64,000 nucleotides of DNA from Synechococcus sp. (GCA_047284725.1 JBJBEO010000001.1:2328203-2392202); one strand, 5' to 3'; positions 1-64,000 are shown, counted from the first letter of the stretch. Numbers and translations are program-made. Notes: generated from the sequence alone by a model not told the origin.

Positions 1-2252
1 AATTCCTGATTGGTCCGCAGCTGAACAACAACCTGCTCAACCTCGGCATTCAGAAGGAGGCGGAACAGGCCGTCCGCCGCTTTGGCGTGGAGTCATTGCA
101 ACAGATTCTCGACGTGGAAGAGGAGCCCGGTCTGGGCAACGGTGGCCTGGGCCGCCTGGCTGCTTGCTACATGGAATCCCTCGCCAGCCTCGAGGTACCG
201 GCCACCGGGTACGGCATCCGCTATGAGTTCGGCATCTTCGACCAGCTGATTCGCGATGGCTGGCAGGTGGAGGTCACCGACAAGTGGCTGAAGGGTGGCT
301 GGCCTTGGGAACTGCCCCAGCCTGACGAGGCCTGTTTCGTGGGCTTCGGTGGCCGCACCGAGAGCTATCTCGACGACAAGGGGAACTACCGGTCCCGCTG
401 GATTCCTGGTGAGCATGCCATCGGGGTGCCCCACGACGTCCCGGTCCTGGGCTATCGGGTGAACACCTGCGATCGACTGCGCTTGTGGCGGGCGGATGCC
501 ACCGAAAGCTTCGACTTCTATGCCTTCAACATCGGCGACTACTACGGCGCTGTGGAGGAGAAGGTGGGCAGCGAAACCCTCTCCAAGGTGCTTTATCCAA
601 ACGATGGCACCGATGAAGGTCGCCGCCTGCGCCTGAAGCAGCAGCACTTCTTTGTGAGCTGCTCTCTGCAGGACATGCTGCGCAGCCTTGACCATCGCGG
701 CCTGCCGGTGGAGCGATTCGCCGACTTCTGGACGGTTCAGCTCAACGACACCCACCCCGCCATTGCCGTGGCGGAACTGATGCGCCTGCTGCTGGACGAC
801 CGTCACCTCGCCTGGGAGACCGCCTGGAAGATCACCACCCAATCGGTGGCCTACACCAACCACACCCTGCTGCCGGAAGCCCTGGAGAAGTGGGACCTGC
901 ATCTCTTTGCCAACCTGCTGCCCCGCCACCTGGAGCTGATCTATGAGATCAACCGCCGTTTCCTGCAGCAGGTACGCCTGCGCTTCCCTGGCAACGACGT
1001 GATCCTTCGCAAGCTCTCGATCATCGATGAAGAGGGCAACAAAGCCGTGCGCATGGCCCATCTGGCCACCATCGGCGCCCACCATGTGAATGGTGTGGCG
1101 GCACTGCACTCCGACCTCGTGCGCACCCAGCTGCTGCCTGAATTCGCGGCCCTCTGGCCGGAGAAGTTCACCAACGTCACCAATGGCGTCACCCCCCGCC
1201 GCTGGGTGGCCCTGGCCAACCCCGAACTCTCAACCCTGCTCGACGAGCGGGTGGGGAACGAATGGATCTCCAACATGGAGAACCTCAAGAGGCTGGAGGC
1301 CTTTCAGCACGACAACGGCTTCCTAGAGCAATGGGGCAACACCAAACTCACGGTGAAGCGAAAGCTCGCCAACTACATCCATCGCCACACCAATGTGCTG
1401 GTGGATCCGGCCAGCCTCTTTGACGTGCAGGTGAAGCGAATCCATGAATACAAGCGCCAGCACTTGAATGCCCTGCAGATCGTCACGCAATACCTGCGCA
1501 TCAAGAACGGCCTTGATGCCGGCATGGCGCCGCGCACGGTGATCTTCGGCGGCAAGGCAGCGCCCGGCTATTACATGGCCAAGCTGATCATCCGCTTCAT
1601 CAACGGCATCGCCGAAACGGTGAATGCCGACCCCGACATGGACGGCCGCCTGCGGGTGGTGTTCCTGCCCAATTACACCGTGAAACTGGGCGAACAGGTG
1701 TATCCAGGCTCTGACCTCTCGGAGCAGATCTCCACCGCCGGCAAGGAAGCCTCCGGCACCGGCAACATGAAGTTCGCCATGAATGGCGCTCTCACCATCG
1801 GCACCCTGGATGGCGCCAATGTGGAAATCCGCGAGCGGGTGGGAGGAGACAACTTCTTCCTCTTCGGCAAAACCGTGGAAGAGATTGCTGCTCTGAAGCG
1901 CAGCGGTTACTGCCCCTGGGACGTGGTGCAGTCGACCCCGGAGCTGGCGGAAGCGGTGCACCTGATCGAATCAGGCCACTTCAGCAACGGCGATGTGGAT
2001 CTGTTCCGCCCCCTGCTCGACAACCTCACCGGCAGCGACCCCTTCTTTGTGATGGCCGATTTCGCCGACTATCTGCGGGCCCAGGATTCCGTCAGCCAGG
2101 CCTGGAGCGATCGCATCCGCTGGAACCGCATGTCGGTGCTGAATTCAGCCCGCAGCGGCTTCTTTTCCTCCGACCGATCGATCCAGGAATACTGCGATCA
2201 AATCTGGAAAGTGGATCCACTCAGGGTCGACATCACCTGTGCCGCCCGCTGA
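1..2252 (+). CDS. glgP: Glycogen/starch/alpha-glucan phosphorylase (5' end outside the window)
   Basis: Frame is open from position 3 (FLIGPQLNNNLLNLG). Motifs GLGNGGLGRLAAC, QLNDTHP, KRIHEYKRQ and PLP-lysine EASGTGNMK. Confidence 0.97.
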   Translation, partial: FLIGPQLNNNLLNLGIQKEAEQAVRRFGVESLQQILDVEEEPGLGNGGLGRLAACYMESLASLEVPATGYGIRYEFGIFDQLIRDGWQVEVTDKWLKGGWPWELPQPDEACFVGFGGRTESYLDDKGNYRSRWIPGEHAIGVPHDVPVLGYRVNTCDRLRLWRADATESFDFYAFNIGDYYGAVEEKVGSETLSKVLYPNDGTDEGRRLRLKQQHFFVSCSLQDMLRSLDHRGLPVERFADFWTVQLNDTHPAIAVAELMRLLLDDRHLAWETAWKITTQSVAYTNHTLLPEALEKWDLHLFANLLPRHLELIYEINRRFLQQVRLRFPGNDVILRKLSIIDEEGNKAVRMAHLATIGAHHVNGVAALHSDLVRTQLLPEFAALWPEKFTNVTNGVTPRRWVALANPELSTLLDERVGNEWISNMENLKRLEAFQHDNGFLEQWGNTKLTVKRKLANYIHRHTNVLVDPASLFDVQVKRIHEYKRQHLNALQIVTQYLRIKNGLDAGMAPRTVIFGGKAAPGYYMAKLIIRFINGIAETVNADPDMDGRLRVVFLPNYTVKLGEQVYPGSDLSEQISTAGKEASGTGNMKFAMNGALTIGTLDGANVEIRERVGGDNFFLFGKTVEEIAALKRSGYCPWDVVQSTPELAEAVHLIESGHFSNGDVDLFRPLLDNLTGSDPFFVMADFADYLRAQDSVSQAWSDRIRWNRMSVLNSARSGFFSSDRSIQEYCDQIWKVDPLRVDITCAAR

Positions 2253-2295
2253 GGCACCACGTCAGTGCCGTGTCTGTGCGTGAACGAACGCTGCC

Positions 2296-3348
2296 GTGAT
2301 CGACGATCTCACTCTGGTGATCAACCTCGGCAGCTCCAGCCTCAAGGCCGCCGTGATCGATGCAGACGGCAAGACGCTTTGGAGTCAAGGGCGGAGCCTG
2401 CCTCCAGGCGCTGCAATCGACCAGGCGTTGGAGCAATGGCTGATGACGGCGCTTCAACACCAACGCGCCGCAATCCGACGGGTCGGGCACCGGGTGGTGC
2501 ATGGCGGCGAAACCTTCACTGCACCCACACTGATCACAGCGGAGGTGGAACAACACCTGCAAGCCCTCACGCCGCTTGCTCCCTTGCACAATCCACCAGC
2601 CCTGCAAGGGATCGCATGGGTCCGTCAGTGGGCACCGGAGCTGCCGCAATGGGCATGCTTCGATACCGCCTTCCATAGCAGCCTGCCAGAGGCAGCCCGC
2701 ACGTATGCCCTCAGCGAAGCGCTGCGTGAGCAGGGGTTTCGCCGCTACGGGTTCCATGGCCTCAACCACCAACACGTGAGTGAAACGGTGCAGGAGCTCT
2801 GGCAATTCAAAGGCCATGATCCCGACCAACTGCGCTTGATCAGTGCCCATCTCGGCGCTGGTGCCTCGCTCGCCGCCATCAAAGGCGGCGTCTGCATCGA
2901 CACCACAATGGGCTACACCCCGTTAGAGGGGCTGGTGATGGCAAGCCGCAGTGGCAGTGTGGATCCTGGCGTGCTGCTGGCACTGATGCGCCAGGGCATG
3001 GATGCCAACAGCATCAGCGACCAGCTCCAACAACACAGTGGCCTGAAGGGGCTTTCCGGGCTTAGCGGTGATATGCGCGACATCCGACAGCAAGCCGAAG
3101 CTGGGCATCAAGGGGCTGGATTAGCCCTGGCCGTCTTCCGCCACCGCCTGCTGCAGCTGATCGGATCGATGGCCTCGAGCCTTGCAGGCGTGGACGTACT
3201 TGCTCTCACCGGAGGCATCGGCGAGCACGATCATGCACTGCACAACGAACTGGTGGCAGCGCTCTCGTGGCTGCCGGGACTGGAGATCACCGTGGTGCCT
3301 GCCGATGAAGAAACTATGATCGCCAGACTGTGCCAGCGCGGTCATTGA
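2296..3348 (+). CDS. ackA: Acetate/propionate kinase
   Basis: LVINLGSSSLK, GHRVVHGG, LAPLHN, FDTAFH, RRYGFHG, HLGAGAS, LTGGIGE motifs. Confidence 0.93.
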   Translation: MIDDLTLVINLGSSSLKAAVIDADGKTLWSQGRSLPPGAAIDQALEQWLMTALQHQRAAIRRVGHRVVHGGETFTAPTLITAEVEQHLQALTPLAPLHNPPALQGIAWVRQWAPELPQWACFDTAFHSSLPEAARTYALSEALREQGFRRYGFHGLNHQHVSETVQELWQFKGHDPDQLRLISAHLGAGASLAAIKGGVCIDTTMGYTPLEGLVMASRSGSVDPGVLLALMRQGMDANSISDQLQQHSGLKGLSGLSGDMRDIRQQAEAGHQGAGLALAVFRHRLLQLIGSMASSLAGVDVLALTGGIGEHDHALHNELVAALSWLPGLEITVVPADEETMIARLCQRGH

Positions 3349-3369
3349 AGCCAATCAGCTCATGAACGA

Positions 3370-3825
3370 TCAACCGCGATCTGGCAGATCGGGTGTTTGA
3401 TGCAGCAGTCGGTTCAGGCGCAAGCGATCGGCATTCAGAGGATCGGGGGCTAACTCACCGGCCAATTCACGGAATTTCTGCTCAATCGCTTCAGGCACCC
3501 GAACATCAAAAATGCGCTCCATCAAGGCTTCGATTGAGAAGAGATGGGCGTTGATGTTTTCAAGATCAGCCATGGCCTGATGCAATGCATCAACAGGCTC
3601 CTCAGTGGCGCCCACTGGGGTGGCATGGGCCTGAGCATCCGCCGAAGGAGCACCATGCTGCTTCTGCAGATCCTCAAGCACCCGGCCCGAAAGCGTGCGG
3701 AATGCCTGCAAGGCAGCCCAACTCAGCTCCTGCTGTTGGCGGAGGGTGGGACACTCGCGGATCAAGCGATCATGCTCGCGGTAAAACCGCTGGCAGTCAG
3801 GGCATTGACAGGGCTCTTCAGGCAC
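3370..3825 (-). CDS. Conserved hypothetical protein with N-terminal CxCxxC motif
   Basis: 151-aa ORF with host-like codon usage that fills the gap between genes. Confidence 0.7.
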   Translation of the reverse strand: MPEEPCQCPDCQRFYREHDRLIRECPTLRQQQELSWAALQAFRTLSGRVLEDLQKQHGAPSADAQAHATPVGATEEPVDALHQAMADLENINAHLFSIEALMERIFDVRVPEAIEQKFRELAGELAPDPLNADRLRLNRLLHQTPDLPDRG

Positions 3826-3863
3826 GTCACACCCTCAAGGTCAATGCCCATTATGACATCTGA

Positions 3864-4229
3864 TTAAGCAGCTAGAGGTGGTTCACCCGAAAAACCGCCC
3901 CCATCGGATGGGGGTTCGAGCGGCCCGTCACCGTCTTCGCCATCAGCAAGGCCTGCCATGCCGGGGAGAGGAATCTCAATCGATGACACCACTTGAATCA
4001 CATCCCGCAAACGCATCGAATCGGCGAACCAACCCATGGCCTGCTCGGTATCACCACGACGCTCAGCATCACTGGCCTGGTCTTCGTGGGCTTCGGCAAG
4101 CAGCGCCAGCCAGCAGAGACAACGGGCCTGCACCACCGAAAGATCCAGGTCAGCGGGCTGGGAGTCGGCAATGCGTTCACTCTCCTGCTGCACAAGGAGA
4201 CGAAGGCGCAGATCGTGAAGCTGGGTCAT
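3864..4229 (-). CDS. Conserved hypothetical protein
   Basis: 121-aa helical ORF with ATG start, co-oriented with the adjacent ORF. Confidence 0.7.
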   Translation of the reverse strand: MTQLHDLRLRLLVQQESERIADSQPADLDLSVVQARCLCWLALLAEAHEDQASDAERRGDTEQAMGWFADSMRLRDVIQVVSSIEIPLPGMAGLADGEDGDGPLEPPSDGGGFSGEPPLAA

Positions 4230-4324
4230 GGCACCGGATTCACTGTGACAACGCTAGCGACAGAGTGCTGACACGCCACCCCCCTAGATGTAGCGGCGAC
4301 TACGGGAACCGAAGTTGAACAGAA

Positions 4325-4398
<74 letters not shown>

Positions 4399-4420
4399 AT
4401 CGCAAGCCATTATGGGGTTT

Positions 4421-4812
4421 GAAAGCAGGCGAGGTGGTCGCGATCAGGGCATCGCTGCCTTCATGGCAGCGATGGGCCTGGTTGAGGAAAGTCCGGGCTC
4501 CCCGATGGCCAGGCTTGCTGGGTAACGCCCAGTGCGGGTGACCGTGAGGAGAGTGCCACAGAAACACACCGCCGATGGCCGGTTCACCGGCACAGGCAAG
4601 GGTGCAAAGGTGCGGTAAGAGCGCACCAGCAGCATCGAGAGGTGCTGGCTCGGTAAACCCCGGCTGGGAGCAAGGCCGAGGAACGACGGTTGGCCATCTA
4701 CCCCGTTCCACTCAAGTGCGCCGCTCGAGGTCGTCGGCAACGGCGATCCCAGATAGATGATCACCCCCCTTCTGCGGAAGGGAGAACAGAACCCGGCTTA
4801 CGTCCTGCTTTC
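4421..4812 (+). ncRNA. rnpB: RNase P RNA, type A
   Basis: Conserved GAGGAAAGTCCGGGCT, AGTGCCACAGAAA, GGTAAACCCC and ACAGAACCCGGCTTA segments. The 5' GAAAGCAGG pairs with the 3' CCTGCTTTC (P1). Confidence 0.97.
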
Positions 4813-4860
4813 ACCCTCATTCGCGCCCACGTCTTTTCGGGCTCCACCCAGCACTGATCT

Positions 4861-5610
4861 GTGCCCATCGATCCTGCTTCCACCTCCGCCCCGTCACGCA
4901 GCGATCAACTGCGCTGCTTCTGCCAGGCACTGGGCCTGAATACAGCCGAAAGCCCCGACCAGCCACGCACCCTGGCCCTCCTCGATGAAGCCCTCACCCA
5001 CACATCGGCGGGCCTGAGTCTCCATCACGAACGTCTGGAATTTCTCGGCGATGCGGTGCTGAGACTGGCAGCCAGTGAGTTCATCGAACAGCACTATCCC
5101 CAGCTCCCCGTTGGCGAACGATCTGCCCTGCGGGCTCAACTGGTGAGTGACCGTTGGCTGGCGCAGCTCGGCGAGCAGATCGGGATCGAGGCCATGTTGG
5201 TGATCGGAGCCAAAGCCAAGGGTGATGCCGCTGGTCAGGCAACGCTGCGGGCCGAAGCCAGCGAAGCCTTGATCGGCGCTCTTTACCAGAGCTGGAACTG
5301 TTTGACACCAGTGCACACCTGGCTCACCCCCCACTGGCAGCGCACCAGTGCAGCTGTGCTGGCCGACCCCCACAAAGGCAACGCCAAATCAGCACTGCAG
5401 GAATGGAGCCAGGCTCGACAGCTCGGCCTGCCGACTTATCGCAGCAAGGAAACCAGCCAACGCCATGGTGATCCGCGCCGTTTTCACTGCCGGGTGGAGC
5501 TGCAGGGCCAGCAGAGGGCGGAAGGCTGGGGTGGATCCCGCCGTGATGCGGAACAGAAGGCCGCTCAAGCGGCACTTCAGGAACTGGAAGGAGACGGCAT
5601 GCGAGGCTGA
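4861..5610 (+). CDS. rnc: Ribonuclease III
   Basis: ERLEFLGDAVL signature, EALIGA, C-terminal dsRBD (KSALQEWSQ...AEQKAA). Confidence 0.95.
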   Translation: MPIDPASTSAPSRSDQLRCFCQALGLNTAESPDQPRTLALLDEALTHTSAGLSLHHERLEFLGDAVLRLAASEFIEQHYPQLPVGERSALRAQLVSDRWLAQLGEQIGIEAMLVIGAKAKGDAAGQATLRAEASEALIGALYQSWNCLTPVHTWLTPHWQRTSAAVLADPHKGNAKSALQEWSQARQLGLPTYRSKETSQRHGDPRRFHCRVELQGQQRAEGWGGSRRDAEQKAAQAALQELEGDGMRG

Positions 5611-6422
5611 TCGGGCAGGGCTGTCCCGCAGCGGTCGCAGAACCGAGCCCGGCTGCGGTGGGTGGGCTGGCCACAGCCTGGGCACCGCAACGTCCGCAGC
5701 CCCCCCCTCACCCCGGCCCGACGCAACCCTTCCACAGTGACGATCCCCGTGGGAATGGCGATAATCCCGAAGCCCAGCAGCATCACCAGTGCCGCCAGGA
5801 TGCGGCCCAGCGCTGTCTGAGGAACAATGTCGCCGTAACCGACGGTTGTCATCGTGACAATCGCCCAGTAGACCCCTTGGGCCACGCTGCGAAACTGGCT
5901 TTCAGGATGGAAGCTCTCCACCACCACCATCACGTAGCCCAGCACCACCTGCAGGATCAGGACAAAAAGAACGAACACGGTGATGCGCCGAGCACTGGCC
6001 TTCAGGGCAGCCCCAAGGGCCCGTGCCTCATCGAGAAAACGCAGCAGCTTGAACACCCGCAAAATGCGGCCGAACTTAAAGATCCAGAGCAGCAGACCAC
6101 TGTCGAGCTGGGGCACCGCAAAAAACAGCACCGCCGCCAGATCGATCAGCCCGGTGAAGCTGCGGGCATAGGCCAGTGGCCGCGGACTGACAATCCAATG
6201 CAGGAGATAGTCCGCGGCGAACACCAACAACGCAACGCGATCAATCCAGTCAACCCAGACCGGCTGAACCAAGCCGGCAATGCCAGGAGCCGGCTCAAAC
6301 AGCAACGCCACAACGCTGAACAGGATGGCGCCGAAAACCACCAGGTTGTAAAGCCGACCTGCAGAGGTGTCGGACTCAAGCACCACCCGCGCCAGGCGAG
6401 CTCGGATGCCATGGACCCCCAT
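5577..6422 (-). CDS. Voltage-gated-type K+ channel / ion transporter with C-terminal zinc ribbon
   Basis: About 6 TM segments, S4-like RILRVFKLLR, selectivity filter TMTTVGYGD, CPGC...CDRC tail. Confidence 0.9.
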   Translation of the reverse strand: MGVHGIRARLARVVLESDTSAGRLYNLVVFGAILFSVVALLFEPAPGIAGLVQPVWVDWIDRVALLVFAADYLLHWIVSPRPLAYARSFTGLIDLAAVLFFAVPQLDSGLLLWIFKFGRILRVFKLLRFLDEARALGAALKASARRITVFVLFVLILQVVLGYVMVVVESFHPESQFRSVAQGVYWAIVTMTTVGYGDIVPQTALGRILAALVMLLGFGIIAIPTGIVTVEGLRRAGVRGGLRTLRCPGCGQPTHRSRARFCDRCGTALPDQPRMPSPSSS

Positions 6423-6435
6423 CAGCCGCAAATGA

Positions 6436-6618
6436 TCAAGCGGGCTGTAGATCGCGCAGGCGCAGGGTGATCAGCTTGTCCCAGTTGCCGCCTTCGAACA
6501 GCACCGCAGCCTTCTCGCCACTGATGCGTTGCACGAAGCCGGTGTAGCCGTTGTAAATGGATGTCGCGTCCACCACCTTCACCGTGGCACCGGGGAGAAT
6601 CGGAGCAGCGGCAGCCAT
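6436..6618 (-). CDS. ndhS: NDH-1 subunit S
   Basis: ILPGATVKV...SIYNGYTGFVQRI...AAVLFEGGNWDKLIT. Confidence 0.93.
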   Translation of the reverse strand: MAAAAPILPGATVKVVDATSIYNGYTGFVQRISGEKAAVLFEGGNWDKLITLRLRDLQPA

Positions 6619-6688
6619 GGCAGAGGGGCAATCGTTCACCCAGTATCGCGTGGCGGCATGATCAACAGACGTCTGCCTTGTTGCAACC

Positions 6689-7252
6689 ATGGCCGGCATC
6701 GGCACGGTTTCCTCATCGTCGTCTGATTCCACCGACGACTGGTTGCCAGTGGGCAAGGTGGTGGGCGTTCAGGGCCTGAAGGGCGAGCTGCGCATCAACC
6801 CCGCCAGTGAATTCCCGGAGCGGTTCACCGAACCCGGGAGCCGCTGGCTCAAAGCACGAGATTCGGCCCCCAAGGAGGTGGACCTGAAAAGCGGCCGTCA
6901 GCTCCCGGGGAAAAACGTGTTTGTGGTGCGCTTGGCGGGGATCGACAATCGCGAAGCAGCTGAAGCCTTGATCGGCCAGACCTTGATGGTGCCGGCCGAC
7001 GACCGTCCCGAACTGGAAGAGGGGGAATTCCACCTGCTGGATCTCGTTGGCCTGGAAGCCCGATTAAGCCCGAAGGGCGACTTGATCGGCACGGTGAGTG
7101 ATCTGATCAGCGGCGGCAACGAGCTGCTTGAAATCAAAACTCCCGACGGCCGCACCTTGATGGTGCCGTTCGTGGAGGCGATCGTGCCGGAGGTGCATGT
7201 GAACGACGGCTGGATGCTGCTCACCCCGCCTCCGGGCCTGCTGGAGCTGTGA
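6689..7252 (+). CDS. rimM: Ribosome maturation factor RimM
   Basis: [27 protein letters not shown]-barrel [11 protein letters not shown]. Confidence 0.95.
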
Positions 7253-7316
7253 CCCACCAGGGCTGACAGGGCCTGCGCAGTGGGGCAGGATCAGCCCAAC
7301 CAGCGCCAAGGCTTCG

Positions 7317-8771
7317 GTGAGCACGCCCCTGATTCCAGTGATTCTCTGCGGCGGCACGGGCACCCGCCTCTGGCCCCTCTCCCGCGCCAGTTACCCCAAG
7401 CAGTACTGGGCTTTAGGCGGCAGTGGTGACGACACGCTGCTGCAACAGACCCAGCAGCGACTGGAGGGCCTGGAGGGCCTGGCGGATCCGCTGGTGATCT
7501 GCAACGACGATCACCGCTTCATCGTGGCTGAACAGATGCGCCAGATCGGCATCAAGCCGAGCGCCATTCTGCTGGAGCCCATGGGCCGCAATACCGCTCC
7601 GGCGGTGGCCATTGCGGCCCTCCAAGCCACCTCCTGTGGAGACGACCCGCTGCTGCTGGTGCTGGCCGCCGACCATGTGATCCGCGATGGCGCCCAGTTC
7701 CGAACCACGGTGGAGGCGGGCCGCGCCGCGGCTGAGGCCGGCCAATTGGTGACCTTTGGGATCGTGCCCACCACCCCGGAAACCGGCTACGGCTATATCG
7801 AAGCCACCGCGCCCCTCCAGGCCGGCACCCTCAGACCCACACCGATCGCCCGCTTTGTGGAAAAGCCGGATCGGGCCACAGCCGAAGGCTTCCTGGCCAC
7901 CGGTCGCTTCACCTGGAACAGCGGCATGTTCCTGTTCCGCGCCAGCGCCATGCTGGCGGAACTGGAACGGCTGGCACCGGAGGTGGTGAGTTGCTGCCGA
8001 GCAGCCCTGGAACAGGACGCTGCCGACCTCGACTTCCGTCGCCTCGACAAGAGCGCCTTTGGGCGCTGCCCCAACGTGGCCATCGACGTGGCCGTGATGG
8101 AGCAAACCCAGCTGGGCGCTGTGCTTCCCCTGGATGCCGGCTGGAGTGATGTGGGCAGCTGGAGTGCTCTCTGGGACACCTCCGACAAAGACAGTGACGG
8201 CAATGTGCTGCGCGGCAGAGTGATCAGCGAAGGCAGCAGCAATTGCTATCTACGCAGCGAACACCGACTGGTGGTGGGGTTGGGCATCGACAACCTGGTG
8301 GTGGTGGAGACCGACGACGCCGTGCTGATCGCCGATCGCGAACAGGCCCAGAAAGTCAAGCAAGTGGTGGCCCAACTCGAGGCTGATGGCAGCCCCGAAG
8401 GCAAAGCCCATCGCAAGATCTACAGGCCCTGGGGCCACTACACCGGTGTGATGGAAGGCAGCCGCTGGCAGGTGAAGCGCATCTCCGTCAAGCCAGGTGC
8501 AAGCCTTTCACTGCAGATGCACCATCACCGCGCTGAGCACTGGGTGGTGGTACGCGGTACCGCCCTGGTGGAAAGGGACAGCGAGGAGCAACTGGTGGGT
8601 GAAAACCAGAGCACCTATATCCCGATGGGCTGCCACCACCGCCTCAGCAATCCTGGTCGCATCCCCGTGGAGATGATCGAGGTGCAAAGCGGTGAGTACC
8701 TCGGCGAAGACGACATCGTGCGCTTTGACGATGTGTATGGGCGCAGTGATCAGCTCAGACAGGCCGCCTGA
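7317..8771 (+). CDS. manC: Mannose-1-phosphate guanylyltransferase / mannose-6-phosphate isomerase
   Basis: GGTGTRLWPLSR, EPMGRNTAPA, FVEKP, WSDVGSW and cupin RPWG/HHHRAEHW. Confidence 0.95.
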   Translation: MSTPLIPVILCGGTGTRLWPLSRASYPKQYWALGGSGDDTLLQQTQQRLEGLEGLADPLVICNDDHRFIVAEQMRQIGIKPSAILLEPMGRNTAPAVAIAALQATSCGDDPLLLVLAADHVIRDGAQFRTTVEAGRAAAEAGQLVTFGIVPTTPETGYGYIEATAPLQAGTLRPTPIARFVEKPDRATAEGFLATGRFTWNSGMFLFRASAMLAELERLAPEVVSCCRAALEQDAADLDFRRLDKSAFGRCPNVAIDVAVMEQTQLGAVLPLDAGWSDVGSWSALWDTSDKDSDGNVLRGRVISEGSSNCYLRSEHRLVVGLGIDNLVVVETDDAVLIADREQAQKVKQVVAQLEADGSPEGKAHRKIYRPWGHYTGVMEGSRWQVKRISVKPGASLSLQMHHHRAEHWVVVRGTALVERDSEEQLVGENQSTYIPMGCHHRLSNPGRIPVEMIEVQSGEYLGEDDIVRFDDVYGRSDQLRQAA

Positions 8772-8795
8772 AACGACAGATCGCTGGCAGGAGCG

Positions 8796-10682
<1,887 letters not shown>

Positions 10683-10684
10683 AT

Positions 10685-10710
10685 AAAAAAAGCCCGGCGC
10701 ATGCCGGGCT
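10685..10710 (-). terminator. Intrinsic terminator after psaC
   Basis: Minus-strand hairpin AGCCCGGC-ATGC-GCCGGGCT followed by a U-run. Confidence 0.8.
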
Positions 10711-10734
10711 GAGCTTATGGCTTAAACGTTGAAA

Positions 10735-11058
<324 letters not shown>

Positions 11059-11142
11059 TCACCGTTATTAACGACTGTCGCCCCTCAAGCGCGAGCGATT
11101 CCAGGTCAAGCCCGTAGGATGCGTCGTCCCGTCTTCACGGAT

Positions 11143-11385
11143 ATGTCCCAGGAAGCGATCCTCGAAAAAGTCCGTTCGATCGTGGCGGAGCAGCTCAGCG
11201 TTGATGCCGGCGAGGTCAAGCCGGAGTCCAACTTCCAGAACGATCTGGGTGCTGACTCGCTCGACACTGTTGAACTGGTGATGGCCCTGGAAGAGGCCTT
11301 CGACATCGAAATCCCCGATGAGGCCGCTGAAGGCATCACCACCGTGGGTGACGCCGTCAAGTACATCGAAGACAAGCAGGCCTGA
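11143..11385 (+). CDS. acpP: Acyl carrier protein
   Basis: [18 protein letters not shown] phosphopantetheine motif. Confidence 0.98.
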
Positions 11386-11393
11386 GGATCGGC

Positions 11394-12641
11394 ATGGTGG
11401 AGGGTCTTCAACGCGTCGTGGTCACCGGCCTCGGCGCGGTGACACCAATAGGAAATACCGTTTCGGACTACTGGGACGGTCTCAGCACAGGCCGTAACGG
11501 CGTGGCAGGAATCACCCTGTTCGACGCCTCAGCCCATGCCTGTCGCTTTGCTGCAGAGGTCAAGGACTTTGACCCCACTGGCTTCTTGGAGGCCAAGGAA
11601 GCAAAACGCTGGGATCGTTTCTGCAAGTTCGGCGTGGTCGCTGCCAAACAGGCTGTGGCCGATGCCAGGCTCGAGATCAATGAGGCCAACGCTGATCGCA
11701 TCGGCGTGAGCATCGGATCGGGTGTTGGCGGCCTGCTCACCATGGAGACCCAAGCCCACGTTCTGGAAGGCAAGGGCCCTGGTCGCGTGAGCCCGTTCAC
11801 GGTGCCGATGATGATCCCCAACATGGCCACAGGCCTGGCGGCGATCGCCCTCGGCGCCAAAGGTCCGAGTTCCGCCGTGGCCACCGCCTGCGCCGCAGGC
11901 TCCAATGCCATTGGTGATGCCTTCAGGCTGCTTCAACTCGGCAAAGCCGATGTGATGGTGTGCGGTGGGGCTGAATCCGCCATCACTCCACTCGGCGTGG
12001 CAGGTTTCGCGAGTGCCAAGGCCCTGTCGTTCAGGAACGACGATCCCGCCACAGCAAGCCGTCCCTTCGATAAGGAACGGGATGGATTCGTGATCGGCGA
12101 AGGCGCCGGGGTGCTCGTGCTCGAGACCCTGTCCCACGCGGAATCCCGTGGAGCAACGATCCTGGCTGAAGTGGTCGGTTACGGCACCACCTGCGACGCC
12201 CACCACATCACCGCTCCCACACCAGGGGGCGTGGGCGGCGCCGCTGCCATCCGGCTCGCCCTCGAGGACGGCCAGATCAGTGCCGACAGCGTCGACTATG
12301 TCAACGCCCACGGCACCAGCACGCCCGCCAACGACAAGAACGAAACCTCTGCCATCAAGAGCGCTCTGGGCACCAGGGCCTTGGAGATTGCGGTAAGTTC
12401 CACCAAGTCGATGACCGGTCACCTGCTGGGCGGCTCCGGCGGCATTGAAGCCGTGGCCTGTGTTCTGGCCTTGCAGAACGGCGTGGTCCCCCCCACCATC
12501 AACCACAGCAATCCCGATCCTGACTGTGATCTGGATGTCGTGCCCAATCAGGCCCGTGAGCTGAAAGTGGGCACCGTGCTCTCCAACTCCTTCGGCTTCG
12601 GCGGCCACAACGTCTGCCTCGCCTTCCGTCGCATGGCCTGA
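11394..12641 (+). CDS. fabF: Beta-ketoacyl-ACP synthase II
   Basis: RVVVTGLG, TACAAG, NAHGTST, KSMTGHLLG, SNSFGFGGHN. Confidence 0.97.
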   Translation: MVEGLQRVVVTGLGAVTPIGNTVSDYWDGLSTGRNGVAGITLFDASAHACRFAAEVKDFDPTGFLEAKEAKRWDRFCKFGVVAAKQAVADARLEINEANADRIGVSIGSGVGGLLTMETQAHVLEGKGPGRVSPFTVPMMIPNMATGLAAIALGAKGPSSAVATACAAGSNAIGDAFRLLQLGKADVMVCGGAESAITPLGVAGFASAKALSFRNDDPATASRPFDKERDGFVIGEGAGVLVLETLSHAESRGATILAEVVGYGTTCDAHHITAPTPGGVGGAAAIRLALEDGQISADSVDYVNAHGTSTPANDKNETSAIKSALGTRALEIAVSSTKSMTGHLLGGSGGIEAVACVLALQNGVVPPTINHSNPDPDCDLDVVPNQARELKVGTVLSNSFGFGGHNVCLAFRRMA

Positions 12642-12729
12642 ACCGGCAGCAGTCAGCGTGCCTTCCATGGCCGCTGACCTCGTTGTTTCAGACTGTCGAC
12701 ACTCTTAACTGTTTTTACCCCCCAACGCC

Positions 12730-14739
12730 ATGGTCGCCGCGCCCGCATCCATCGACACGCTCTGCGTCAACAGCATCCGCATGCTGGCCGTTGACGCCAT
12801 CAACAAATCCAAGAGCGGTCATCCCGGCCTGCCGATGGGCTGCGCCCCGATGGGCTATGCACTGTGGGACAAGTTCCTGAAGCACAACCCCAAAAACCCC
12901 AAGTGGTTCAACCGCGACCGCTTTGTGCTCTCAGCCGGCCATGGCTGCATGCTGCTGTACGCACTGCTGCACCTCACCGGGTACGACTCGGTGTCGATCG
13001 AAGACATCCAAAATTTCCGCCAGTGGGGCTCCAAGACCCCTGGTCACCCTGAAACCTTCGAGACCCCGGGGGTCGAAGTCACCACCGGTCCTCTCGGTGC
13101 CGGCATCTCCAATGCGGTCGGGCTTGCCATTGCTGAGGCCCATCTCGCCGCCAAGTTCAACAAACCCGACGCCACCATTGTTGACCACTACACCTACGTG
13201 GTAATGGGTGATGGCTGCAACCAGGAAGGCGTTGCGTCGGAAGCGGCCTCCCTGGCTGGCCACCTCAAGCTGGGCAAGCTGATCGCTCTTTATGACGACA
13301 ACAGCATCACCATCGACGGACGCACCGATGTGTCCTTCACCGAGGATGTGCTGAAGCGCTACGAAGCCTACGGCTGGCACGTTCAGCATGTGGCCGATGG
13401 CAACACTGATGTGAATGCCATCGCCAAGGCAATCGAAGCGGCCAAGGCTGTCACCGACAAGCCTTCAATCATCAAAGTCACCACCACCATCGGCTTCGGC
13501 TCTCCGAACAAGAGCGATACGGCAGGCGTGCACGGCGCACCCCTGGGTGAAGACGAAACCGCCCTGACCCGTCAGCAGCTGAACTGGAGCTACGGCCCCT
13601 TCGAAGTGCCCCAGGAGGCCTACGACCAGTTCCGTCAGGCCATTGAGCGCGGCGCCAGCCTGGAGGCCGAGTGGAACCAGACCCTTGCGACCTACCGCAC
13701 CCAGTACCCCGCTGAGGCTGCCGTGTTCGAGCGCATGCTGCGCGGGGAACTGCCCCAGGGCTGGGACAAGGATCTCCCCACCTACACCCCTGAAGATGGT
13801 GGCCTGGCCACCCGTAAGCACTCCCAGATCTGTCTGGGTGCTCTGGGTCCCAACCTGCCTGAACTCATCGGCGGCTCCGCCGACCTCACCCACTCCAACT
13901 ACACCGACATCAAGGGCGAGACCGGCTCCTTCCAACCCGACAGCCGCGACAAGCGCTACCTGCACTTCGGTGTGCGCGAGCACGCCATGGCTGCGATCCT
14001 CAACGGCATCGCCTACCACAACAGCGGTCTGATCCCCTACGGCGGCACCTTCCTAGTCTTCGCCGATTACATGCGCGGCTCCATGCGCCTGTCCGCTCTG
14101 AGTGAGCTTGGTGTGATCTACGTGCTCACCCACGACTCCATCGGTGTGGGCGAGGACGGTCCCACCCACCAGCCGATCGAAACCATCCCCTCGCTGCGGG
14201 CAATCCCCAACATGCTGGTGTTCCGGCCTGGCGACGGCAACGAAACCAGTGGTGCCTACAAGATCGCTGTTGAAAACCGCAAGCGCCCCAGCTCCCTCTG
14301 CCTCAGCCGGCAGAACATGGCCAACCAAGCCAATTCCTCGATCGAGAAGGTGGCCTTTGGTGGGTATGTGCTCGAAGACTGTGAAGGGACACCTGAACTG
14401 ATCCTGATCGGCACCGGCTCCGAACTCGACCTGTGCGTGCAGGCTTCCAAGCAGCTCACCGCTGAAGGCAAGAAGGTGCGCGTGGTGTCGATGCCCTGTG
14501 TCGAACTCTTCGACGAGCAGAGCGATGCCTACAAGGAGCAGGTGCTGCCTTCCTCCGTGCGCAAGCGCATCGTGGTGGAAGCCGCAGAAGCCTTCGGCTG
14601 GCATCGTTTCGTCGGCCTTGATGGCGACACCGTCACCATGAACCGCTTCGGTGCTTCAGCCCCCGGCGGTACCTGCATGGAGAAGTTCGGCTTCACTGTG
14701 GAGAACGTGGTGGCCAAGTCGAAGGCTCTGCTCGGCTGA
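12730..14739 (+). CDS. tkt: Transketolase
   Basis: [21 protein letters not shown] motif, [24 protein letters not shown]. Confidence 0.98.
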
Positions 14740-14774
14740 GCCCACCCAAGCAACTGCGCTCCGTTCAATGCTTC

Positions 14775-14799
14775 AGCCCTCCTTCAGGAGGGCTTTTTT
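14775..14799 (+). terminator. Intrinsic terminator of acpP-fabF-tkt
   Basis: AGCCCTCC-TTCA-GGAGGGCT followed by TTTTT. Confidence 0.85.
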
Positions 14800-14877
14800 A
14801 ATACTTGCAAGCCTGTTCCGGCGGAATGCTGCCAAGGGTTCACGGGAACACTGACAGCGCTCTAAGCCTCATCCAAT

Positions 14878-14910
14878 AAAAAGACGGTCTCGCGCGGATC
14901 GCACGAGACC
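14878..14910 (-). terminator. Second, downstream minus-strand terminator-like hairpin
   Basis: Minus strand GGTCTCGTGCG-ATC-CGCGCGAGACC, then GTC-TTTTT. Confidence 0.5.
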
Positions 14911-14953
14911 CCATGAGCAAGACACAACAACCATCAGTGCAGCCCTCGCCATC

Positions 14954-14981
14954 AAAAAACCCCGGTGTCCCCACCGGGGTT
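14954..14981 (-). terminator. Intrinsic terminator of thiC
   Basis: AACCCCGGTG...CACCGGGGTT hairpin with a U-run on the minus strand. Confidence 0.8.
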
Positions 14982-15019
14982 GAAGACGTTCGAAATGAAG
15001 AGCCCTAGGGCCTGAAGGA

Positions 15020-16562
<1,543 letters not shown>

Positions 16563-16589
16563 GATGGAAACCTAGCAAGCGCTGCAGGG

Positions 16590-17213
16590 TCAGCACTGCA
16601 GCCCGTTCAGCGCCGCAGCCACCACGCGGTGATCACTGTCCTGTTGCAGCCCCTGCAGCAACTCCCGTGCAGTGGAAGCCTGGGGGACGCGATCATGCAC
16701 GAGCCGGCCGAGGATCTCAGCACCACCAACCCTGACGGTGCCATCGCCATCCACGATCGCAAGCTCGGCCAGATCCAAGAGCCAGGCAGGATCGATCTCA
16801 GGCTGCTCAGCGAACGCCGAGAGGATGCTGCAACGGAGTAGCCAAGCGTCATCCGCCACAAACCGCTGCCGCAACAGCGGCCATGAGCGTTCAACGCCAT
16901 AGCTCGCCAGGGCGTTGGCTGCCTCAGCCCTGACGTTGGCATCCTCATCGGCAGCCACCAAACGTTCCAGCACATCCCAGCCCTGCTGAGTGCGGCGCAT
17001 GCCCAGGCCGCTGCAGCTCAACGAACGCACCACAAAGGCGGACTGCTCCGTACCGAGAATCAGCAAGGGCACCACCACAGCAGCGTTGGCGCTCTCCGGA
17101 AACTCACGCAAGCGGGCCAACGAAGGCAGAGCCCGCATCGGATCCCCCGAACCAATCGCCTCCCTCAAAGCCTCTGGATCAGGCAGGGGCTGGGGTGTTG
17201 AACTGGAGGTCAT
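16590..17213 (-). CDS. HEAT-repeat (PBS lyase-like) protein
   Basis: Repeats DEDANVRAEAANAL, DGDGTVRVGGAEIL, DSDHRVVAAAL. Confidence 0.85.
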   Translation of the reverse strand: MTSSSTPQPLPDPEALREAIGSGDPMRALPSLARLREFPESANAAVVVPLLILGTEQSAFVVRSLSCSGLGMRRTQQGWDVLERLVAADEDANVRAEAANALASYGVERSWPLLRQRFVADDAWLLRCSILSAFAEQPEIDPAWLLDLAELAIVDGDGTVRVGGAEILGRLVHDRVPQASTARELLQGLQQDSDHRVVAAALNGLQC

Positions 17214-17458
17214 TGCGCGGTATCAGACTCGGGGCGGTCGGTGCGACTGTTGCGCAGGGCCATCAACAGCCGGTGTCGGCGACGTCGACGGCCCACCACG
17301 GCACTGATCACCAGACCGATGCCCACCAGGATGGCAGGCAGAGCCTGGAGTTGGTCGTTGCCTTGTCTCTGAATCATGGCCACCAACCCCAGCACCACCA
17401 AGAGAGGCGCTGCCAGCGACAACCACACATGACCCGAGCGTGGTTGGTGCGGTCTCAT
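17210..17458 (-). CDS. Small 2-TM membrane protein (DUF3188-like)
   Basis: Two hydrophobic helices and an Arg-rich tail, with 4-nt overlaps to both neighbours. Confidence 0.75.
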   Translation of the reverse strand: MRPHQPRSGHVWLSLAAPLLVVLGLVAMIQRQGNDQLQALPAILVGIGLVISAVVGRRRRRHRLLMALRNSRTDRPESDTAQ

Positions 17459-18648
17459 GGCTGGAGTTCAGCGCTCCAGGCCAACAGTGCTGCAGTGAGC
17501 ACCCGAATACCGACCTCCAGACTGCCCTCCTCCGGTCGAAAGCGACCGTTGTGCAGGGGCGCACAGCCCTCCGGACCCGCGACCCCGAGGCGGAACATGC
17601 TGCCAGGGAGATCTTGCACCAACTCAGCGAAGTCTTCCGCTCCCAGTGACGGCTGATCCAGTCGCAGCACCTGCGCCCGTCCGAGCTGCTCGACAGCACA
17701 GCGCTCGAGCAGCTCGGTGAGGTGGACGTCGTTTTGGACCGGTGGGGCAATACAGCGGTAACTGACTCTGGCCGTCGCCCCGAAACTGGCGCAAATCGCC
17801 TGCACGGTCTCCTCAATCCAAGCGGGAAGACGGCTGTGGAGATCGGCATCCAAACAGCGCAACGTGCCCAGCAAGCGCACCCGATCGGCAATGACATTGA
17901 ACGCCTTACCTCCCTCGACCCTGCCAAAACTGAGCACCACTGGGTGAAGCGCATCCAACCGCCGGCTGATCGCCTCCTGCAGGCCGGTGACCACGCGCGC
18001 CGCAATCCAGATGGCATCCACGGACTGGTGCGGTCTGGCACCGTGGCCCCCTTCCCCAATCACACTGATTTCCAGTTCACCAGCGGCAGCAGTGAGGCTG
18101 CCGCTGCGCACGCCGATCGAGCCGACTGGAATGCTGGGGAACGCATGCACCCCATAGAGGGCGGACAACCCCTCAAGCGCACCGTCATCACGCATCCAGC
18201 GTGCCCCCTGGGCCAACTCCTCCGCCGGTTGGAACAGCAACCGCACGCCGCAGGGAAGCGCTTGCCGCGCCTGATGCACCGCCAGCATCCGAGCCACCCC
18301 AAGGCCGATGCAGGTGTGCAGGTCATGCCCACAGGCATGCATCACCCCCAATCGACGGGAGGCATAGGGCAGGTCGGTGCGCTCCTCCACAGGCAGAGCA
18401 TCCATGTCAACGCGCAAACCAATGCGAGGGCCTTCGCGCTGACCGAGCTCCGCCACAACGCCGGTTCGCCCAACACCCTCGCGCACGCTCCACCCGTGAG
18501 CCCGCAGATCTCCTGCCACAAGCGCGGCAGTCTGGTGTTCTTCGCCGCTCAGTTCGGGGTGAGCATGCAGATGACGACGCAACTCAAGCAACTCGGGCAG
18601 CTGCTGGGTGAGAGCTTGGTGCCAAAGGGTGCTGAGGACGTCGTTCAT
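17455..18648 (-). CDS. M20 family amidohydrolase
   Basis: RRHLHAHPELS, RVDMDALP, MHACGHD, FQPAEE, GGHGARP, EDFA. Confidence 0.93.
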   Translation of the reverse strand: MNDVLSTLWHQALTQQLPELLELRRHLHAHPELSGEEHQTAALVAGDLRAHGWSVREGVGRTGVVAELGQREGPRIGLRVDMDALPVEERTDLPYASRRLGVMHACGHDLHTCIGLGVARMLAVHQARQALPCGVRLLFQPAEELAQGARWMRDDGALEGLSALYGVHAFPSIPVGSIGVRSGSLTAAAGELEISVIGEGGHGARPHQSVDAIWIAARVVTGLQEAISRRLDALHPVVLSFGRVEGGKAFNVIADRVRLLGTLRCLDADLHSRLPAWIEETVQAICASFGATARVSYRCIAPPVQNDVHLTELLERCAVEQLGRAQVLRLDQPSLGAEDFAELVQDLPGSMFRLGVAGPEGCAPLHNGRFRPEEGSLEVGIRVLTAALLAWSAELQP

Positions 18649-19460
18649 GGCGTCTCCAACTTCAGAAAAGCCATCAGATCAGCGGTGGGGCCAGGGGGCC
18701 AGCGACGCACTTCCAGCAACCAGTCGGCTTGACCATACCGAGGGTCGAGACCCGATGCAGCAGCCCAGTGACTTTCCGCCTCACCCCGCTGCCCTTGGCG
18801 CCACAGCAAGGCACTGAGGCTGGCACGGGCATCGGCAAACATCGGATAGCGGCGAATGATGTTGCGCAACTGCCGCTCCGCCAGCGCCAAGTGATTGAGC
18901 TGATAGTGAGCCAGAGCTTCACTGGAGCGTGCCATGGCAAAACCCGGCCGCGCCATGGAGGCCTGACCGTAGAGGTCAGCGGCGTCAGTCCAGGCATCCT
19001 GCGACCCCCGCACGTTTCCGAGGTTGTAGAGGGCTGAGGCCTCCTGGGGATCTTGCTCCAGGATCCAGCGGTAATCGGCAGCGGCTGCATCCCACTGCTT
19101 CAACGCTTCTTCAGCAGTTCCCCGGTTGAGATGGGGATCAATCTCGTCGGGTGAGAGCTCTATCGCCCTGGTCTGATCGGCAATGGCCCCATCGGCATCC
19201 CCCAGGACCAGCCGGACGTTGCCGCGATTGCTCAGCGCTGCCGCATCACTGGGGTGCTGAGCCAGGAAACGATCCCAGAGTGGCAGGGCTTGCTCCGCCT
19301 CACCGTTGCGACTTGCCCTCAACGCCTGCTCAAACAGTGCTTGATCCATGCCGGCCGTGGCAAGAGGTCCCAGGGGACATGCTTGAGCAGGCAGCGGAGC
19401 TGCCAAGGCCAGACCCCAAGCCATCACCAACGCCAACCCAACGCTAACCAAGCACTTCAT
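18645..19460 (-). CDS. TPR-repeat protein with signal peptide
   Basis: TPR motifs (ALSNRGN, PHLNRG, ALYNLGN). ATG at 19460 overlaps the ruvB stop. Confidence 0.88.
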
Positions 19461-20578
19461 GCTGCGGACCCCTGGGAGATGGACTCCCCCTCCTCTGGCC
19501 AACCGAGATGACGCCGGCCCGCCACCGTCACCACCCGCCCGCGGGGGGTGCGCTGCAGAAAGCCCAGCTGAAGCAGGTAAGGCTCCACCACCGTTTCCAA
19601 CGTGGTGGAATCTTCGCCGAGGGCAGCCGCCAGAGTGTCGAGCCCCACGGGACCACCACCGTGCGACTGCAGCAACAGCTCGAGCAAGCGACGGTCACTG
19701 GCATCCAACCCCCGCCCATCAACGCGATGGAGGCTGAGGGCCTCGTCCACCAAAACAGCATCAATCGGCGGAATGGCGTCGCGAGAGGACACCGTGTCGC
19801 TTGGTGCCGCAGCGCGGACACTGGCGACATCGCGGACACGCCGCAACAGTCGATTGGCAATTCGGGGAGTCCCACGGCAGCGGCGGGCGATCTCCGTGCA
19901 GCCCTGAGGCGAGAGCTGGAGACCAAGCAGGCCGGCTGCCCGCTCCACAATCGCTTCGAGATCTTCCTGGCCGTAAAACTCCAAACGCTGGATCAGTCCG
20001 AAGCGATCCCGGAGGGGTGAACTGAGCGATCCAGCACGGGTCGTCGCTCCGACCAATGTGAAAGGTGGTAGATCGAGGGTGCGGGTGCGTGCCGTACTGC
20101 CCTTGCCCACGGTGAGATCCAAACGGCGATCTTCCATCGCCGGATAGAGCAACTCCTCTGCCACCCGTGTGAGCCGATGGATCTCATCGATGAACAGCAG
20201 CTCCCTGGGCTGGAGATTCACCAACAGGCCGACGATGTCGCGAGGGCGCTCCAGCGCCGGAGCACTGGTGATGCGGCAACTCACCCCCAGCTCCTCGGCG
20301 AGCACCAGGGCCATGGTGGTCTTACCGAGCCCGGGGGGGCCGTAGAGCAGCACATGGTCGAGAGCATCACCGCGAGCCGAAGCCGCCTGCACGGCGATGC
20401 CGAGCACCTGTTTCAACTCACGCTGGCCGATGTAATCCTTCAGGCGTTTCGGCCGTAGCCCGTCGTCCCGAGCAGGGGAGCTTTCCTGGGGTGTTGCCTC
20501 AGGCGAGAGCAACGGCGATGGCGCTTCGCCGGGCCGCCGCACGCGCTTGGGTCTTGCTGCGGAAGACTCGATTGCCAT
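19457..20578 (-). CDS. ruvB: Holliday junction branch migration helicase RuvB
   Basis: [52 protein letters not shown]. Confidence 0.97.
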
Positions 20579-20662
20579 GGGATGAGCGTACCGAGGGCGC
20601 AACGAGGATGGGAACCTGATCCCCACTAGGCTCGTGAGCAACAGCGGCAGCAGTGCAGCGTC

Positions 20663-21163
20663 ATGGCGAAAGGTCCGGGCCGCAGGGGAAACAGCGGAAA
20701 GGACGCCAAGGACAAGCCGCGGATCCTGGCGGACAATCGCTTTGCTCGCCACCAATACGAAATCCTCGAAACCCTGGAAACCGGGATCGAGCTGCTGGGC
20801 ACCGAGGTGAAGTCGGTGCGAGCGGGACAGACCAACCTGCGGGACGGGTTCTGCCTGATCCGCAATGGCCAGATGCAACTGCACAACGTGCACATCTCAC
20901 CCCATCGCCACGCTGGCAGCTACTTCAACCACGACCCGCTGCGGGTGCGACGGCTGCTCGCCCACCGCAAGGAGATCGACAAACTGCGCATCCACCTCGA
21001 CCAGAAGGGCCTGACTCTGATCCCCCTCAATCTTCACCTCAAGGGGTCATGGATCAAGCTCACCATCGGCCTCGGCAAAGGCCGAAAGCTGCATGACAAA
21101 CGGGCGGCCGAGAAGGAGAAGCAAACCAAGAAAGAAACCAGGTCGGCACTGGAGCGTTACTAA
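20663..21163 (+). CDS. smpB: SsrA-binding protein
   Basis: [35 protein letters not shown]. Confidence 0.97.
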
Positions 21164-21240
21164 ATCAACACGAGTCCTCGCCTCCACCCTGCGTCGTTGC
21201 TTGGGGCTGAGAAAGCAGTCTGACCAACACACCCCATGGA

Positions 21241-23322
21241 TCATGGAGGCGGCGGCTCGGGTGGAGGCGGTGAGAGCGGCGAACGGTCTGGCACCCCAAC
21301 GGGGCGAGGACCCGGTGGATCAGACAAGTCATCATCAGCACCCGAAAAGCCTGTTGCCGGATCTGGAATGGGGTTGGGATCCACCGCCGGCAAAGGCATG
21401 GCAGGAGGTCGATCAGCCCGACAGGAGAGGGTCAGCACCCCTGAGGAAACCCCTTCATTGGTGACCAGCACCTGCACCGGCGAGCCCGCGTCAGCGGAGA
21501 GCGTCACCACCCGCAGGGGTCCTCGTTCCGCCACCACGGTGCCGTCACCGCCAAACACCGTCATCTGCATCAACGGAGTGCCATTGATACCGAGCACCAG
21601 ACGGCGGCCCTTCGGCACGTCAATAGAAATCAAACGCGCACCACCCGCCTTCACCCGACTGGACAACACGGTGGGCTCCATGGGCCGGGCCGTCACTGAC
21701 TCAATCCGCACGTCATCAAGACTGCGCATGGCTGCTGCATACCAGAGCTGTCGATAGGGCTCCGGTGGCTTGGCACCCGCTGCGACTCCAGGCAACAGGT
21801 TCTGGGCCGACGCGGTGACGAGTTGCTCGACCACCCTGCCGTCCACCCCCTGACGGGTGAGCACATCCCGCTGCTTGCTCCAATCAGCAGCAGTAAGGCG
21901 ACCGAGTCGGCCTCGTAATGCCGGAGGCAACTGTTCCACCCGGACAAGCCATTCCTCCGCGAGCTCATTCCAGGCCTGGCGTAGCGGCGCATCAACCAAG
22001 GAATCGCTCGGCAATCGACCGTTGCGTTCCGGATACTGCGCCAGCAGGCTGTCGTCCACCAAGCTGAGGAACCAGCTGCGGTCGATCTGAAGAGCCCTCA
22101 AACGACTCAGCAGTTGCTTCCGCTGATCCACTTCCTCCGCCGGGAGACTGGACTGGGGGACCCTGCCAATCACATCACGATCAGTGGATGGCGCCCCTCC
22201 CGGCTGACTGCCGCGAGTGATCAGGAACCATCCGATTGCCGTGCCGACGACAGCCGACACCAGCAGCGCTCCCACCATCGGCCACAAGCGACCTTCGGCC
22301 GCCTGCTGCCGCTGCTGCCCGCGCGGGAGGGCGCGACGCTCGCTTGAGGCCGCCCCCATCACGCCTCCAGATCCATCCTCTGCGGCAGCACCAGCCCGCT
22401 CCATCTGGGGCAGATCCGGTGAAGCCTGAGCCGGCTGAGACGGATCCACGGCCTCCAAGTCCTGAACGGCTGGAGCCACCACTAGGGTGCGTTCCGCACG
22501 AGCGATCGGCCCCGTGCTCTCAGGCATCACCACCGACTGGAGGGCTTTCAAGGCCTCAACCGCGACATCAAACCGCTCGCCGGACTGCTCACTGAGCAAA
22601 CGAACCAAAGCCTGCCGAAACGGGGGCTCGAGCTCCAGGCTCTCGGGCACGACCCAGGAGGCAGCCTGGCCATCCAGCAACGCTTCAGGCCGGCGACCCG
22701 TCAGCAGCACCAGGGCTGTCACCCCGAGCCCATGCAGATCCATCCATGCCGCTGCCGGCTCGCCGCGGCCCTGGGCCTGCGGCGCAAATCCAGCTGTCGC
22801 CCCCTTGATCGGCTGCTCACCCTGGCGCTGTAGCAGGCCGAAATCAATCAACACAGGAAGACCGTCCTGATCCCTGCGGAGCAGGTTGCCGGGGTTGAGA
22901 TCACCATGCACCAACCCCTTGGCATGAAGGACCGCCAGGGCGGGCAGAAGCTGCCGCAACAACAGCAGCACTTCACCACTGCCAAACACCAACTGGCGCT
23001 CCATCCGTTGCTGCTGGATCTGATCCAAAGGAGTGCCCTGCTGCCATTCCCGCACCAACCAGAGCGTCTCCCCCTGGTCAAGCAGCCCTCCGAAACGGGG
23101 AATCTGGGGGTGGAGCACCGCCTGCATCGCCGGCCACAAGGAGCGAAAACGAGCCTGAGCGGTGGGGCTTGCCAGCTGCCGCAACGCAACGGGAGCCTCG
23201 GATGCCAGCAGGTCCGAACCACGCCAAAGCAAACCCTGGGGCGATGCTGCATCCGCCGTCTGAGACGGATCCAACGACTGATCGATGCGGTAGCGCTCCG
23301 CGAGCACAGACCCGATCACCAT
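21241..23322 (-). CDS. Membrane-anchored Ser/Thr protein kinase-like protein
   Basis: HPQIPRF, HGDLNPGN, LIDFG, one TM helix, Pro-rich C-terminus. Confidence 0.88.
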   Translation of the reverse strand: MVIGSVLAERYRIDQSLDPSQTADAASPQGLLWRGSDLLASEAPVALRQLASPTAQARFRSLWPAMQAVLHPQIPRFGGLLDQGETLWLVREWQQGTPLDQIQQQRMERQLVFGSGEVLLLLRQLLPALAVLHAKGLVHGDLNPGNLLRRDQDGLPVLIDFGLLQRQGEQPIKGATAGFAPQAQGRGEPAAAWMDLHGLGVTALVLLTGRRPEALLDGQAASWVVPESLELEPPFRQALVRLLSEQSGERFDVAVEALKALQSVVMPESTGPIARAERTLVVAPAVQDLEAVDPSQPAQASPDLPQMERAGAAAEDGSGGVMGAASSERRALPRGQQRQQAAEGRLWPMVGALLVSAVVGTAIGWFLITRGSQPGGAPSTDRDVIGRVPQSSLPAEEVDQRKQLLSRLRALQIDRSWFLSLVDDSLLAQYPERNGRLPSDSLVDAPLRQAWNELAEEWLVRVEQLPPALRGRLGRLTAADWSKQRDVLTRQGVDGRVVEQLVTASAQNLLPGVAAGAKPPEPYRQLWYAAAMRSLDDVRIESVTARPMEPTVLSSRVKAGGARLISIDVPKGRRLVLGINGTPLMQMTVFGGDGTVVAERGPLRVVTLSADAGSPVQVLVTNEGVSSGVLTLSCRADRPPAMPLPAVDPNPIPDPATGFSGADDDLSDPPGPRPVGVPDRSPLSPPPPEPPPP

Positions 23323-23456
23323 CGCCTCCCCAGCTGTGGGCTGATGCTAAGGGCGCCATCAGGCCCAGGCCTCCTGCCCTGCCATCAGGGTGTGACAGAC
23401 GGTGTCTGCAATGGCCTCAGGACCTCCCTAGCCTGAATCTGAGCACTCCTGGAGCC

Positions 23457-24647
23457 ATGCCTCCCAGCACCCTGCTGCAACGGCTGCGGACAGTGCGAGA
23501 AACCAGCGAATCCCTGATCGAACCGCTGGAGCCAGAAGACCTCTGCCTGCAGGGCATGGCGGATGCCAGCCCACCGAAGTGGCACCTGGCGCACACCACC
23601 TGGTTTTTCGAAACCTTTGTGCTGAAGCCGTTCCAACCTGACCACCGCAGCGCCGATCCACGCTGGGGCTATCTGTTCAATTCCTATTACGAGACCGTTG
23701 GCCCACGGCAACCCCGGCCCGAACGGGGACTGCTCAGCCGTCCGCCGATGGCGGAAGTTTCTGACTGGCGTCATCGGGTGACGGAGTCGCTGGCCACCCT
23801 TCTTCAACAGGAGGACAATCCGCGCTGGAGTCCGTTGATCGAGCTGGGCCTGCACCACGAACAGCAGCATCAGGAACTGCTGTTGATGGATCTGCTCGAT
23901 GGCTTCAGCCGCCAACCGCTGGAACCGAGCTACTGCGATAACTGGCCCGTGGCGGCACCAACCGCACCGCGACCACAACAGTGGCTCCAGCACACCGGCG
24001 GCTTGGTGGAGATCGGTGCCGTCAGCGACGGCGGCTTTCACTTCGACAACGAAGGCCCCCGCCATCGCGTCTGGCTGGAACCCTTCGCCATCGCCAGTCA
24101 GCTGGTGCGCAACAGCGACTATCAGCGCTTCATCGACGATGGGGGCTATCGCCGTCCCGACCTGTGGATGAGCGAGGGCTGGGCCATGAGCCAGCAGCAG
24201 GGCTGGCAGGCCCCCCGCTACTGGCGCCGAGAGGCCGCCGATGCCCCCTGGGCATGGGAATTCAGCCTGGCAGGACGCCAACCCCTGGATTCGCACCAGC
24301 CGGTGCGCCACATCAGCTGGTTTGAAGCCGATGCCTATGCACGCTGGGCTGGGCATCGGCTTCCCAGCGAAGCGGAATGGGAAGTGGCTGCGCAGCACCA
24401 CGGCTCCGCTCTCGAAGAGGCCCACAGCGTTCTGTGGCAATGGACCGCCAGCCCCTATCGTCCCTATCCAGGATTTCAGTGTGCGACCGGTGCCGTGGGG
24501 GAATACAACGGCAAATTCATGACCTCGCAATTTGTGCTGCGCGGCAGCAGTCACCTGACGCCGGCAGGCCATAGCCGGCCCACTTATCGCAATTTCTTCG
24601 CCCCCGCCTGCCGCTGGATGGCGGCCGGAATCCGTCTGGCCCGATGA
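23457..24647 (+). CDS. egtB: Ergothioneine biosynthesis sulfoxide synthase EgtB
   Basis: SPPKWHLAHTTWFFE, FNSYY, HEQQHQE iron motif, FGE-sulfatase domain, EYNGKFM. Confidence 0.93.
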   Translation: MPPSTLLQRLRTVRETSESLIEPLEPEDLCLQGMADASPPKWHLAHTTWFFETFVLKPFQPDHRSADPRWGYLFNSYYETVGPRQPRPERGLLSRPPMAEVSDWRHRVTESLATLLQQEDNPRWSPLIELGLHHEQQHQELLLMDLLDGFSRQPLEPSYCDNWPVAAPTAPRPQQWLQHTGGLVEIGAVSDGGFHFDNEGPRHRVWLEPFAIASQLVRNSDYQRFIDDGGYRRPDLWMSEGWAMSQQQGWQAPRYWRREAADAPWAWEFSLAGRQPLDSHQPVRHISWFEADAYARWAGHRLPSEAEWEVAAQHHGSALEEAHSVLWQWTASPYRPYPGFQCATGAVGEYNGKFMTSQFVLRGSSHLTPAGHSRPTYRNFFAPACRWMAAGIRLAR

Positions 24648-25621
24648 CCCGCACGCCCTCAACGCCGACTGCTGCCGACCTGATCGATCTGCATCCCCCC
24701 GCCGCTGACATGCGACGTCTGGTGCGAGAAGGCCTCACCCGCCAGCCGAAACAGCTGCCGGCCTGGTTTCTTTACGACACCGATGGATCACGGTTGTTCG
24801 ATCAGATCTGCGAGCAACCGGAATACACCCTCACCCGAACAGAGATCGCCCTTCTGAACAGCCAGGCGACATCCATCGCCGCGGCCTTAGGCGCGGGAGT
24901 GATCGTTGAGTTCGGCGCCGGCAGCGCCCGCAAGGTCGGACCGTTGCTCTCCGCGCTACAGCCAGCCGCCTACGTGCCCCTGGACATCAGTACCGAACAC
25001 CTCCGCCAGGCGATCCAGACCCTGCAGCAGGATTATCCCCAGATACCAATGCTGGGAGTCTGCTGCGACCACAGCCAACTGGAGCGGTTGCCGGCCCATC
25101 CCCTTCTGAACGGCCAACGCAAGCTGGGCTTCTTCCCCGGCAGTTCTCTCGGAAATTTCAGTCGCACCGAGGCGGTGGGACTGCTATGCCGCTTCCGGCA
25201 CCTTTTGGACGGCGGGCCACTCTTGCTGGGACTCGACCATCCCAAGCCTGGCGCCACAATGGAGGCGGCCTACGACGATGCTGCCGGCGTTTCAGCGGCC
25301 TTTGCCCGTAATCTCTTGCACCGGCTGAATCGCGATCTTTCAGCGACTTTCAATCCAGACTCATTCCGTTATCAAGCCCAGTGGCAAGCCGATCACAGCC
25401 AGGTGGAAATGGCCCTGGTCAGTCATGGCCACCAGACCGTGACCATTGATCAACAACGTTGGGACTTCGAGGAGGGCGAGCCGTTGGTGACGGAGTACAG
25501 CATCAAATACAGCCCTGCCATGGCACAGGAGCTGGTGGCCGCCGCGGGTTGGCGATGGGTCCAACGCTGGCATGACCCGGACGACAGCCTCTCTCTACAC
25601 CTGCTGGAACCGGCAGACTGA
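24644..25621 (+). CDS. egtD: L-histidine N-alpha-trimethyltransferase EgtD
   Basis: YDxxGSRLFDQICEQPEY, EFGAGSARK, FPGSSLGNF, AYDDAAGV, TEYSIKY. ATGA overlap with egtB. Confidence 0.93.
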   Translation: MTRTPSTPTAADLIDLHPPAADMRRLVREGLTRQPKQLPAWFLYDTDGSRLFDQICEQPEYTLTRTEIALLNSQATSIAAALGAGVIVEFGAGSARKVGPLLSALQPAAYVPLDISTEHLRQAIQTLQQDYPQIPMLGVCCDHSQLERLPAHPLLNGQRKLGFFPGSSLGNFSRTEAVGLLCRFRHLLDGGPLLLGLDHPKPGATMEAAYDDAAGVSAAFARNLLHRLNRDLSATFNPDSFRYQAQWQADHSQVEMALVSHGHQTVTIDQQRWDFEEGEPLVTEYSIKYSPAMAQELVAAAGWRWVQRWHDPDDSLSLHLLEPAD

Positions 25622-25640
25622 CGGAAACGGGAACACCAGC

Positions 25641-25868
25641 ATGGGGCTCGAAGCACGGCGTCAAACGATCAAGGAACAACGGGAGCTGCTGATCGAAGAA
25701 CTCGAGACGGTGTACATGGCAGCGTTTGAACGCATCGGCCAGCTGGAGATGGGAGAAGGAGCTGTCGCCCGGCTCACCCAGCTGATGCTGCGGTCGCGGG
25801 AAGCAGCGATCACACCCTTGCAGGAGGAAATCGAAAAACCGGTCATCACCAGCCCAGGCCAGCCATGA
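25641..25868 (+). CDS. Small cyanobacterial egtBD-associated (hercynine metabolism) protein
   Basis: 75-aa helical ORF immediately after egtD. Confidence 0.75.
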   Translation: MGLEARRQTIKEQRELLIEELETVYMAAFERIGQLEMGEGAVARLTQLMLRSREAAITPLQEEIEKPVITSPGQP

Positions 25869-26344
25869 GCTGGCTCGACGAGCTCGAGCGCAGCCTCGAA
25901 CAACGCCTGGATGCCTTTCTCAAGGCCAATCCCCATCAGGACATCCTCCTCAGGGACCAGCACCTGCAGGATCGGCAGCGCAGCCTGGAGCAGCAGCGGC
26001 TCCAACTGCAGCACCAAGCCCACGATCTCCGCCGGCAACTGCTCAACCTCGCCGAAGAGGTGCGGAACTGGACCGCCCGCAGCGATCGAGCTCGCACAGC
26101 TGGAGCCCAGGAACTGGCGAAGCGGGCCGATCAGCACATTCAGGCACTGATGAACCAAGGGCGAGACCTCTGGACCGAGCTCAATGCTCTCGGCGCGACT
26201 TTTCAGACTGTGGAAGAGCAGCTCGACCAACTCATGACTTCAAATACGAGGCCCAGTCCCAGTCGAAACCTCGAGCAGGACTGGGCTTTGTTTGAAGCAC
26301 AACAAGAGCTTGACGAACTGAGACGACAACACGGCCTCAGCTGA
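25865..26344 (+). CDS. egtBD-associated coiled-coil (PspA-like) protein
   Basis: WLDELERSLEQRLDAFL...W..FE..QEL coiled coil, with ATGA overlap. Confidence 0.78.
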   Translation: MSWLDELERSLEQRLDAFLKANPHQDILLRDQHLQDRQRSLEQQRLQLQHQAHDLRRQLLNLAEEVRNWTARSDRARTAGAQELAKRADQHIQALMNQGRDLWTELNALGATFQTVEEQLDQLMTSNTRPSPSRNLEQDWALFEAQQELDELRRQHGLS

Positions 26345-26356
26345 TCCAGGCCAGTG

Positions 26357-26620
26357 TCAAGCCTTGGGAGCTGGGGGCTCGAGACTGACGTTTTCGGGCG
26401 GAGGGGTTGGATCGGGGTCAGCGATCAGCATGTGCTGCAGCACAATTTCGGGACGCTCACTATCCCTCCAGCGGATGCGATAGGCAGGCATTTTGGTGCC
26501 ACGGCTGGTGGTCTGCTCGACCGGCTCCATCACCCAACCCCGGCGCGAACGCCCCTGGGGATTGCGCTTGACCACCGCATCGGCGTGCTTGAAGCGGAAA
26601 CCTACGCGCTCACCACTCAT
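26357..26620 (-). CDS. Conserved hypothetical protein
   Basis: 87-aa ORF downstream of lysS with ATG start. Confidence 0.75.
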   Translation of the reverse strand: MSGERVGFRFKHADAVVKRNPQGRSRRGWVMEPVEQTTSRGTKMPAYRIRWRDSERPEIVLQHMLIADPDPTPPPENVSLEPPAPKA

Positions 26621-26648
26621 GGGAAGGGAACTAGTCCAGGAGACCTAA

Positions 26649-28160
26649 TTATCCATGTTGAGGGGGGCCGCTGTCATGACGGACCTCCGGACGCAGAAGC
26701 GGGAAGGCAATCACATCACGGATCGAGGGGCTGTCAGTCAGCAACATCACCAGGCGATCGATGCCGATCCCGAGTCCACCGGTGGGCGGCATCCCCACCT
26801 CCAGGGCTTGGATGAAATCCTCATCCACACCATGCGCTTCGAGGTCCCCAGCGGCCTTGCGCTGCTGCTGAGCTTCCAAACGTTGACGCTGATCCACCGG
26901 GTCAATGAGCTCACTGAAGGCATTGGCGTGCTCACGGCCGACGATGAACAGTTCAAAGCGCTCCACCAGTCCAGGCTTGCTGCGATGGGGCCGCGCCAGT
27001 GGCGAAATCTCCACCGGATAATCGATGACAAATGTGGGCTGGATCAAGGTTGATTCCACCGCCTGCTCAAACGCCTCGTTCAGAAGGCGACCGACGGAAT
27101 CTGCCAGTTCCGGAGCGTGCAGTCCCTTCGCCGCCATGGCTTCAGCAGCCTCGTCACGGCTGCTGAAGCTGTTGAAATCAAGACCCGTGGCATCCTGCAC
27201 CAGCTCGTGCATCGTGGCCCGTCGCCAGGGGGGCGTCAGATCGATCTCCGTGCCCTGATAGGTGATCTTGGTGCTGCCACATACCTCCTCACAGACAGCA
27301 CTCACCATCTGTTCGGTGAGATCCATCATCCCGAAATAATCGGTATGGGCCTGATAGACCTCCACCGTTGTGAATTCAGGGTTATGCCGTGTGCTGACCC
27401 CCTCATTGCGAAAGATGCGACCGAGTTCGTACACCCGCTCGAAACCACCAACCACCAATCGCTTCAGGTGCAGTTCGGTGGCGATCCGAAGGGTGAGGGG
27501 CAGATCGAGGGTGTTGTGATGGGTGTCGAAGGGTCGGGCATCGGCACCGCCAGGCTCACTCTGGAGAACAGGCGTCTCGATCTCGAGAAAATCGCGCTGA
27601 TCCAGCCAGCGGCGAATGCCACTCACCAGCAACGCTCTGCGCCGGAATGTTTCACGGGTGTCCGGGGACACGATCAGATCGAGATAACGCTGGCGGTAGC
27701 GCTTCTCCACATCCGCCAGGCCATGCCACTTGTCAGGCAGCGGCTGCAACGACTTGCTGAGCATGCGCCAGTCGCTCACCTTCACCGACAGTTCGCCGCG
27801 GTCAGTTCGGCGCAAGCTGCCGCTAACGCCGATCCAGTCACCAGCATCGACAAGCGACGTGATCTGCTTGAACCAGCCCTCCTGCTGGGCCTCGAGGCCG
27901 GCTTTCTCCAGAAACAGCTGAATCGTTCCGGTCTCATCAGCGAGGGTGAAGAACGCGAGCTTGCCCATGACCCTGCGGGTCATCACGCGGCCCGCCACAG
28001 ACACAGTCAGATCACGCTCTTCACCGTTGGGCAGGTCAGCATGGGTGACCTGCAAGGCCTCCATGCGATCGCTTGGTTCGAAGCCCAAGGCATAGGGGCC
28101 CTGTCCCAGCGCCTCAAGGGCCTTTGCCTTCTCTAGTCGGGTGTCGCGCAGCTCGGACAC
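26649..28160 (-). CDS. lysS: Lysine--tRNA ligase (class II)
   Basis: [47 protein letters not shown]. Probable GTG start at 28160. Confidence 0.97.
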
Positions 28161-28197
28161 AGCAATGCAATCAGTGGGCGCCATCCTGCCCGACGGC

Positions 28198-29010
28198 TTA
28201 CCCGTTGGCTGCCGCCTGGGGAAGATCACCCGTGCGCTGGGAGGCATAACCAATGCCCCGCACCGTCAGAATCAACTCGGGATTACGAGGATCGGGCTCG
28301 AGCTTGCCGCGCAAGCGAGCGACGTAAACATCCACGACACGCAAATCAGCAGCACGGCGCGGGGGGTAACCCCAGAGTTGCTCAAGAATCTCAGCTCTGG
28401 GCACCACCCTTCCGGGTTCGCGGAACAGGAGTTCCAGAAGGCTGAATTCGGTGTAGGTGAGGGAGATGCGCTCTGTTCCCCGGGTCACCTGACGACGATT
28501 GGTGTCGACCACCAGATCTCCCACCCGGAGCACGCCCTGGCCCACCGGAATCTCGCGGGGCTCGGCAGTTGCCGACCCCCGACCGACCCGACGCAGGATG
28601 GACGCGATCCGTGCTTCCAGTTCCTTGGGACTGAAGGGCTTGGGCAGATAGTCGTCAGCACCCAGATCGAGGCCAGCCACCCGCTCGGAGATTGCTTCCA
28701 ACGCCGATAAGAAGATGATCGGGACACAGGATTCAGCCCGCAGCCGGCGACAGACAGCAAAGCCATCCATCTTGGGAAGCATCACATCGAGCACCACAAG
28801 ATCCGGTGACTCGCGATGGAATTCCTCCAAGGCCTGCTCGCCGTCTTCAGCGCAGATCACCCGATATCCAGCCAACTGCAGCCGCATCACAAGCACACGT
28901 CGAACCGCAGGCTCGTCATCGACCACCAGGATTGTGGCCTTGGGCGAGTCGGGAGGCGCAACATCCCGGCCTTCGCTGCTATTCGGGCTGGGTGACCCGA
29001 TGTCGGGCAT
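28198..29010 (-). CDS. OmpR-family response regulator, RpaB/SrrA-like
   Basis: [61 protein letters not shown]. Confidence 0.92.
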
Positions 29011-29102
29011 GCGACCGCGAAGTTGAAGAAACGCAACCTTACCGCTCAGCGAAGGAAAACCCCGTGGAAGGGCGCGGCCTGTGCTCCATGCTTTGGCTTC
29101 TC

Positions 29103-30434
29103 TTAAGGATTGGGCCAGCGGCCTTCCGCATAGCGATTCCATTGGAGCGCAGCCTCATTGACGGCCTGATCACTGCTGATCTGGCCGAGCATCGCCCGCT
29201 GCAACTGGGTGTAGATGATGCTCTGCAACCGCTTGATCCCAGGCGTGGAAGGCACCAGTACCCGGGAACGTTCCAGGGTGGAGAGCGACAACAGTCGCGC
29301 CTCATGAATCTGACGCGATGAGGCATCAACCGGACGCTCTTCCTCCAGCCGGGACCGAACCCGATCAAGGGCTTCCAGGGATGACGGCAACACCGACGCC
29401 TCCTGCACAAAGCGAGCTTGATTCTGACCATTGGTGAGAAAGAGCGCCAGGGCCAAGGCCTCCCGGGGCCGGGCGCTCTGGCGCGGCACTGCCAGTGTCA
29501 TCAAAGCCACATTGGCGGTGCCATCCGCACCGGTGAGGGGGCCATAGGCCCAGGTGGCTGCAGCCACCTGGGGCGCATTGGTCTGGATACTGCGCAGGAA
29601 CTCCGGCCCCTTGGCCAACAGCGCAAGATCACCACTCTGGAATAACTCCACAGCCCTGCTCTGCCCCTGACTCACCACTTCCCTGGGGAGCAGACCCTGA
29701 CGGTAAAGATCCACCCAGAAAGCAAAGGCTCGGCGTCCCTCCGGCGTGGTGAAACCGGCCCGTTGATGCTCATCAAGAAGGGTCACCCCCATCTGCACCA
29801 ACGACTCCAGCAACTCCGCCGAGTCGTCTGGCACCACAGTGACAAAGAGGGCATAACGCCCGGTTTTGGCACGGATCGCACGGGCAAAGGCAGGTACCTC
29901 CTCCCAGCGCTGCGGCGGCCCCTGCAGACCCGCCTGGCGCACGAGGTCCTGATTCACCAGGCTCAAGCGAACGGTGAGATACCAGGGCACAGCGATCTGA
30001 CCCGCCTGAGGGTCGTGGCCTGCCTGCCAAACCGATGGCAAATAGCGTGCTGCAGCCCCCTCTGGCAACAGCGGCGTCAGATCAGTGAGGCCTCCCTTGC
30101 TGGCGAGATTGGCGGCAAAGGGGGGGTTGAGATTCACCACATCGGGAGCCGTGCGAGCGAACACGGCCGCCAGCAACTTGCGCTCCACCGAACCCCATGG
30201 CAGATCGGTCCACCGGACCGATGCCTGTGGATGCTTCCCCTGCCAGGCATCGATCACCCCACCCATGTAACCGTTGAACTTCGGTGCCAACTGCAGGGTC
30301 CAGAGCTGCAGGGGCTGATCACTGCGAGGTTGAGGGCGACAGCCGGCCGCCATCAGGGTGCAACCAGCCAGCACAAGCGCCGTGAGCGAGCGGCGCGGAC
30401 GCCAGCGAGGTTTGAAACGGAAATCCCTGGTCAT
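29103..30434 (-). CDS. Sugar-type ABC transporter substrate-binding lipoprotein
   Basis: Lipobox MAAGC, WTLQLAPKF, PDVVNLNP. ATG overlaps the mreD stop. Confidence 0.88.
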   Translation of the reverse strand: MTRDFRFKPRWRPRRSLTALVLAGCTLMAAGCRPQPRSDQPLQLWTLQLAPKFNGYMGGVIDAWQGKHPQASVRWTDLPWGSVERKLLAAVFARTAPDVVNLNPPFAANLASKGGLTDLTPLLPEGAAARYLPSVWQAGHDPQAGQIAVPWYLTVRLSLVNQDLVRQAGLQGPPQRWEEVPAFARAIRAKTGRYALFVTVVPDDSAELLESLVQMGVTLLDEHQRAGFTTPEGRRAFAFWVDLYRQGLLPREVVSQGQSRAVELFQSGDLALLAKGPEFLRSIQTNAPQVAAATWAYGPLTGADGTANVALMTLAVPRQSARPREALALALFLTNGQNQARFVQEASVLPSSLEALDRVRSRLEEERPVDASSRQIHEARLLSLSTLERSRVLVPSTPGIKRLQSIIYTQLQRAMLGQISSDQAVNEAALQWNRYAEGRWPNP

Positions 30435-30937
30435 GCGGGTGAGCGGCGGCGCCACACCAGCAGCTGCCAAGAAACGATCATCGGCGCCAGCAGACCTGTG
30501 ATCAAGGCCTGCGTCAGGCAGAGATGCCAAGCCCAGTGCTGCAGGACGGAATCATCGAGCCCCTGCACCAGCCGCACCTGCAACCACAGGCTGACGCCCA
30601 CCACCATCGCCCCGATCCAAGCCAGCAGACCAAGATTGAGGCTGCGCTGAATCGGCAGCCCCCTGCGTCCCAACCGACCAAACCACCAGCCCAGCACCGT
30701 CAGGGCCGGCAACAACGTCAGCCCATCACCCCCCAGCCCATCCTGCACCAAAGCAAGGGCTGCACCCGCGATTGATCCCGACACCGGTCCATCCACCAAC
30801 GCCCAGGGGAGCAGCCACAAAACCGCCCAGTTCGGGGCCACACCCGACAGGGTCAACCAGGGGGGCTGAGCCAGGCTCAGCAGCGGCACCAACAACGCGG
30901 AAGCGACACAGATCGGCTGGGTATGCAAGCGAGCCAT
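30431..30937 (-). CDS. mreD: Rod shape-determining protein MreD
   Basis: Hydrophobic 168-aa ORF directly after mreC. Confidence 0.88.
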   Translation of the reverse strand: MARLHTQPICVASALLVPLLSLAQPPWLTLSGVAPNWAVLWLLPWALVDGPVSGSIAGAALALVQDGLGGDGLTLLPALTVLGWWFGRLGRRGLPIQRSLNLGLLAWIGAMVVGVSLWLQVRLVQGLDDSVLQHWAWHLCLTQALITGLLAPMIVSWQLLVWRRRSPA

Positions 30938-31680
30938 CAGCGGGTCTGCACTTGAACCCAGTCGACCGCTTCAGGAGCAGCGATCAATTGCACAAAGCCT
31001 TCCGGCGCAGGCACGGCACGGCTGTCGAGGGTCTGGATCACCGCCACCGGCAGATTGGGGGGCAACAGGGTGCTGGCAGGGGACGTGCTGACCAGATCCC
31101 CAGGCCGAGCATCGATGTCTTTATCGATAAAACGCAGCTGCGGTCGAGCGGTACCCACCCCCACCAACAGGGCGTGCTGGCGGGTGCGAGGGACCCAGAC
31201 GCCGATCTGACTACCGGGAGCTGTCAGCAACTTCACCCGCGCTGTGGAGGGCGTGACGCTTTGAATCCTGCCGATCAGACCGCCGGGGCCGATCACGGCA
31301 TCTCCTGGAGCCAAGCCGGCAACAGAACCCTGGCCCAACTCAAGTTGCTGCCACCAAGCCGCGGAGTTGCGTGAAATCACCGCTGCTGGCACCTGGCCAT
31401 CGCTCGAACCCTGTTTGAGCTCGAGCAACTGCCTCAGCCGCTTGTTGTCTTGCTGAAGCAGCTCCAACTGAGCTTTGTTCTCCAGCGTTGCAGCCGACTG
31501 CAACCATTCGTTCTGGGCTGATCCAGGCCAGAAGGGGCGGCTGAGCAAGGCGTAGGCATCCAAAAAACCCGCACCTTTGCTCCAGCGCACAAGAGCCAGC
31601 AATGCCAGCAGACCAAGCCACGGCCAGACGCTGCGCCCCCCCCGCCAACGGGGCCCTGCCGGCCACTGGGAGGAGCCCAT
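30937..31680 (-). CDS. mreC: Rod shape-determining protein MreC
   Basis: TM helix, coiled coil, AAVISR, GLIGRI, GDLVSTS. Confidence 0.92.
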   Translation of the reverse strand: MGSSQWPAGPRWRGGRSVWPWLGLLALLALVRWSKGAGFLDAYALLSRPFWPGSAQNEWLQSAATLENKAQLELLQQDNKRLRQLLELKQGSSDGQVPAAVISRNSAAWWQQLELGQGSVAGLAPGDAVIGPGGLIGRIQSVTPSTARVKLLTAPGSQIGVWVPRTRQHALLVGVGTARPQLRFIDKDIDARPGDLVSTSPASTLLPPNLPVAVIQTLDSRAVPAPEGFVQLIAAPEAVDWVQVQTR

Positions 31681-31684
31681 CGGA

Positions 31685-32737
31685 TCAGGCCGTCACGGTA
31701 TTGCGGACGTATTCAGGGGTATCGAGCACACGCTGCAGACGTTTGTAATCCTCGAGGACCTGACCGCAGCCGTTGACAACACAGAGCAGTGGATCCTCGG
31801 CGATGTGAGTGAAGATGCCGGTCTCGTGGCTGATCAGATCACTGATGCCACGCACAAGGGCACCACCGCCGGCCAGCATGATGCCGCGATCAACGATGTC
31901 GGCGGCGAGTTCAGGCGGCGTGCGCTCGAGGGTGCGCTTGACGGCCTCAACGATGACGTTGAGGGGTTCGGCGATGGCCTCACGCAGATCACCAGCCTGG
32001 AGCTGAATGGTGCGAGGCAATCCGGACAGCAGGTGCAGACCGCGGACATCCATCACCGTCTGATCAAACTCGTTGTCAGGAAAAGCGGAACCGATGCGGA
32101 TCTTGATCTCCTCTGCGGTGCGCTCACCCACCACCAGGTTGTGCACCTTCTTGAGATACACGCCGATCGCATCACTGATCTCATCACCCGCCACACGAAC
32201 GGACTCACTCAACACGGTTCCACCCAGGCTGAGCACCGCCACTTCCGTCGTGCCACCACCGATGTCCACAATCATGGTCCCCACGGGTTCGGTCACAGGC
32301 AGACCGGCACCGATGGCAGCGGCCACCGGCTCGTCGATCAGATGCACTTCCCGTGCACCGGCCAGACCCGCTTCCCGCACGGCGCGGCGCTCAACACCGG
32401 TGACCCCGCTGGGAATCCCCACCACCAATCGAGGGGCGACGATGCCGCGGCCTTCATTACCCTTCTGAATGAAGGTCTTGAGCATCTGCTCTGCTGCATC
32501 AAAATCGGCGATGACGCCATCGCGCAGAGGGCGCACAGCTTTGATGTTGCCTGGAGTACGACCAAGCATCAACTTGGCTTCATCTCCCACAGCGAGGGGC
32601 AGATTCCGCTCAAGGTCGAGGGCAACCACCGAAGGCTCCTGAAGCACGATGCCGCGACCGGATACGTAAATCAGAGTGTTGGCCGTGCCCAGGTCGATGC
32701 CGATGTCGCGGGACAGCTGGAAACGCCGAAAAAGCAC
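31685..32737 (-). CDS. mreB: Rod shape-determining protein MreB
   Basis: GIDLGTANT, RPLRDGVIADF, VDIGGGTTE, LAGGGAL. Probable GTG start. Confidence 0.97.
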   Translation of the reverse strand: MLFRRFQLSRDIGIDLGTANTLIYVSGRGIVLQEPSVVALDLERNLPLAVGDEAKLMLGRTPGNIKAVRPLRDGVIADFDAAEQMLKTFIQKGNEGRGIVAPRLVVGIPSGVTGVERRAVREAGLAGAREVHLIDEPVAAAIGAGLPVTEPVGTMIVDIGGGTTEVAVLSLGGTVLSESVRVAGDEISDAIGVYLKKVHNLVVGERTAEEIKIRIGSAFPDNEFDQTVMDVRGLHLLSGLPRTIQLQAGDLREAIAEPLNVIVEAVKRTLERTPPELAADIVDRGIMLAGGGALVRGISDLISHETGIFTHIAEDPLLCVVNGCGQVLEDYKRLQRVLDTPEYVRNTVTA

Positions 32738-32884
32738 GGATGAAGGCTCAGATCGGCGAATCATAGGGGTGTTGGCAACACCTTTCTGGGACCGTTTTGA
32801 GACATCCGGACAGGAGGGTGGAACTCCTTAAAAGCAGCCACGAAAGCCGTGGCGCATCATTGATCAACGCAGAGGAGGAAATCC

Positions 32885-33268
32885 ATGGGCGTCAATTCCG
32901 TCACCCTGGTAGGCCGAGCAGGCCGCGACCCCGAAGTTCGTTACTTCGAATCCGGCAGCATGGTGGCCAATCTCACCATGGCCGTGAACCGCCGCAGCCG
33001 CGACGACGAGCCGGATTGGTTCAACCTGGAAATCTGGGGTAAACAGGCGCAGGTGGCCGCCGACTACGTCAAGAAAGGATCCCTGCTGGGCATCATCGGC
33101 AGCTTCAAGCTTGACCGCTGGACTGACCGCAACAGCGGCGAGGAACGGACCAAACCTGTGGTTCGTGTCGACCGTCTGGAGCTCCTGGGCTCCAAGCGAG
33201 ACAACGAAGCCGGTGGTGGCTTCGGCGGTGGGGGCGGCAGCCCCAGCGACGAAGAAGTGCCGTTCTGA
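32885..33268 (+). CDS. ssb: Single-stranded DNA-binding protein
   Basis: NSVTLVGRAGRDPEVRY, acidic tail DEEVPF. Confidence 0.97.
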   Translation: MGVNSVTLVGRAGRDPEVRYFESGSMVANLTMAVNRRSRDDEPDWFNLEIWGKQAQVAADYVKKGSLLGIIGSFKLDRWTDRNSGEERTKPVVRVDRLELLGSKRDNEAGGGFGGGGGSPSDEEVPF

Positions 33269-33272
33269 CGTC

Positions 33273-33932
33273 TCAGTCTGCGGACTGGCGACGGCGCCAG
33301 ATCCGCAGACCCAGCCAAAGGCTGCCAGCAACCAAGGCAATCCCGAGCACGACCTTGATGGCCTTCGAAACCGGATCGATCCAGATCTCCACACTGCTGT
33401 AGCTCTCACCCAGCAGCAGGCCAGCCAGGGTGAGAAGCAACGTCCAGATCAGGCTGCCGGCCGTGGTCCAGATCAAAAAGGGGAGCATCGGCATCATTTC
33501 GATGCCCGCAGGAACAGAAATCAGGGTGCGAATGCCCGGCACCAGACGCCCCCAGAACACCAACGCCGTACCGAACCGATTGAACCAGCTGCGGCTACGG
33601 CCCAACTCGGCCGGGCTGATGCCGATCCAGCGGCCATGGCGCTCAAGCCACTGTTCAATGCGTTCTTCATTGATCACCCGCCCGATGCCATACCAGGGGA
33701 GGGCACCGAGCACCGTGCCCAGCAGGCCGGCCAGCACGACTGGAACAAACTGCAGCTGGCCCTGATGCACCAGAAACCCCCCCAGGGGCATGATCAGCTC
33801 AGAAGGGATCGGTGGGAAGAGATTCTCCAGGAACATGGCCGCAAAGATGGCGCCATATCCGGCCAGGGGATTCACTGCCACCGCGTCCTTGATCAACTCG
33901 GGCAGCTGGGTGATCAGTTCCGACAGTCCCAT
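33273..33932 (-). CDS. DedA family membrane protein
   Basis: ENLFPPIPSE, GRLVPGIRTLISVPAG. Confidence 0.93.
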   Translation of the reverse strand: MGLSELITQLPELIKDAVAVNPLAGYGAIFAAMFLENLFPPIPSELIMPLGGFLVHQGQLQFVPVVLAGLLGTVLGALPWYGIGRVINEERIEQWLERHGRWIGISPAELGRSRSWFNRFGTALVFWGRLVPGIRTLISVPAGIEMMPMLPFLIWTTAGSLIWTLLLTLAGLLLGESYSSVEIWIDPVSKAIKVVLGIALVAGSLWLGLRIWRRRQSAD

Positions 33933-33972
33933 GGAGAGCCGTAAGGGAGTCGTCAGTGTTTCACAGGCCTAC

Positions 33973-34000
33973 AAAAAGCCAGGCCGCTCAGCGACCTGGC
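33973..34000 (-). terminator. Intrinsic terminator after ahcY
   Basis: GCCAGG...CCTGGC hairpin plus U5 on the minus strand. Confidence 0.7.
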
Positions 34001-34049
34001 CATCCTCGAGCGCGCATGAACAGAGCCCTACGAGCCGATCAGGACATGA

Positions 34050-35480
<1,431 letters not shown>

Positions 35481-35506
35481 GATGAATAAAGCTCCCTGGG
35501 GAGAAC

Positions 35507-36022
35507 GTGAACGGAAATCTCTGCAGAGTCGCCGAGGCTTCGGGCTCGCCAGGAGGCCAATCTACAGAGAGCCGTTGGGTACTCGAGAACCTGGCGGCCA
35601 CCCATCGACTTGGGCAAACCCTGGCCAGGCGACTGCCTGCAGGAGCCGTGCTGTTACTGAGAGGCGAGCTGGGGGCAGGCAAAACGTCGCTGGTGCAAGG
35701 CCTTGCCCAGGCCATGGACATCCATGAGCCGATCACCAGCCCCACCTTTGCCCTGGCACAGCATTACCCCGAGGGAGAACCCGCGTTGGTGCATCTCGAC
35801 CTCTATCGGCTGGAACGTCCCGAAGCCGCCGATGATCTTTTCCTGCAGGAGGAAGAGGAAGCCAAAACCGTGAATGCCCTGCTCGTGGTCGAGTGGCCGG
35901 AACGCCTGAGCCTGAAACTGACGGATGCCTGGAACCTGAGGCTGGAGCATCTCCCCTCCGATCAAGGACGGATCGCGACTCTGCAGACACCCATGCAGGG
36001 CAGACAAGCACCCCTGATCTGA
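35507..36022 (+). CDS. tsaE: tRNA t6A biosynthesis ATPase TsaE (start uncertain)
   Basis: [24 protein letters not shown]. Confidence 0.93.
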
Positions 36023-36130
36023 TCGAGGACCGCACGCACTCCAGCGGGGCGACACACGCCCAAACCAGCCACGCCAATTCCTCATAAAATACAACTTAAA
36101 AACCAGCCCAATCAGAAGCCAATCAACACC

Positions 36131-37288
36131 ATGACCCGGAGAAAGCTTCGCACGATTTTGTTCTTGGTTCTGACAACATTCATCGCCACAACGAGCCTGA
36201 CAGTCCCATCCAGCCTCGCCGAAAAAATACCTGGGCAAGCCAACAGAATAGGCAATCTATGGGAATTACATCAAAAGAACTCTCCATGCATCAGCCGCAG
36301 TGAGCTAGCGCCCTCTGCGTTACAGCCCCCTCGACCCACCAACAGCAAACTGCCGATTCCCGTTGGCATCAGCCTTCACGTCAACGAAATCCCGGAGATC
36401 TCCGATACGCGCAACCAATTCATCCTTGATGGCCTCCTGACGACAACCTGGTGTGACGCACGCGCAACGACCGAACAAACCAATGCCAACGACTACAAGG
36501 TGTTGTATGGGGGCGCAGCCGAAGACTGGCTGAACAATCACTGGTTTCCACAAGTAGAGTTTTCAAACAAAGTTGGCGAGTCTTTTTATCAGACACAATC
36601 CATCACATTGCACAGCAATGGAAGCATTGAATACGCAAGACGACTGCAAGAAAATCTGGGATCAGACTTCAGCCTGAACAAGTTCCCATTCGACAATCAA
36701 GCACTCTTGATTCAGCTTCAATCGTTCTCATGGCCAAGAACAGTCGTCAAGCTGATTTCACTGGGAGACGTTGTGAGCCTCGGCAAATCAACACGTCTAC
36801 CCGAATGGACCATCAGGGGACTCAACTATCAATTAAATGACCACGACGATCCCGAAAAAGGGAGCCTCGAGTACTCAAGGCTCGAAGCTCGCATCAACGT
36901 GTCACGCAAATACGGATATTATTTATATAAAATATTTATCCCCCTGGCCCTCCTGGGCTTTACAAGCATCTTTTTCCTGGCGATTCCGATTCACGAAATC
37001 GCCGATCGACTCGGCTTCATCTCAGGCCTTCTCTTTACAACCCTTGCTTATCAGCTTGTGATCACCAGCAACGTGCCTCGCGTGCCTTACTTCACACTTG
37101 GCGACACCTATACAATTGTCCTGTTTGGCTTCATGATCGCGGAGGTTTTGATCGCATACATCATCCACCGCAGCGTGAGCAAGTCAAAAGTGAAGGGAAT
37201 CCCCACCATCGAAAGAACCATGGAAATCATCTTGCCAGTAACATTTGGCATTTTCCAGATTGCATTTATTACCTATGCCCTGATTTAA
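36131..37288 (+). CDS. Prokaryotic pentameric ligand-gated ion channel (ELIC/GLIC-like)
   Basis: Signal peptide, W-x-D, WFPQVEFSN, Pro-loop FPFDNQ, LPEW, pre-M1 R...FIP, four TM helices, M2-M3 loop VPRVPYFT. Confidence 0.88.
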   Translation: MTRRKLRTILFLVLTTFIATTSLTVPSSLAEKIPGQANRIGNLWELHQKNSPCISRSELAPSALQPPRPTNSKLPIPVGISLHVNEIPEISDTRNQFILDGLLTTTWCDARATTEQTNANDYKVLYGGAAEDWLNNHWFPQVEFSNKVGESFYQTQSITLHSNGSIEYARRLQENLGSDFSLNKFPFDNQALLIQLQSFSWPRTVVKLISLGDVVSLGKSTRLPEWTIRGLNYQLNDHDDPEKGSLEYSRLEARINVSRKYGYYLYKIFIPLALLGFTSIFFLAIPIHEIADRLGFISGLLFTTLAYQLVITSNVPRVPYFTLGDTYTIVLFGFMIAEVLIAYIIHRSVSKSKVKGIPTIERTMEIILPVTFGIFQIAFITYALI

Positions 37289-37317
37289 GCCCTGCGGCGA
37301 CAACTGAATTTGAACGA

Positions 37318-38241
37318 TTAATAGTATTTTCTAAATCCCCTGCGCCTCAAGTAATCGATCCCCCTCGCCAGAAGCCCTATCTCATCGTCTCTTTCAGCAC
37401 CCGGGGGCACAACGGCACCATCGAGACATCGCTCGCTTTCAAGAAATCCACCCAATCGCGCCAGCGGCTGCACGATGAGATTTCTGAACAGCCAATAGGA
37501 TGCAACCGTTGCAACGATTAAAAGGAAGATCTGCAGCAACAGCAACATCGAGCTCTGCCAGGCAACAGCCAATGGATGGGCGGAAAGCTCAATGGCAACA
37601 ATTTGAGCACCAACAATATCGCCCATCTCCCAACCAAAGCCATTTTGATCGCCATAGCTTGCAACCTGGCTGCGCGGAGCTCTCTCAGGGACTGAGTGAC
37701 AAGCAAGACAGCTTTGCTTTGTAATCTTGATGGGCTGAGCAACATAAAAAATATTCTTTATGCCGCCCTTGTCCAAATAGCCTGCGCTACGCGTCGATTC
37801 AGGGTTTTTGATAAATCGACGAATCACTTGTGCCTCAGCCTCGGAAGCACGATCCACAGGATTCGTCGGATTCAAAGCCGCCTCTCGATAGGAATACCCC
37901 TTGTAATCGTCCTTCAAACGAAGGTACTCAAACACCTTAGTCGAAGAATAACTTGGCACAGCTTCAGGCAAGAAGACATCCGGCGATTCTGCATTGACCG
38001 GAGCAATTAATGGATTGATTTTTCGAGAGGTGTACTCCCTCACCGCGAGCATTGAATCCATCAAGTGCTCTGCCTGAAGCCGCGTATAAGCCAAGCCGAT
38101 CTGGTGCAGGCACGCCAGTGAAACAACAATTGCGACCACAAGAGCCGCAAAATTAACCGTAATTAAACGCGCCAGAAAACGCGTTTTCAGGGGAGAAACA
38201 ACGTCAAGATTCCCTGAACTTTCACCCTGATTCTTCGACAA
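37318..38241 (-). CDS. Membrane sensor with periplasmic DUF3365 (Tll0287-like) heme-c domain and HAMP (start uncertain)
   Basis: TM helix, VPSYS, YREAALNPTNP, CLACH heme-c motif, YGDQNGFGW, second TM helix, HAMP-like PLARL...DDEIGLLA. Confidence 0.85.
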   Translation of the reverse strand: MSKNQGESSGNLDVVSPLKTRFLARLITVNFAALVVAIVVSLACLHQIGLAYTRLQAEHLMDSMLAVREYTSRKINPLIAPVNAESPDVFLPEAVPSYSSTKVFEYLRLKDDYKGYSYREAALNPTNPVDRASEAEAQVIRRFIKNPESTRSAGYLDKGGIKNIFYVAQPIKITKQSCLACHSVPERAPRSQVASYGDQNGFGWEMGDIVGAQIVAIELSAHPLAVAWQSSMLLLLQIFLLIVATVASYWLFRNLIVQPLARLGGFLESERCLDGAVVPPGAERDDEIGLLARGIDYLRRRGFRKYY

Positions 38242-38354
38242 CGAAATAAAGCCTCTTTCAAAATGATGCCAACACCATCACCAAAAGCGGCAATATTTTC
38301 ACGAATGCCCACACAACCATGATTTGTTCAAGAATCACGGAAGGAATGAGGTGG

Positions 38355-39416
38355 TCACTCAACCATCGAAGCCTCGATCTGGCTCTGACAGAGAAAACGG
38401 TCAACATCGTCTGCCGTGGGCTGTGGATCAATGCCTCCCGCATCGGTGCACACCAATGCTCCACAGGCCGCAGCAAAGCGAACCACCTCTTCCACCACCG
38501 TGGCAGACAGCTCGAAAGGCTCTCCGCCGCTGGGGACCAGCGTTAGAAGCTGGTGCAACAAACCCGCCGTGAACGCATCGCCAGCCCCTGTCGTGTCCAC
38601 CACCCTTGGTGGTACCAACACGGGCATGGACCCCCCGTGGCCAGCAATGCACCACCGCACCGGATTGCCGCCATCGGTGACCACCACATCCGGGGCAGCA
38701 GGCAGGCTCCTGCTGATGACCTCAGGCGAGTCATTGTTGAACAACCAGATCGCTTCCTCCCGCGCCACCTTGATCAACGCTGCCCGGTCAAGGAGGGGAG
38801 CCATTGTGGCCAGCACCTCTGGGGTTGGGCCAGAGAGGGGATCCGAGCGGGGATCCCAGAAGGTGGGTCGCCAGTTGACATCAAGGGCGAGATGGAGGAC
38901 CGACTGATCCACCTGCTCCATGGCCCAGTGCAAGGCCTCAGCCGAGTCAGGGGTCGCCAAGGGAATCGTGCCCACCACCAACCAACGCGCCGACGCCACC
39001 AGACCCGGCCAGGCCAGAGACAACTGACGGCGATTCAGCCACTGATCAGCAAAGCCCTTCCCCCCATCGCCGGCAAACCCCTGAAACAGCCGCTCACCAG
39101 CGGCATCACGACGCACCAACACCACCCGACTGGGGCGTAGCCGGTCGAGCTGCAGTCCTTGCAGATCGACCCCACGATCAGCGAGGAGCTCCCTGAAACT
39201 ATCGCCGATGGAATCCTGGCCCAGGCGGCCGATGAAGGCCACTGGCGTACCCAGCCGCGCCAGGGCACAGGCAACATTCGCCGGGGCCCCACCAAGCCGA
39301 TCGTCGCAATCCCCCGGAGCAGCGGTTGCGGGATCACCACCGAGGGGGCCCAACCGATCCACCAGAGCCTCACCCAGGCAGAGCACCTGAGGAGCAGCGC
39401 CTGCACGCATGGCCAT
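38355..39416 (-). CDS. PfkB-family carbohydrate kinase (fructokinase-like)
   Basis: GEALVD, GGAPANVA, DVNWRP, VDTTGAGDAF. Confidence 0.93.
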   Translation of the reverse strand: MAMRAGAAPQVLCLGEALVDRLGPLGGDPATAAPGDCDDRLGGAPANVACALARLGTPVAFIGRLGQDSIGDSFRELLADRGVDLQGLQLDRLRPSRVVLVRRDAAGERLFQGFAGDGGKGFADQWLNRRQLSLAWPGLVASARWLVVGTIPLATPDSAEALHWAMEQVDQSVLHLALDVNWRPTFWDPRSDPLSGPTPEVLATMAPLLDRAALIKVAREEAIWLFNNDSPEVISRSLPAAPDVVVTDGGNPVRWCIAGHGGSMPVLVPPRVVDTTGAGDAFTAGLLHQLLTLVPSGGEPFELSATVVEEVVRFAAACGALVCTDAGGIDPQPTADDVDRFLCQSQIEASMVE

Positions 39417-39699
39417 CAGCCGGGATCAACTGTCTGCAGCGTGGCCGACGGCATCAGAACTGCCAACTGCGCAAACCACTCAAGCCATCAACTTCAAGAA
39501 AACCTCAGCCACCGCGACCGGGCGACCCTGAATCTCGCCAGCCAAATGCCAACCATCAACAGCCCATGTCTCGAACCTTGAGCTCAGCAGAAAAAACCAG
39601 GGGAAACGACAGACAAAGGTGCATCGTTGATCACTCTTTTCACCCCACACGCATTGGCACAACACCACAACGAGTCAGGCCCAATCAATCAACCAGAAG

Positions 39700-39942
39700 C
39701 TAAGAGCTGCCCGCAGCCTGTTCATCAAGCAGTTCCGCAAGACGCCTGGCGAGATCATCACGAACTTCCGGATCTCCCACCAGTCTCAATTCACCAGTCT
39801 CAGGCCACCAATTGAGCTTGAGATTGCTGACGCCATCTTCAAACACTGCCATTTCGAAAGGTCCATGATGCTGCCAATGGCAGGGAACACCAAGCCGCTC
39901 GACGAGCACCTGCAAGGCCATCAGGCTTCCCTTGAATTGCAT
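39700..39942 (-). CDS. Small hypothetical protein (start uncertain)
   Basis: C-terminal about 80 aa of ORF 39700..40044 are protein-like (LKLNWWPETGELRLVGD). Confidence 0.6.
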   Translation of the reverse strand: MQFKGSLMALQVLVERLGVPCHWQHHGPFEMAVFEDGVSNLKLNWWPETGELRLVGDPEVRDDLARRLAELLDEQAAGSS

Positions 39943-40066
39943 GCACATACAGCATGAGAAATCCATGCTAGTCAAAGCATGAGAGTGCGCCAGAAGGGCC
40001 AAAAGGCAACCAACACGCCTAATCACCGATCGTTCATCAATCACGCAGCTCTAAAGCTCCATCCCC

Positions 40067-41572
40067 ATGACAAGCAAGCCTCTGCTGACGAGCGAGCTCT
40101 CCTCGCTTTATGCGCTGTTTGACATCAATGGTGATGGGTCGATCACAGCGACTGAAGTCGAGCACGTGCTGACCGCGATGGCCCCCATCATTACGCGGGC
40201 GGAAGCAGACGCCCTCAGGCGACTGATCCGAGACCAACGCACCATCAATCGTGATGATTTTTTGGCTTGGGCACGACACCAACCCGAGCTGGGCACACAG
40301 CAAGTACTGAGAGACCTCTTTGATCTGCTCGATGCAGACCGCAATGGCTGGCTTTGCCGAGAGGAACTCTCCTGGATGCTGCGCATGCTCTTTCCAGACA
40401 GTTCTGCCAACGACGCACAGCGGCTCGCGGCACAACTTGACCGCGATGGAGATGGACAGATCAGTATCAACGAATTTCTCGATCTGCTGGACGAGTCGAT
40501 GGAGCTGGGCTGTTCCCTGGCTGATCTCAAACGTCTGAAAAAAAAAATTGATCCAGGTCCGAAGCGCCGCACAACTGAAAGGCGTGACACTGGTGGAGGT
40601 GGACTGCGACCTTGGAGCAGGCATCCCGGGTGCGAACTCAGGCATAGAACTTCTCAAAAACACCGTTCAACGGCACAGCGATCTGCTGCAACTGAGCGAG
40701 AGCCTGATCGAAGAGATTCGCACTGGAATTCGTGCTTCTACCAGTCGTGATGACCTCGGCACGACCATCAACACACCCCACGCTCGTCATATCGAAACCA
40801 TCACCAAGGTGATGCACGATGCAGCCGGCCTTGTTGCCACAACCCTTGAACAGGGCAGCTTCCCGCTGGTATTGGCTGGAGACCATTCCACGGCGGCTTC
40901 CACCATCGCAGGTATTCGGCGTGCTCATCCCCAGCAACGACTTGGTGTGATCTGGATCGATGCGCACGCCGACATTCATTCACCCTTCACCACACCCTCC
41001 GGAAACATGCACGGAATGCCGCTGGCGATTGCCTCGCGTCATGACAACCTGCCGGAAGCGATCAATGATCCCGACGCGACCACACGCTCGCTCTGGAACA
41101 ACCTCCAGCAACTGCATGGCTCCCAATCACCAGCCATCTCCTGCATGACCTGATTTATGTCGGCGTTCGAGACACAGAAAGTGCTGAAGACATCACGCTT
41201 GCCAAGCATGCGATTCCCGTGATCGGCACCGCAGACATTCGACGCGATGGGGCCACACATGTGGCCAAACTATGCCTGTCTTATCTCTCTGAGGTGGACC
41301 TGATCTACGTGAGCCTGGATGTGGATGCCCTGGACTCAACCATCTGCAAAGGAACGGGAACTCCTGTTCCTGAAGGGCTCTGGGCCCATGAAGCCATGCT
41401 GCTGATCAAAACCCTGCTGACAGACCCACGGGTGTGTTGCTGGGAAATCTGTGAGATCAATCCTCATCTGGATGTTCTCAACACCCTGGCGGAAGTTTCC
41501 TTGAGCCTCTATCGGGCAGGGATGGAAGTGCTAGCAGAACGCTTCACTCCCACCTCAGCAGAGATTGTCTGA
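40067..41572 (+). pseudogene. EF-hand (calmodulin-like)-arginase fusion, interrupted by two frameshifts
   Basis: EF loops DINGDGSITATE, DADRNGWLCREE, DRDGDGQISINE. Arginase motifs GDHS, DAHAD, SGNMHG, YVGVRD, SLDVD, GTGTP and EINP are spread over three frame segments. Shifts at the A10 run 40538-40547 and near 41140. Confidence 0.85.
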
Positions 41573-41722
41573 AGCGAGCCACATGCCATCCAGGGAGTAT
41601 GGAGGTTGGGCATTGAGCAACGTGCTTCGAGCGCTGTCTCCTGACCAATCCTGTGTCTGCGACACATTCAAAAAGACTGCTCGGGTGGCCGTGGATCAAC
41701 AGGCGCGTGTTGGCAACACCGC

Positions 41723-42910
41723 TCACTCAGCCAGGGAAGGAAGACCGAGGTGATCCATGAGGGCTGCAATCATCCGGCCATTGGCGGCAGGGAATGGATA
41801 ACCACGAAGATCCTGAGGGCGGACCCAACGCACGCACTGACTGGCCAGTGGCTGGGGGTCGCCAGAGAGCCATTGGCAGAGATGCACCACAAACCGAAGC
41901 TTTTTATGGCTGTAGGCATGCTCCATCGTGATCAGTGGCTTCCCGACCTCCACCTCGATCGCCAGCTCCTCCCGCAACTCGCGGCGAATGGTGGCTTCAA
42001 TCAGCTCGCCGGGTTCCTGCTTGCCTCCGGGAAATTCCCACATCCCCCCAAGAAGTCCTTCGTTTAATCGTTGATCAATCAGCACCTCGCCAGCCTGGTT
42101 GAGCACAACCCCCACACCAATCACCTGAAAGGGCAGATCGCGGGGAGTCTCTTTCAAGGGGTAGCGGTCAGGAGTGCCGCCAGCGTAGGCAGCACAGCGG
42201 CTCTGCCAGGGGCAACAGGAACAGTAGGGCGTGTGGGGTGTGCAGACGGTGGCACCGAGATCCATCAACGCCTGATTGAGATCCCTGGCGCGCGCTGGTT
42301 TCGCGTTCATCAACGCCTCACTCCAGCTCCAGAACAGGGCCTGATCACGCATCGGTGGGCGGGCATGGGCCATCAGGCGAGCCAGAACCCGTCGCACATT
42401 GCCATCGAGGATCGCCAGTGGGCTGTTGAAGGCCGACGAAAGAATGCCGCCCGCAGTGCTGCGGCCGATACCGGGCAACGCCAGCCATGTGTCCTCCTGC
42501 CGCGGCCACTGCTCTGGGGTGCATCGTGCAACCTGCTGCAGAAGCACACGGGATGAAGCATGCAACCGCCGCGCCCGGGAGTAGTAGCCGAGGCCCTGCC
42601 AGCACAACAGCACCGCCTGCTCCTCAGCACCAGCCAAGGTTTCCAGCGTCGGGAACCTCTCCATCCAGCGTCGCCAGTAAGGAAGCACCACCTGCAACTG
42701 GGTCTGCTGCAACATCACCTCGGCGATCCAGCACTCCAGGACATTGAGCTGCTCGTGTGGCGCCGGCCACCTGCCGTCCTTGGTGAACATCCAAGGCTTC
42801 AGCGCAGGATCCTTGCGGCCATGCACCTCCCACCAGGCCAACAGGGATTGACTGAGCTCAGGCGCTAGCGCGCTGACGTCGCGGTGTTCGGCGATGCTTC
42901 GTTGACCCAT
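41723..42910 (-). CDS. mutY: A/G-specific adenine glycosylase MutY with C-terminal MutT/Nudix domain
   Basis: EVMLQQT, WQGLGYYSRARRL, HhH LPGIGRSTA, DGNVRRVLAR, Fe-S Cys cluster, WEFPGGK. Confidence 0.93.
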   Translation of the reverse strand: MGQRSIAEHRDVSALAPELSQSLLAWWEVHGRKDPALKPWMFTKDGRWPAPHEQLNVLECWIAEVMLQQTQLQVVLPYWRRWMERFPTLETLAGAEEQAVLLCWQGLGYYSRARRLHASSRVLLQQVARCTPEQWPRQEDTWLALPGIGRSTAGGILSSAFNSPLAILDGNVRRVLARLMAHARPPMRDQALFWSWSEALMNAKPARARDLNQALMDLGATVCTPHTPYCSCCPWQSRCAAYAGGTPDRYPLKETPRDLPFQVIGVGVVLNQAGEVLIDQRLNEGLLGGMWEFPGGKQEPGELIEATIRRELREELAIEVEVGKPLITMEHAYSHKKLRFVVHLCQWLSGDPQPLASQCVRWVRPQDLRGYPFPAANGRMIAALMDHLGLPSLAE

Positions 42911-43190
42911 CAGGCAGCCACCCAGGCCTGATCACTGCCCAGACACTTTCCCGACAAGCCCAAGCATTGGCGACTCCAACGCATGGGATCCGGCACAGAG
43001 GGCAAGCACCGTTCCATCTCGAATTGATCTGCACAATCGCATCAGCCTGCCGCCATCGTGATCGATGGAGCAAAGCAGCCGTGCGAGGAATGATTGATCC
43101 CCTCAGGGCTGGGCTCACTGCAAGCACCCTCGTTGCTGAACCAGCCACGTCCCTGGATAGGCTCACCGCCCTTGAAACCAAGATCTTTCG

Positions 43191-44135
43191 ATGTCTGCAG
43201 ACAGCAAACAGCTACTCAAACGCTTGGCTGTGGACCTGGCAAAGCTGTGCAGGAATCCCGAGGATCTTGATCACACATTTGATCTTCTCAATGCCAGCTA
43301 TAGAACCGAAGTGGCCCAGGCTGCCCGTAATCGCCTCAAAGCCAATCCGGCCATCAGAGATCTCATTCAAGAAAAATACTGGGGCCATTGGCCCTCAATC
43401 CCAGAGCTTCAATCCATGCCTGTCGGCTCTCTAGGACATGTGTATGGGACGTTCATGGCATCACAAGGCCTCACCCAACTGCCTGATCCCGAACTGAATG
43501 CTTCGGTGTCATGTGACGACACCTACCTCCAACGCCGAATTCGCCAAACCCATGACATTTGGCACGTGATTGCCGGACTACCGATCACGATTGCAGGTGA
43601 AGCAGCAGCCAACGGACTGACCACCGAGCAACTGCGCTGGCCAGGAATCGCTCTGTTGATCAGCGCCGACCTGATCCATCGCGTCAGTGAACCGGAGATG
43701 GCCCAGAGCCAGAACGATCCCAACAGAGTGGATCTCGGCATCGCAGTCGCCTACGGCCTCAGCATCGGGGCCCAAGCGCCATCGCTCCTCGCCCAGCGTT
43801 GGGAAGAAGGATGGAATCGACCACTGAAAGAGTGGCGACAGGAACTGGGACTCAGCGACCTCATCGCGCACAGCCCTTTTCCACCGCTAACCGGTGACAG
43901 CACAGAACAACACACGGCATCAATTGTGGGCAGCTGGTGTTTAGAAAGCCTCTGCATTCGCCATCCAGAGACGGCTGAGAACATTCCCATCTGGGGAGAG
44001 AAGCCGCTTGGTCAACTCACGTATACGGCCGATGGACGCATGAGCGCAGTGCTCTGCAAAGCCGGACAAACCACGCGTCACGCCAGCGGTGGTGCCACCA
44101 ACAATGACGAGCAGGCATCGCTGTACCGGCACTGA
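43191..44135 (+). CDS. Coq4-family protein fused to a C-terminally truncated lipocalin-like domain
   Basis: GSLG, HDIWHVIAG...GE metal motif, RWEEGW, then IVGSWCL...GQLTYTADGRMSA. Confidence 0.78.
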   Translation: MSADSKQLLKRLAVDLAKLCRNPEDLDHTFDLLNASYRTEVAQAARNRLKANPAIRDLIQEKYWGHWPSIPELQSMPVGSLGHVYGTFMASQGLTQLPDPELNASVSCDDTYLQRRIRQTHDIWHVIAGLPITIAGEAAANGLTTEQLRWPGIALLISADLIHRVSEPEMAQSQNDPNRVDLGIAVAYGLSIGAQAPSLLAQRWEEGWNRPLKEWRQELGLSDLIAHSPFPPLTGDSTEQHTASIVGSWCLESLCIRHPETAENIPIWGEKPLGQLTYTADGRMSAVLCKAGQTTRHASGGATNNDEQASLYRH

Positions 44136-44947
44136 TAGTCACCCTTTTCAGATCCGGACTGATGGCGTCCCAGTTGATGTCTCGCACCGCCTGGAGGAGA
44201 GCAGCAGCCAGCTGATTGAGGTTGGCCTCTGCCTGTGTCTCGTGGTCCACCAGTTCCACCATGATCAGAAACTCTTCTCCGCCCCAGCGGCAGATCAGGT
44301 CACGAGCCCGTAACCGAGATTTCAACGTTGCCGCAATCTGGATCAGAACCTGATCGCCGATCAGATGGCCAAGCGTGTCGTTGATCGCTTTGAAAAAATC
44401 GATATTCAGCAGGATCAGACCACTGCATTGAGCACTGATCTGGCGCCGTTTCAGTCGCAAACCACGTCGGTTAAGCATTGCCGTCAGGGGATCGAGGATG
44501 ACGGCCTGTTGACCCAGCAACAGCGGCGTGAGTGAGAAAAAAACCAATCAGACCATGAATACTGGCTCGACTTTCACCCAGCAGAATCAAGCAGCCCAGC
44601 AGCAGCGGTAGATAAAGCAATCCACTCACCACATTGATGAATGCCGTTTCGGGGTCAGGGACAGCCCAGATCGCCAACCAGCGGAGACAAGCCAGCAAAC
44701 TCAGGATGTTGCAAATCAGGCGTGACCGACTCAGGTGTGCCGCCGGTGACCCACGACCGAACCTCCACAGCAGATAAGCAATTGAGGTGACAACCAGCAA
44801 GACGAGCTCCCAGAGTTCGCGCCGGTTGCCTCCTACGAAGCCGGAGATCACCATCAGGAGGTGAACTCCTGTCGCCATCAGGCAGAGCAACCCTGTGTAC
44901 TGGTCACCCAGGCATTCGATGGAGTCTTCGGAGATCTGCGGAATCAA
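44120..44947 (-). pseudogene. Membrane diguanylate cyclase (GGDEF) pseudogene
   Basis: Multi-TM ORF 44471..44947 shifts near the T7 run (44537-44543) into a GGDEF frame (DPLT..LNRR, FKAINDTLGH..GD, RWGGEEF, VTISAG). The 3' end of the domain is missing. Confidence 0.8.
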
Positions 44948-45107
44948 GGACCGCGTAAGGACCGGACAGCTCGAATCAGTGTGTTCAGCGAGTCACAGTC
45001 ATCCTTTAACGATGGATAGAAGCTGTGAACCCACGACTCCCCCAGAGCCCTCTCCAGCACAACAGCCACCAGGCCACTGCAGCTGACAAGCAAAAACGCC
45101 GAGCGCC

Positions 45108-45644
45108 ATGCCCTCAACAGAACGCACCAAACCCAGCCGACTGGAACGCAGCTTCGAACGATTGATCTGGCATTTCCGGCTTATCACACTGATCCCCGTG
45201 GTGATGAGCTTGCTGGGCAGCGTGAGCTGCTTCGTGATTGGTACGTATGCCGAATTGAGCGTGCTCAGGCAGGTGATCCAAGGCCAGTTCAGCCACACCA
45301 GCAGCACCCTGCTGATCGGCAAAGTGGTGGGCGGCATCGACTACTACCTGATCGGGATTGCACTGCTGATCTTCGGCTACGGCATCTACGAGTTGGTGAT
45401 CTCCGACATCGATCCCCGCCAACAGGATACCTCCGCCGTTCGACGCAATCTGCTGAGCATCGAGTCTCTCGACGGCCTCAAGCAAAAGCTCACCAAGGTA
45501 ATCGTGGTCGCCCTGATCGTGACCGCTTTCAAATTAATGGTGAGCTTTGAAGTCAGCACAGTCAGCGAATTGCTGATGTATTGCGCAGGCGTGTTGATGC
45601 TGGCCTTCAGCGCCTGGCTGATCGGCAAAATCGAGAAGCACTGA
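45108..45644 (+). CDS. YqhA (UPF0114) family membrane protein
   Basis: Four TM helices, IDYYLIG..LLIFGYGIYELVISDID, SLDGLKQKL. Confidence 0.88.
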   Translation: MPSTERTKPSRLERSFERLIWHFRLITLIPVVMSLLGSVSCFVIGTYAELSVLRQVIQGQFSHTSSTLLIGKVVGGIDYYLIGIALLIFGYGIYELVISDIDPRQQDTSAVRRNLLSIESLDGLKQKLTKVIVVALIVTAFKLMVSFEVSTVSELLMYCAGVLMLAFSAWLIGKIEKH

Positions 45645-45674
45645 CCTGGGCAAGCGGCAGGTGGACGCTCAGGC

Positions 45675-47489
45675 TCAACCCTCAAGGGAACGCCGCAGCA
45701 AACGCCACTGCCGCAAATGACTGCGCCTCTGGTGAGGCGAGAGCGAGGCATGAAGCAACAACTGCTGGTGATCGGCCATGGCCAGAAGCGGCTCAGCCCG
45801 ATCGGGATGCATGGCAGCAGCTCTCCGGCAAAGCTGGGGGAAGGTTTCACCTTGCTCCGGCTCCACACCAAGTCGCGCAAGCGAGCGCAGGGATCGTTGC
45901 AGTGGCTGCTCCAGCCATGGGCTGAAGGGGAGCAGCGCTGCAAACCGCAACGGCCATGCACCACGCAGCAGCCACCACCCGAGCCATACCGCCGGCACCG
46001 CAATGGCCAGCGCCATCAATCCCCACCAGCGCTGCTGCTCACCAAACAAGGAACGCAACCATGCTTGCTGGCTGGACTGATCAAAACTGAGCCACCAACG
46101 GGTCCAGGCCAGATCGAGGCCCCACCACTGCCATTGCAGCCACTGCCACCAGCGAACTGACTGCGAACCCGTCCCAGCCACCACCGATCCTGCTGCGGTC
46201 GTGACCTCGGAGCGCGTGCCACCGCTGTCGCTGTTGATCCAGGTGGTGGGATCGACGCGCTGCCAGCCCGCCCCGTCCAGCCAAACCTCGACCCAGGCGT
46301 GGGCATCGCTCTGTCGCAAATCGAGGTATGCGCTACCGCTGAGGGGATCCACCCGCCGGCCGCCTTGGTAACCACTCACCACGCGCGATGGCACATCCGC
46401 AGCGCGCATCAATGCCGCCAACGCGCCGGCGTAATGCCCACAAAAGCCCAGCTGACGATCGAACAAAAAGGCATCGAGATCATTGATGCCACCGGGTTGA
46501 AGGCTGTAGCGAAAAGGCTGGCTGCGGAACCAGGTCTCCGCTGCGCGCAAACGCGCATCGCTTGTCGGAAGCTCACGCCACGGTGCCGCCAGACGGCGCA
46601 GACGTGAGAGTCCCCGGCGCGGCAACTGCAGATCGTTTGGCAAGGGCGAGCGCTGCTGCCAAGTCTGTTGCCCCCCCCCGGCCTGGAGCCGATAGGAACG
46701 TCGCTGGCGGGACGAGCCCCCCACCAACAACTCCCCTTCAGGCGTGATCCACTGATCTGCGGCCGTCGGCAGGGCCGCACCATCCCAGGGCACCGACCGA
46801 ATCGCGGACGGTTCCACCGACCACCATTGGTTCGGGGCCACGTCAGACACCAACGACGGGGCAGGCCGCAAAGACGTCGTCGGCTCGCGGTGCTTCCAGC
46901 GACGACCATCAAACTGGTCATGCACCAGCACCCGCCAATAACCCTCTCGAGGCAGATCGCCCTCAGCGACCATCACGCGGGCCGCTGAGCCGTTCACTTG
47001 CGCCAAAGCCACGATGCCGAGCGGATCCAGATCTGGTGAAAGGCCGGTCACCGCACCGCGGCTTGGGCCCAGATCCACCGTCCACAAAGGAGGAATCCGT
47101 GGCACAAACAGAAACAACACCAAGGCCAGGGGCAGGGCCGCCAGCAGCAGTTGCAGGCTGCGGCCAAGAAGACCTCGGAGCGACACCAGACCACCCAGCT
47201 CATGGGCGAGCAAGCCCCCCAAGGCCAGAAGCACCGACACCGCCTGCAGCACCGTGGCCAACAAACCCTGGAGCTGGGCCGCGAGCAATCCAGCCGACAG
47301 CACCTGCAGCAAAACCACCAAACGACGATCAAAGGGTCGGCGGCACTCGCGCAATTTGAACAGGACACAGCCCACCAATGCCCATGTGGGCCAGGTGAGC
47401 GCCGCAGAGCCGTTCAGAGCCAGACACTGCAGCAACAGCGGCACCAATGCCCACCAGGCGAGCGACGATCCAGCCAACAGACGTTTCAT
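45675..47489 (-). CDS. Transglutaminase TgpA-like membrane protein (DUF3488 + transglutaminase core)
   Basis: N-terminal TM helices, YWR, GFCGHYA, RVVSGYQGG, AHAWVEVW, W.RVDPT. Confidence 0.9.
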   Translation of the reverse strand: MKRLLAGSSLAWWALVPLLLQCLALNGSAALTWPTWALVGCVLFKLRECRRPFDRRLVVLLQVLSAGLLAAQLQGLLATVLQAVSVLLALGGLLAHELGGLVSLRGLLGRSLQLLLAALPLALVLFLFVPRIPPLWTVDLGPSRGAVTGLSPDLDPLGIVALAQVNGSAARVMVAEGDLPREGYWRVLVHDQFDGRRWKHREPTTSLRPAPSLVSDVAPNQWWSVEPSAIRSVPWDGAALPTAADQWITPEGELLVGGSSRQRRSYRLQAGGGQQTWQQRSPLPNDLQLPRRGLSRLRRLAAPWRELPTSDARLRAAETWFRSQPFRYSLQPGGINDLDAFLFDRQLGFCGHYAGALAALMRAADVPSRVVSGYQGGRRVDPLSGSAYLDLRQSDAHAWVEVWLDGAGWQRVDPTTWINSDSGGTRSEVTTAAGSVVAGTGSQSVRWWQWLQWQWWGLDLAWTRWWLSFDQSSQQAWLRSLFGEQQRWWGLMALAIAVPAVWLGWWLLRGAWPLRFAALLPFSPWLEQPLQRSLRSLARLGVEPEQGETFPQLCRRAAAMHPDRAEPLLAMADHQQLLLHASLSPHQRRSHLRQWRLLRRSLEG

Positions 47490-48343
47490 GCGGTGGCCAG
47501 CGCCTCCAGACAGGCATCGCGGTGACGCACCCCCTTGGCTGCCGCCAGGTTGATGGACGCCAAGCGAAGCCCATAACACTCACCACGGTGATGCAGGCGC
47601 CAGATCCGATCGGCCAGATGCTCCAAGGCCTGCTCCGTGGGAACCCCAGGGGCGGGTTCGAGCATCGTTTCAGGCTCAACCGGGTCTGAAAACAGCTTGG
47701 CCTGCAACGGTTGACCTTTGGCGGCACCACGCCAATCGATCATGGCCAGGCGCTCTCCCTCCCGCATGGGGCGCAGGTCATGCCATTCCTCCAACCCGTC
47801 ACGCGCCGCCGCTGGCTTCGATTCACCCACCGGTCCCGATCGACGGCGAGGCCAGATCAACTGAGGCGCCTCCGGAAGCCATCGACTCCAACAGATGAAC
47901 AGCCCCAGAGGTGCGATCGTTTCAATCTGAAGTTGTGGAGGCTGTTGCCATCCCCGCTGAGAGGGTGACCAGGGCAGCACGACCCTGGTCACACCAACAG
48001 GGATCCGATCACAGACCACCATCGGCTCACCCCGCAGCCGACATTGAAGGCGGGGGCGCCGCTGCTGACTCTCAAGCAACACCGGATACATCGCCGTTTC
48101 ACCGGCGAACGCCGGTCCTGGCTGGCCGCACCGCAGTTGCAACCCCTGAAGGCTGTCGTGGGTGAGATGCATCGCCAGAAACATCACCGCCAGCAAGACA
48201 AATCCAAGGAGCAGAGTGCTGTTACTGCCGGTCTGGATCGCCACCAGCAGCAATAGACCCGATGCCGCCAGCCACAACGCACCAAACCGACTGGGGATGA
48301 TGTAAAGACTGCGCAGCCCCAGCGTGAACTCAGCGGAGGGCAT
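47486..48343 (-). CDS. DUF58 domain protein
   Basis: YIIPSRFG, PLGLF, LRP.REGE...IDW..AK. Lies between the MoxR and transglutaminase genes. Confidence 0.87.
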   Translation of the reverse strand: MPSAEFTLGLRSLYIIPSRFGALWLAASGLLLLVAIQTGSNSTLLLGFVLLAVMFLAMHLTHDSLQGLQLRCGQPGPAFAGETAMYPVLLESQQRRPRLQCRLRGEPMVVCDRIPVGVTRVVLPWSPSQRGWQQPPQLQIETIAPLGLFICWSRWLPEAPQLIWPRRRSGPVGESKPAAARDGLEEWHDLRPMREGERLAMIDWRGAAKGQPLQAKLFSDPVEPETMLEPAPGVPTEQALEHLADRIWRLHHRGECYGLRLASINLAAAKGVRHRDACLEALATA

Positions 48344-49232
48344 TGACAGAGCGCAGGAGAGCGGTGCTCAGCGGAGTGCCTGATCCGGACACACAACCAG
48401 CATCAAGGCGATGCTCCGCCACCGCAGGGAAGACAGCCTGAACATCGTCGATCACAACATGATCACGCCCGGCCAGCAACGCCCACGCCTGCGCAGCGGC
48501 GAGCAGACCCTGACTGGCCCGGGGAGACAGACCACCCGGCCTCTGACGACTGGCATGCACAACATCCAGGACGTAATCGATCAACGCGGGTGAGCAATGC
48601 AGCGTGCGGCAGTGCGCCTGCAACTTCTGCAGCGCAGCACGATCAAGAGACGAAACCACCCCAGCCACCTGGTTGGAACCACCACGCAAGAGCTGCCGCT
48701 CTGTGGTGCGATCAGGGAATCCGAGGCGCAGACGCATGAGGAAACGATCCAACTGCGCCTCAGGCAGTGCACTCGTGCCGACCTGATCGAGGCTGTTCTG
48801 GGTGGCAATCACAAAGAAAGGCCTGGGCAGATCATGGCTTGTGCCGTCCACACTCACGCGACTCGCCGCCATCGCCTCGAGAAGAGCGCTCTGGGTCCGC
48901 GGACTGGCCCGGTTGATCTCATCGGCCAGCAAGACCTGGGTGAACAAGGGTCCGGGCTGAAAGCGAAAAGAGGCCTCCCCGGCATTGAAGACGTTGATTC
49001 CGGTGAGATCCGCAGGCAGCAGATCACTGGTAAAGCTGACACGTTTGAACTGAAGTCCGAAGGCACGCGCCAGCGCCTCCGCAAGGGTGGATTTCCCCGT
49101 ACCGGGGCGATCTTCCAGGAGCAGGTGGCCGCCGGCCAGCAAGCAACTGAACGCCAGCCGCACCTGCTGCTCCTTACCAAGGAGCACGCAGTCCACGCTA
49201 TCAATCAAAGGCAGCAGATCTTTTGAAGTCAA
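48330..49232 (-). CDS. MoxR-family AAA+ ATPase
   Basis: HLLLEDRPGTGKS, FTSDLLPAD, LLADEINRA, ATQN, LPEAQLDRF, SPRA. Confidence 0.93.
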   Translation of the reverse strand: MTSKDLLPLIDSVDCVLLGKEQQVRLAFSCLLAGGHLLLEDRPGTGKSTLAEALARAFGLQFKRVSFTSDLLPADLTGINVFNAGEASFRFQPGPLFTQVLLADEINRASPRTQSALLEAMAASRVSVDGTSHDLPRPFFVIATQNSLDQVGTSALPEAQLDRFLMRLRLGFPDRTTERQLLRGGSNQVAGVVSSLDRAALQKLQAHCRTLHCSPALIDYVLDVVHASRQRPGGLSPRASQGLLAAAQAWALLAGRDHVVIDDVQAVFPAVAEHRLDAGCVSGSGTPLSTALLRSVNALR

Positions 49233-49377
49233 AGCGTCAGTCGATCAGTCCATGACGGAGAAATAGATGAACAGTATGGCGAAATAAACAACACAATGAG
49301 CCGGTGAGCCGGCGAAAAGGCGTTCAGAACGAGCAATGCACCACACGACCGATCGCCAATCAAATACTGTATTGAGC

Positions 49378-50808
49378 CTACCTGATCCCACTGTCATCAA
49401 TGGAAACTCGATTTCTACCAAGCTTCTTGGAGCGATAGAGCTCATGATCAGCAGACTGAATCGCAGAATCCATTGACATCGAACGAGTATTGGGGGCGTA
49501 ATAACCTCCGCCACTGATTGTGATCAGGCCAGACGCGACATAGCGATGGTCGATCGAAAGAGACTCAACAGAAACACGTATTTGCTCGCAGAGATCCACA
49601 AACTTTTCAGCAGAGAGGTCATACATCACGAGCACGAATTCCTCTCCGCCATAGCGGTAGACATCATCCAAAGGCCGCCGTAATTGCCGGGAAAAGGCCT
49701 TCGCCAAATCACGCAGGACGTGATCTCCTTTTGCATGACCGTAACCATCATTGTACTGCTTAAAGTGATCAACATCAATGACCAAAACTCCAACTGGACA
49801 CTTTGCCCGTGCTGCCTGCTGCCAGGTTTTTGTGCCATACAGCTTGAGAGCCCGACGATTCCCGATCTGGCAAAGGGGATCCGTCATCGAAAGATCATTA
49901 AGCATTTCACAAGCAGCAATCAAACGGTCGAGAAGGGAGACCATCGCTTTTCTCAGCGACTGGATTTCAGTAGACCCACGAGTCGACTGATCAAGCCTTT
50001 TGACAGCATTTTGAAGTGCGGCAACACTTTCGGTGGTGCCGGATTCGACATCAAAAGCGGGCACACTGGTGGCAATAATGGAGATCGATTCGAGTGGCCT
50101 CACAATTGTTCTCCGATACACAAGAGAAGAGGAGGCCATCGCCACCAAAGAAGCGAGAATCAGAGCCAGAATCAGAATCTGCTCATAAAAAACCTCAGCC
50201 TGATCCAATTCTTTCTCAACATCAATGGACAGCTGATTGAGACTTAAATGGGAAGACAGAAGATTTTGTTGCACACTACGCAAGTCTGCCAATGGGTATT
50301 GCTGAAGCAAGGCAAGGCCGTCAGCACGAGTCAGTTCACGATTGGTTCGTAGCAGTGCAGACACAACCCGTTCTGCACGCAAGATGCGCAGATGGGCCGA
50401 ATCAAATTCCTTGGTGACTGGCAGCGGCAGACGATCGTCTAGTCGCCTGGCAGAGCTGAAGTAAAATTCAGTTGAAAGAAGCTGGAGCTGTTTATTCAAA
50501 TCAGCGATCATCTCTCGAGCCGGGATCTTGACATCCCCAGAAGCAAGAAGAAATTCCTCCTTTGAACGAGAAATTTCTGCCAATTTTGTCGTCAGATGAG
50601 CAATATGATCTTCTTGTTCAAGAACGCCACCGAGCTGCTGCCTCAAGCCCTGAGTCGCAAACCACGAGACCCCTTCAATCAATGCCAGTGAAGAAACAAT
50701 GATAATGATCGTAATGAGCTGAATGTAAACAACAAGACGCCCCGCATTATTGGACGAATCTCGAAACTGTCGCCAACGATGCCTGAGGCTGAGAGGCAAT
50801 GCGCTCAT
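49378..50808 (-). CDS. Membrane diguanylate cyclase (2 TM, periplasmic domain, HAMP-like linker, GGDEF)
   Basis: DPL..IGNRR, DVDHFKQYNDGYGH..GD, I-site RPLD, RYGGEEF, KKLGRNRV. Confidence 0.92.
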   Translation of the reverse strand: MSALPLSLRHRWRQFRDSSNNAGRLVVYIQLITIIIIVSSLALIEGVSWFATQGLRQQLGGVLEQEDHIAHLTTKLAEISRSKEEFLLASGDVKIPAREMIADLNKQLQLLSTEFYFSSARRLDDRLPLPVTKEFDSAHLRILRAERVVSALLRTNRELTRADGLALLQQYPLADLRSVQQNLLSSHLSLNQLSIDVEKELDQAEVFYEQILILALILASLVAMASSSLVYRRTIVRPLESISIIATSVPAFDVESGTTESVAALQNAVKRLDQSTRGSTEIQSLRKAMVSLLDRLIAACEMLNDLSMTDPLCQIGNRRALKLYGTKTWQQAARAKCPVGVLVIDVDHFKQYNDGYGHAKGDHVLRDLAKAFSRQLRRPLDDVYRYGGEEFVLVMYDLSAEKFVDLCEQIRVSVESLSIDHRYVASGLITISGGGYYAPNTRSMSMDSAIQSADHELYRSKKLGRNRVSIDDSGIR

Positions 50809-51764
50809 GGCAAAAAGTCAGCAGAAATCTGCGGGGACGGCGCCTTGTCTCGATGCAAATTCAAGCCCCTCATCAATTGCGATACGGAATCAACATTCTC
50901 AGAAAGTTCACCTCGAGGCGCCAGCATCTTGCGCTGATGATCCACCTGCAAAGCAAAGAACATCCCAGACAATGCGTCTTTAAATTCGTCGGGTGTCAAA
51001 CCTTGGCTTGAAGCCATGATAGGAATAGCAGAAGAAGCAGCATTGGATGCATACGCATGCGCCTTGAACCAGCCAGCCACAATCAAAGAAATATCCTTCT
51101 TACGCGACGCATAAACGGATGGAGACACGGCCAGAACATCCAGAATCTGGCCAGGAATTTTTGAGCTGTCGAAGATTGTTCTGCCGCCGTAGGCCCGTAT
51201 TTGCTCACTATTCGGGGGATACAAGACGGCAGCATCAACAACGTCGCTGAAAATCGCCTCTGGCATCTCAGAAACCAGCATCGGCACAATGCTGAGATCG
51301 TCGATTGTCAAGTCGCTTGTCTCCAAGGCCTTATGCAAGACATAGGGTCCAAATGAGTTTGGCGCAACAGCAACCTTTGCACCAGCAAGTTCATCAATCC
51401 CACCCAACTTCAGGGACATAATCTGATCCCCCCCAAGCGATTCATTCAAGACCAAGACAATGACAGGGCACTGAGCAGGCCGCTTCGAGCAAATATCAAG
51501 AACATCAACAGTTGTGAGCTGAACAACATCAAGCTCCCCTCGCAGATAAGCTCTTACCACCTCAGACTGATCAGTGAGCGAGACAATTTCGGCATTAGAA
51601 ATGAAACCCTTCGCTACTGCCAGGTTGATAAATTCGTAACCAGGCCACTCCGAAAGCGAAATTTTTAATCGCCCGGATGGCCAAGGATTACAGGCCACGA
51701 GCGGCAGACACAGTGCCAACAACGTCCAAATTGTTGGGGAGAAGCGCTTGATTCGAAACAACAT
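50805..51764 (-). CDS. NMT1/SsuA-type solute-binding lipoprotein
   Basis: Lipobox LVAC, WPGYE..NLA..KG, SLGGD, LAGAKVAV, FDSSKIPGQILDVL. Stop overlaps the ATG of the cyclase. Confidence 0.85.
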   Translation of the reverse strand: MLFRIKRFSPTIWTLLALCLPLVACNPWPSGRLKISLSEWPGYEFINLAVAKGFISNAEIVSLTDQSEVVRAYLRGELDVVQLTTVDVLDICSKRPAQCPVIVLVLNESLGGDQIMSLKLGGIDELAGAKVAVAPNSFGPYVLHKALETSDLTIDDLSIVPMLVSEMPEAIFSDVVDAAVLYPPNSEQIRAYGGRTIFDSSKIPGQILDVLAVSPSVYASRKKDISLIVAGWFKAHAYASNAASSAIPIMASSQGLTPDEFKDALSGMFFALQVDHQRKMLAPRGELSENVDSVSQLMRGLNLHRDKAPSPQISADFLP

Positions 51765-52048
51765 GTCGCACGCAATCTCACTTCTCACGCTAGAGACTCC
51801 TTGATCAGCAGTCGACACTCTCAGGAAATTTCAAGATCAAACATCCCGTGGTGAGAATTCACTGAGGCTGTCGACGCCACAAGCAAGCCTGGCGAAGTCT
51901 CACGTCGCACACCGTTGAAGCCCATGGTCTTCGAGCCGAGCCACCTCCCCTCTGATCAGGGAGATGCGCCGATCATGATCAGCATCAGCGGCGCTGGAGA
52001 GACGGCGCTCTGTCTGCAAATCTGATCAGGTCTCTTCAGGCCATCGTG

Positions 52049-53317
52049 ATGTCCTGGCACCCCCATCTCTGGCACCCCACCACCCAGGTGGCACTGCACC
52101 CGGAACCCCTTCATGTGGCCAGTGCCAAAGGCGCGTCCCTGCATCTGAAGGATGGGCGGGTGCTGATCGATGCGATCAGCAGCTGGTGGGTGACTCTGCA
52201 CGGCCACGCCGAAGCCAGCATCGCCGAAGCGATCGGGCGCCAGGCCCTCACCCTGGAGCAGGTGATCTTCGCCAACTTCAACCACACGCCCGCTGAGCAA
52301 CTCGCCGACCGACTGGCGGAACGCACCAAGCTCGAACGACTCTTCTTTTCCGATAACGGGTCCACGGCGGTGGAAGTGGCCCTGAAAATCGCCTGGCAGT
52401 GGTGGCGTAATCAGGGCAGTGATCGGCGGCGTCTGATCGCATTCGAAGGTGCTTATCACGGCGACACATTCGGTGCGATGGCCCTTGGTGATCGATCAAT
52501 CTTCACCGCGCCCTATGACGAACTCCTGTTCGATGTGGCCCGCGTGAGCTGGCCCCACACGCACTGGGGCGATCCAAACGTGGAGGAGAAGGAAACCAAA
52601 GCACTGCGTGAGCTTGACGCAGCACTGGCCACGCCAACAGCGGCGGTGATCCTTGAACCCCTGATCCAGGGAGCATCGGGGATGCGCATGGTGCGGCCCG
52701 ACTTTCTGCGAGCCGTGCAGGAGCGCGTTCACGCCAACGGAGGCCTGCTGATCGCTGACGAAGTGATGACGGGATTCGGTCGCACAGGCTCACTGTTCGC
52801 CTGTCAGCAGGCCGGCCTGCAACCCGATCTGATGGCGCTATCCAAAGGGCTGACGGGTGGCTTCCTGCCCATGGGGGTCACGATGGCAAGCGAGCGGCTC
52901 TACCAAGGCTTCATCAGCGAAGAACCTGTCAAAACGTTCTTCCATGGCCATAGTTTCACCGCCAATCCCCTTGGCTGCACTGCAGCGCTGGCGAGTCTCA
53001 CGTTGCTGGAACGGAACCCCACACGCTTCACCGAATTCGAAGCACGCCACACCAAACATCTCGAGCCCATTGCAGACCTGCAGACAGTGAAAGAGGTTCG
53101 CTGTCTGGGCACCATGGCCGCCTTTGAAATAGACAACGGCAGCACGAATTACCTCAACCCAATTGGCCGAGACTTACAGAAACGATGCCTGGAGCAAGGG
53201 GTCTACATCCGTCCTCTCGGCAATGTGGTGTATCTGCTGCCACCGCTCTGCATCAGCGACCAGGAATTGCAGGCCTGTTACGAGGCAATCCACAAGAGCA
53301 TTGAAAGCCTCACATGA
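52049..53317 (+). CDS. bioA: Adenosylmethionine--8-amino-7-oxononanoate aminotransferase
   Basis: LWHPTTQ, DAISSWWVTLHGH, DNGSTAVEVALK, YHGDT, DEVMTGFGRTG, SKGLTGG, RPLGNVVY. Confidence 0.93.
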   Translation: MSWHPHLWHPTTQVALHPEPLHVASAKGASLHLKDGRVLIDAISSWWVTLHGHAEASIAEAIGRQALTLEQVIFANFNHTPAEQLADRLAERTKLERLFFSDNGSTAVEVALKIAWQWWRNQGSDRRRLIAFEGAYHGDTFGAMALGDRSIFTAPYDELLFDVARVSWPHTHWGDPNVEEKETKALRELDAALATPTAAVILEPLIQGASGMRMVRPDFLRAVQERVHANGGLLIADEVMTGFGRTGSLFACQQAGLQPDLMALSKGLTGGFLPMGVTMASERLYQGFISEEPVKTFFHGHSFTANPLGCTAALASLTLLERNPTRFTEFEARHTKHLEPIADLQTVKEVRCLGTMAAFEIDNGSTNYLNPIGRDLQKRCLEQGVYIRPLGNVVYLLPPLCISDQELQACYEAIHKSIESLT

Positions 53318-53499
53318 GGCATGAACCTCAGACAAGGCAATGACTGAGCCCAAGACCGAACCATTCAGACCAGGACAAAAAAAGGAGCACATCAAGCATC
53401 GCCTAGAAACAAACCCTTATCCGATTTTACAAAAGCCATAAATATTCTTTAAGACCAAGAAAGCCCAGCGGGTCCATCAATAAAATTGATTAAGTAGAC

Positions 53500-55893
53500 G
53501 TGCCCACAGCGAACAATAATCCGATGGGCTCATCAGATGTCAAAAGATACATAACAACTGCACGTCAGAACGTCCTGATATGGCTCAGCAGCAGGCGAAC
53601 AGCCGCAACCTTTGCCTCCTCTGCAGCAATTATCAGTGTCTTCACAATAGCGATTGGCAATTATTTCAGCCATCTCACCAATCAACGAATCATCTCGCAG
53701 CAGACCTCAAAGTTGCTCGTTAATCAAGGACTTCTTGTTGCCGAAGTCGAGAATGCCCACGGAGACCTGAAATTTGTCAACAGCACACTGTTTAAGGATA
53801 AGCACCCGAACACAATCACCCCATTCGAGATTTATCAACAACATGAAGACTATCTTAAAAACTTCATTGATTCACAAAGAAGCTATTTAAGCCTTGCCTG
53901 GCGAGAAAGCCCGATCAGTCGCACTGGACAACTGCTGCGCAGGGAAGAAACCAACACCCAAACAGGACAAAACAGTCGTGATCAAGACCAGTCACGCCTC
54001 ACCATCTTTCAACCGGTCCATGCAGACGCAAGCCATCAGCAAGCGACAGGGCTGGAATTATCCCTTTCCATTGCAAAAATTTTGAATCCTCCCAGCAGCG
54101 AATTGCCTTACAAAAAACCACGCTGCTTTCTGATCCTGGATAACAATGGACTGACACGTTATGACTCACTCACAATTCATGATGGACACGATCAGAATCA
54201 TCCCACGCTCAGCACTTCAAACCAAGAAACCAAGCAAGTTGCGGAGCTGATCAATCAAACACCCGAAGGGTCATTCAAAAACCATTCAGGCTCATGGCAG
54301 TGGAAAACCATTCAGCTCAATGCAGGCATTGATGGCATCAATACCGCCGACAATCGCTGGAAACTGGTGAGCCATGTACCTCCGATTATTTTCCAAAATG
54401 CAACCAGGGGGCATTTACTGCCACTGGGGATTGGATCACTGATCATTTTTGGTCTGATTATTACACCGCTGAGCTTCTTCTCCAGTTTCATCAACAGCAA
54501 ACGCAAAAAACTTCTTGCAGAGCATGCTTGGCAAGCGTCACATGACAGCCTCACAGGCTGCATCAATCGTGGCTCAGGTCTGGACATTCTGGAAAGACAG
54601 CTCAACGAGTCAGAAGACCTCGAACAAATCAACGCACTCCTTTTCATTGATCTTGACCACCTCAGTCAAATCAACAACTCTTATGGGCACGCGATCGGCG
54701 ATAAGGCACTGACGAAAGTCAGCAAATGCATGCGGAAAAGTCTCCGCAACAACGACACGCTGATCCGCATGGGCGGAGATGAATTTATCGTTAGTCTCAA
54801 TAACATTGGCTCGACCAGCAATGCACAGAATGTTGCCGAAAAAATCCTGAATGCCTGCAACACCACGATTCCTCTCGACAAAACCGTTGTCCCTGTCAGC
54901 ATCAGCATTGGAATTGCCGTCACCGATCCAAAAAGCAAGATCAGCCATCAGAAAATTATCGAAACCGCGGATCTTGCCATGCTGAATGCCAAGCAAAAGG
55001 GGCGAAATCAGGTCACACTGATTGACCTGAAAACACAGCAAGCCAACACAAAAACGAGTTTGGCTCATCAGCAAGACACCAAAAAATCTCGGCAAAATTC
55101 ATTGAGCAAGGAACTAGAACATGCCCTCAAGAACAATGCTTTCCGTCTCTGCTATCAACCCATATTCACCAAAGACAAAGCCCTGTATGGTGCAGAAGCA
55201 CTCTTGCGGCTCACAACCTCTGACAATCAATCTATTTCGCCAAATATCTTTATCCCCATTGCAGAGCAGAATGGATTGATGCCTGCAATCGGGAGCTGGG
55301 TCGTCAAAACAGCCTTTGAACAAGTCAGACAATGGAATCAAGAGGGCTGCAAAATACCCATCATTTCAATCAATTTATCCACAACTCAACTTGACAATGA
55401 AACCGTCGGCGAAAACGGGAAAATCACACAGATTGTGTCATCCTGCCTAGCGGACAAGAAGCTATCTCCAGAAAATTTCAAATTCGAAATCACTGAAACA
55501 ACAACACTCAGTACTCAAAGTGATGCCCTTGATGAGCTTCGCAGCCTGTCCAGCATGGGCTTCAAAATCTCAATCGATGACTTCGGAGCGGGCTTTGCCT
55601 CATTGGAGCGCCTCCGGGGTTTTCCCGCGGATCAGATCAAGCTCGACAAGGAATTCACCAAGAATGTTGTCATAAGCGACATCGACAGCAGTCTCGTCAA
55701 AGCCGTGACCCATCTGGCCAAAGATTTGAACATGGAGCTGGTGGCAGAAGGTGTCGAAAGCCTGGAGCAATTTCATCACCTACGCGATCTAGGCTGCGAT
55801 TTATTTCAAGGATACCTATTCGAAAAGCCAATCTCAGCCACTCAATTTGCCGACAAGTATTTACGCAACACGCAACAAAATACCAACTCCTGA
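53500..55893 (+). CDS. Membrane GGDEF-EAL protein (c-di-GMP cyclase/phosphodiesterase)
   Basis: Two TM helices around a periplasmic region, RNND I-site, RMGGDEF, YQP, EALLR, DDFGAG, EGVE, QGY. Confidence 0.93.
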   Translation: MPTANNNPMGSSDVKRYITTARQNVLIWLSSRRTAATFASSAAIISVFTIAIGNYFSHLTNQRIISQQTSKLLVNQGLLVAEVENAHGDLKFVNSTLFKDKHPNTITPFEIYQQHEDYLKNFIDSQRSYLSLAWRESPISRTGQLLRREETNTQTGQNSRDQDQSRLTIFQPVHADASHQQATGLELSLSIAKILNPPSSELPYKKPRCFLILDNNGLTRYDSLTIHDGHDQNHPTLSTSNQETKQVAELINQTPEGSFKNHSGSWQWKTIQLNAGIDGINTADNRWKLVSHVPPIIFQNATRGHLLPLGIGSLIIFGLIITPLSFFSSFINSKRKKLLAEHAWQASHDSLTGCINRGSGLDILERQLNESEDLEQINALLFIDLDHLSQINNSYGHAIGDKALTKVSKCMRKSLRNNDTLIRMGGDEFIVSLNNIGSTSNAQNVAEKILNACNTTIPLDKTVVPVSISIGIAVTDPKSKISHQKIIETADLAMLNAKQKGRNQVTLIDLKTQQANTKTSLAHQQDTKKSRQNSLSKELEHALKNNAFRLCYQPIFTKDKALYGAEALLRLTTSDNQSISPNIFIPIAEQNGLMPAIGSWVVKTAFEQVRQWNQEGCKIPIISINLSTTQLDNETVGENGKITQIVSSCLADKKLSPENFKFEITETTTLSTQSDALDELRSLSSMGFKISIDDFGAGFASLERLRGFPADQIKLDKEFTKNVVISDIDSSLVKAVTHLAKDLNMELVAEGVESLEQFHHLRDLGCDLFQGYLFEKPISATQFADKYLRNTQQNTNS

Positions 55894-56026
55894 TCAACAG
55901 TTCCCCTCATTCAAGCAGTCGTCGCGGCCAGCACGCATCGAACGTGGGCTTTTCAATCGCAACGTTTCAATCGCAAGGGGGCCAACACAGCAGCAGCCAT
56001 CTGCAAACCAGAGTATTTGATCTAAG

Positions 56027-57175
56027 ATGACAAAAAAGAGAATGCTGTTCCAACGTGGTCTGGGGCTTTCCCTGCTTCCCATCACGCTCGCCATCAGCAG
56101 TTGCGCCCGAACGCCCCAAGCAACCGCTTTTCCTTCGGTCAACACAGCCAAAGTTGACTTACGAACATTTCAGCCGACGATCGAGACAATCAGCGTTCTC
56201 GAATCCACCAGCAATGTGGCCATCAAGCCGGAAAGCGACGGCAGGGTGATCAAGATTGTGGCCCGTGAAGGCCAACGGGTCAACGCTGGCGACACCATCC
56301 TGGTGCTGGATGACGTGCAGCAGCGCGCGGCTCTGAATGCAGCGAAGGCGCAGGCCCACACGGATCGGCTGAATGCCGAGCGCTATGAGTTTCTCTACTC
56401 GCAAGGGGCGACTTCAGCGAAGGAGCGAGATCGCTACCGCACCCAGGCCATTGCCTCACAGGACCAGGCCGTCGCCTCTGCAGCAACCCTCGGGTACAAA
56501 ACCGTGCGCTCTCCGATCGATGGAGTGATCGGCAGCCTGGACACCGTGAAGCTTGGCGACTATGTGACCACCGGGCAGGCGATCACGGGAATCGTCAACA
56601 ACGCCACGCTCTGGACCCTGATGCAGATCCCCGCCTCCCAGGCTGGATCCGTGCGGACTGGACAGCCCGTGACTGTGACCTCCCAAACCGACCCTCCCAT
56701 CAGCGGCAGTGGATCCGTGAGTTTCATCGCCCCCTATTTCGGTACACCGGGTACAACCAACGCCCCCAACACCGTGATGGTGAAGGCGACCTTCCCCAAT
56801 CTCACTGGAACGCTCAAAACCGGTCAGTACGTCAAGAGTGAAATCATCACCGGCACGAGCGAGCGCCTGGCGGTGCCGGTGCAGGCGGTGTTCATGCAGG
56901 CGGAACAACCTTTTGTCTTCCTCGTTGTGCCCCTGAAGAACGTGCTGAACCAGATCAAGGCCTCAACCACCATTCCCGAGACAACCAAACAGAAGCTGGA
57001 GCAGCTGCCCAACACCACACCGATCGCTGTGGAGCGGGCTGTTGACCTCGGACCTCTTCAGAACAATGTCTACGCCGTCAACAGCGGCCTGAAGGCCGGG
57101 GATGTCGTGGTGTCGAGCAACACGGCACTGCTGCGGAACGGCACGCCGGTGCGGCCGGCCGGAGGAGGCAACTGA
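56027..57175 (+). CDS. RND efflux periplasmic adaptor (membrane fusion protein)
   Basis: Lipoprotein-like N-terminus (ISSC), GRVIKI..EGQRV, VRSPIDGVIG, GLKAGDVVV. Confidence 0.9.
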   Translation: MTKKRMLFQRGLGLSLLPITLAISSCARTPQATAFPSVNTAKVDLRTFQPTIETISVLESTSNVAIKPESDGRVIKIVAREGQRVNAGDTILVLDDVQQRAALNAAKAQAHTDRLNAERYEFLYSQGATSAKERDRYRTQAIASQDQAVASAATLGYKTVRSPIDGVIGSLDTVKLGDYVTTGQAITGIVNNATLWTLMQIPASQAGSVRTGQPVTVTSQTDPPISGSGSVSFIAPYFGTPGTTNAPNTVMVKATFPNLTGTLKTGQYVKSEIITGTSERLAVPVQAVFMQAEQPFVFLVVPLKNVLNQIKASTTIPETTKQKLEQLPNTTPIAVERAVDLGPLQNNVYAVNSGLKAGDVVVSSNTALLRNGTPVRPAGGGN

Positions 57176-57179
57176 GCCG

Positions 57180-60100
57180 GTGGCGTTCTCCGACAGGTTC
57201 ATCAAACGACCGGTCCTTACGACCGTTTGCAGCATTCTGATTGTGCTGATCGGTGTGCTGGCGATCCCAACCCTGCCGATCGCCAGCCTCCCCAACATCG
57301 CGCCGCCGCTGATTCAGGTGACCGCCAGTTACGGCGGGGCCAACTCCCTGGTGACCGAACAGGCCGTCACCAACCCGCTGGAGCAGCAGATCAACGGCGT
57401 TCCGGGCGCGAATTACATCGCCTCCACCAGCAACATGGAAGGCCAGAGCATCATCTCGGTCTACTTCGACGACACGACCGACATCGGCATCGATCAGGTG
57501 AACGTGCAGAACCGCGTGTCGCTGGCGATGCCGCAGCTGCCTTCCCAGGTGTCCGCCACCGGTGTCTCCGTGAAGCAGAGCACACCCTCGATCCTGCTGG
57601 CTTATCAGGTGTCCTCCACGGAGGGTCAATTCGATGCCGCCTATCTCAACGGCCTCGTCTACGAAAATCTCTACTACCAGTTGGGACGAGTCCCGGGGGT
57701 CGCCAACGTCAACATCCTCGGAGGTTCCAACCCCGCCTTCTGGCTCCAGGTGGATCCGGCCCGACTGGCCGCGAACCAGCTCACCGCCACGGATGTAGTG
57801 ACAGCGGTGCAGTCCCAGAACAGCACCGCCATCGGCGGACTGGTGGGAGGCCCGCCTGCATCAGGCGATCAGCTCTACACCTATCCGGTGCTGGTCGAGA
57901 ACAACGGCAACCTCACCAGTCTCAACGACTTCCGCAATCTGATCGTGGGGCGCACGCCGGAAGGAAGCCTGCTGAGACTGCGCGATGTGGGTGATGTGCA
58001 GTACGGATTCAACAACTACACAACGTCGGCGATCGACACCGACGGCCACCCGATCATCACGGTGGCGGTGTTCCAGACACCGGACAGCAATGCGCTGGAT
58101 GTCTCCAATGCCTCGATGGCCCTGATCGACGCCTTTGCCGCCACCGTGCCCCCCGGGGTCACGGTGAATCAGATTTACAACATCGGTCAGTTCATCGAGT
58201 CGTCGGTTGAGGGTGTCGTCGATGCCCTGGGACTGGCGATCGTGCTGGTGCTGCTGATCCTGTTTCTGTTTCTGCAGAACTGGCGCGCCACCATCGTTCC
58301 GAGCCTGGCGATTCCGATCTCCCTGATCGGCACCTTCGCCTTCATCAAGGTGTTCGGCTTTTCAATCAATCAGCTCACCCTGCTGGGCCTGGTGCTGGCC
58401 ACGGGGCTGGTGGTCGACGACGCCATCGTGGTGATTGAGGCGGTCTCGACAAACATCGAAGCCGGAATGCGGCCGCGAGCGGCAGCCCTGGCCTGCATGG
58501 GTGAACTGTTCGGTGCCCTGGTGGCCACCGCCCTAGTGCTGATGGCGGTGTTCGTTCCCGTGGCCTTCTATCCGGGCGGAATCGGCATCATCTACCGCCA
58601 GTTCGCCCTCACGATCGCCTTCTCGATCGCGATTTCGGCGTTCAACGCCCTGACGTTCTCCCCGATGCTCTCGGGCCTGCTGCTGCGCAGCGACCCTGCC
58701 AAGGAACCCCGCGGCCCGATCTGGATCGCGGCCGGCGTGGTCGTGGGACTGGCCTTCGGCCGCTTCAGCGCCGCAGCCTTCGGCAGCTGGACCTACGTGC
58801 TCGGTGTGGTGGTCGGCGCCCTGGCCGGCGCCAACCTGCCGCTGATCTTCAACCGTTTCAACGCTTTCTTCGCCCAGCTGCAGACGCGGTACGTCCGTCT
58901 GGTGCAGACCCTGATCCAGGCCCGTCGGTGGGTGATGGTGGGCCTGGGATCGGGCCTGGTGATCACCGCACTCGCTTTCACCAGCGTGCCCTCCGGTTTC
59001 ATCCCCGAGGAGGACCAGGGCTATCTGGCCGGGATCTATCAACTCCAGAACGGAGCCTCGCTGAGCGCGAGTGAAGCCATGGCCAAAACGATCGCGGCGA
59101 TCATCCAGGAAGAGCCCGACGTGGGCGAAGCCTCGATCATCAGCGGCTACGGCTTCAATGGCTCCAGTCCTGACCAGGGCACGATCCTGATCGGCCTGAA
59201 ACCTCTGGAGGAACGCAAGGGTTCCACCAACAGCTCGTTTGCGATCGCCAAGCGCCTCAACGCCAAACTGACGACGCTCAGTGAGGGATTCGCCAAGGTG
59301 GGGCAGCCCCCGGCCGTTCCCGGCTTCTCGGCCCAGGGGGGCTTCTATTTCCAGTTCAACGATCACAGCAACGGGGCCTACAGCTTCAACCAGCTCAATC
59401 AGCTGGCGCAAACGCTGATCAGCAAGGGCCGCAGCAGTGGCGACTTCGCCTCCCTGTACACCCAGTTCATTCCCAGTGCGCCTGCCGTTGGCCTCTCGAT
59501 CAACCGCGAGCTGATGGAAGCGCTCGATGTCGACTATCAGGAGGCGATGACCACCATCGCCACCCTGGCGGGCAGCAAGTACACGGGACTGACCTATGAG
59601 GCCGGGCAGGTGCGCAACGTGTACGTGCAATCCAGCGCCGAACAGCGCAGTCGGATCGACGACATCCTCAGCTACTACGTGCGCGCGCGCGACGGCTCCC
59701 TGGTGCAGGTGTCGCAATTCGCCCGGAACAGTCTGAGCAGTGCACCGCCGGTGATCAGTCACTACAACCTGGATCGCACCGTGCTGGTGCAGGGCGCCCA
59801 GGCCGCGGGCACCAGTTCCGGTGAGGCCCTCAGTGCCATCCAGCGTCTGTTTGACGCCCAGAACTTCAACAACATCGGCTCTGCCTTCACCGGGCTGGCG
59901 GCGCTGCAGCTGTCTGCCGGCAACGCCAGCCTGCTGGTGTTCGGCTTCGGGGTTCTGGTGGTGTACCTGGTGCTGTCGGCCCAATACGAGAGCTACATCA
60001 CGCCGGTGATTATTCTGATGACCGTGCCCCTGGCGATGCTCGGAGCCCTGGCCTTTCTGGCCCTGCGCTCGATCGACCTCAACATCTACGCCCAGGTGGG

Positions 60101-60458
60101 ACTGGTCACCCTGATCGGGCTCGCAGCCAAAAACGGCATCCTGATCGTCGAAGTGGCAGAACAGCACCTGAGCGAAGGGATGACGGCCCAAGAGGCCGTG
60201 ATGGCGTCAGCCGAATCGCGTCTGCGACCGATCCTGATGACGGCAATTGCCGCACTGGCCGGCTTCCTTCCCCTGGTGGTCGCCAACGGTGCCGGGGCAC
60301 AGAGCCAGCAGGCGCTGGGTAGCGTGATCTTCGGTGGCCTGGTGGTGGCAACGGTGTTGTCACTGGGCGTGGTTCCCCCCTTCTACATAACGATCAAAGC
60401 CCTTGAAACACGGTGGTTCAACAGCCAAGACCAGGGCAGCCTCGACCATGCAGACTGA
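57180..60458 (+). CDS. RND efflux permease (HAE1/AcrB-like)
   Basis: FIKRPV, GLVVDDAIVVIE, AKNGILIVE, RLRPILMT. Probable GTG start at 57180. Confidence 0.95.
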   Translation: MAFSDRFIKRPVLTTVCSILIVLIGVLAIPTLPIASLPNIAPPLIQVTASYGGANSLVTEQAVTNPLEQQINGVPGANYIASTSNMEGQSIISVYFDDTTDIGIDQVNVQNRVSLAMPQLPSQVSATGVSVKQSTPSILLAYQVSSTEGQFDAAYLNGLVYENLYYQLGRVPGVANVNILGGSNPAFWLQVDPARLAANQLTATDVVTAVQSQNSTAIGGLVGGPPASGDQLYTYPVLVENNGNLTSLNDFRNLIVGRTPEGSLLRLRDVGDVQYGFNNYTTSAIDTDGHPIITVAVFQTPDSNALDVSNASMALIDAFAATVPPGVTVNQIYNIGQFIESSVEGVVDALGLAIVLVLLILFLFLQNWRATIVPSLAIPISLIGTFAFIKVFGFSINQLTLLGLVLATGLVVDDAIVVIEAVSTNIEAGMRPRAAALACMGELFGALVATALVLMAVFVPVAFYPGGIGIIYRQFALTIAFSIAISAFNALTFSPMLSGLLLRSDPAKEPRGPIWIAAGVVVGLAFGRFSAAAFGSWTYVLGVVVGALAGANLPLIFNRFNAFFAQLQTRYVRLVQTLIQARRWVMVGLGSGLVITALAFTSVPSGFIPEEDQGYLAGIYQLQNGASLSASEAMAKTIAAIIQEEPDVGEASIISGYGFNGSSPDQGTILIGLKPLEERKGSTNSSFAIAKRLNAKLTTLSEGFAKVGQPPAVPGFSAQGGFYFQFNDHSNGAYSFNQLNQLAQTLISKGRSSGDFASLYTQFIPSAPAVGLSINRELMEALDVDYQEAMTTIATLAGSKYTGLTYEAGQVRNVYVQSSAEQRSRIDDILSYYVRARDGSLVQVSQFARNSLSSAPPVISHYNLDRTVLVQGAQAAGTSSGEALSAIQRLFDAQNFNNIGSAFTGLAALQLSAGNASLLVFGFGVLVVYLVLSAQYESYITPVIILMTVPLAMLGALAFLALRSIDLNIYAQVGLVTLIGLAAKNGILIVEVAEQHLSEGMTAQEAVMASAESRLRPILMTAIAALAGFLPLVVANGAGAQSQQALGSVIFGGLVVATVLSLGVVPPFYITIKALETRWFNSQDQGSLDHAD

Positions 60459-61419
60459 TCAACGCTGGACCTGGCGCGAACCCGGGGGCCTGGCGCTTGA
60501 GGTTGGCTGGTGCCGGCAGGGAGACCCCGGAGCATCGAAACCATCCGGCACCCCTGCGGTGGTGCTGATTCACGGCTTCGGGGCCAACACCAACCACTGG
60601 CGGCACACCGCTCCCGCCCTCAGCCCGCACACCCCCACCTATGCCCTCGATCTGATCGGCTTCGGCACCAGCAGCCAACCCCGGGCCCTGCTGGCCGGCG
60701 AACGCGGCGACGGTCTGCGCTACGGATTCGATCTCTGGGGTCACCAGGTGGCCAGCTTCTGCCGCGAGCGCGTGCAACGGCCAGTCCTCCTGGTGGGGAA
60801 TTCCATCGGCGCAGTAGTCGCCCTGCGTGCAGCCCAGTTGCTGCAAGCGGATCAAGGGTCAAGCCCCTGCAAAGGCCTGGTGCTGATCGACTGCGCCCAG
60901 CGGCTGATGGATGACAAACAGCTCGCCACACAACCCGCCTGGATGGCCTGGCTCCGGCCATGGCTCAAGACTCTCGTGAGTCAGCGGTGGCTGAGCACAG
61001 CGTTGTTCCGAAATGCGGCCCGCCCTGCGGTAATCCGCAGTGTGCTCAGGCAGGCCTACCCCAGTGGCGACAACATCGACGATGAGCTGGTGCGACTCCT
61101 GCATGATCCGACGCAGAGGGAAGGATCTGCAGAAGCTTTCCGGGGTTTCATCAATCTCTTCGACGACTACCTGGCACCGGATCTCATCCAGACCCTTTCG
61201 ATTCCGATCGACCTGATCTGGGGAGGCGACGATCCCTGGGAACCGGTGGCTGAAGCCGAACGCTGGGCTGACACCATGACGGCCATCCGATCACTGCACG
61301 TGATTAGCGGCAAAGGGCACTGCCCCCACGATGAAGCTCCCGATCTCGTCAATCCACTGTTGCTTCAGGCCCTGACAAGGTGCACTGAAGCAATGACTTC
61401 AATTCAGCAGGCAACGTAA
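60448..61419 (+). CDS. Alpha/beta fold hydrolase
   Basis: LIHGFGA, DLIGFG, GNSIG nucleophile, GHCPHDE. Confidence 0.92.
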   Translation: MQTDQRWTWREPGGLALEVGWCRQGDPGASKPSGTPAVVLIHGFGANTNHWRHTAPALSPHTPTYALDLIGFGTSSQPRALLAGERGDGLRYGFDLWGHQVASFCRERVQRPVLLVGNSIGAVVALRAAQLLQADQGSSPCKGLVLIDCAQRLMDDKQLATQPAWMAWLRPWLKTLVSQRWLSTALFRNAARPAVIRSVLRQAYPSGDNIDDELVRLLHDPTQREGSAEAFRGFINLFDDYLAPDLIQTLSIPIDLIWGGDDPWEPVAEAERWADTMTAIRSLHVISGKGHCPHDEAPDLVNPLLLQALTRCTEAMTSIQQAT

Positions 61420-62429
61420 GCCTCAACCTGGTGACTGAGGCGGCGCAGTCCCGCCAGACCGTCACGCTCGAGATTGCGGACACGATCACGGCTGATTCCA
61501 ATGATCCGACCGATACCGGTGAGGCTCATCGGGTCCTCTCCATTCATCCCGTAGCGCATCCGCAGCACCTTCCGCTGGAGATCCGGCAGTTGCTCCAGCA
61601 GATCCCGCAGGTCTCCCTTCAGGCACTCGCCCTCCACCTGCTCACTCGGCAGTTCGCCATCCCCCGACAACAGTTCCAGCAGTTCCGTGTCATCACCATC
61701 TCCCACCTTCATCTCCAAACTCACCGGCTGACGGGCGCGGCACATCAGATCCTTCACCTCCTCCTCGGGCAGCTCCACAAACTCCGCCAGCTCCGTCACC
61801 GTCGGCGTACGCCCCAGCTCCTGGCTCAACTCACGCTGACCTTTCTTCAGCTTGTTCAGCATCTCCGTGATGTGAATCGGCAGACGAATCGTTCGGCTCT
61901 TCTCGGCGATCGCCCTCGTGATCCCCTGACGGATCCACCAGTACGCATACGTACTGAACTTGTATCCGCGGGTCGGATCAAACTTCTCCACACCACGCAC
62001 CAGACCGATCGTTCCCTCCTGGATCAGATCCAGCAGCTCCATATTCCGCTTGGTGTATTTCTTCGCGACGCTCACCACCAACCTCAGATTGGCCGCCACC
62101 ATCCGCTCCTTCGCCCGGCGGCCCGCCTGCAGCTTCCGCTTCAGCTGCACACCGCTCAGACCCGCCTTCTTCGCCAGCTCCGCTGCAGGCACCGACTCTC
62201 CGCCCAGCTGATCCTTCAACTCCGACTCCAGCGACTCCAGCTCCATCAGCTCCTGCACCTGTCGGCCCAGCGTGATCTCCTGCTGATGGCTCAGCAGTGG
62301 CACGCGGCCGATGTCACGCAGGTACGAACGCACCAGATCAACGTCGGCAACCCCGTTCCGACCAGCATGGGGACGACGATTCTTCACGGGGGAAGACGGG
62401 GCTGCAGCAACAGCAGTGGCGACGACCAT
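61404..62429 (-). CDS. Group 2 sigma-70 factor (RpoD/SigA family)
   Basis: YLRDIGRVPLL, ANLRLVVSVAKKY, DLIQEG, FDPTRGYKFSTYAYWWIRQ, region 4 HTH. SD AAAGGAG upstream. Confidence 0.95.
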   Translation of the reverse strand: MVVATAVAAAPSSPVKNRRPHAGRNGVADVDLVRSYLRDIGRVPLLSHQQEITLGRQVQELMELESLESELKDQLGGESVPAAELAKKAGLSGVQLKRKLQAGRRAKERMVAANLRLVVSVAKKYTKRNMELLDLIQEGTIGLVRGVEKFDPTRGYKFSTYAYWWIRQGITRAIAEKSRTIRLPIHITEMLNKLKKGQRELSQELGRTPTVTELAEFVELPEEEVKDLMCRARQPVSLEMKVGDGDDTELLELLSGDGELPSEQVEGECLKGDLRDLLEQLPDLQRKVLRMRYGMNGEDPMSLTGIGRIIGISRDRVRNLERDGLAGLRRLSHQVEAYVAC

Positions 62430-62520
62430 GGCGCTCCTTTGCGTTATGTAAAGCCTACTCCTAAAGAAGTGTAAACAGGCTCTCAGGAATGCTCGGAACC
62501 GGGAAATTAAGTAAAAATCC

Positions 62521-63921
62521 CTAGTCCGCCAGTGAGGCGAGATGGTGCCCTTGGTGCAGCAACCAGGTGGCGGTGCGCAGATAGATGAACACCCCTGCCA
62601 CGTCTGTGGCCGTGGTGATGAAGGGAGCCGACATCAAGGCTGGATCCAATCCCATGCGATTGAAGAGCAACGGGAGTGCGGCACCGGCCGTAGCCGCCAG
62701 GGTGGTGATCGCCATCAGGCTGATCCCAACGGCCGTGCCCACCAGCGCACCATCCATGCCACCACGCCACCAGGCAAACGGCACCACCAGCACCAGCATC
62801 AACAAACCGAGCAGGGCGCCGGCCAACGCCTCACGCGCAATGGCGCTGAAAGGCCCCAGTGACTGAATCCGCTGAGTGCTCAAGCCTCGGATCACCACCG
62901 TGGAGCTCTGGGCACCAACATTGCCACCGGTACCGATGAGCAGCGGGATGAAGGCTGCCAGCACCACCACCTGCTTGAGCACGTCGTCATTGCCAGCGAT
63001 CACTTCGGTGGTGAAGCCATTCGCCACCACCAGCACCGCCAGCCACACCACTCTCCGGCGGGCCACCGTGAACAGGTTGCTCTGGAAATAGTCGTCTTCA
63101 TCACCCGCTTGCACAGCACCGGCGGCGTAGATGTCGCGAGTGGCCTCCTGCTCGATCACGTCGATGACGTCATCCACGGTGACGATGCCCACCAGCCGCT
63201 GCTCCCGATCGACCACCGGCACCGCCAGGAAGTCGTAGCGCTGAATCGCCCGGGCCACCTCCTCCTGATCGGTGTCAGTGCGAACACTCACCACATCCCG
63301 GGTCATCACATCACCGACGTGATCCTCCGGGTCGGCTGTGACCAGGTCACGCAGCGACAGGATGCCGGTGAGATGACGCTGTCCATCAGTGACGTACAGG
63401 CTGTAGATCGTTTCTGTGTCACGAGCCCGGCGACGCACGATCGTGAGGGCCTGGGCCGCACTGTGAAATTCCTTGAGGTCAATGAATTCCGTCGTCATCA
63501 GACGACCAGCGGTTTCGGCCTCGTAGCCGAGCAACTGAGCCGTGACACGGCGCTCCGCCGGACTCAGCTCCGCCAGCAGACGGCGCACGACCTTGGCCGG
63601 TAATTCATCAAAGAGCTGAACCCGGTCATCCGGTGCCATCTCTTCGACAATTTCCAGCACCTCACCCGAACGCAGACGCTCGAGCAGGCTTTGCTGCACG
63701 GCGGGATCGAGGTACTCATAGACCTCAATCGCCTCGTCCTTGTTCAGCAGACGGAAGGCGAGGGCCTGGAGCGTGCGCGGCAAAGTGCCGATGGCTTCAG
63801 CAATATCCACCGGCTGCACAGGTTCCAGCAGCAGCTTGACGGCGTCGTAATTGCCAGCCTCCAGCATGGTTTCAAGCTGCTGGGTCACCACGGACGCGAC
63901 CAGCCCGGTTGCCTCGTCCAT
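62521..63921 (-). CDS. mgtE: Magnesium transporter MgtE
   Basis: N-domain, CBS pair, GIVTVDD, GGNVGAQ, DPALMSAPFITTATD. Confidence 0.96.
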   Translation of the reverse strand: MDEATGLVASVVTQQLETMLEAGNYDAVKLLLEPVQPVDIAEAIGTLPRTLQALAFRLLNKDEAIEVYEYLDPAVQQSLLERLRSGEVLEIVEEMAPDDRVQLFDELPAKVVRRLLAELSPAERRVTAQLLGYEAETAGRLMTTEFIDLKEFHSAAQALTIVRRRARDTETIYSLYVTDGQRHLTGILSLRDLVTADPEDHVGDVMTRDVVSVRTDTDQEEVARAIQRYDFLAVPVVDREQRLVGIVTVDDVIDVIEQEATRDIYAAGAVQAGDEDDYFQSNLFTVARRRVVWLAVLVVANGFTTEVIAGNDDVLKQVVVLAAFIPLLIGTGGNVGAQSSTVVIRGLSTQRIQSLGPFSAIAREALAGALLGLLMLVLVVPFAWWRGGMDGALVGTAVGISLMAITTLAATAGAALPLLFNRMGLDPALMSAPFITTATDVAGVFIYLRTATWLLHQGHHLASLAD

Positions 63922-64000
63922 CGGCCTGTGGTCTGGGCCTGCTCAGTGTATGGCCCATGCCTGCAGCCGGCCGTTCCCGGCTAAGGTCTGCGCTCTCGAT

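Follow-up and report, generated by a model that had tools for sequence, protein, structure and literature searches.

In textbook accounts an arginase consists of a single domain, and the UT channels of bacteria are considered to be pores without gating. Enzymes with a calmodulin-like domain in the catalytic chain are familiar from plant and protist CDPKs and from NOX5/RBOH oxidases, where a four-EF-hand domain is joined to the catalytic part by a conserved amphipathic basic helix; in CDPKs and NOX5, the fused domain relays the Ca2+ signal to the catalytic part. To our knowledge, there are few defined targets of Ca2+ signalling in bacteria, and a full-text search, with subscription journals outside its coverage, turned up no paper that describes a bacterial arginase or urea transporter with EF-hands.

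The window (the whole 64-kb stretch of DNA that was analysed) carries, on the plus strand at 40067-41572, a four-EF-hand domain followed by a complete arginase-type domain, spread over three reading frames with no single ORF (Table 1). The ORF that begins at the ATG at 40067 runs out of frame beyond break 1 to a stop at 40748-40750, the second ORF (frame +3) extends over 40548-41153 with its stop at 41151-41153, and the third, in frame +2 again, extends over 41219-41572. An intact homologue of 501 aa (P0003) was used as the reference in a tblastn comparison with the window, which returned exactly three HSPs that together tile the reference: aa 1-161 match 40067-40549 in frame +2 with 94% identity, aa 158-358 match 40539-41141 in frame +3 with 99% identity, and aa 359-500 match 41141-41566 in frame +2 with 99% identity, base 41141 being both the end of the frame +3 HSP and the start of the frame +2 HSP. 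None of the three pieces has an internal stop. At break 1, nine A are required in place of the A10 run for the intact reading L-K-K-K-L-I-Q, and at break 2 one more base is required at CC (giving CCC) for the intact reading A-I-S-L-H-D; the repaired gene has a net length of 1506 nt, corresponding to 501 codons and a stop. A sequence-only reading of this DNA had proposed that two single-base repairs restore one ORF of 1506 nt and 501 aa, which the three HSPs uphold, and all of the motifs that it had listed (GDHS, DAHAD, SGNMHG, LIYVGVRD, SLDVD, GTGTP and EINP) are found in the window translations. A chance origin of the fusion signal in the window is excluded by the E-values of the domain matches described below and by the existence of an intact homologue with 94-99% identity. 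A functional gene would be read in one uninterrupted frame, whereas the window gene occupies three frames with two indels, and its longest possible product from 40067 is a 227-aa EF-hand protein with a nonsense tail; it should be annotated as a pseudogene of the EF-arginase family, not as a working enzyme.

Table 1 Features of the EF-arginase locus in the window (amino acid positions refer to the repaired reading)
Feature	Position	Strand	Remark
Piece 1, ATG and calmodulin-like four-EF-hand domain, aa 1-160	40067-40546	+	Frame +2; Pfam EF-hand_6/7/1/5/8
EF loop 1, canonical, aa 19-30	40121-40156	+	Ligand positions 1, 3, 5, 12
EF loop 2, degenerate, aa 55-66	40229-40264	+	Canonical pattern in 0/109 family members
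EF loop 3, canonical, aa 89-100	40331-40366	+	Canonical in 107/109
EF loop 4, canonical, aa 125-136	40439-40474	+	Canonical in 109/109
Basic, conserved helix at the junction of the EF and arginase domains, aa 150-163; spans break 1	40514-40556	+	
Break 1, A10 homopolymer, one base extra, +1 frameshift	40538-40547	+	Comparison with P0003
Piece 2, N-terminal arginase half; GDHS, DAHAD, SGNMHG	40548-41141	+	Frame +3; PF00491
Break 2, CC where CCC is needed, -1 frameshift	41140-41141	+	HSP boundary
Piece 3, C-terminal arginase half; VRD, SLDVD, GTGTP, EINP; stop 41570-41572	41141-41572	+	Frame +2; PF00491
150-nt spacer up to convergent mutY; position of the UT-EF gene in relatives	41573-41722	.	
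mutY, convergent	41723-42910	-	TIGR01084, E 7e-78

Homologues were searched for among proteins longer than 352 aa only, using the N-terminal arginase half alone as the query, and 378 longer homologues were recovered. The sequence-only reading had derived the gene from an intact EF-hand-arginase fusion, and had named as contrary evidence homologues with the two parts only as separate genes; the fusion was found instead, with both EF-hand and Arginase Pfam domains present in 107 of the best 120 longer homologues (103 of these 120 are 485-560 aa in length), and P0003, intact and 94-99% identical across the pieces, bears out the derivation. Named sources of the fusion are mostly Synechococcus, Cyanobium, Vulcanococcus and unclassified Synechococcaceae, and the ESM Atlas holds two clusters with EF-hand and arginase domains (63 and 99 members), both from Cyanobacteriota. 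Judged by these homologues, this is a conserved picocyanobacterial fusion gene with a product of about 500 aa, and not an accident of the window genome. Clustering at 50% reduces the family to two full-length representatives (P0065 and P0277) and fragments, among 1120 matches with E <= 1e-30; because just two full-length representatives are left, the family is a compact one within the wider arginases. The earlier remark that the architecture was not known as characterised stands in that no description was found, but the fusion is common and publicly annotated under generic names, as 'arginase family protein', with its channel partner (see below) labelled 'urea transporter'.

Two fusions come from MAGs of other lineages: that of Polyangiaceae (L006) is intact, with 504 aa, and that of Moorena (L007) is disrupted. 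An interpretation of the Moorena locus as two separate genes was rejected, as its parts are collinear with the fusion, interrupted by an in-frame stop and an insertion of ~450 nt. The nearest relatives outside the fusion clade, among the matches listed, are EF-less Bacteroidota proteins of 316-322 aa with 41-45% identity. These proteins (for example Algoriphagus L028 and Cyclobacteriaceae L036) align with the family over the catalytic domain, beginning at its first strand, and share the family's His substitution, described below, and its C-C-W-E-I motif region, but they are without the EF-hand domain, the junction helix and an adjoining UT gene. In a search of genome contigs the closest of the matches listed had 64% identity, and no close marine relative of the window was among them.

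The N-terminal domain of the window gene (aa 1-160) matches the Pfam models EF-hand_6, EF-hand_7 and EF-hand_1 with E-values of 4e-19 to 3e-16, the E-values for all EF-hand models on piece 1 (EF-hand_6/7/1/5/8) range from 4e-19 to 9e-9, and calmodulin chains align with P0003 aa 9-141/150 at E about 1e-12. These profile and chain matches identify it, by sequence, as a genuine EF-hand domain. An alignment of 112 sequences was assembled from 103 database proteins, six locus-translated fusions and three EF-less sequences; EF loops and the junction were counted over the 109 aligned sequences that have the EF region, and catalytic residues over all 112. Canonical ligands at positions 1, 3, 5 and 12 are present in 107/109 sequences for loop 1, 0/109 for loop 2, 107/109 for loop 3 and 109/109 for loop 4, and in the window, loops 1, 3 and 4 conform to the full EF-hand pattern (paired loops of 12 residues in which positions 1, 3, 5 and 12 supply oxygens, position 6 is Gly and position 8 is hydrophobic). 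By sequence, loops 1, 3 and 4 are Ca2+-competent and loop 2 is degenerate; the same three-to-one tally, made earlier from the DNA alone, is correct by alignment. The junction segment (aa 150-163) is more tightly conserved than the EF helices themselves, with 11 of its 14 positions identical in at least 97 of the 109 sequences, and a helix is predicted at aa 151-168 in the AF2 model of P0003.

The two arginase halves of the window gene match consecutive parts of the Arginase profile PF00491: the translation of 40548-41150 covers profile positions 4-147/280 (E 3e-21, 76.5 bits) and that of 41126-41569 covers positions 152-265/280 (E 1e-22, 81.3 bits). Both halves score above the gathering cut-off of 22 bits, as members of the superfamily do, and intact P0003 scores 161 bits; by these profile scores the catalytic domain belongs to the arginase/ureohydrolase superfamily. 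The best NCBIfam model for both halves is TIGR01229 arginase (97.1 and 88.8 bits), and for P0003 it scores 191 bits, compared with 80 for the formimidoylglutamase model hutG and 54 for agmatinase; its lead over other models exceeds 100 bits for the fusion proteins. The curated whole-protein cut-off of this rocF_arginase equivalog is 227.6 bits, and P0003 (191.4), L003 (192.8), L006 (207.1) and the EF-less Bacteroidota protein L028 (225.6) all score below it, so that the intact fusion proteins, at 191-207 bits, miss the arginase equivalog threshold. The closest solved chains by sequence are arginases, namely Thermus 2eiv (E 1e-37), Bacillus caldovelox 1cev and human/rat arginase I, with E-values against the Thermus, Bacillus and human chains of 1e-37 to 1e-32. 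An AF2 model of P0003 computed from the 112-row alignment had a mean pLDDT of 75.5 and a pTM of 0.76, with low confidence only at the termini and at aa 182-234. In Foldseek comparisons the target-normalised TM-score was 0.73-0.78 for the model against B. caldovelox arginase (1cev/2cev), and 0.67-0.79 for the catalytic domain against 1cev/2cev and the B. cereus, B. subtilis and human arginases.

The aligned sequences show no variation (112/112) at the six metal ligands, the catalytic His or the S-G-N-x-H-G-M-P loop, and the six ligands, which we take to correspond to rat H101, D124, H126, D128, D232 and D234, are also present in the window translation. At the substrate end, the equivalents of T135, S137, N139 and E186 (T, S, N and E) are present in 112/112 sequences and that of D183 in 111/112; we assume that these residues, together with N130, hold the alpha-carboxylate and alpha-amino groups of L-arginine as in the rat enzyme. 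One position, presumably that of rat N130, is His in 112/112 sequences, and the Thermus arginase has Asn at the aligned position. Compared with RocF-type arginases (2eiv/2ef4, 1cev and human ARG1), the family has the same fold (Foldseek target-normalised TM-score 0.73-0.79) and the same metal ligands GDHS, DAHAD and DVD, S-G-N-x-H-G-M-P loop and D183/E186/E277 equivalents. RocF-type arginases differ in being single-domain proteins of ~300 aa without EF-hands and in having Asn where the family has its invariant His, while the family adds the poorly modelled segment at aa 182-234 and falls short of the equivalog cut-off.

The product of an intact gene is an arginase-type ureohydrolase with L-arginine as its most likely substrate, as judged from the profile ranking and the conserved active-site residues. 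A catalytic domain acting on another guanidino compound (agmatine, a guanidino acid or a modified arginine) is possible but doubtful: the invariant His at the carboxylate-contacting Asn position of arginases, the poorly modelled insertion at aa 182-234 and a TIGR01229 score below the cut-off in the fusion proteins, while EF-less L028 comes within a few bits of it, would fit a changed substrate, but the arginase model is the best by far, the closest solved structures are all true arginases, and there is little or no variation in the S-G-N-x-H-G-M-P loop, D183 and E186, which presumably bind arginine at its alpha-amino-acid end. How the EF-hand domain serves such an arginase can also be read in two ways. 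It may bind divalent ions constitutively and have a structural, assembly or localisation role, for example docking on the EF tail of the channel described below, which would fit both the degenerate state of loop 2 throughout the family, as in many structural EF pairs, and the presence of an EF domain in both proteins, where a pairing role is conceivable. We consider this rather unlikely, as the other three loops retain all ligand positions in 107-109 of the 109 sequences and the nearly invariant junction helix is the pattern of fused calmodulin-like regulators. The likeness to CDPKs and NOX5/RBOH lies in an EF domain and a catalytic domain in one chain joined by a basic helix; those proteins differ in that the catalytic part is a kinase or an oxidase rather than a metallo-ureohydrolase, the fusion has its EF domain first, unlike CDPKs, and an autoinhibitory contact would be hypothetical here. 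Taking the EF-hand domain as a sensor, we infer from the conserved loops and helix that the intact module is under Ca2+ control. Of the earlier proposal of a Ca2+-regulated arginase, the fusion ancestry and the conserved Ca2+-ligand positions are thus observed, while Ca2+ coupling and the arginine substrate are what we infer.

Gene neighbourhoods were annotated for six loci with an intact fusion (L001-L006). All five cyanobacterial loci (L001-L005) have, as the neighbour immediately downstream in the same orientation, a gene for a UT-family urea channel with C-terminal EF-hands (UT-EF), its start lying 4 nt past the arginase stop in L003 and closely downstream in the other four. In L003, from Cyanobium sp. 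T1B-Tous, the fusion occupies 7977-9455 and the channel gene 9463-11097. No UT gene was found within the 10.9-kb locus of the Polyangiaceae fusion L006, and a UT-EF neighbour was found in none of the 75 other loci examined. The partner ORFs are 545-616 aa long, with EF-hand domains after a PF03253 UT domain (E 1e-65 to 3e-70); solved UT structures align over their whole channel domain with aa 56-378 (E 2e-34 to 2.5e-62), and the tail of ~190 aa consists of a basic helix and a calmodulin-like domain with three canonical loops and one degenerate loop, which matches calmodulin at E about 1e-11 and, among PDB entries, the CDPK calmodulin-like domain 3khe. The partner shares its channel domain with the UT channels of Desulfovibrio vulgaris (3k3f/3me1) and mammals (UT-A/UT-B; 8blo, 6qd5 and 4ezc), and differs from these solved channels in the added cytoplasmic EF tail and in scoring below the cut-off of the bacterial Yut equivalog (154 bits against 274.6). 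The partner gene in relatives and its absence from the window, described below, are new beyond the sequence-only reading.

Among the matches listed, there were 154 distinct UT-EF proteins, from the same genera as the fusion and one named for a Prochlorococcus strain. In 13 pairs of an arginase row and a UT-EF row, the longest contigs are of exactly the same size, and six of these shared contigs are larger than 10 kb, a size at which roughly 0.1 chance matches were estimated; matches between contigs of 2-5 kb could partly be due to chance. For four of the pairs the organism names agree (BA-124 BA4, BA-120 BA3, a Vulcanococcus MAG and a Cyanobium MAG). Two pairs, P0005/P0245 and P0006/P0243, fall in the strongly supported 7-row clade of the window gene itself, in which adjacency to the channel is deduced solely from equal contig sizes. 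The adjacency of EF-arginase and UT-EF genes fits a urea-forming enzyme and a urea channel that may share a Ca2+ input.

In the proposed mechanism, a rise in cytoplasmic Ca2+ would load the EF loops of the intact fusion, and the junction helix would relay the conformational change from the EF domain to the catalytic domain. The catalytic domain would then convert arginine to ornithine and urea, and urea would cross the membrane via the co-expressed UT channel, itself gated by its EF tail on the same signal. As a tentative and rather speculative extension, EF-arginase and UT-EF could form a Ca2+-triggered unit releasing urea in picocyanobacteria, possibly as a trimer-on-trimer complex, if enzyme and channel are both trimeric, as we assume from the oligomer states of solved homologues. 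This would be the first bacterial case described in which Ca2+ as a second messenger controls nitrogen catabolism and a urea channel; it could serve a Ca2+-transient response, for example when osmolarity or nutrient supply changes in the lineages of brackish and fresh water, where the module is commonest, and would provide a regulated route of urea release to the surrounding community. Enzyme and channel, two unrelated proteins dealing with one metabolite, have each gained a calmodulin-like domain and are co-encoded in globally abundant phototrophs, and in this module a possible control of nitrogen flow and urea exchange by Ca2+ can be tested directly.

In the window, the gene is not followed by a UT-EF gene directly downstream on the same strand, and mutY converges 150 nt downstream. 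No UT gene was found in the 64-kb window by tblastn with 14 UT-EF proteins (five plus nine), the UT-EF matches that were returned being EF-hand cross-matches to the arginase gene's own EF domain (40085-40498). A permissive tblastn with the same 14 proteins likewise found no remnant of a channel gene in 41400-43200 or in the whole window, giving chance-level matches and EF cross-matches. The GC content of the window gene is 55.9%, compared with 60.2% for the whole window, and its third-position GC is 0.58-0.62, compared with 0.74-0.82 in glgP, tkt and fabF; values this low are usual for accessory DNA. A tree of 52 rows was built from 42 of the 122 stored proteins, spanning the family, with nine locus translations and the window read-through, in which both breaks were written as X. 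In this tree P0003 and the window read-through are sisters (support 100), and the end branch of the read-through measures 0.012; because of this position and short branch the damage is taken to be recent. The window is likely to hold the decaying remnant of a two-gene arginase/urea-channel module that was probably Ca2+-responsive when intact. The module would be in the process of being lost from this genome, the channel gene having gone and the enzyme gene having been recently broken; a lost partner, a newly broken enzyme and a lower GC point to a dispensable module that is gained and lost among lineages.

If the frameshifts were base-calling or assembly errors, the organism would have an intact, working EF-hand-arginase gene. 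Both indels do lie in homopolymers (A10, and CC for CCC), are of opposite sign and cancel in length, and the rest of the gene is almost unchanged, with no internal stops, 94-99% identity to P0003 and the end branch of 0.012. We regard such errors as improbable, however: six other homopolymer runs of 7-9 bases lie within ORFs that stay open, and fabF, ruvB and mreC contain such runs yet match their profiles over the full length; an error is unlikely at a run of just two bases; the urea-channel partner is absent, as expected for a decaying module; and another accessory gene nearby, of the GGDEF type (44017-44992), is interrupted as well, around an A7 run. A real mutation at break 1 might instead be a phase-variable one, with transcriptional or translational slippage at A10 restoring the frame in some products, in which case the gene would not be dead. 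Slippage is known in bacteria at runs of nine or more A, and the run here lies within three Lys codons, of which the third, completing it, is peculiar to the window's lineage (Thr in 63/109 relatives and Asn in 29/109), so that the A-run itself probably created a slippage-prone site. Against this, break 2 at 41140-41141 is not slippery and cuts the catalytic domain before D232, D234 and E277, and because of it slippage at A10 alone cannot yield an active enzyme, which makes a phase-variable gene very improbable. We therefore favour a genuine and recent loss of the reading frame, in keeping with a decaying module.

A scan of 39400-41800 for promoters and terminators gave one promoter-like site (0.8 in shuffled sequence) and six terminator-like sites (2.2 in shuffled sequence), none of them informatively placed. 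The lesions seen in the window were confined to accessory genes, namely the EF-arginase gene and the GGDEF gene.

The EF-hand-arginase gene is also interrupted in a Moorena MAG (locus L007), where it carries an in-frame TAG stop codon at 8256-8258 and an AT-rich insertion of ~450 nt (about 8511-8980) that is flanked by 22-nt imperfect direct repeats and located exactly at the junction helix. The same gene has thus been lost to function here in a separate event.

Ten arginase-only proteins of 355-425 aa (P0074, P0084, P0089, P0096, P0098, P0099 and P0119-P0122) have no EF-hand Pfam match, and in the tree they form two clades nested within the fused clade. This placement indicates either that the EF domain was lost secondarily, or that the starts of these proteins were mis-called.

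Loci L005, L074 and L059 are labelled as Bifidobacterium breve or Bordetella parapertussis, labels that the contig content does not fit; the fusion of L005 is identical to the cyanobacterial cluster P0102, the arginases of L059 and L074 are Bacteroidota-type, and all three are probably mislabelled MAG records. The 460 aa UT-EF urea channel P0251 is recorded under the name Prochlorococcus marinus str. MIT 1342; it is very similar to P0243, which is paired with arginase P0006. Prochlorococcus is described in PMC10654061 as lacking arginase.

Coordinates of the features in the window and in the Moorena locus
Feature	Position	Strand	Description
Acetate-kinase-like ORF	window 2296-3345	+	Pfam profile positions 63-354/392 only; TIGR00016 67-358/405
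Ergothioneine biosynthesis pair egtB + egtD	window 23169-25618	+	egtB, TIGR03440, E 2.5e-152; egtD, TIGR03438, E 1.3e-111
Pentameric ligand-gated ion channel homologue	window 36131-37285	+	PF02931, NF033918
Tll0287-like protein gene	window 37321-38241	-	adjoins ligand-gated channel homologue
Split GGDEF gene, GGDEF part	window 44020-44547	-	PF00990 profile positions 2-131/161
Split GGDEF gene, N-terminal part	window 44474-44947	-	membrane-like
Interrupted EF-hand-arginase gene, Moorena MAG	L007 7998-10003

The ligand-gated channel homologue and the Tll0287-like gene, a short way upstream of the arginase relic, resemble a further accessory islet; the GC content of both is low, at 0.49, whereas the window has 0.60. 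A GGDEF diguanylate-cyclase gene in the vicinity (44017-44992, minus strand) consists of two overlapping ORFs, apparently one gene that has been split. The frame changes somewhere from 44474 to ~44553, an interval that includes an A7 run at 44537-44543, and the GGDEF domain also lacks its end. Elsewhere in the window, the acetate-kinase-like ORF may be truncated at both ends, judging from its profile coverage.
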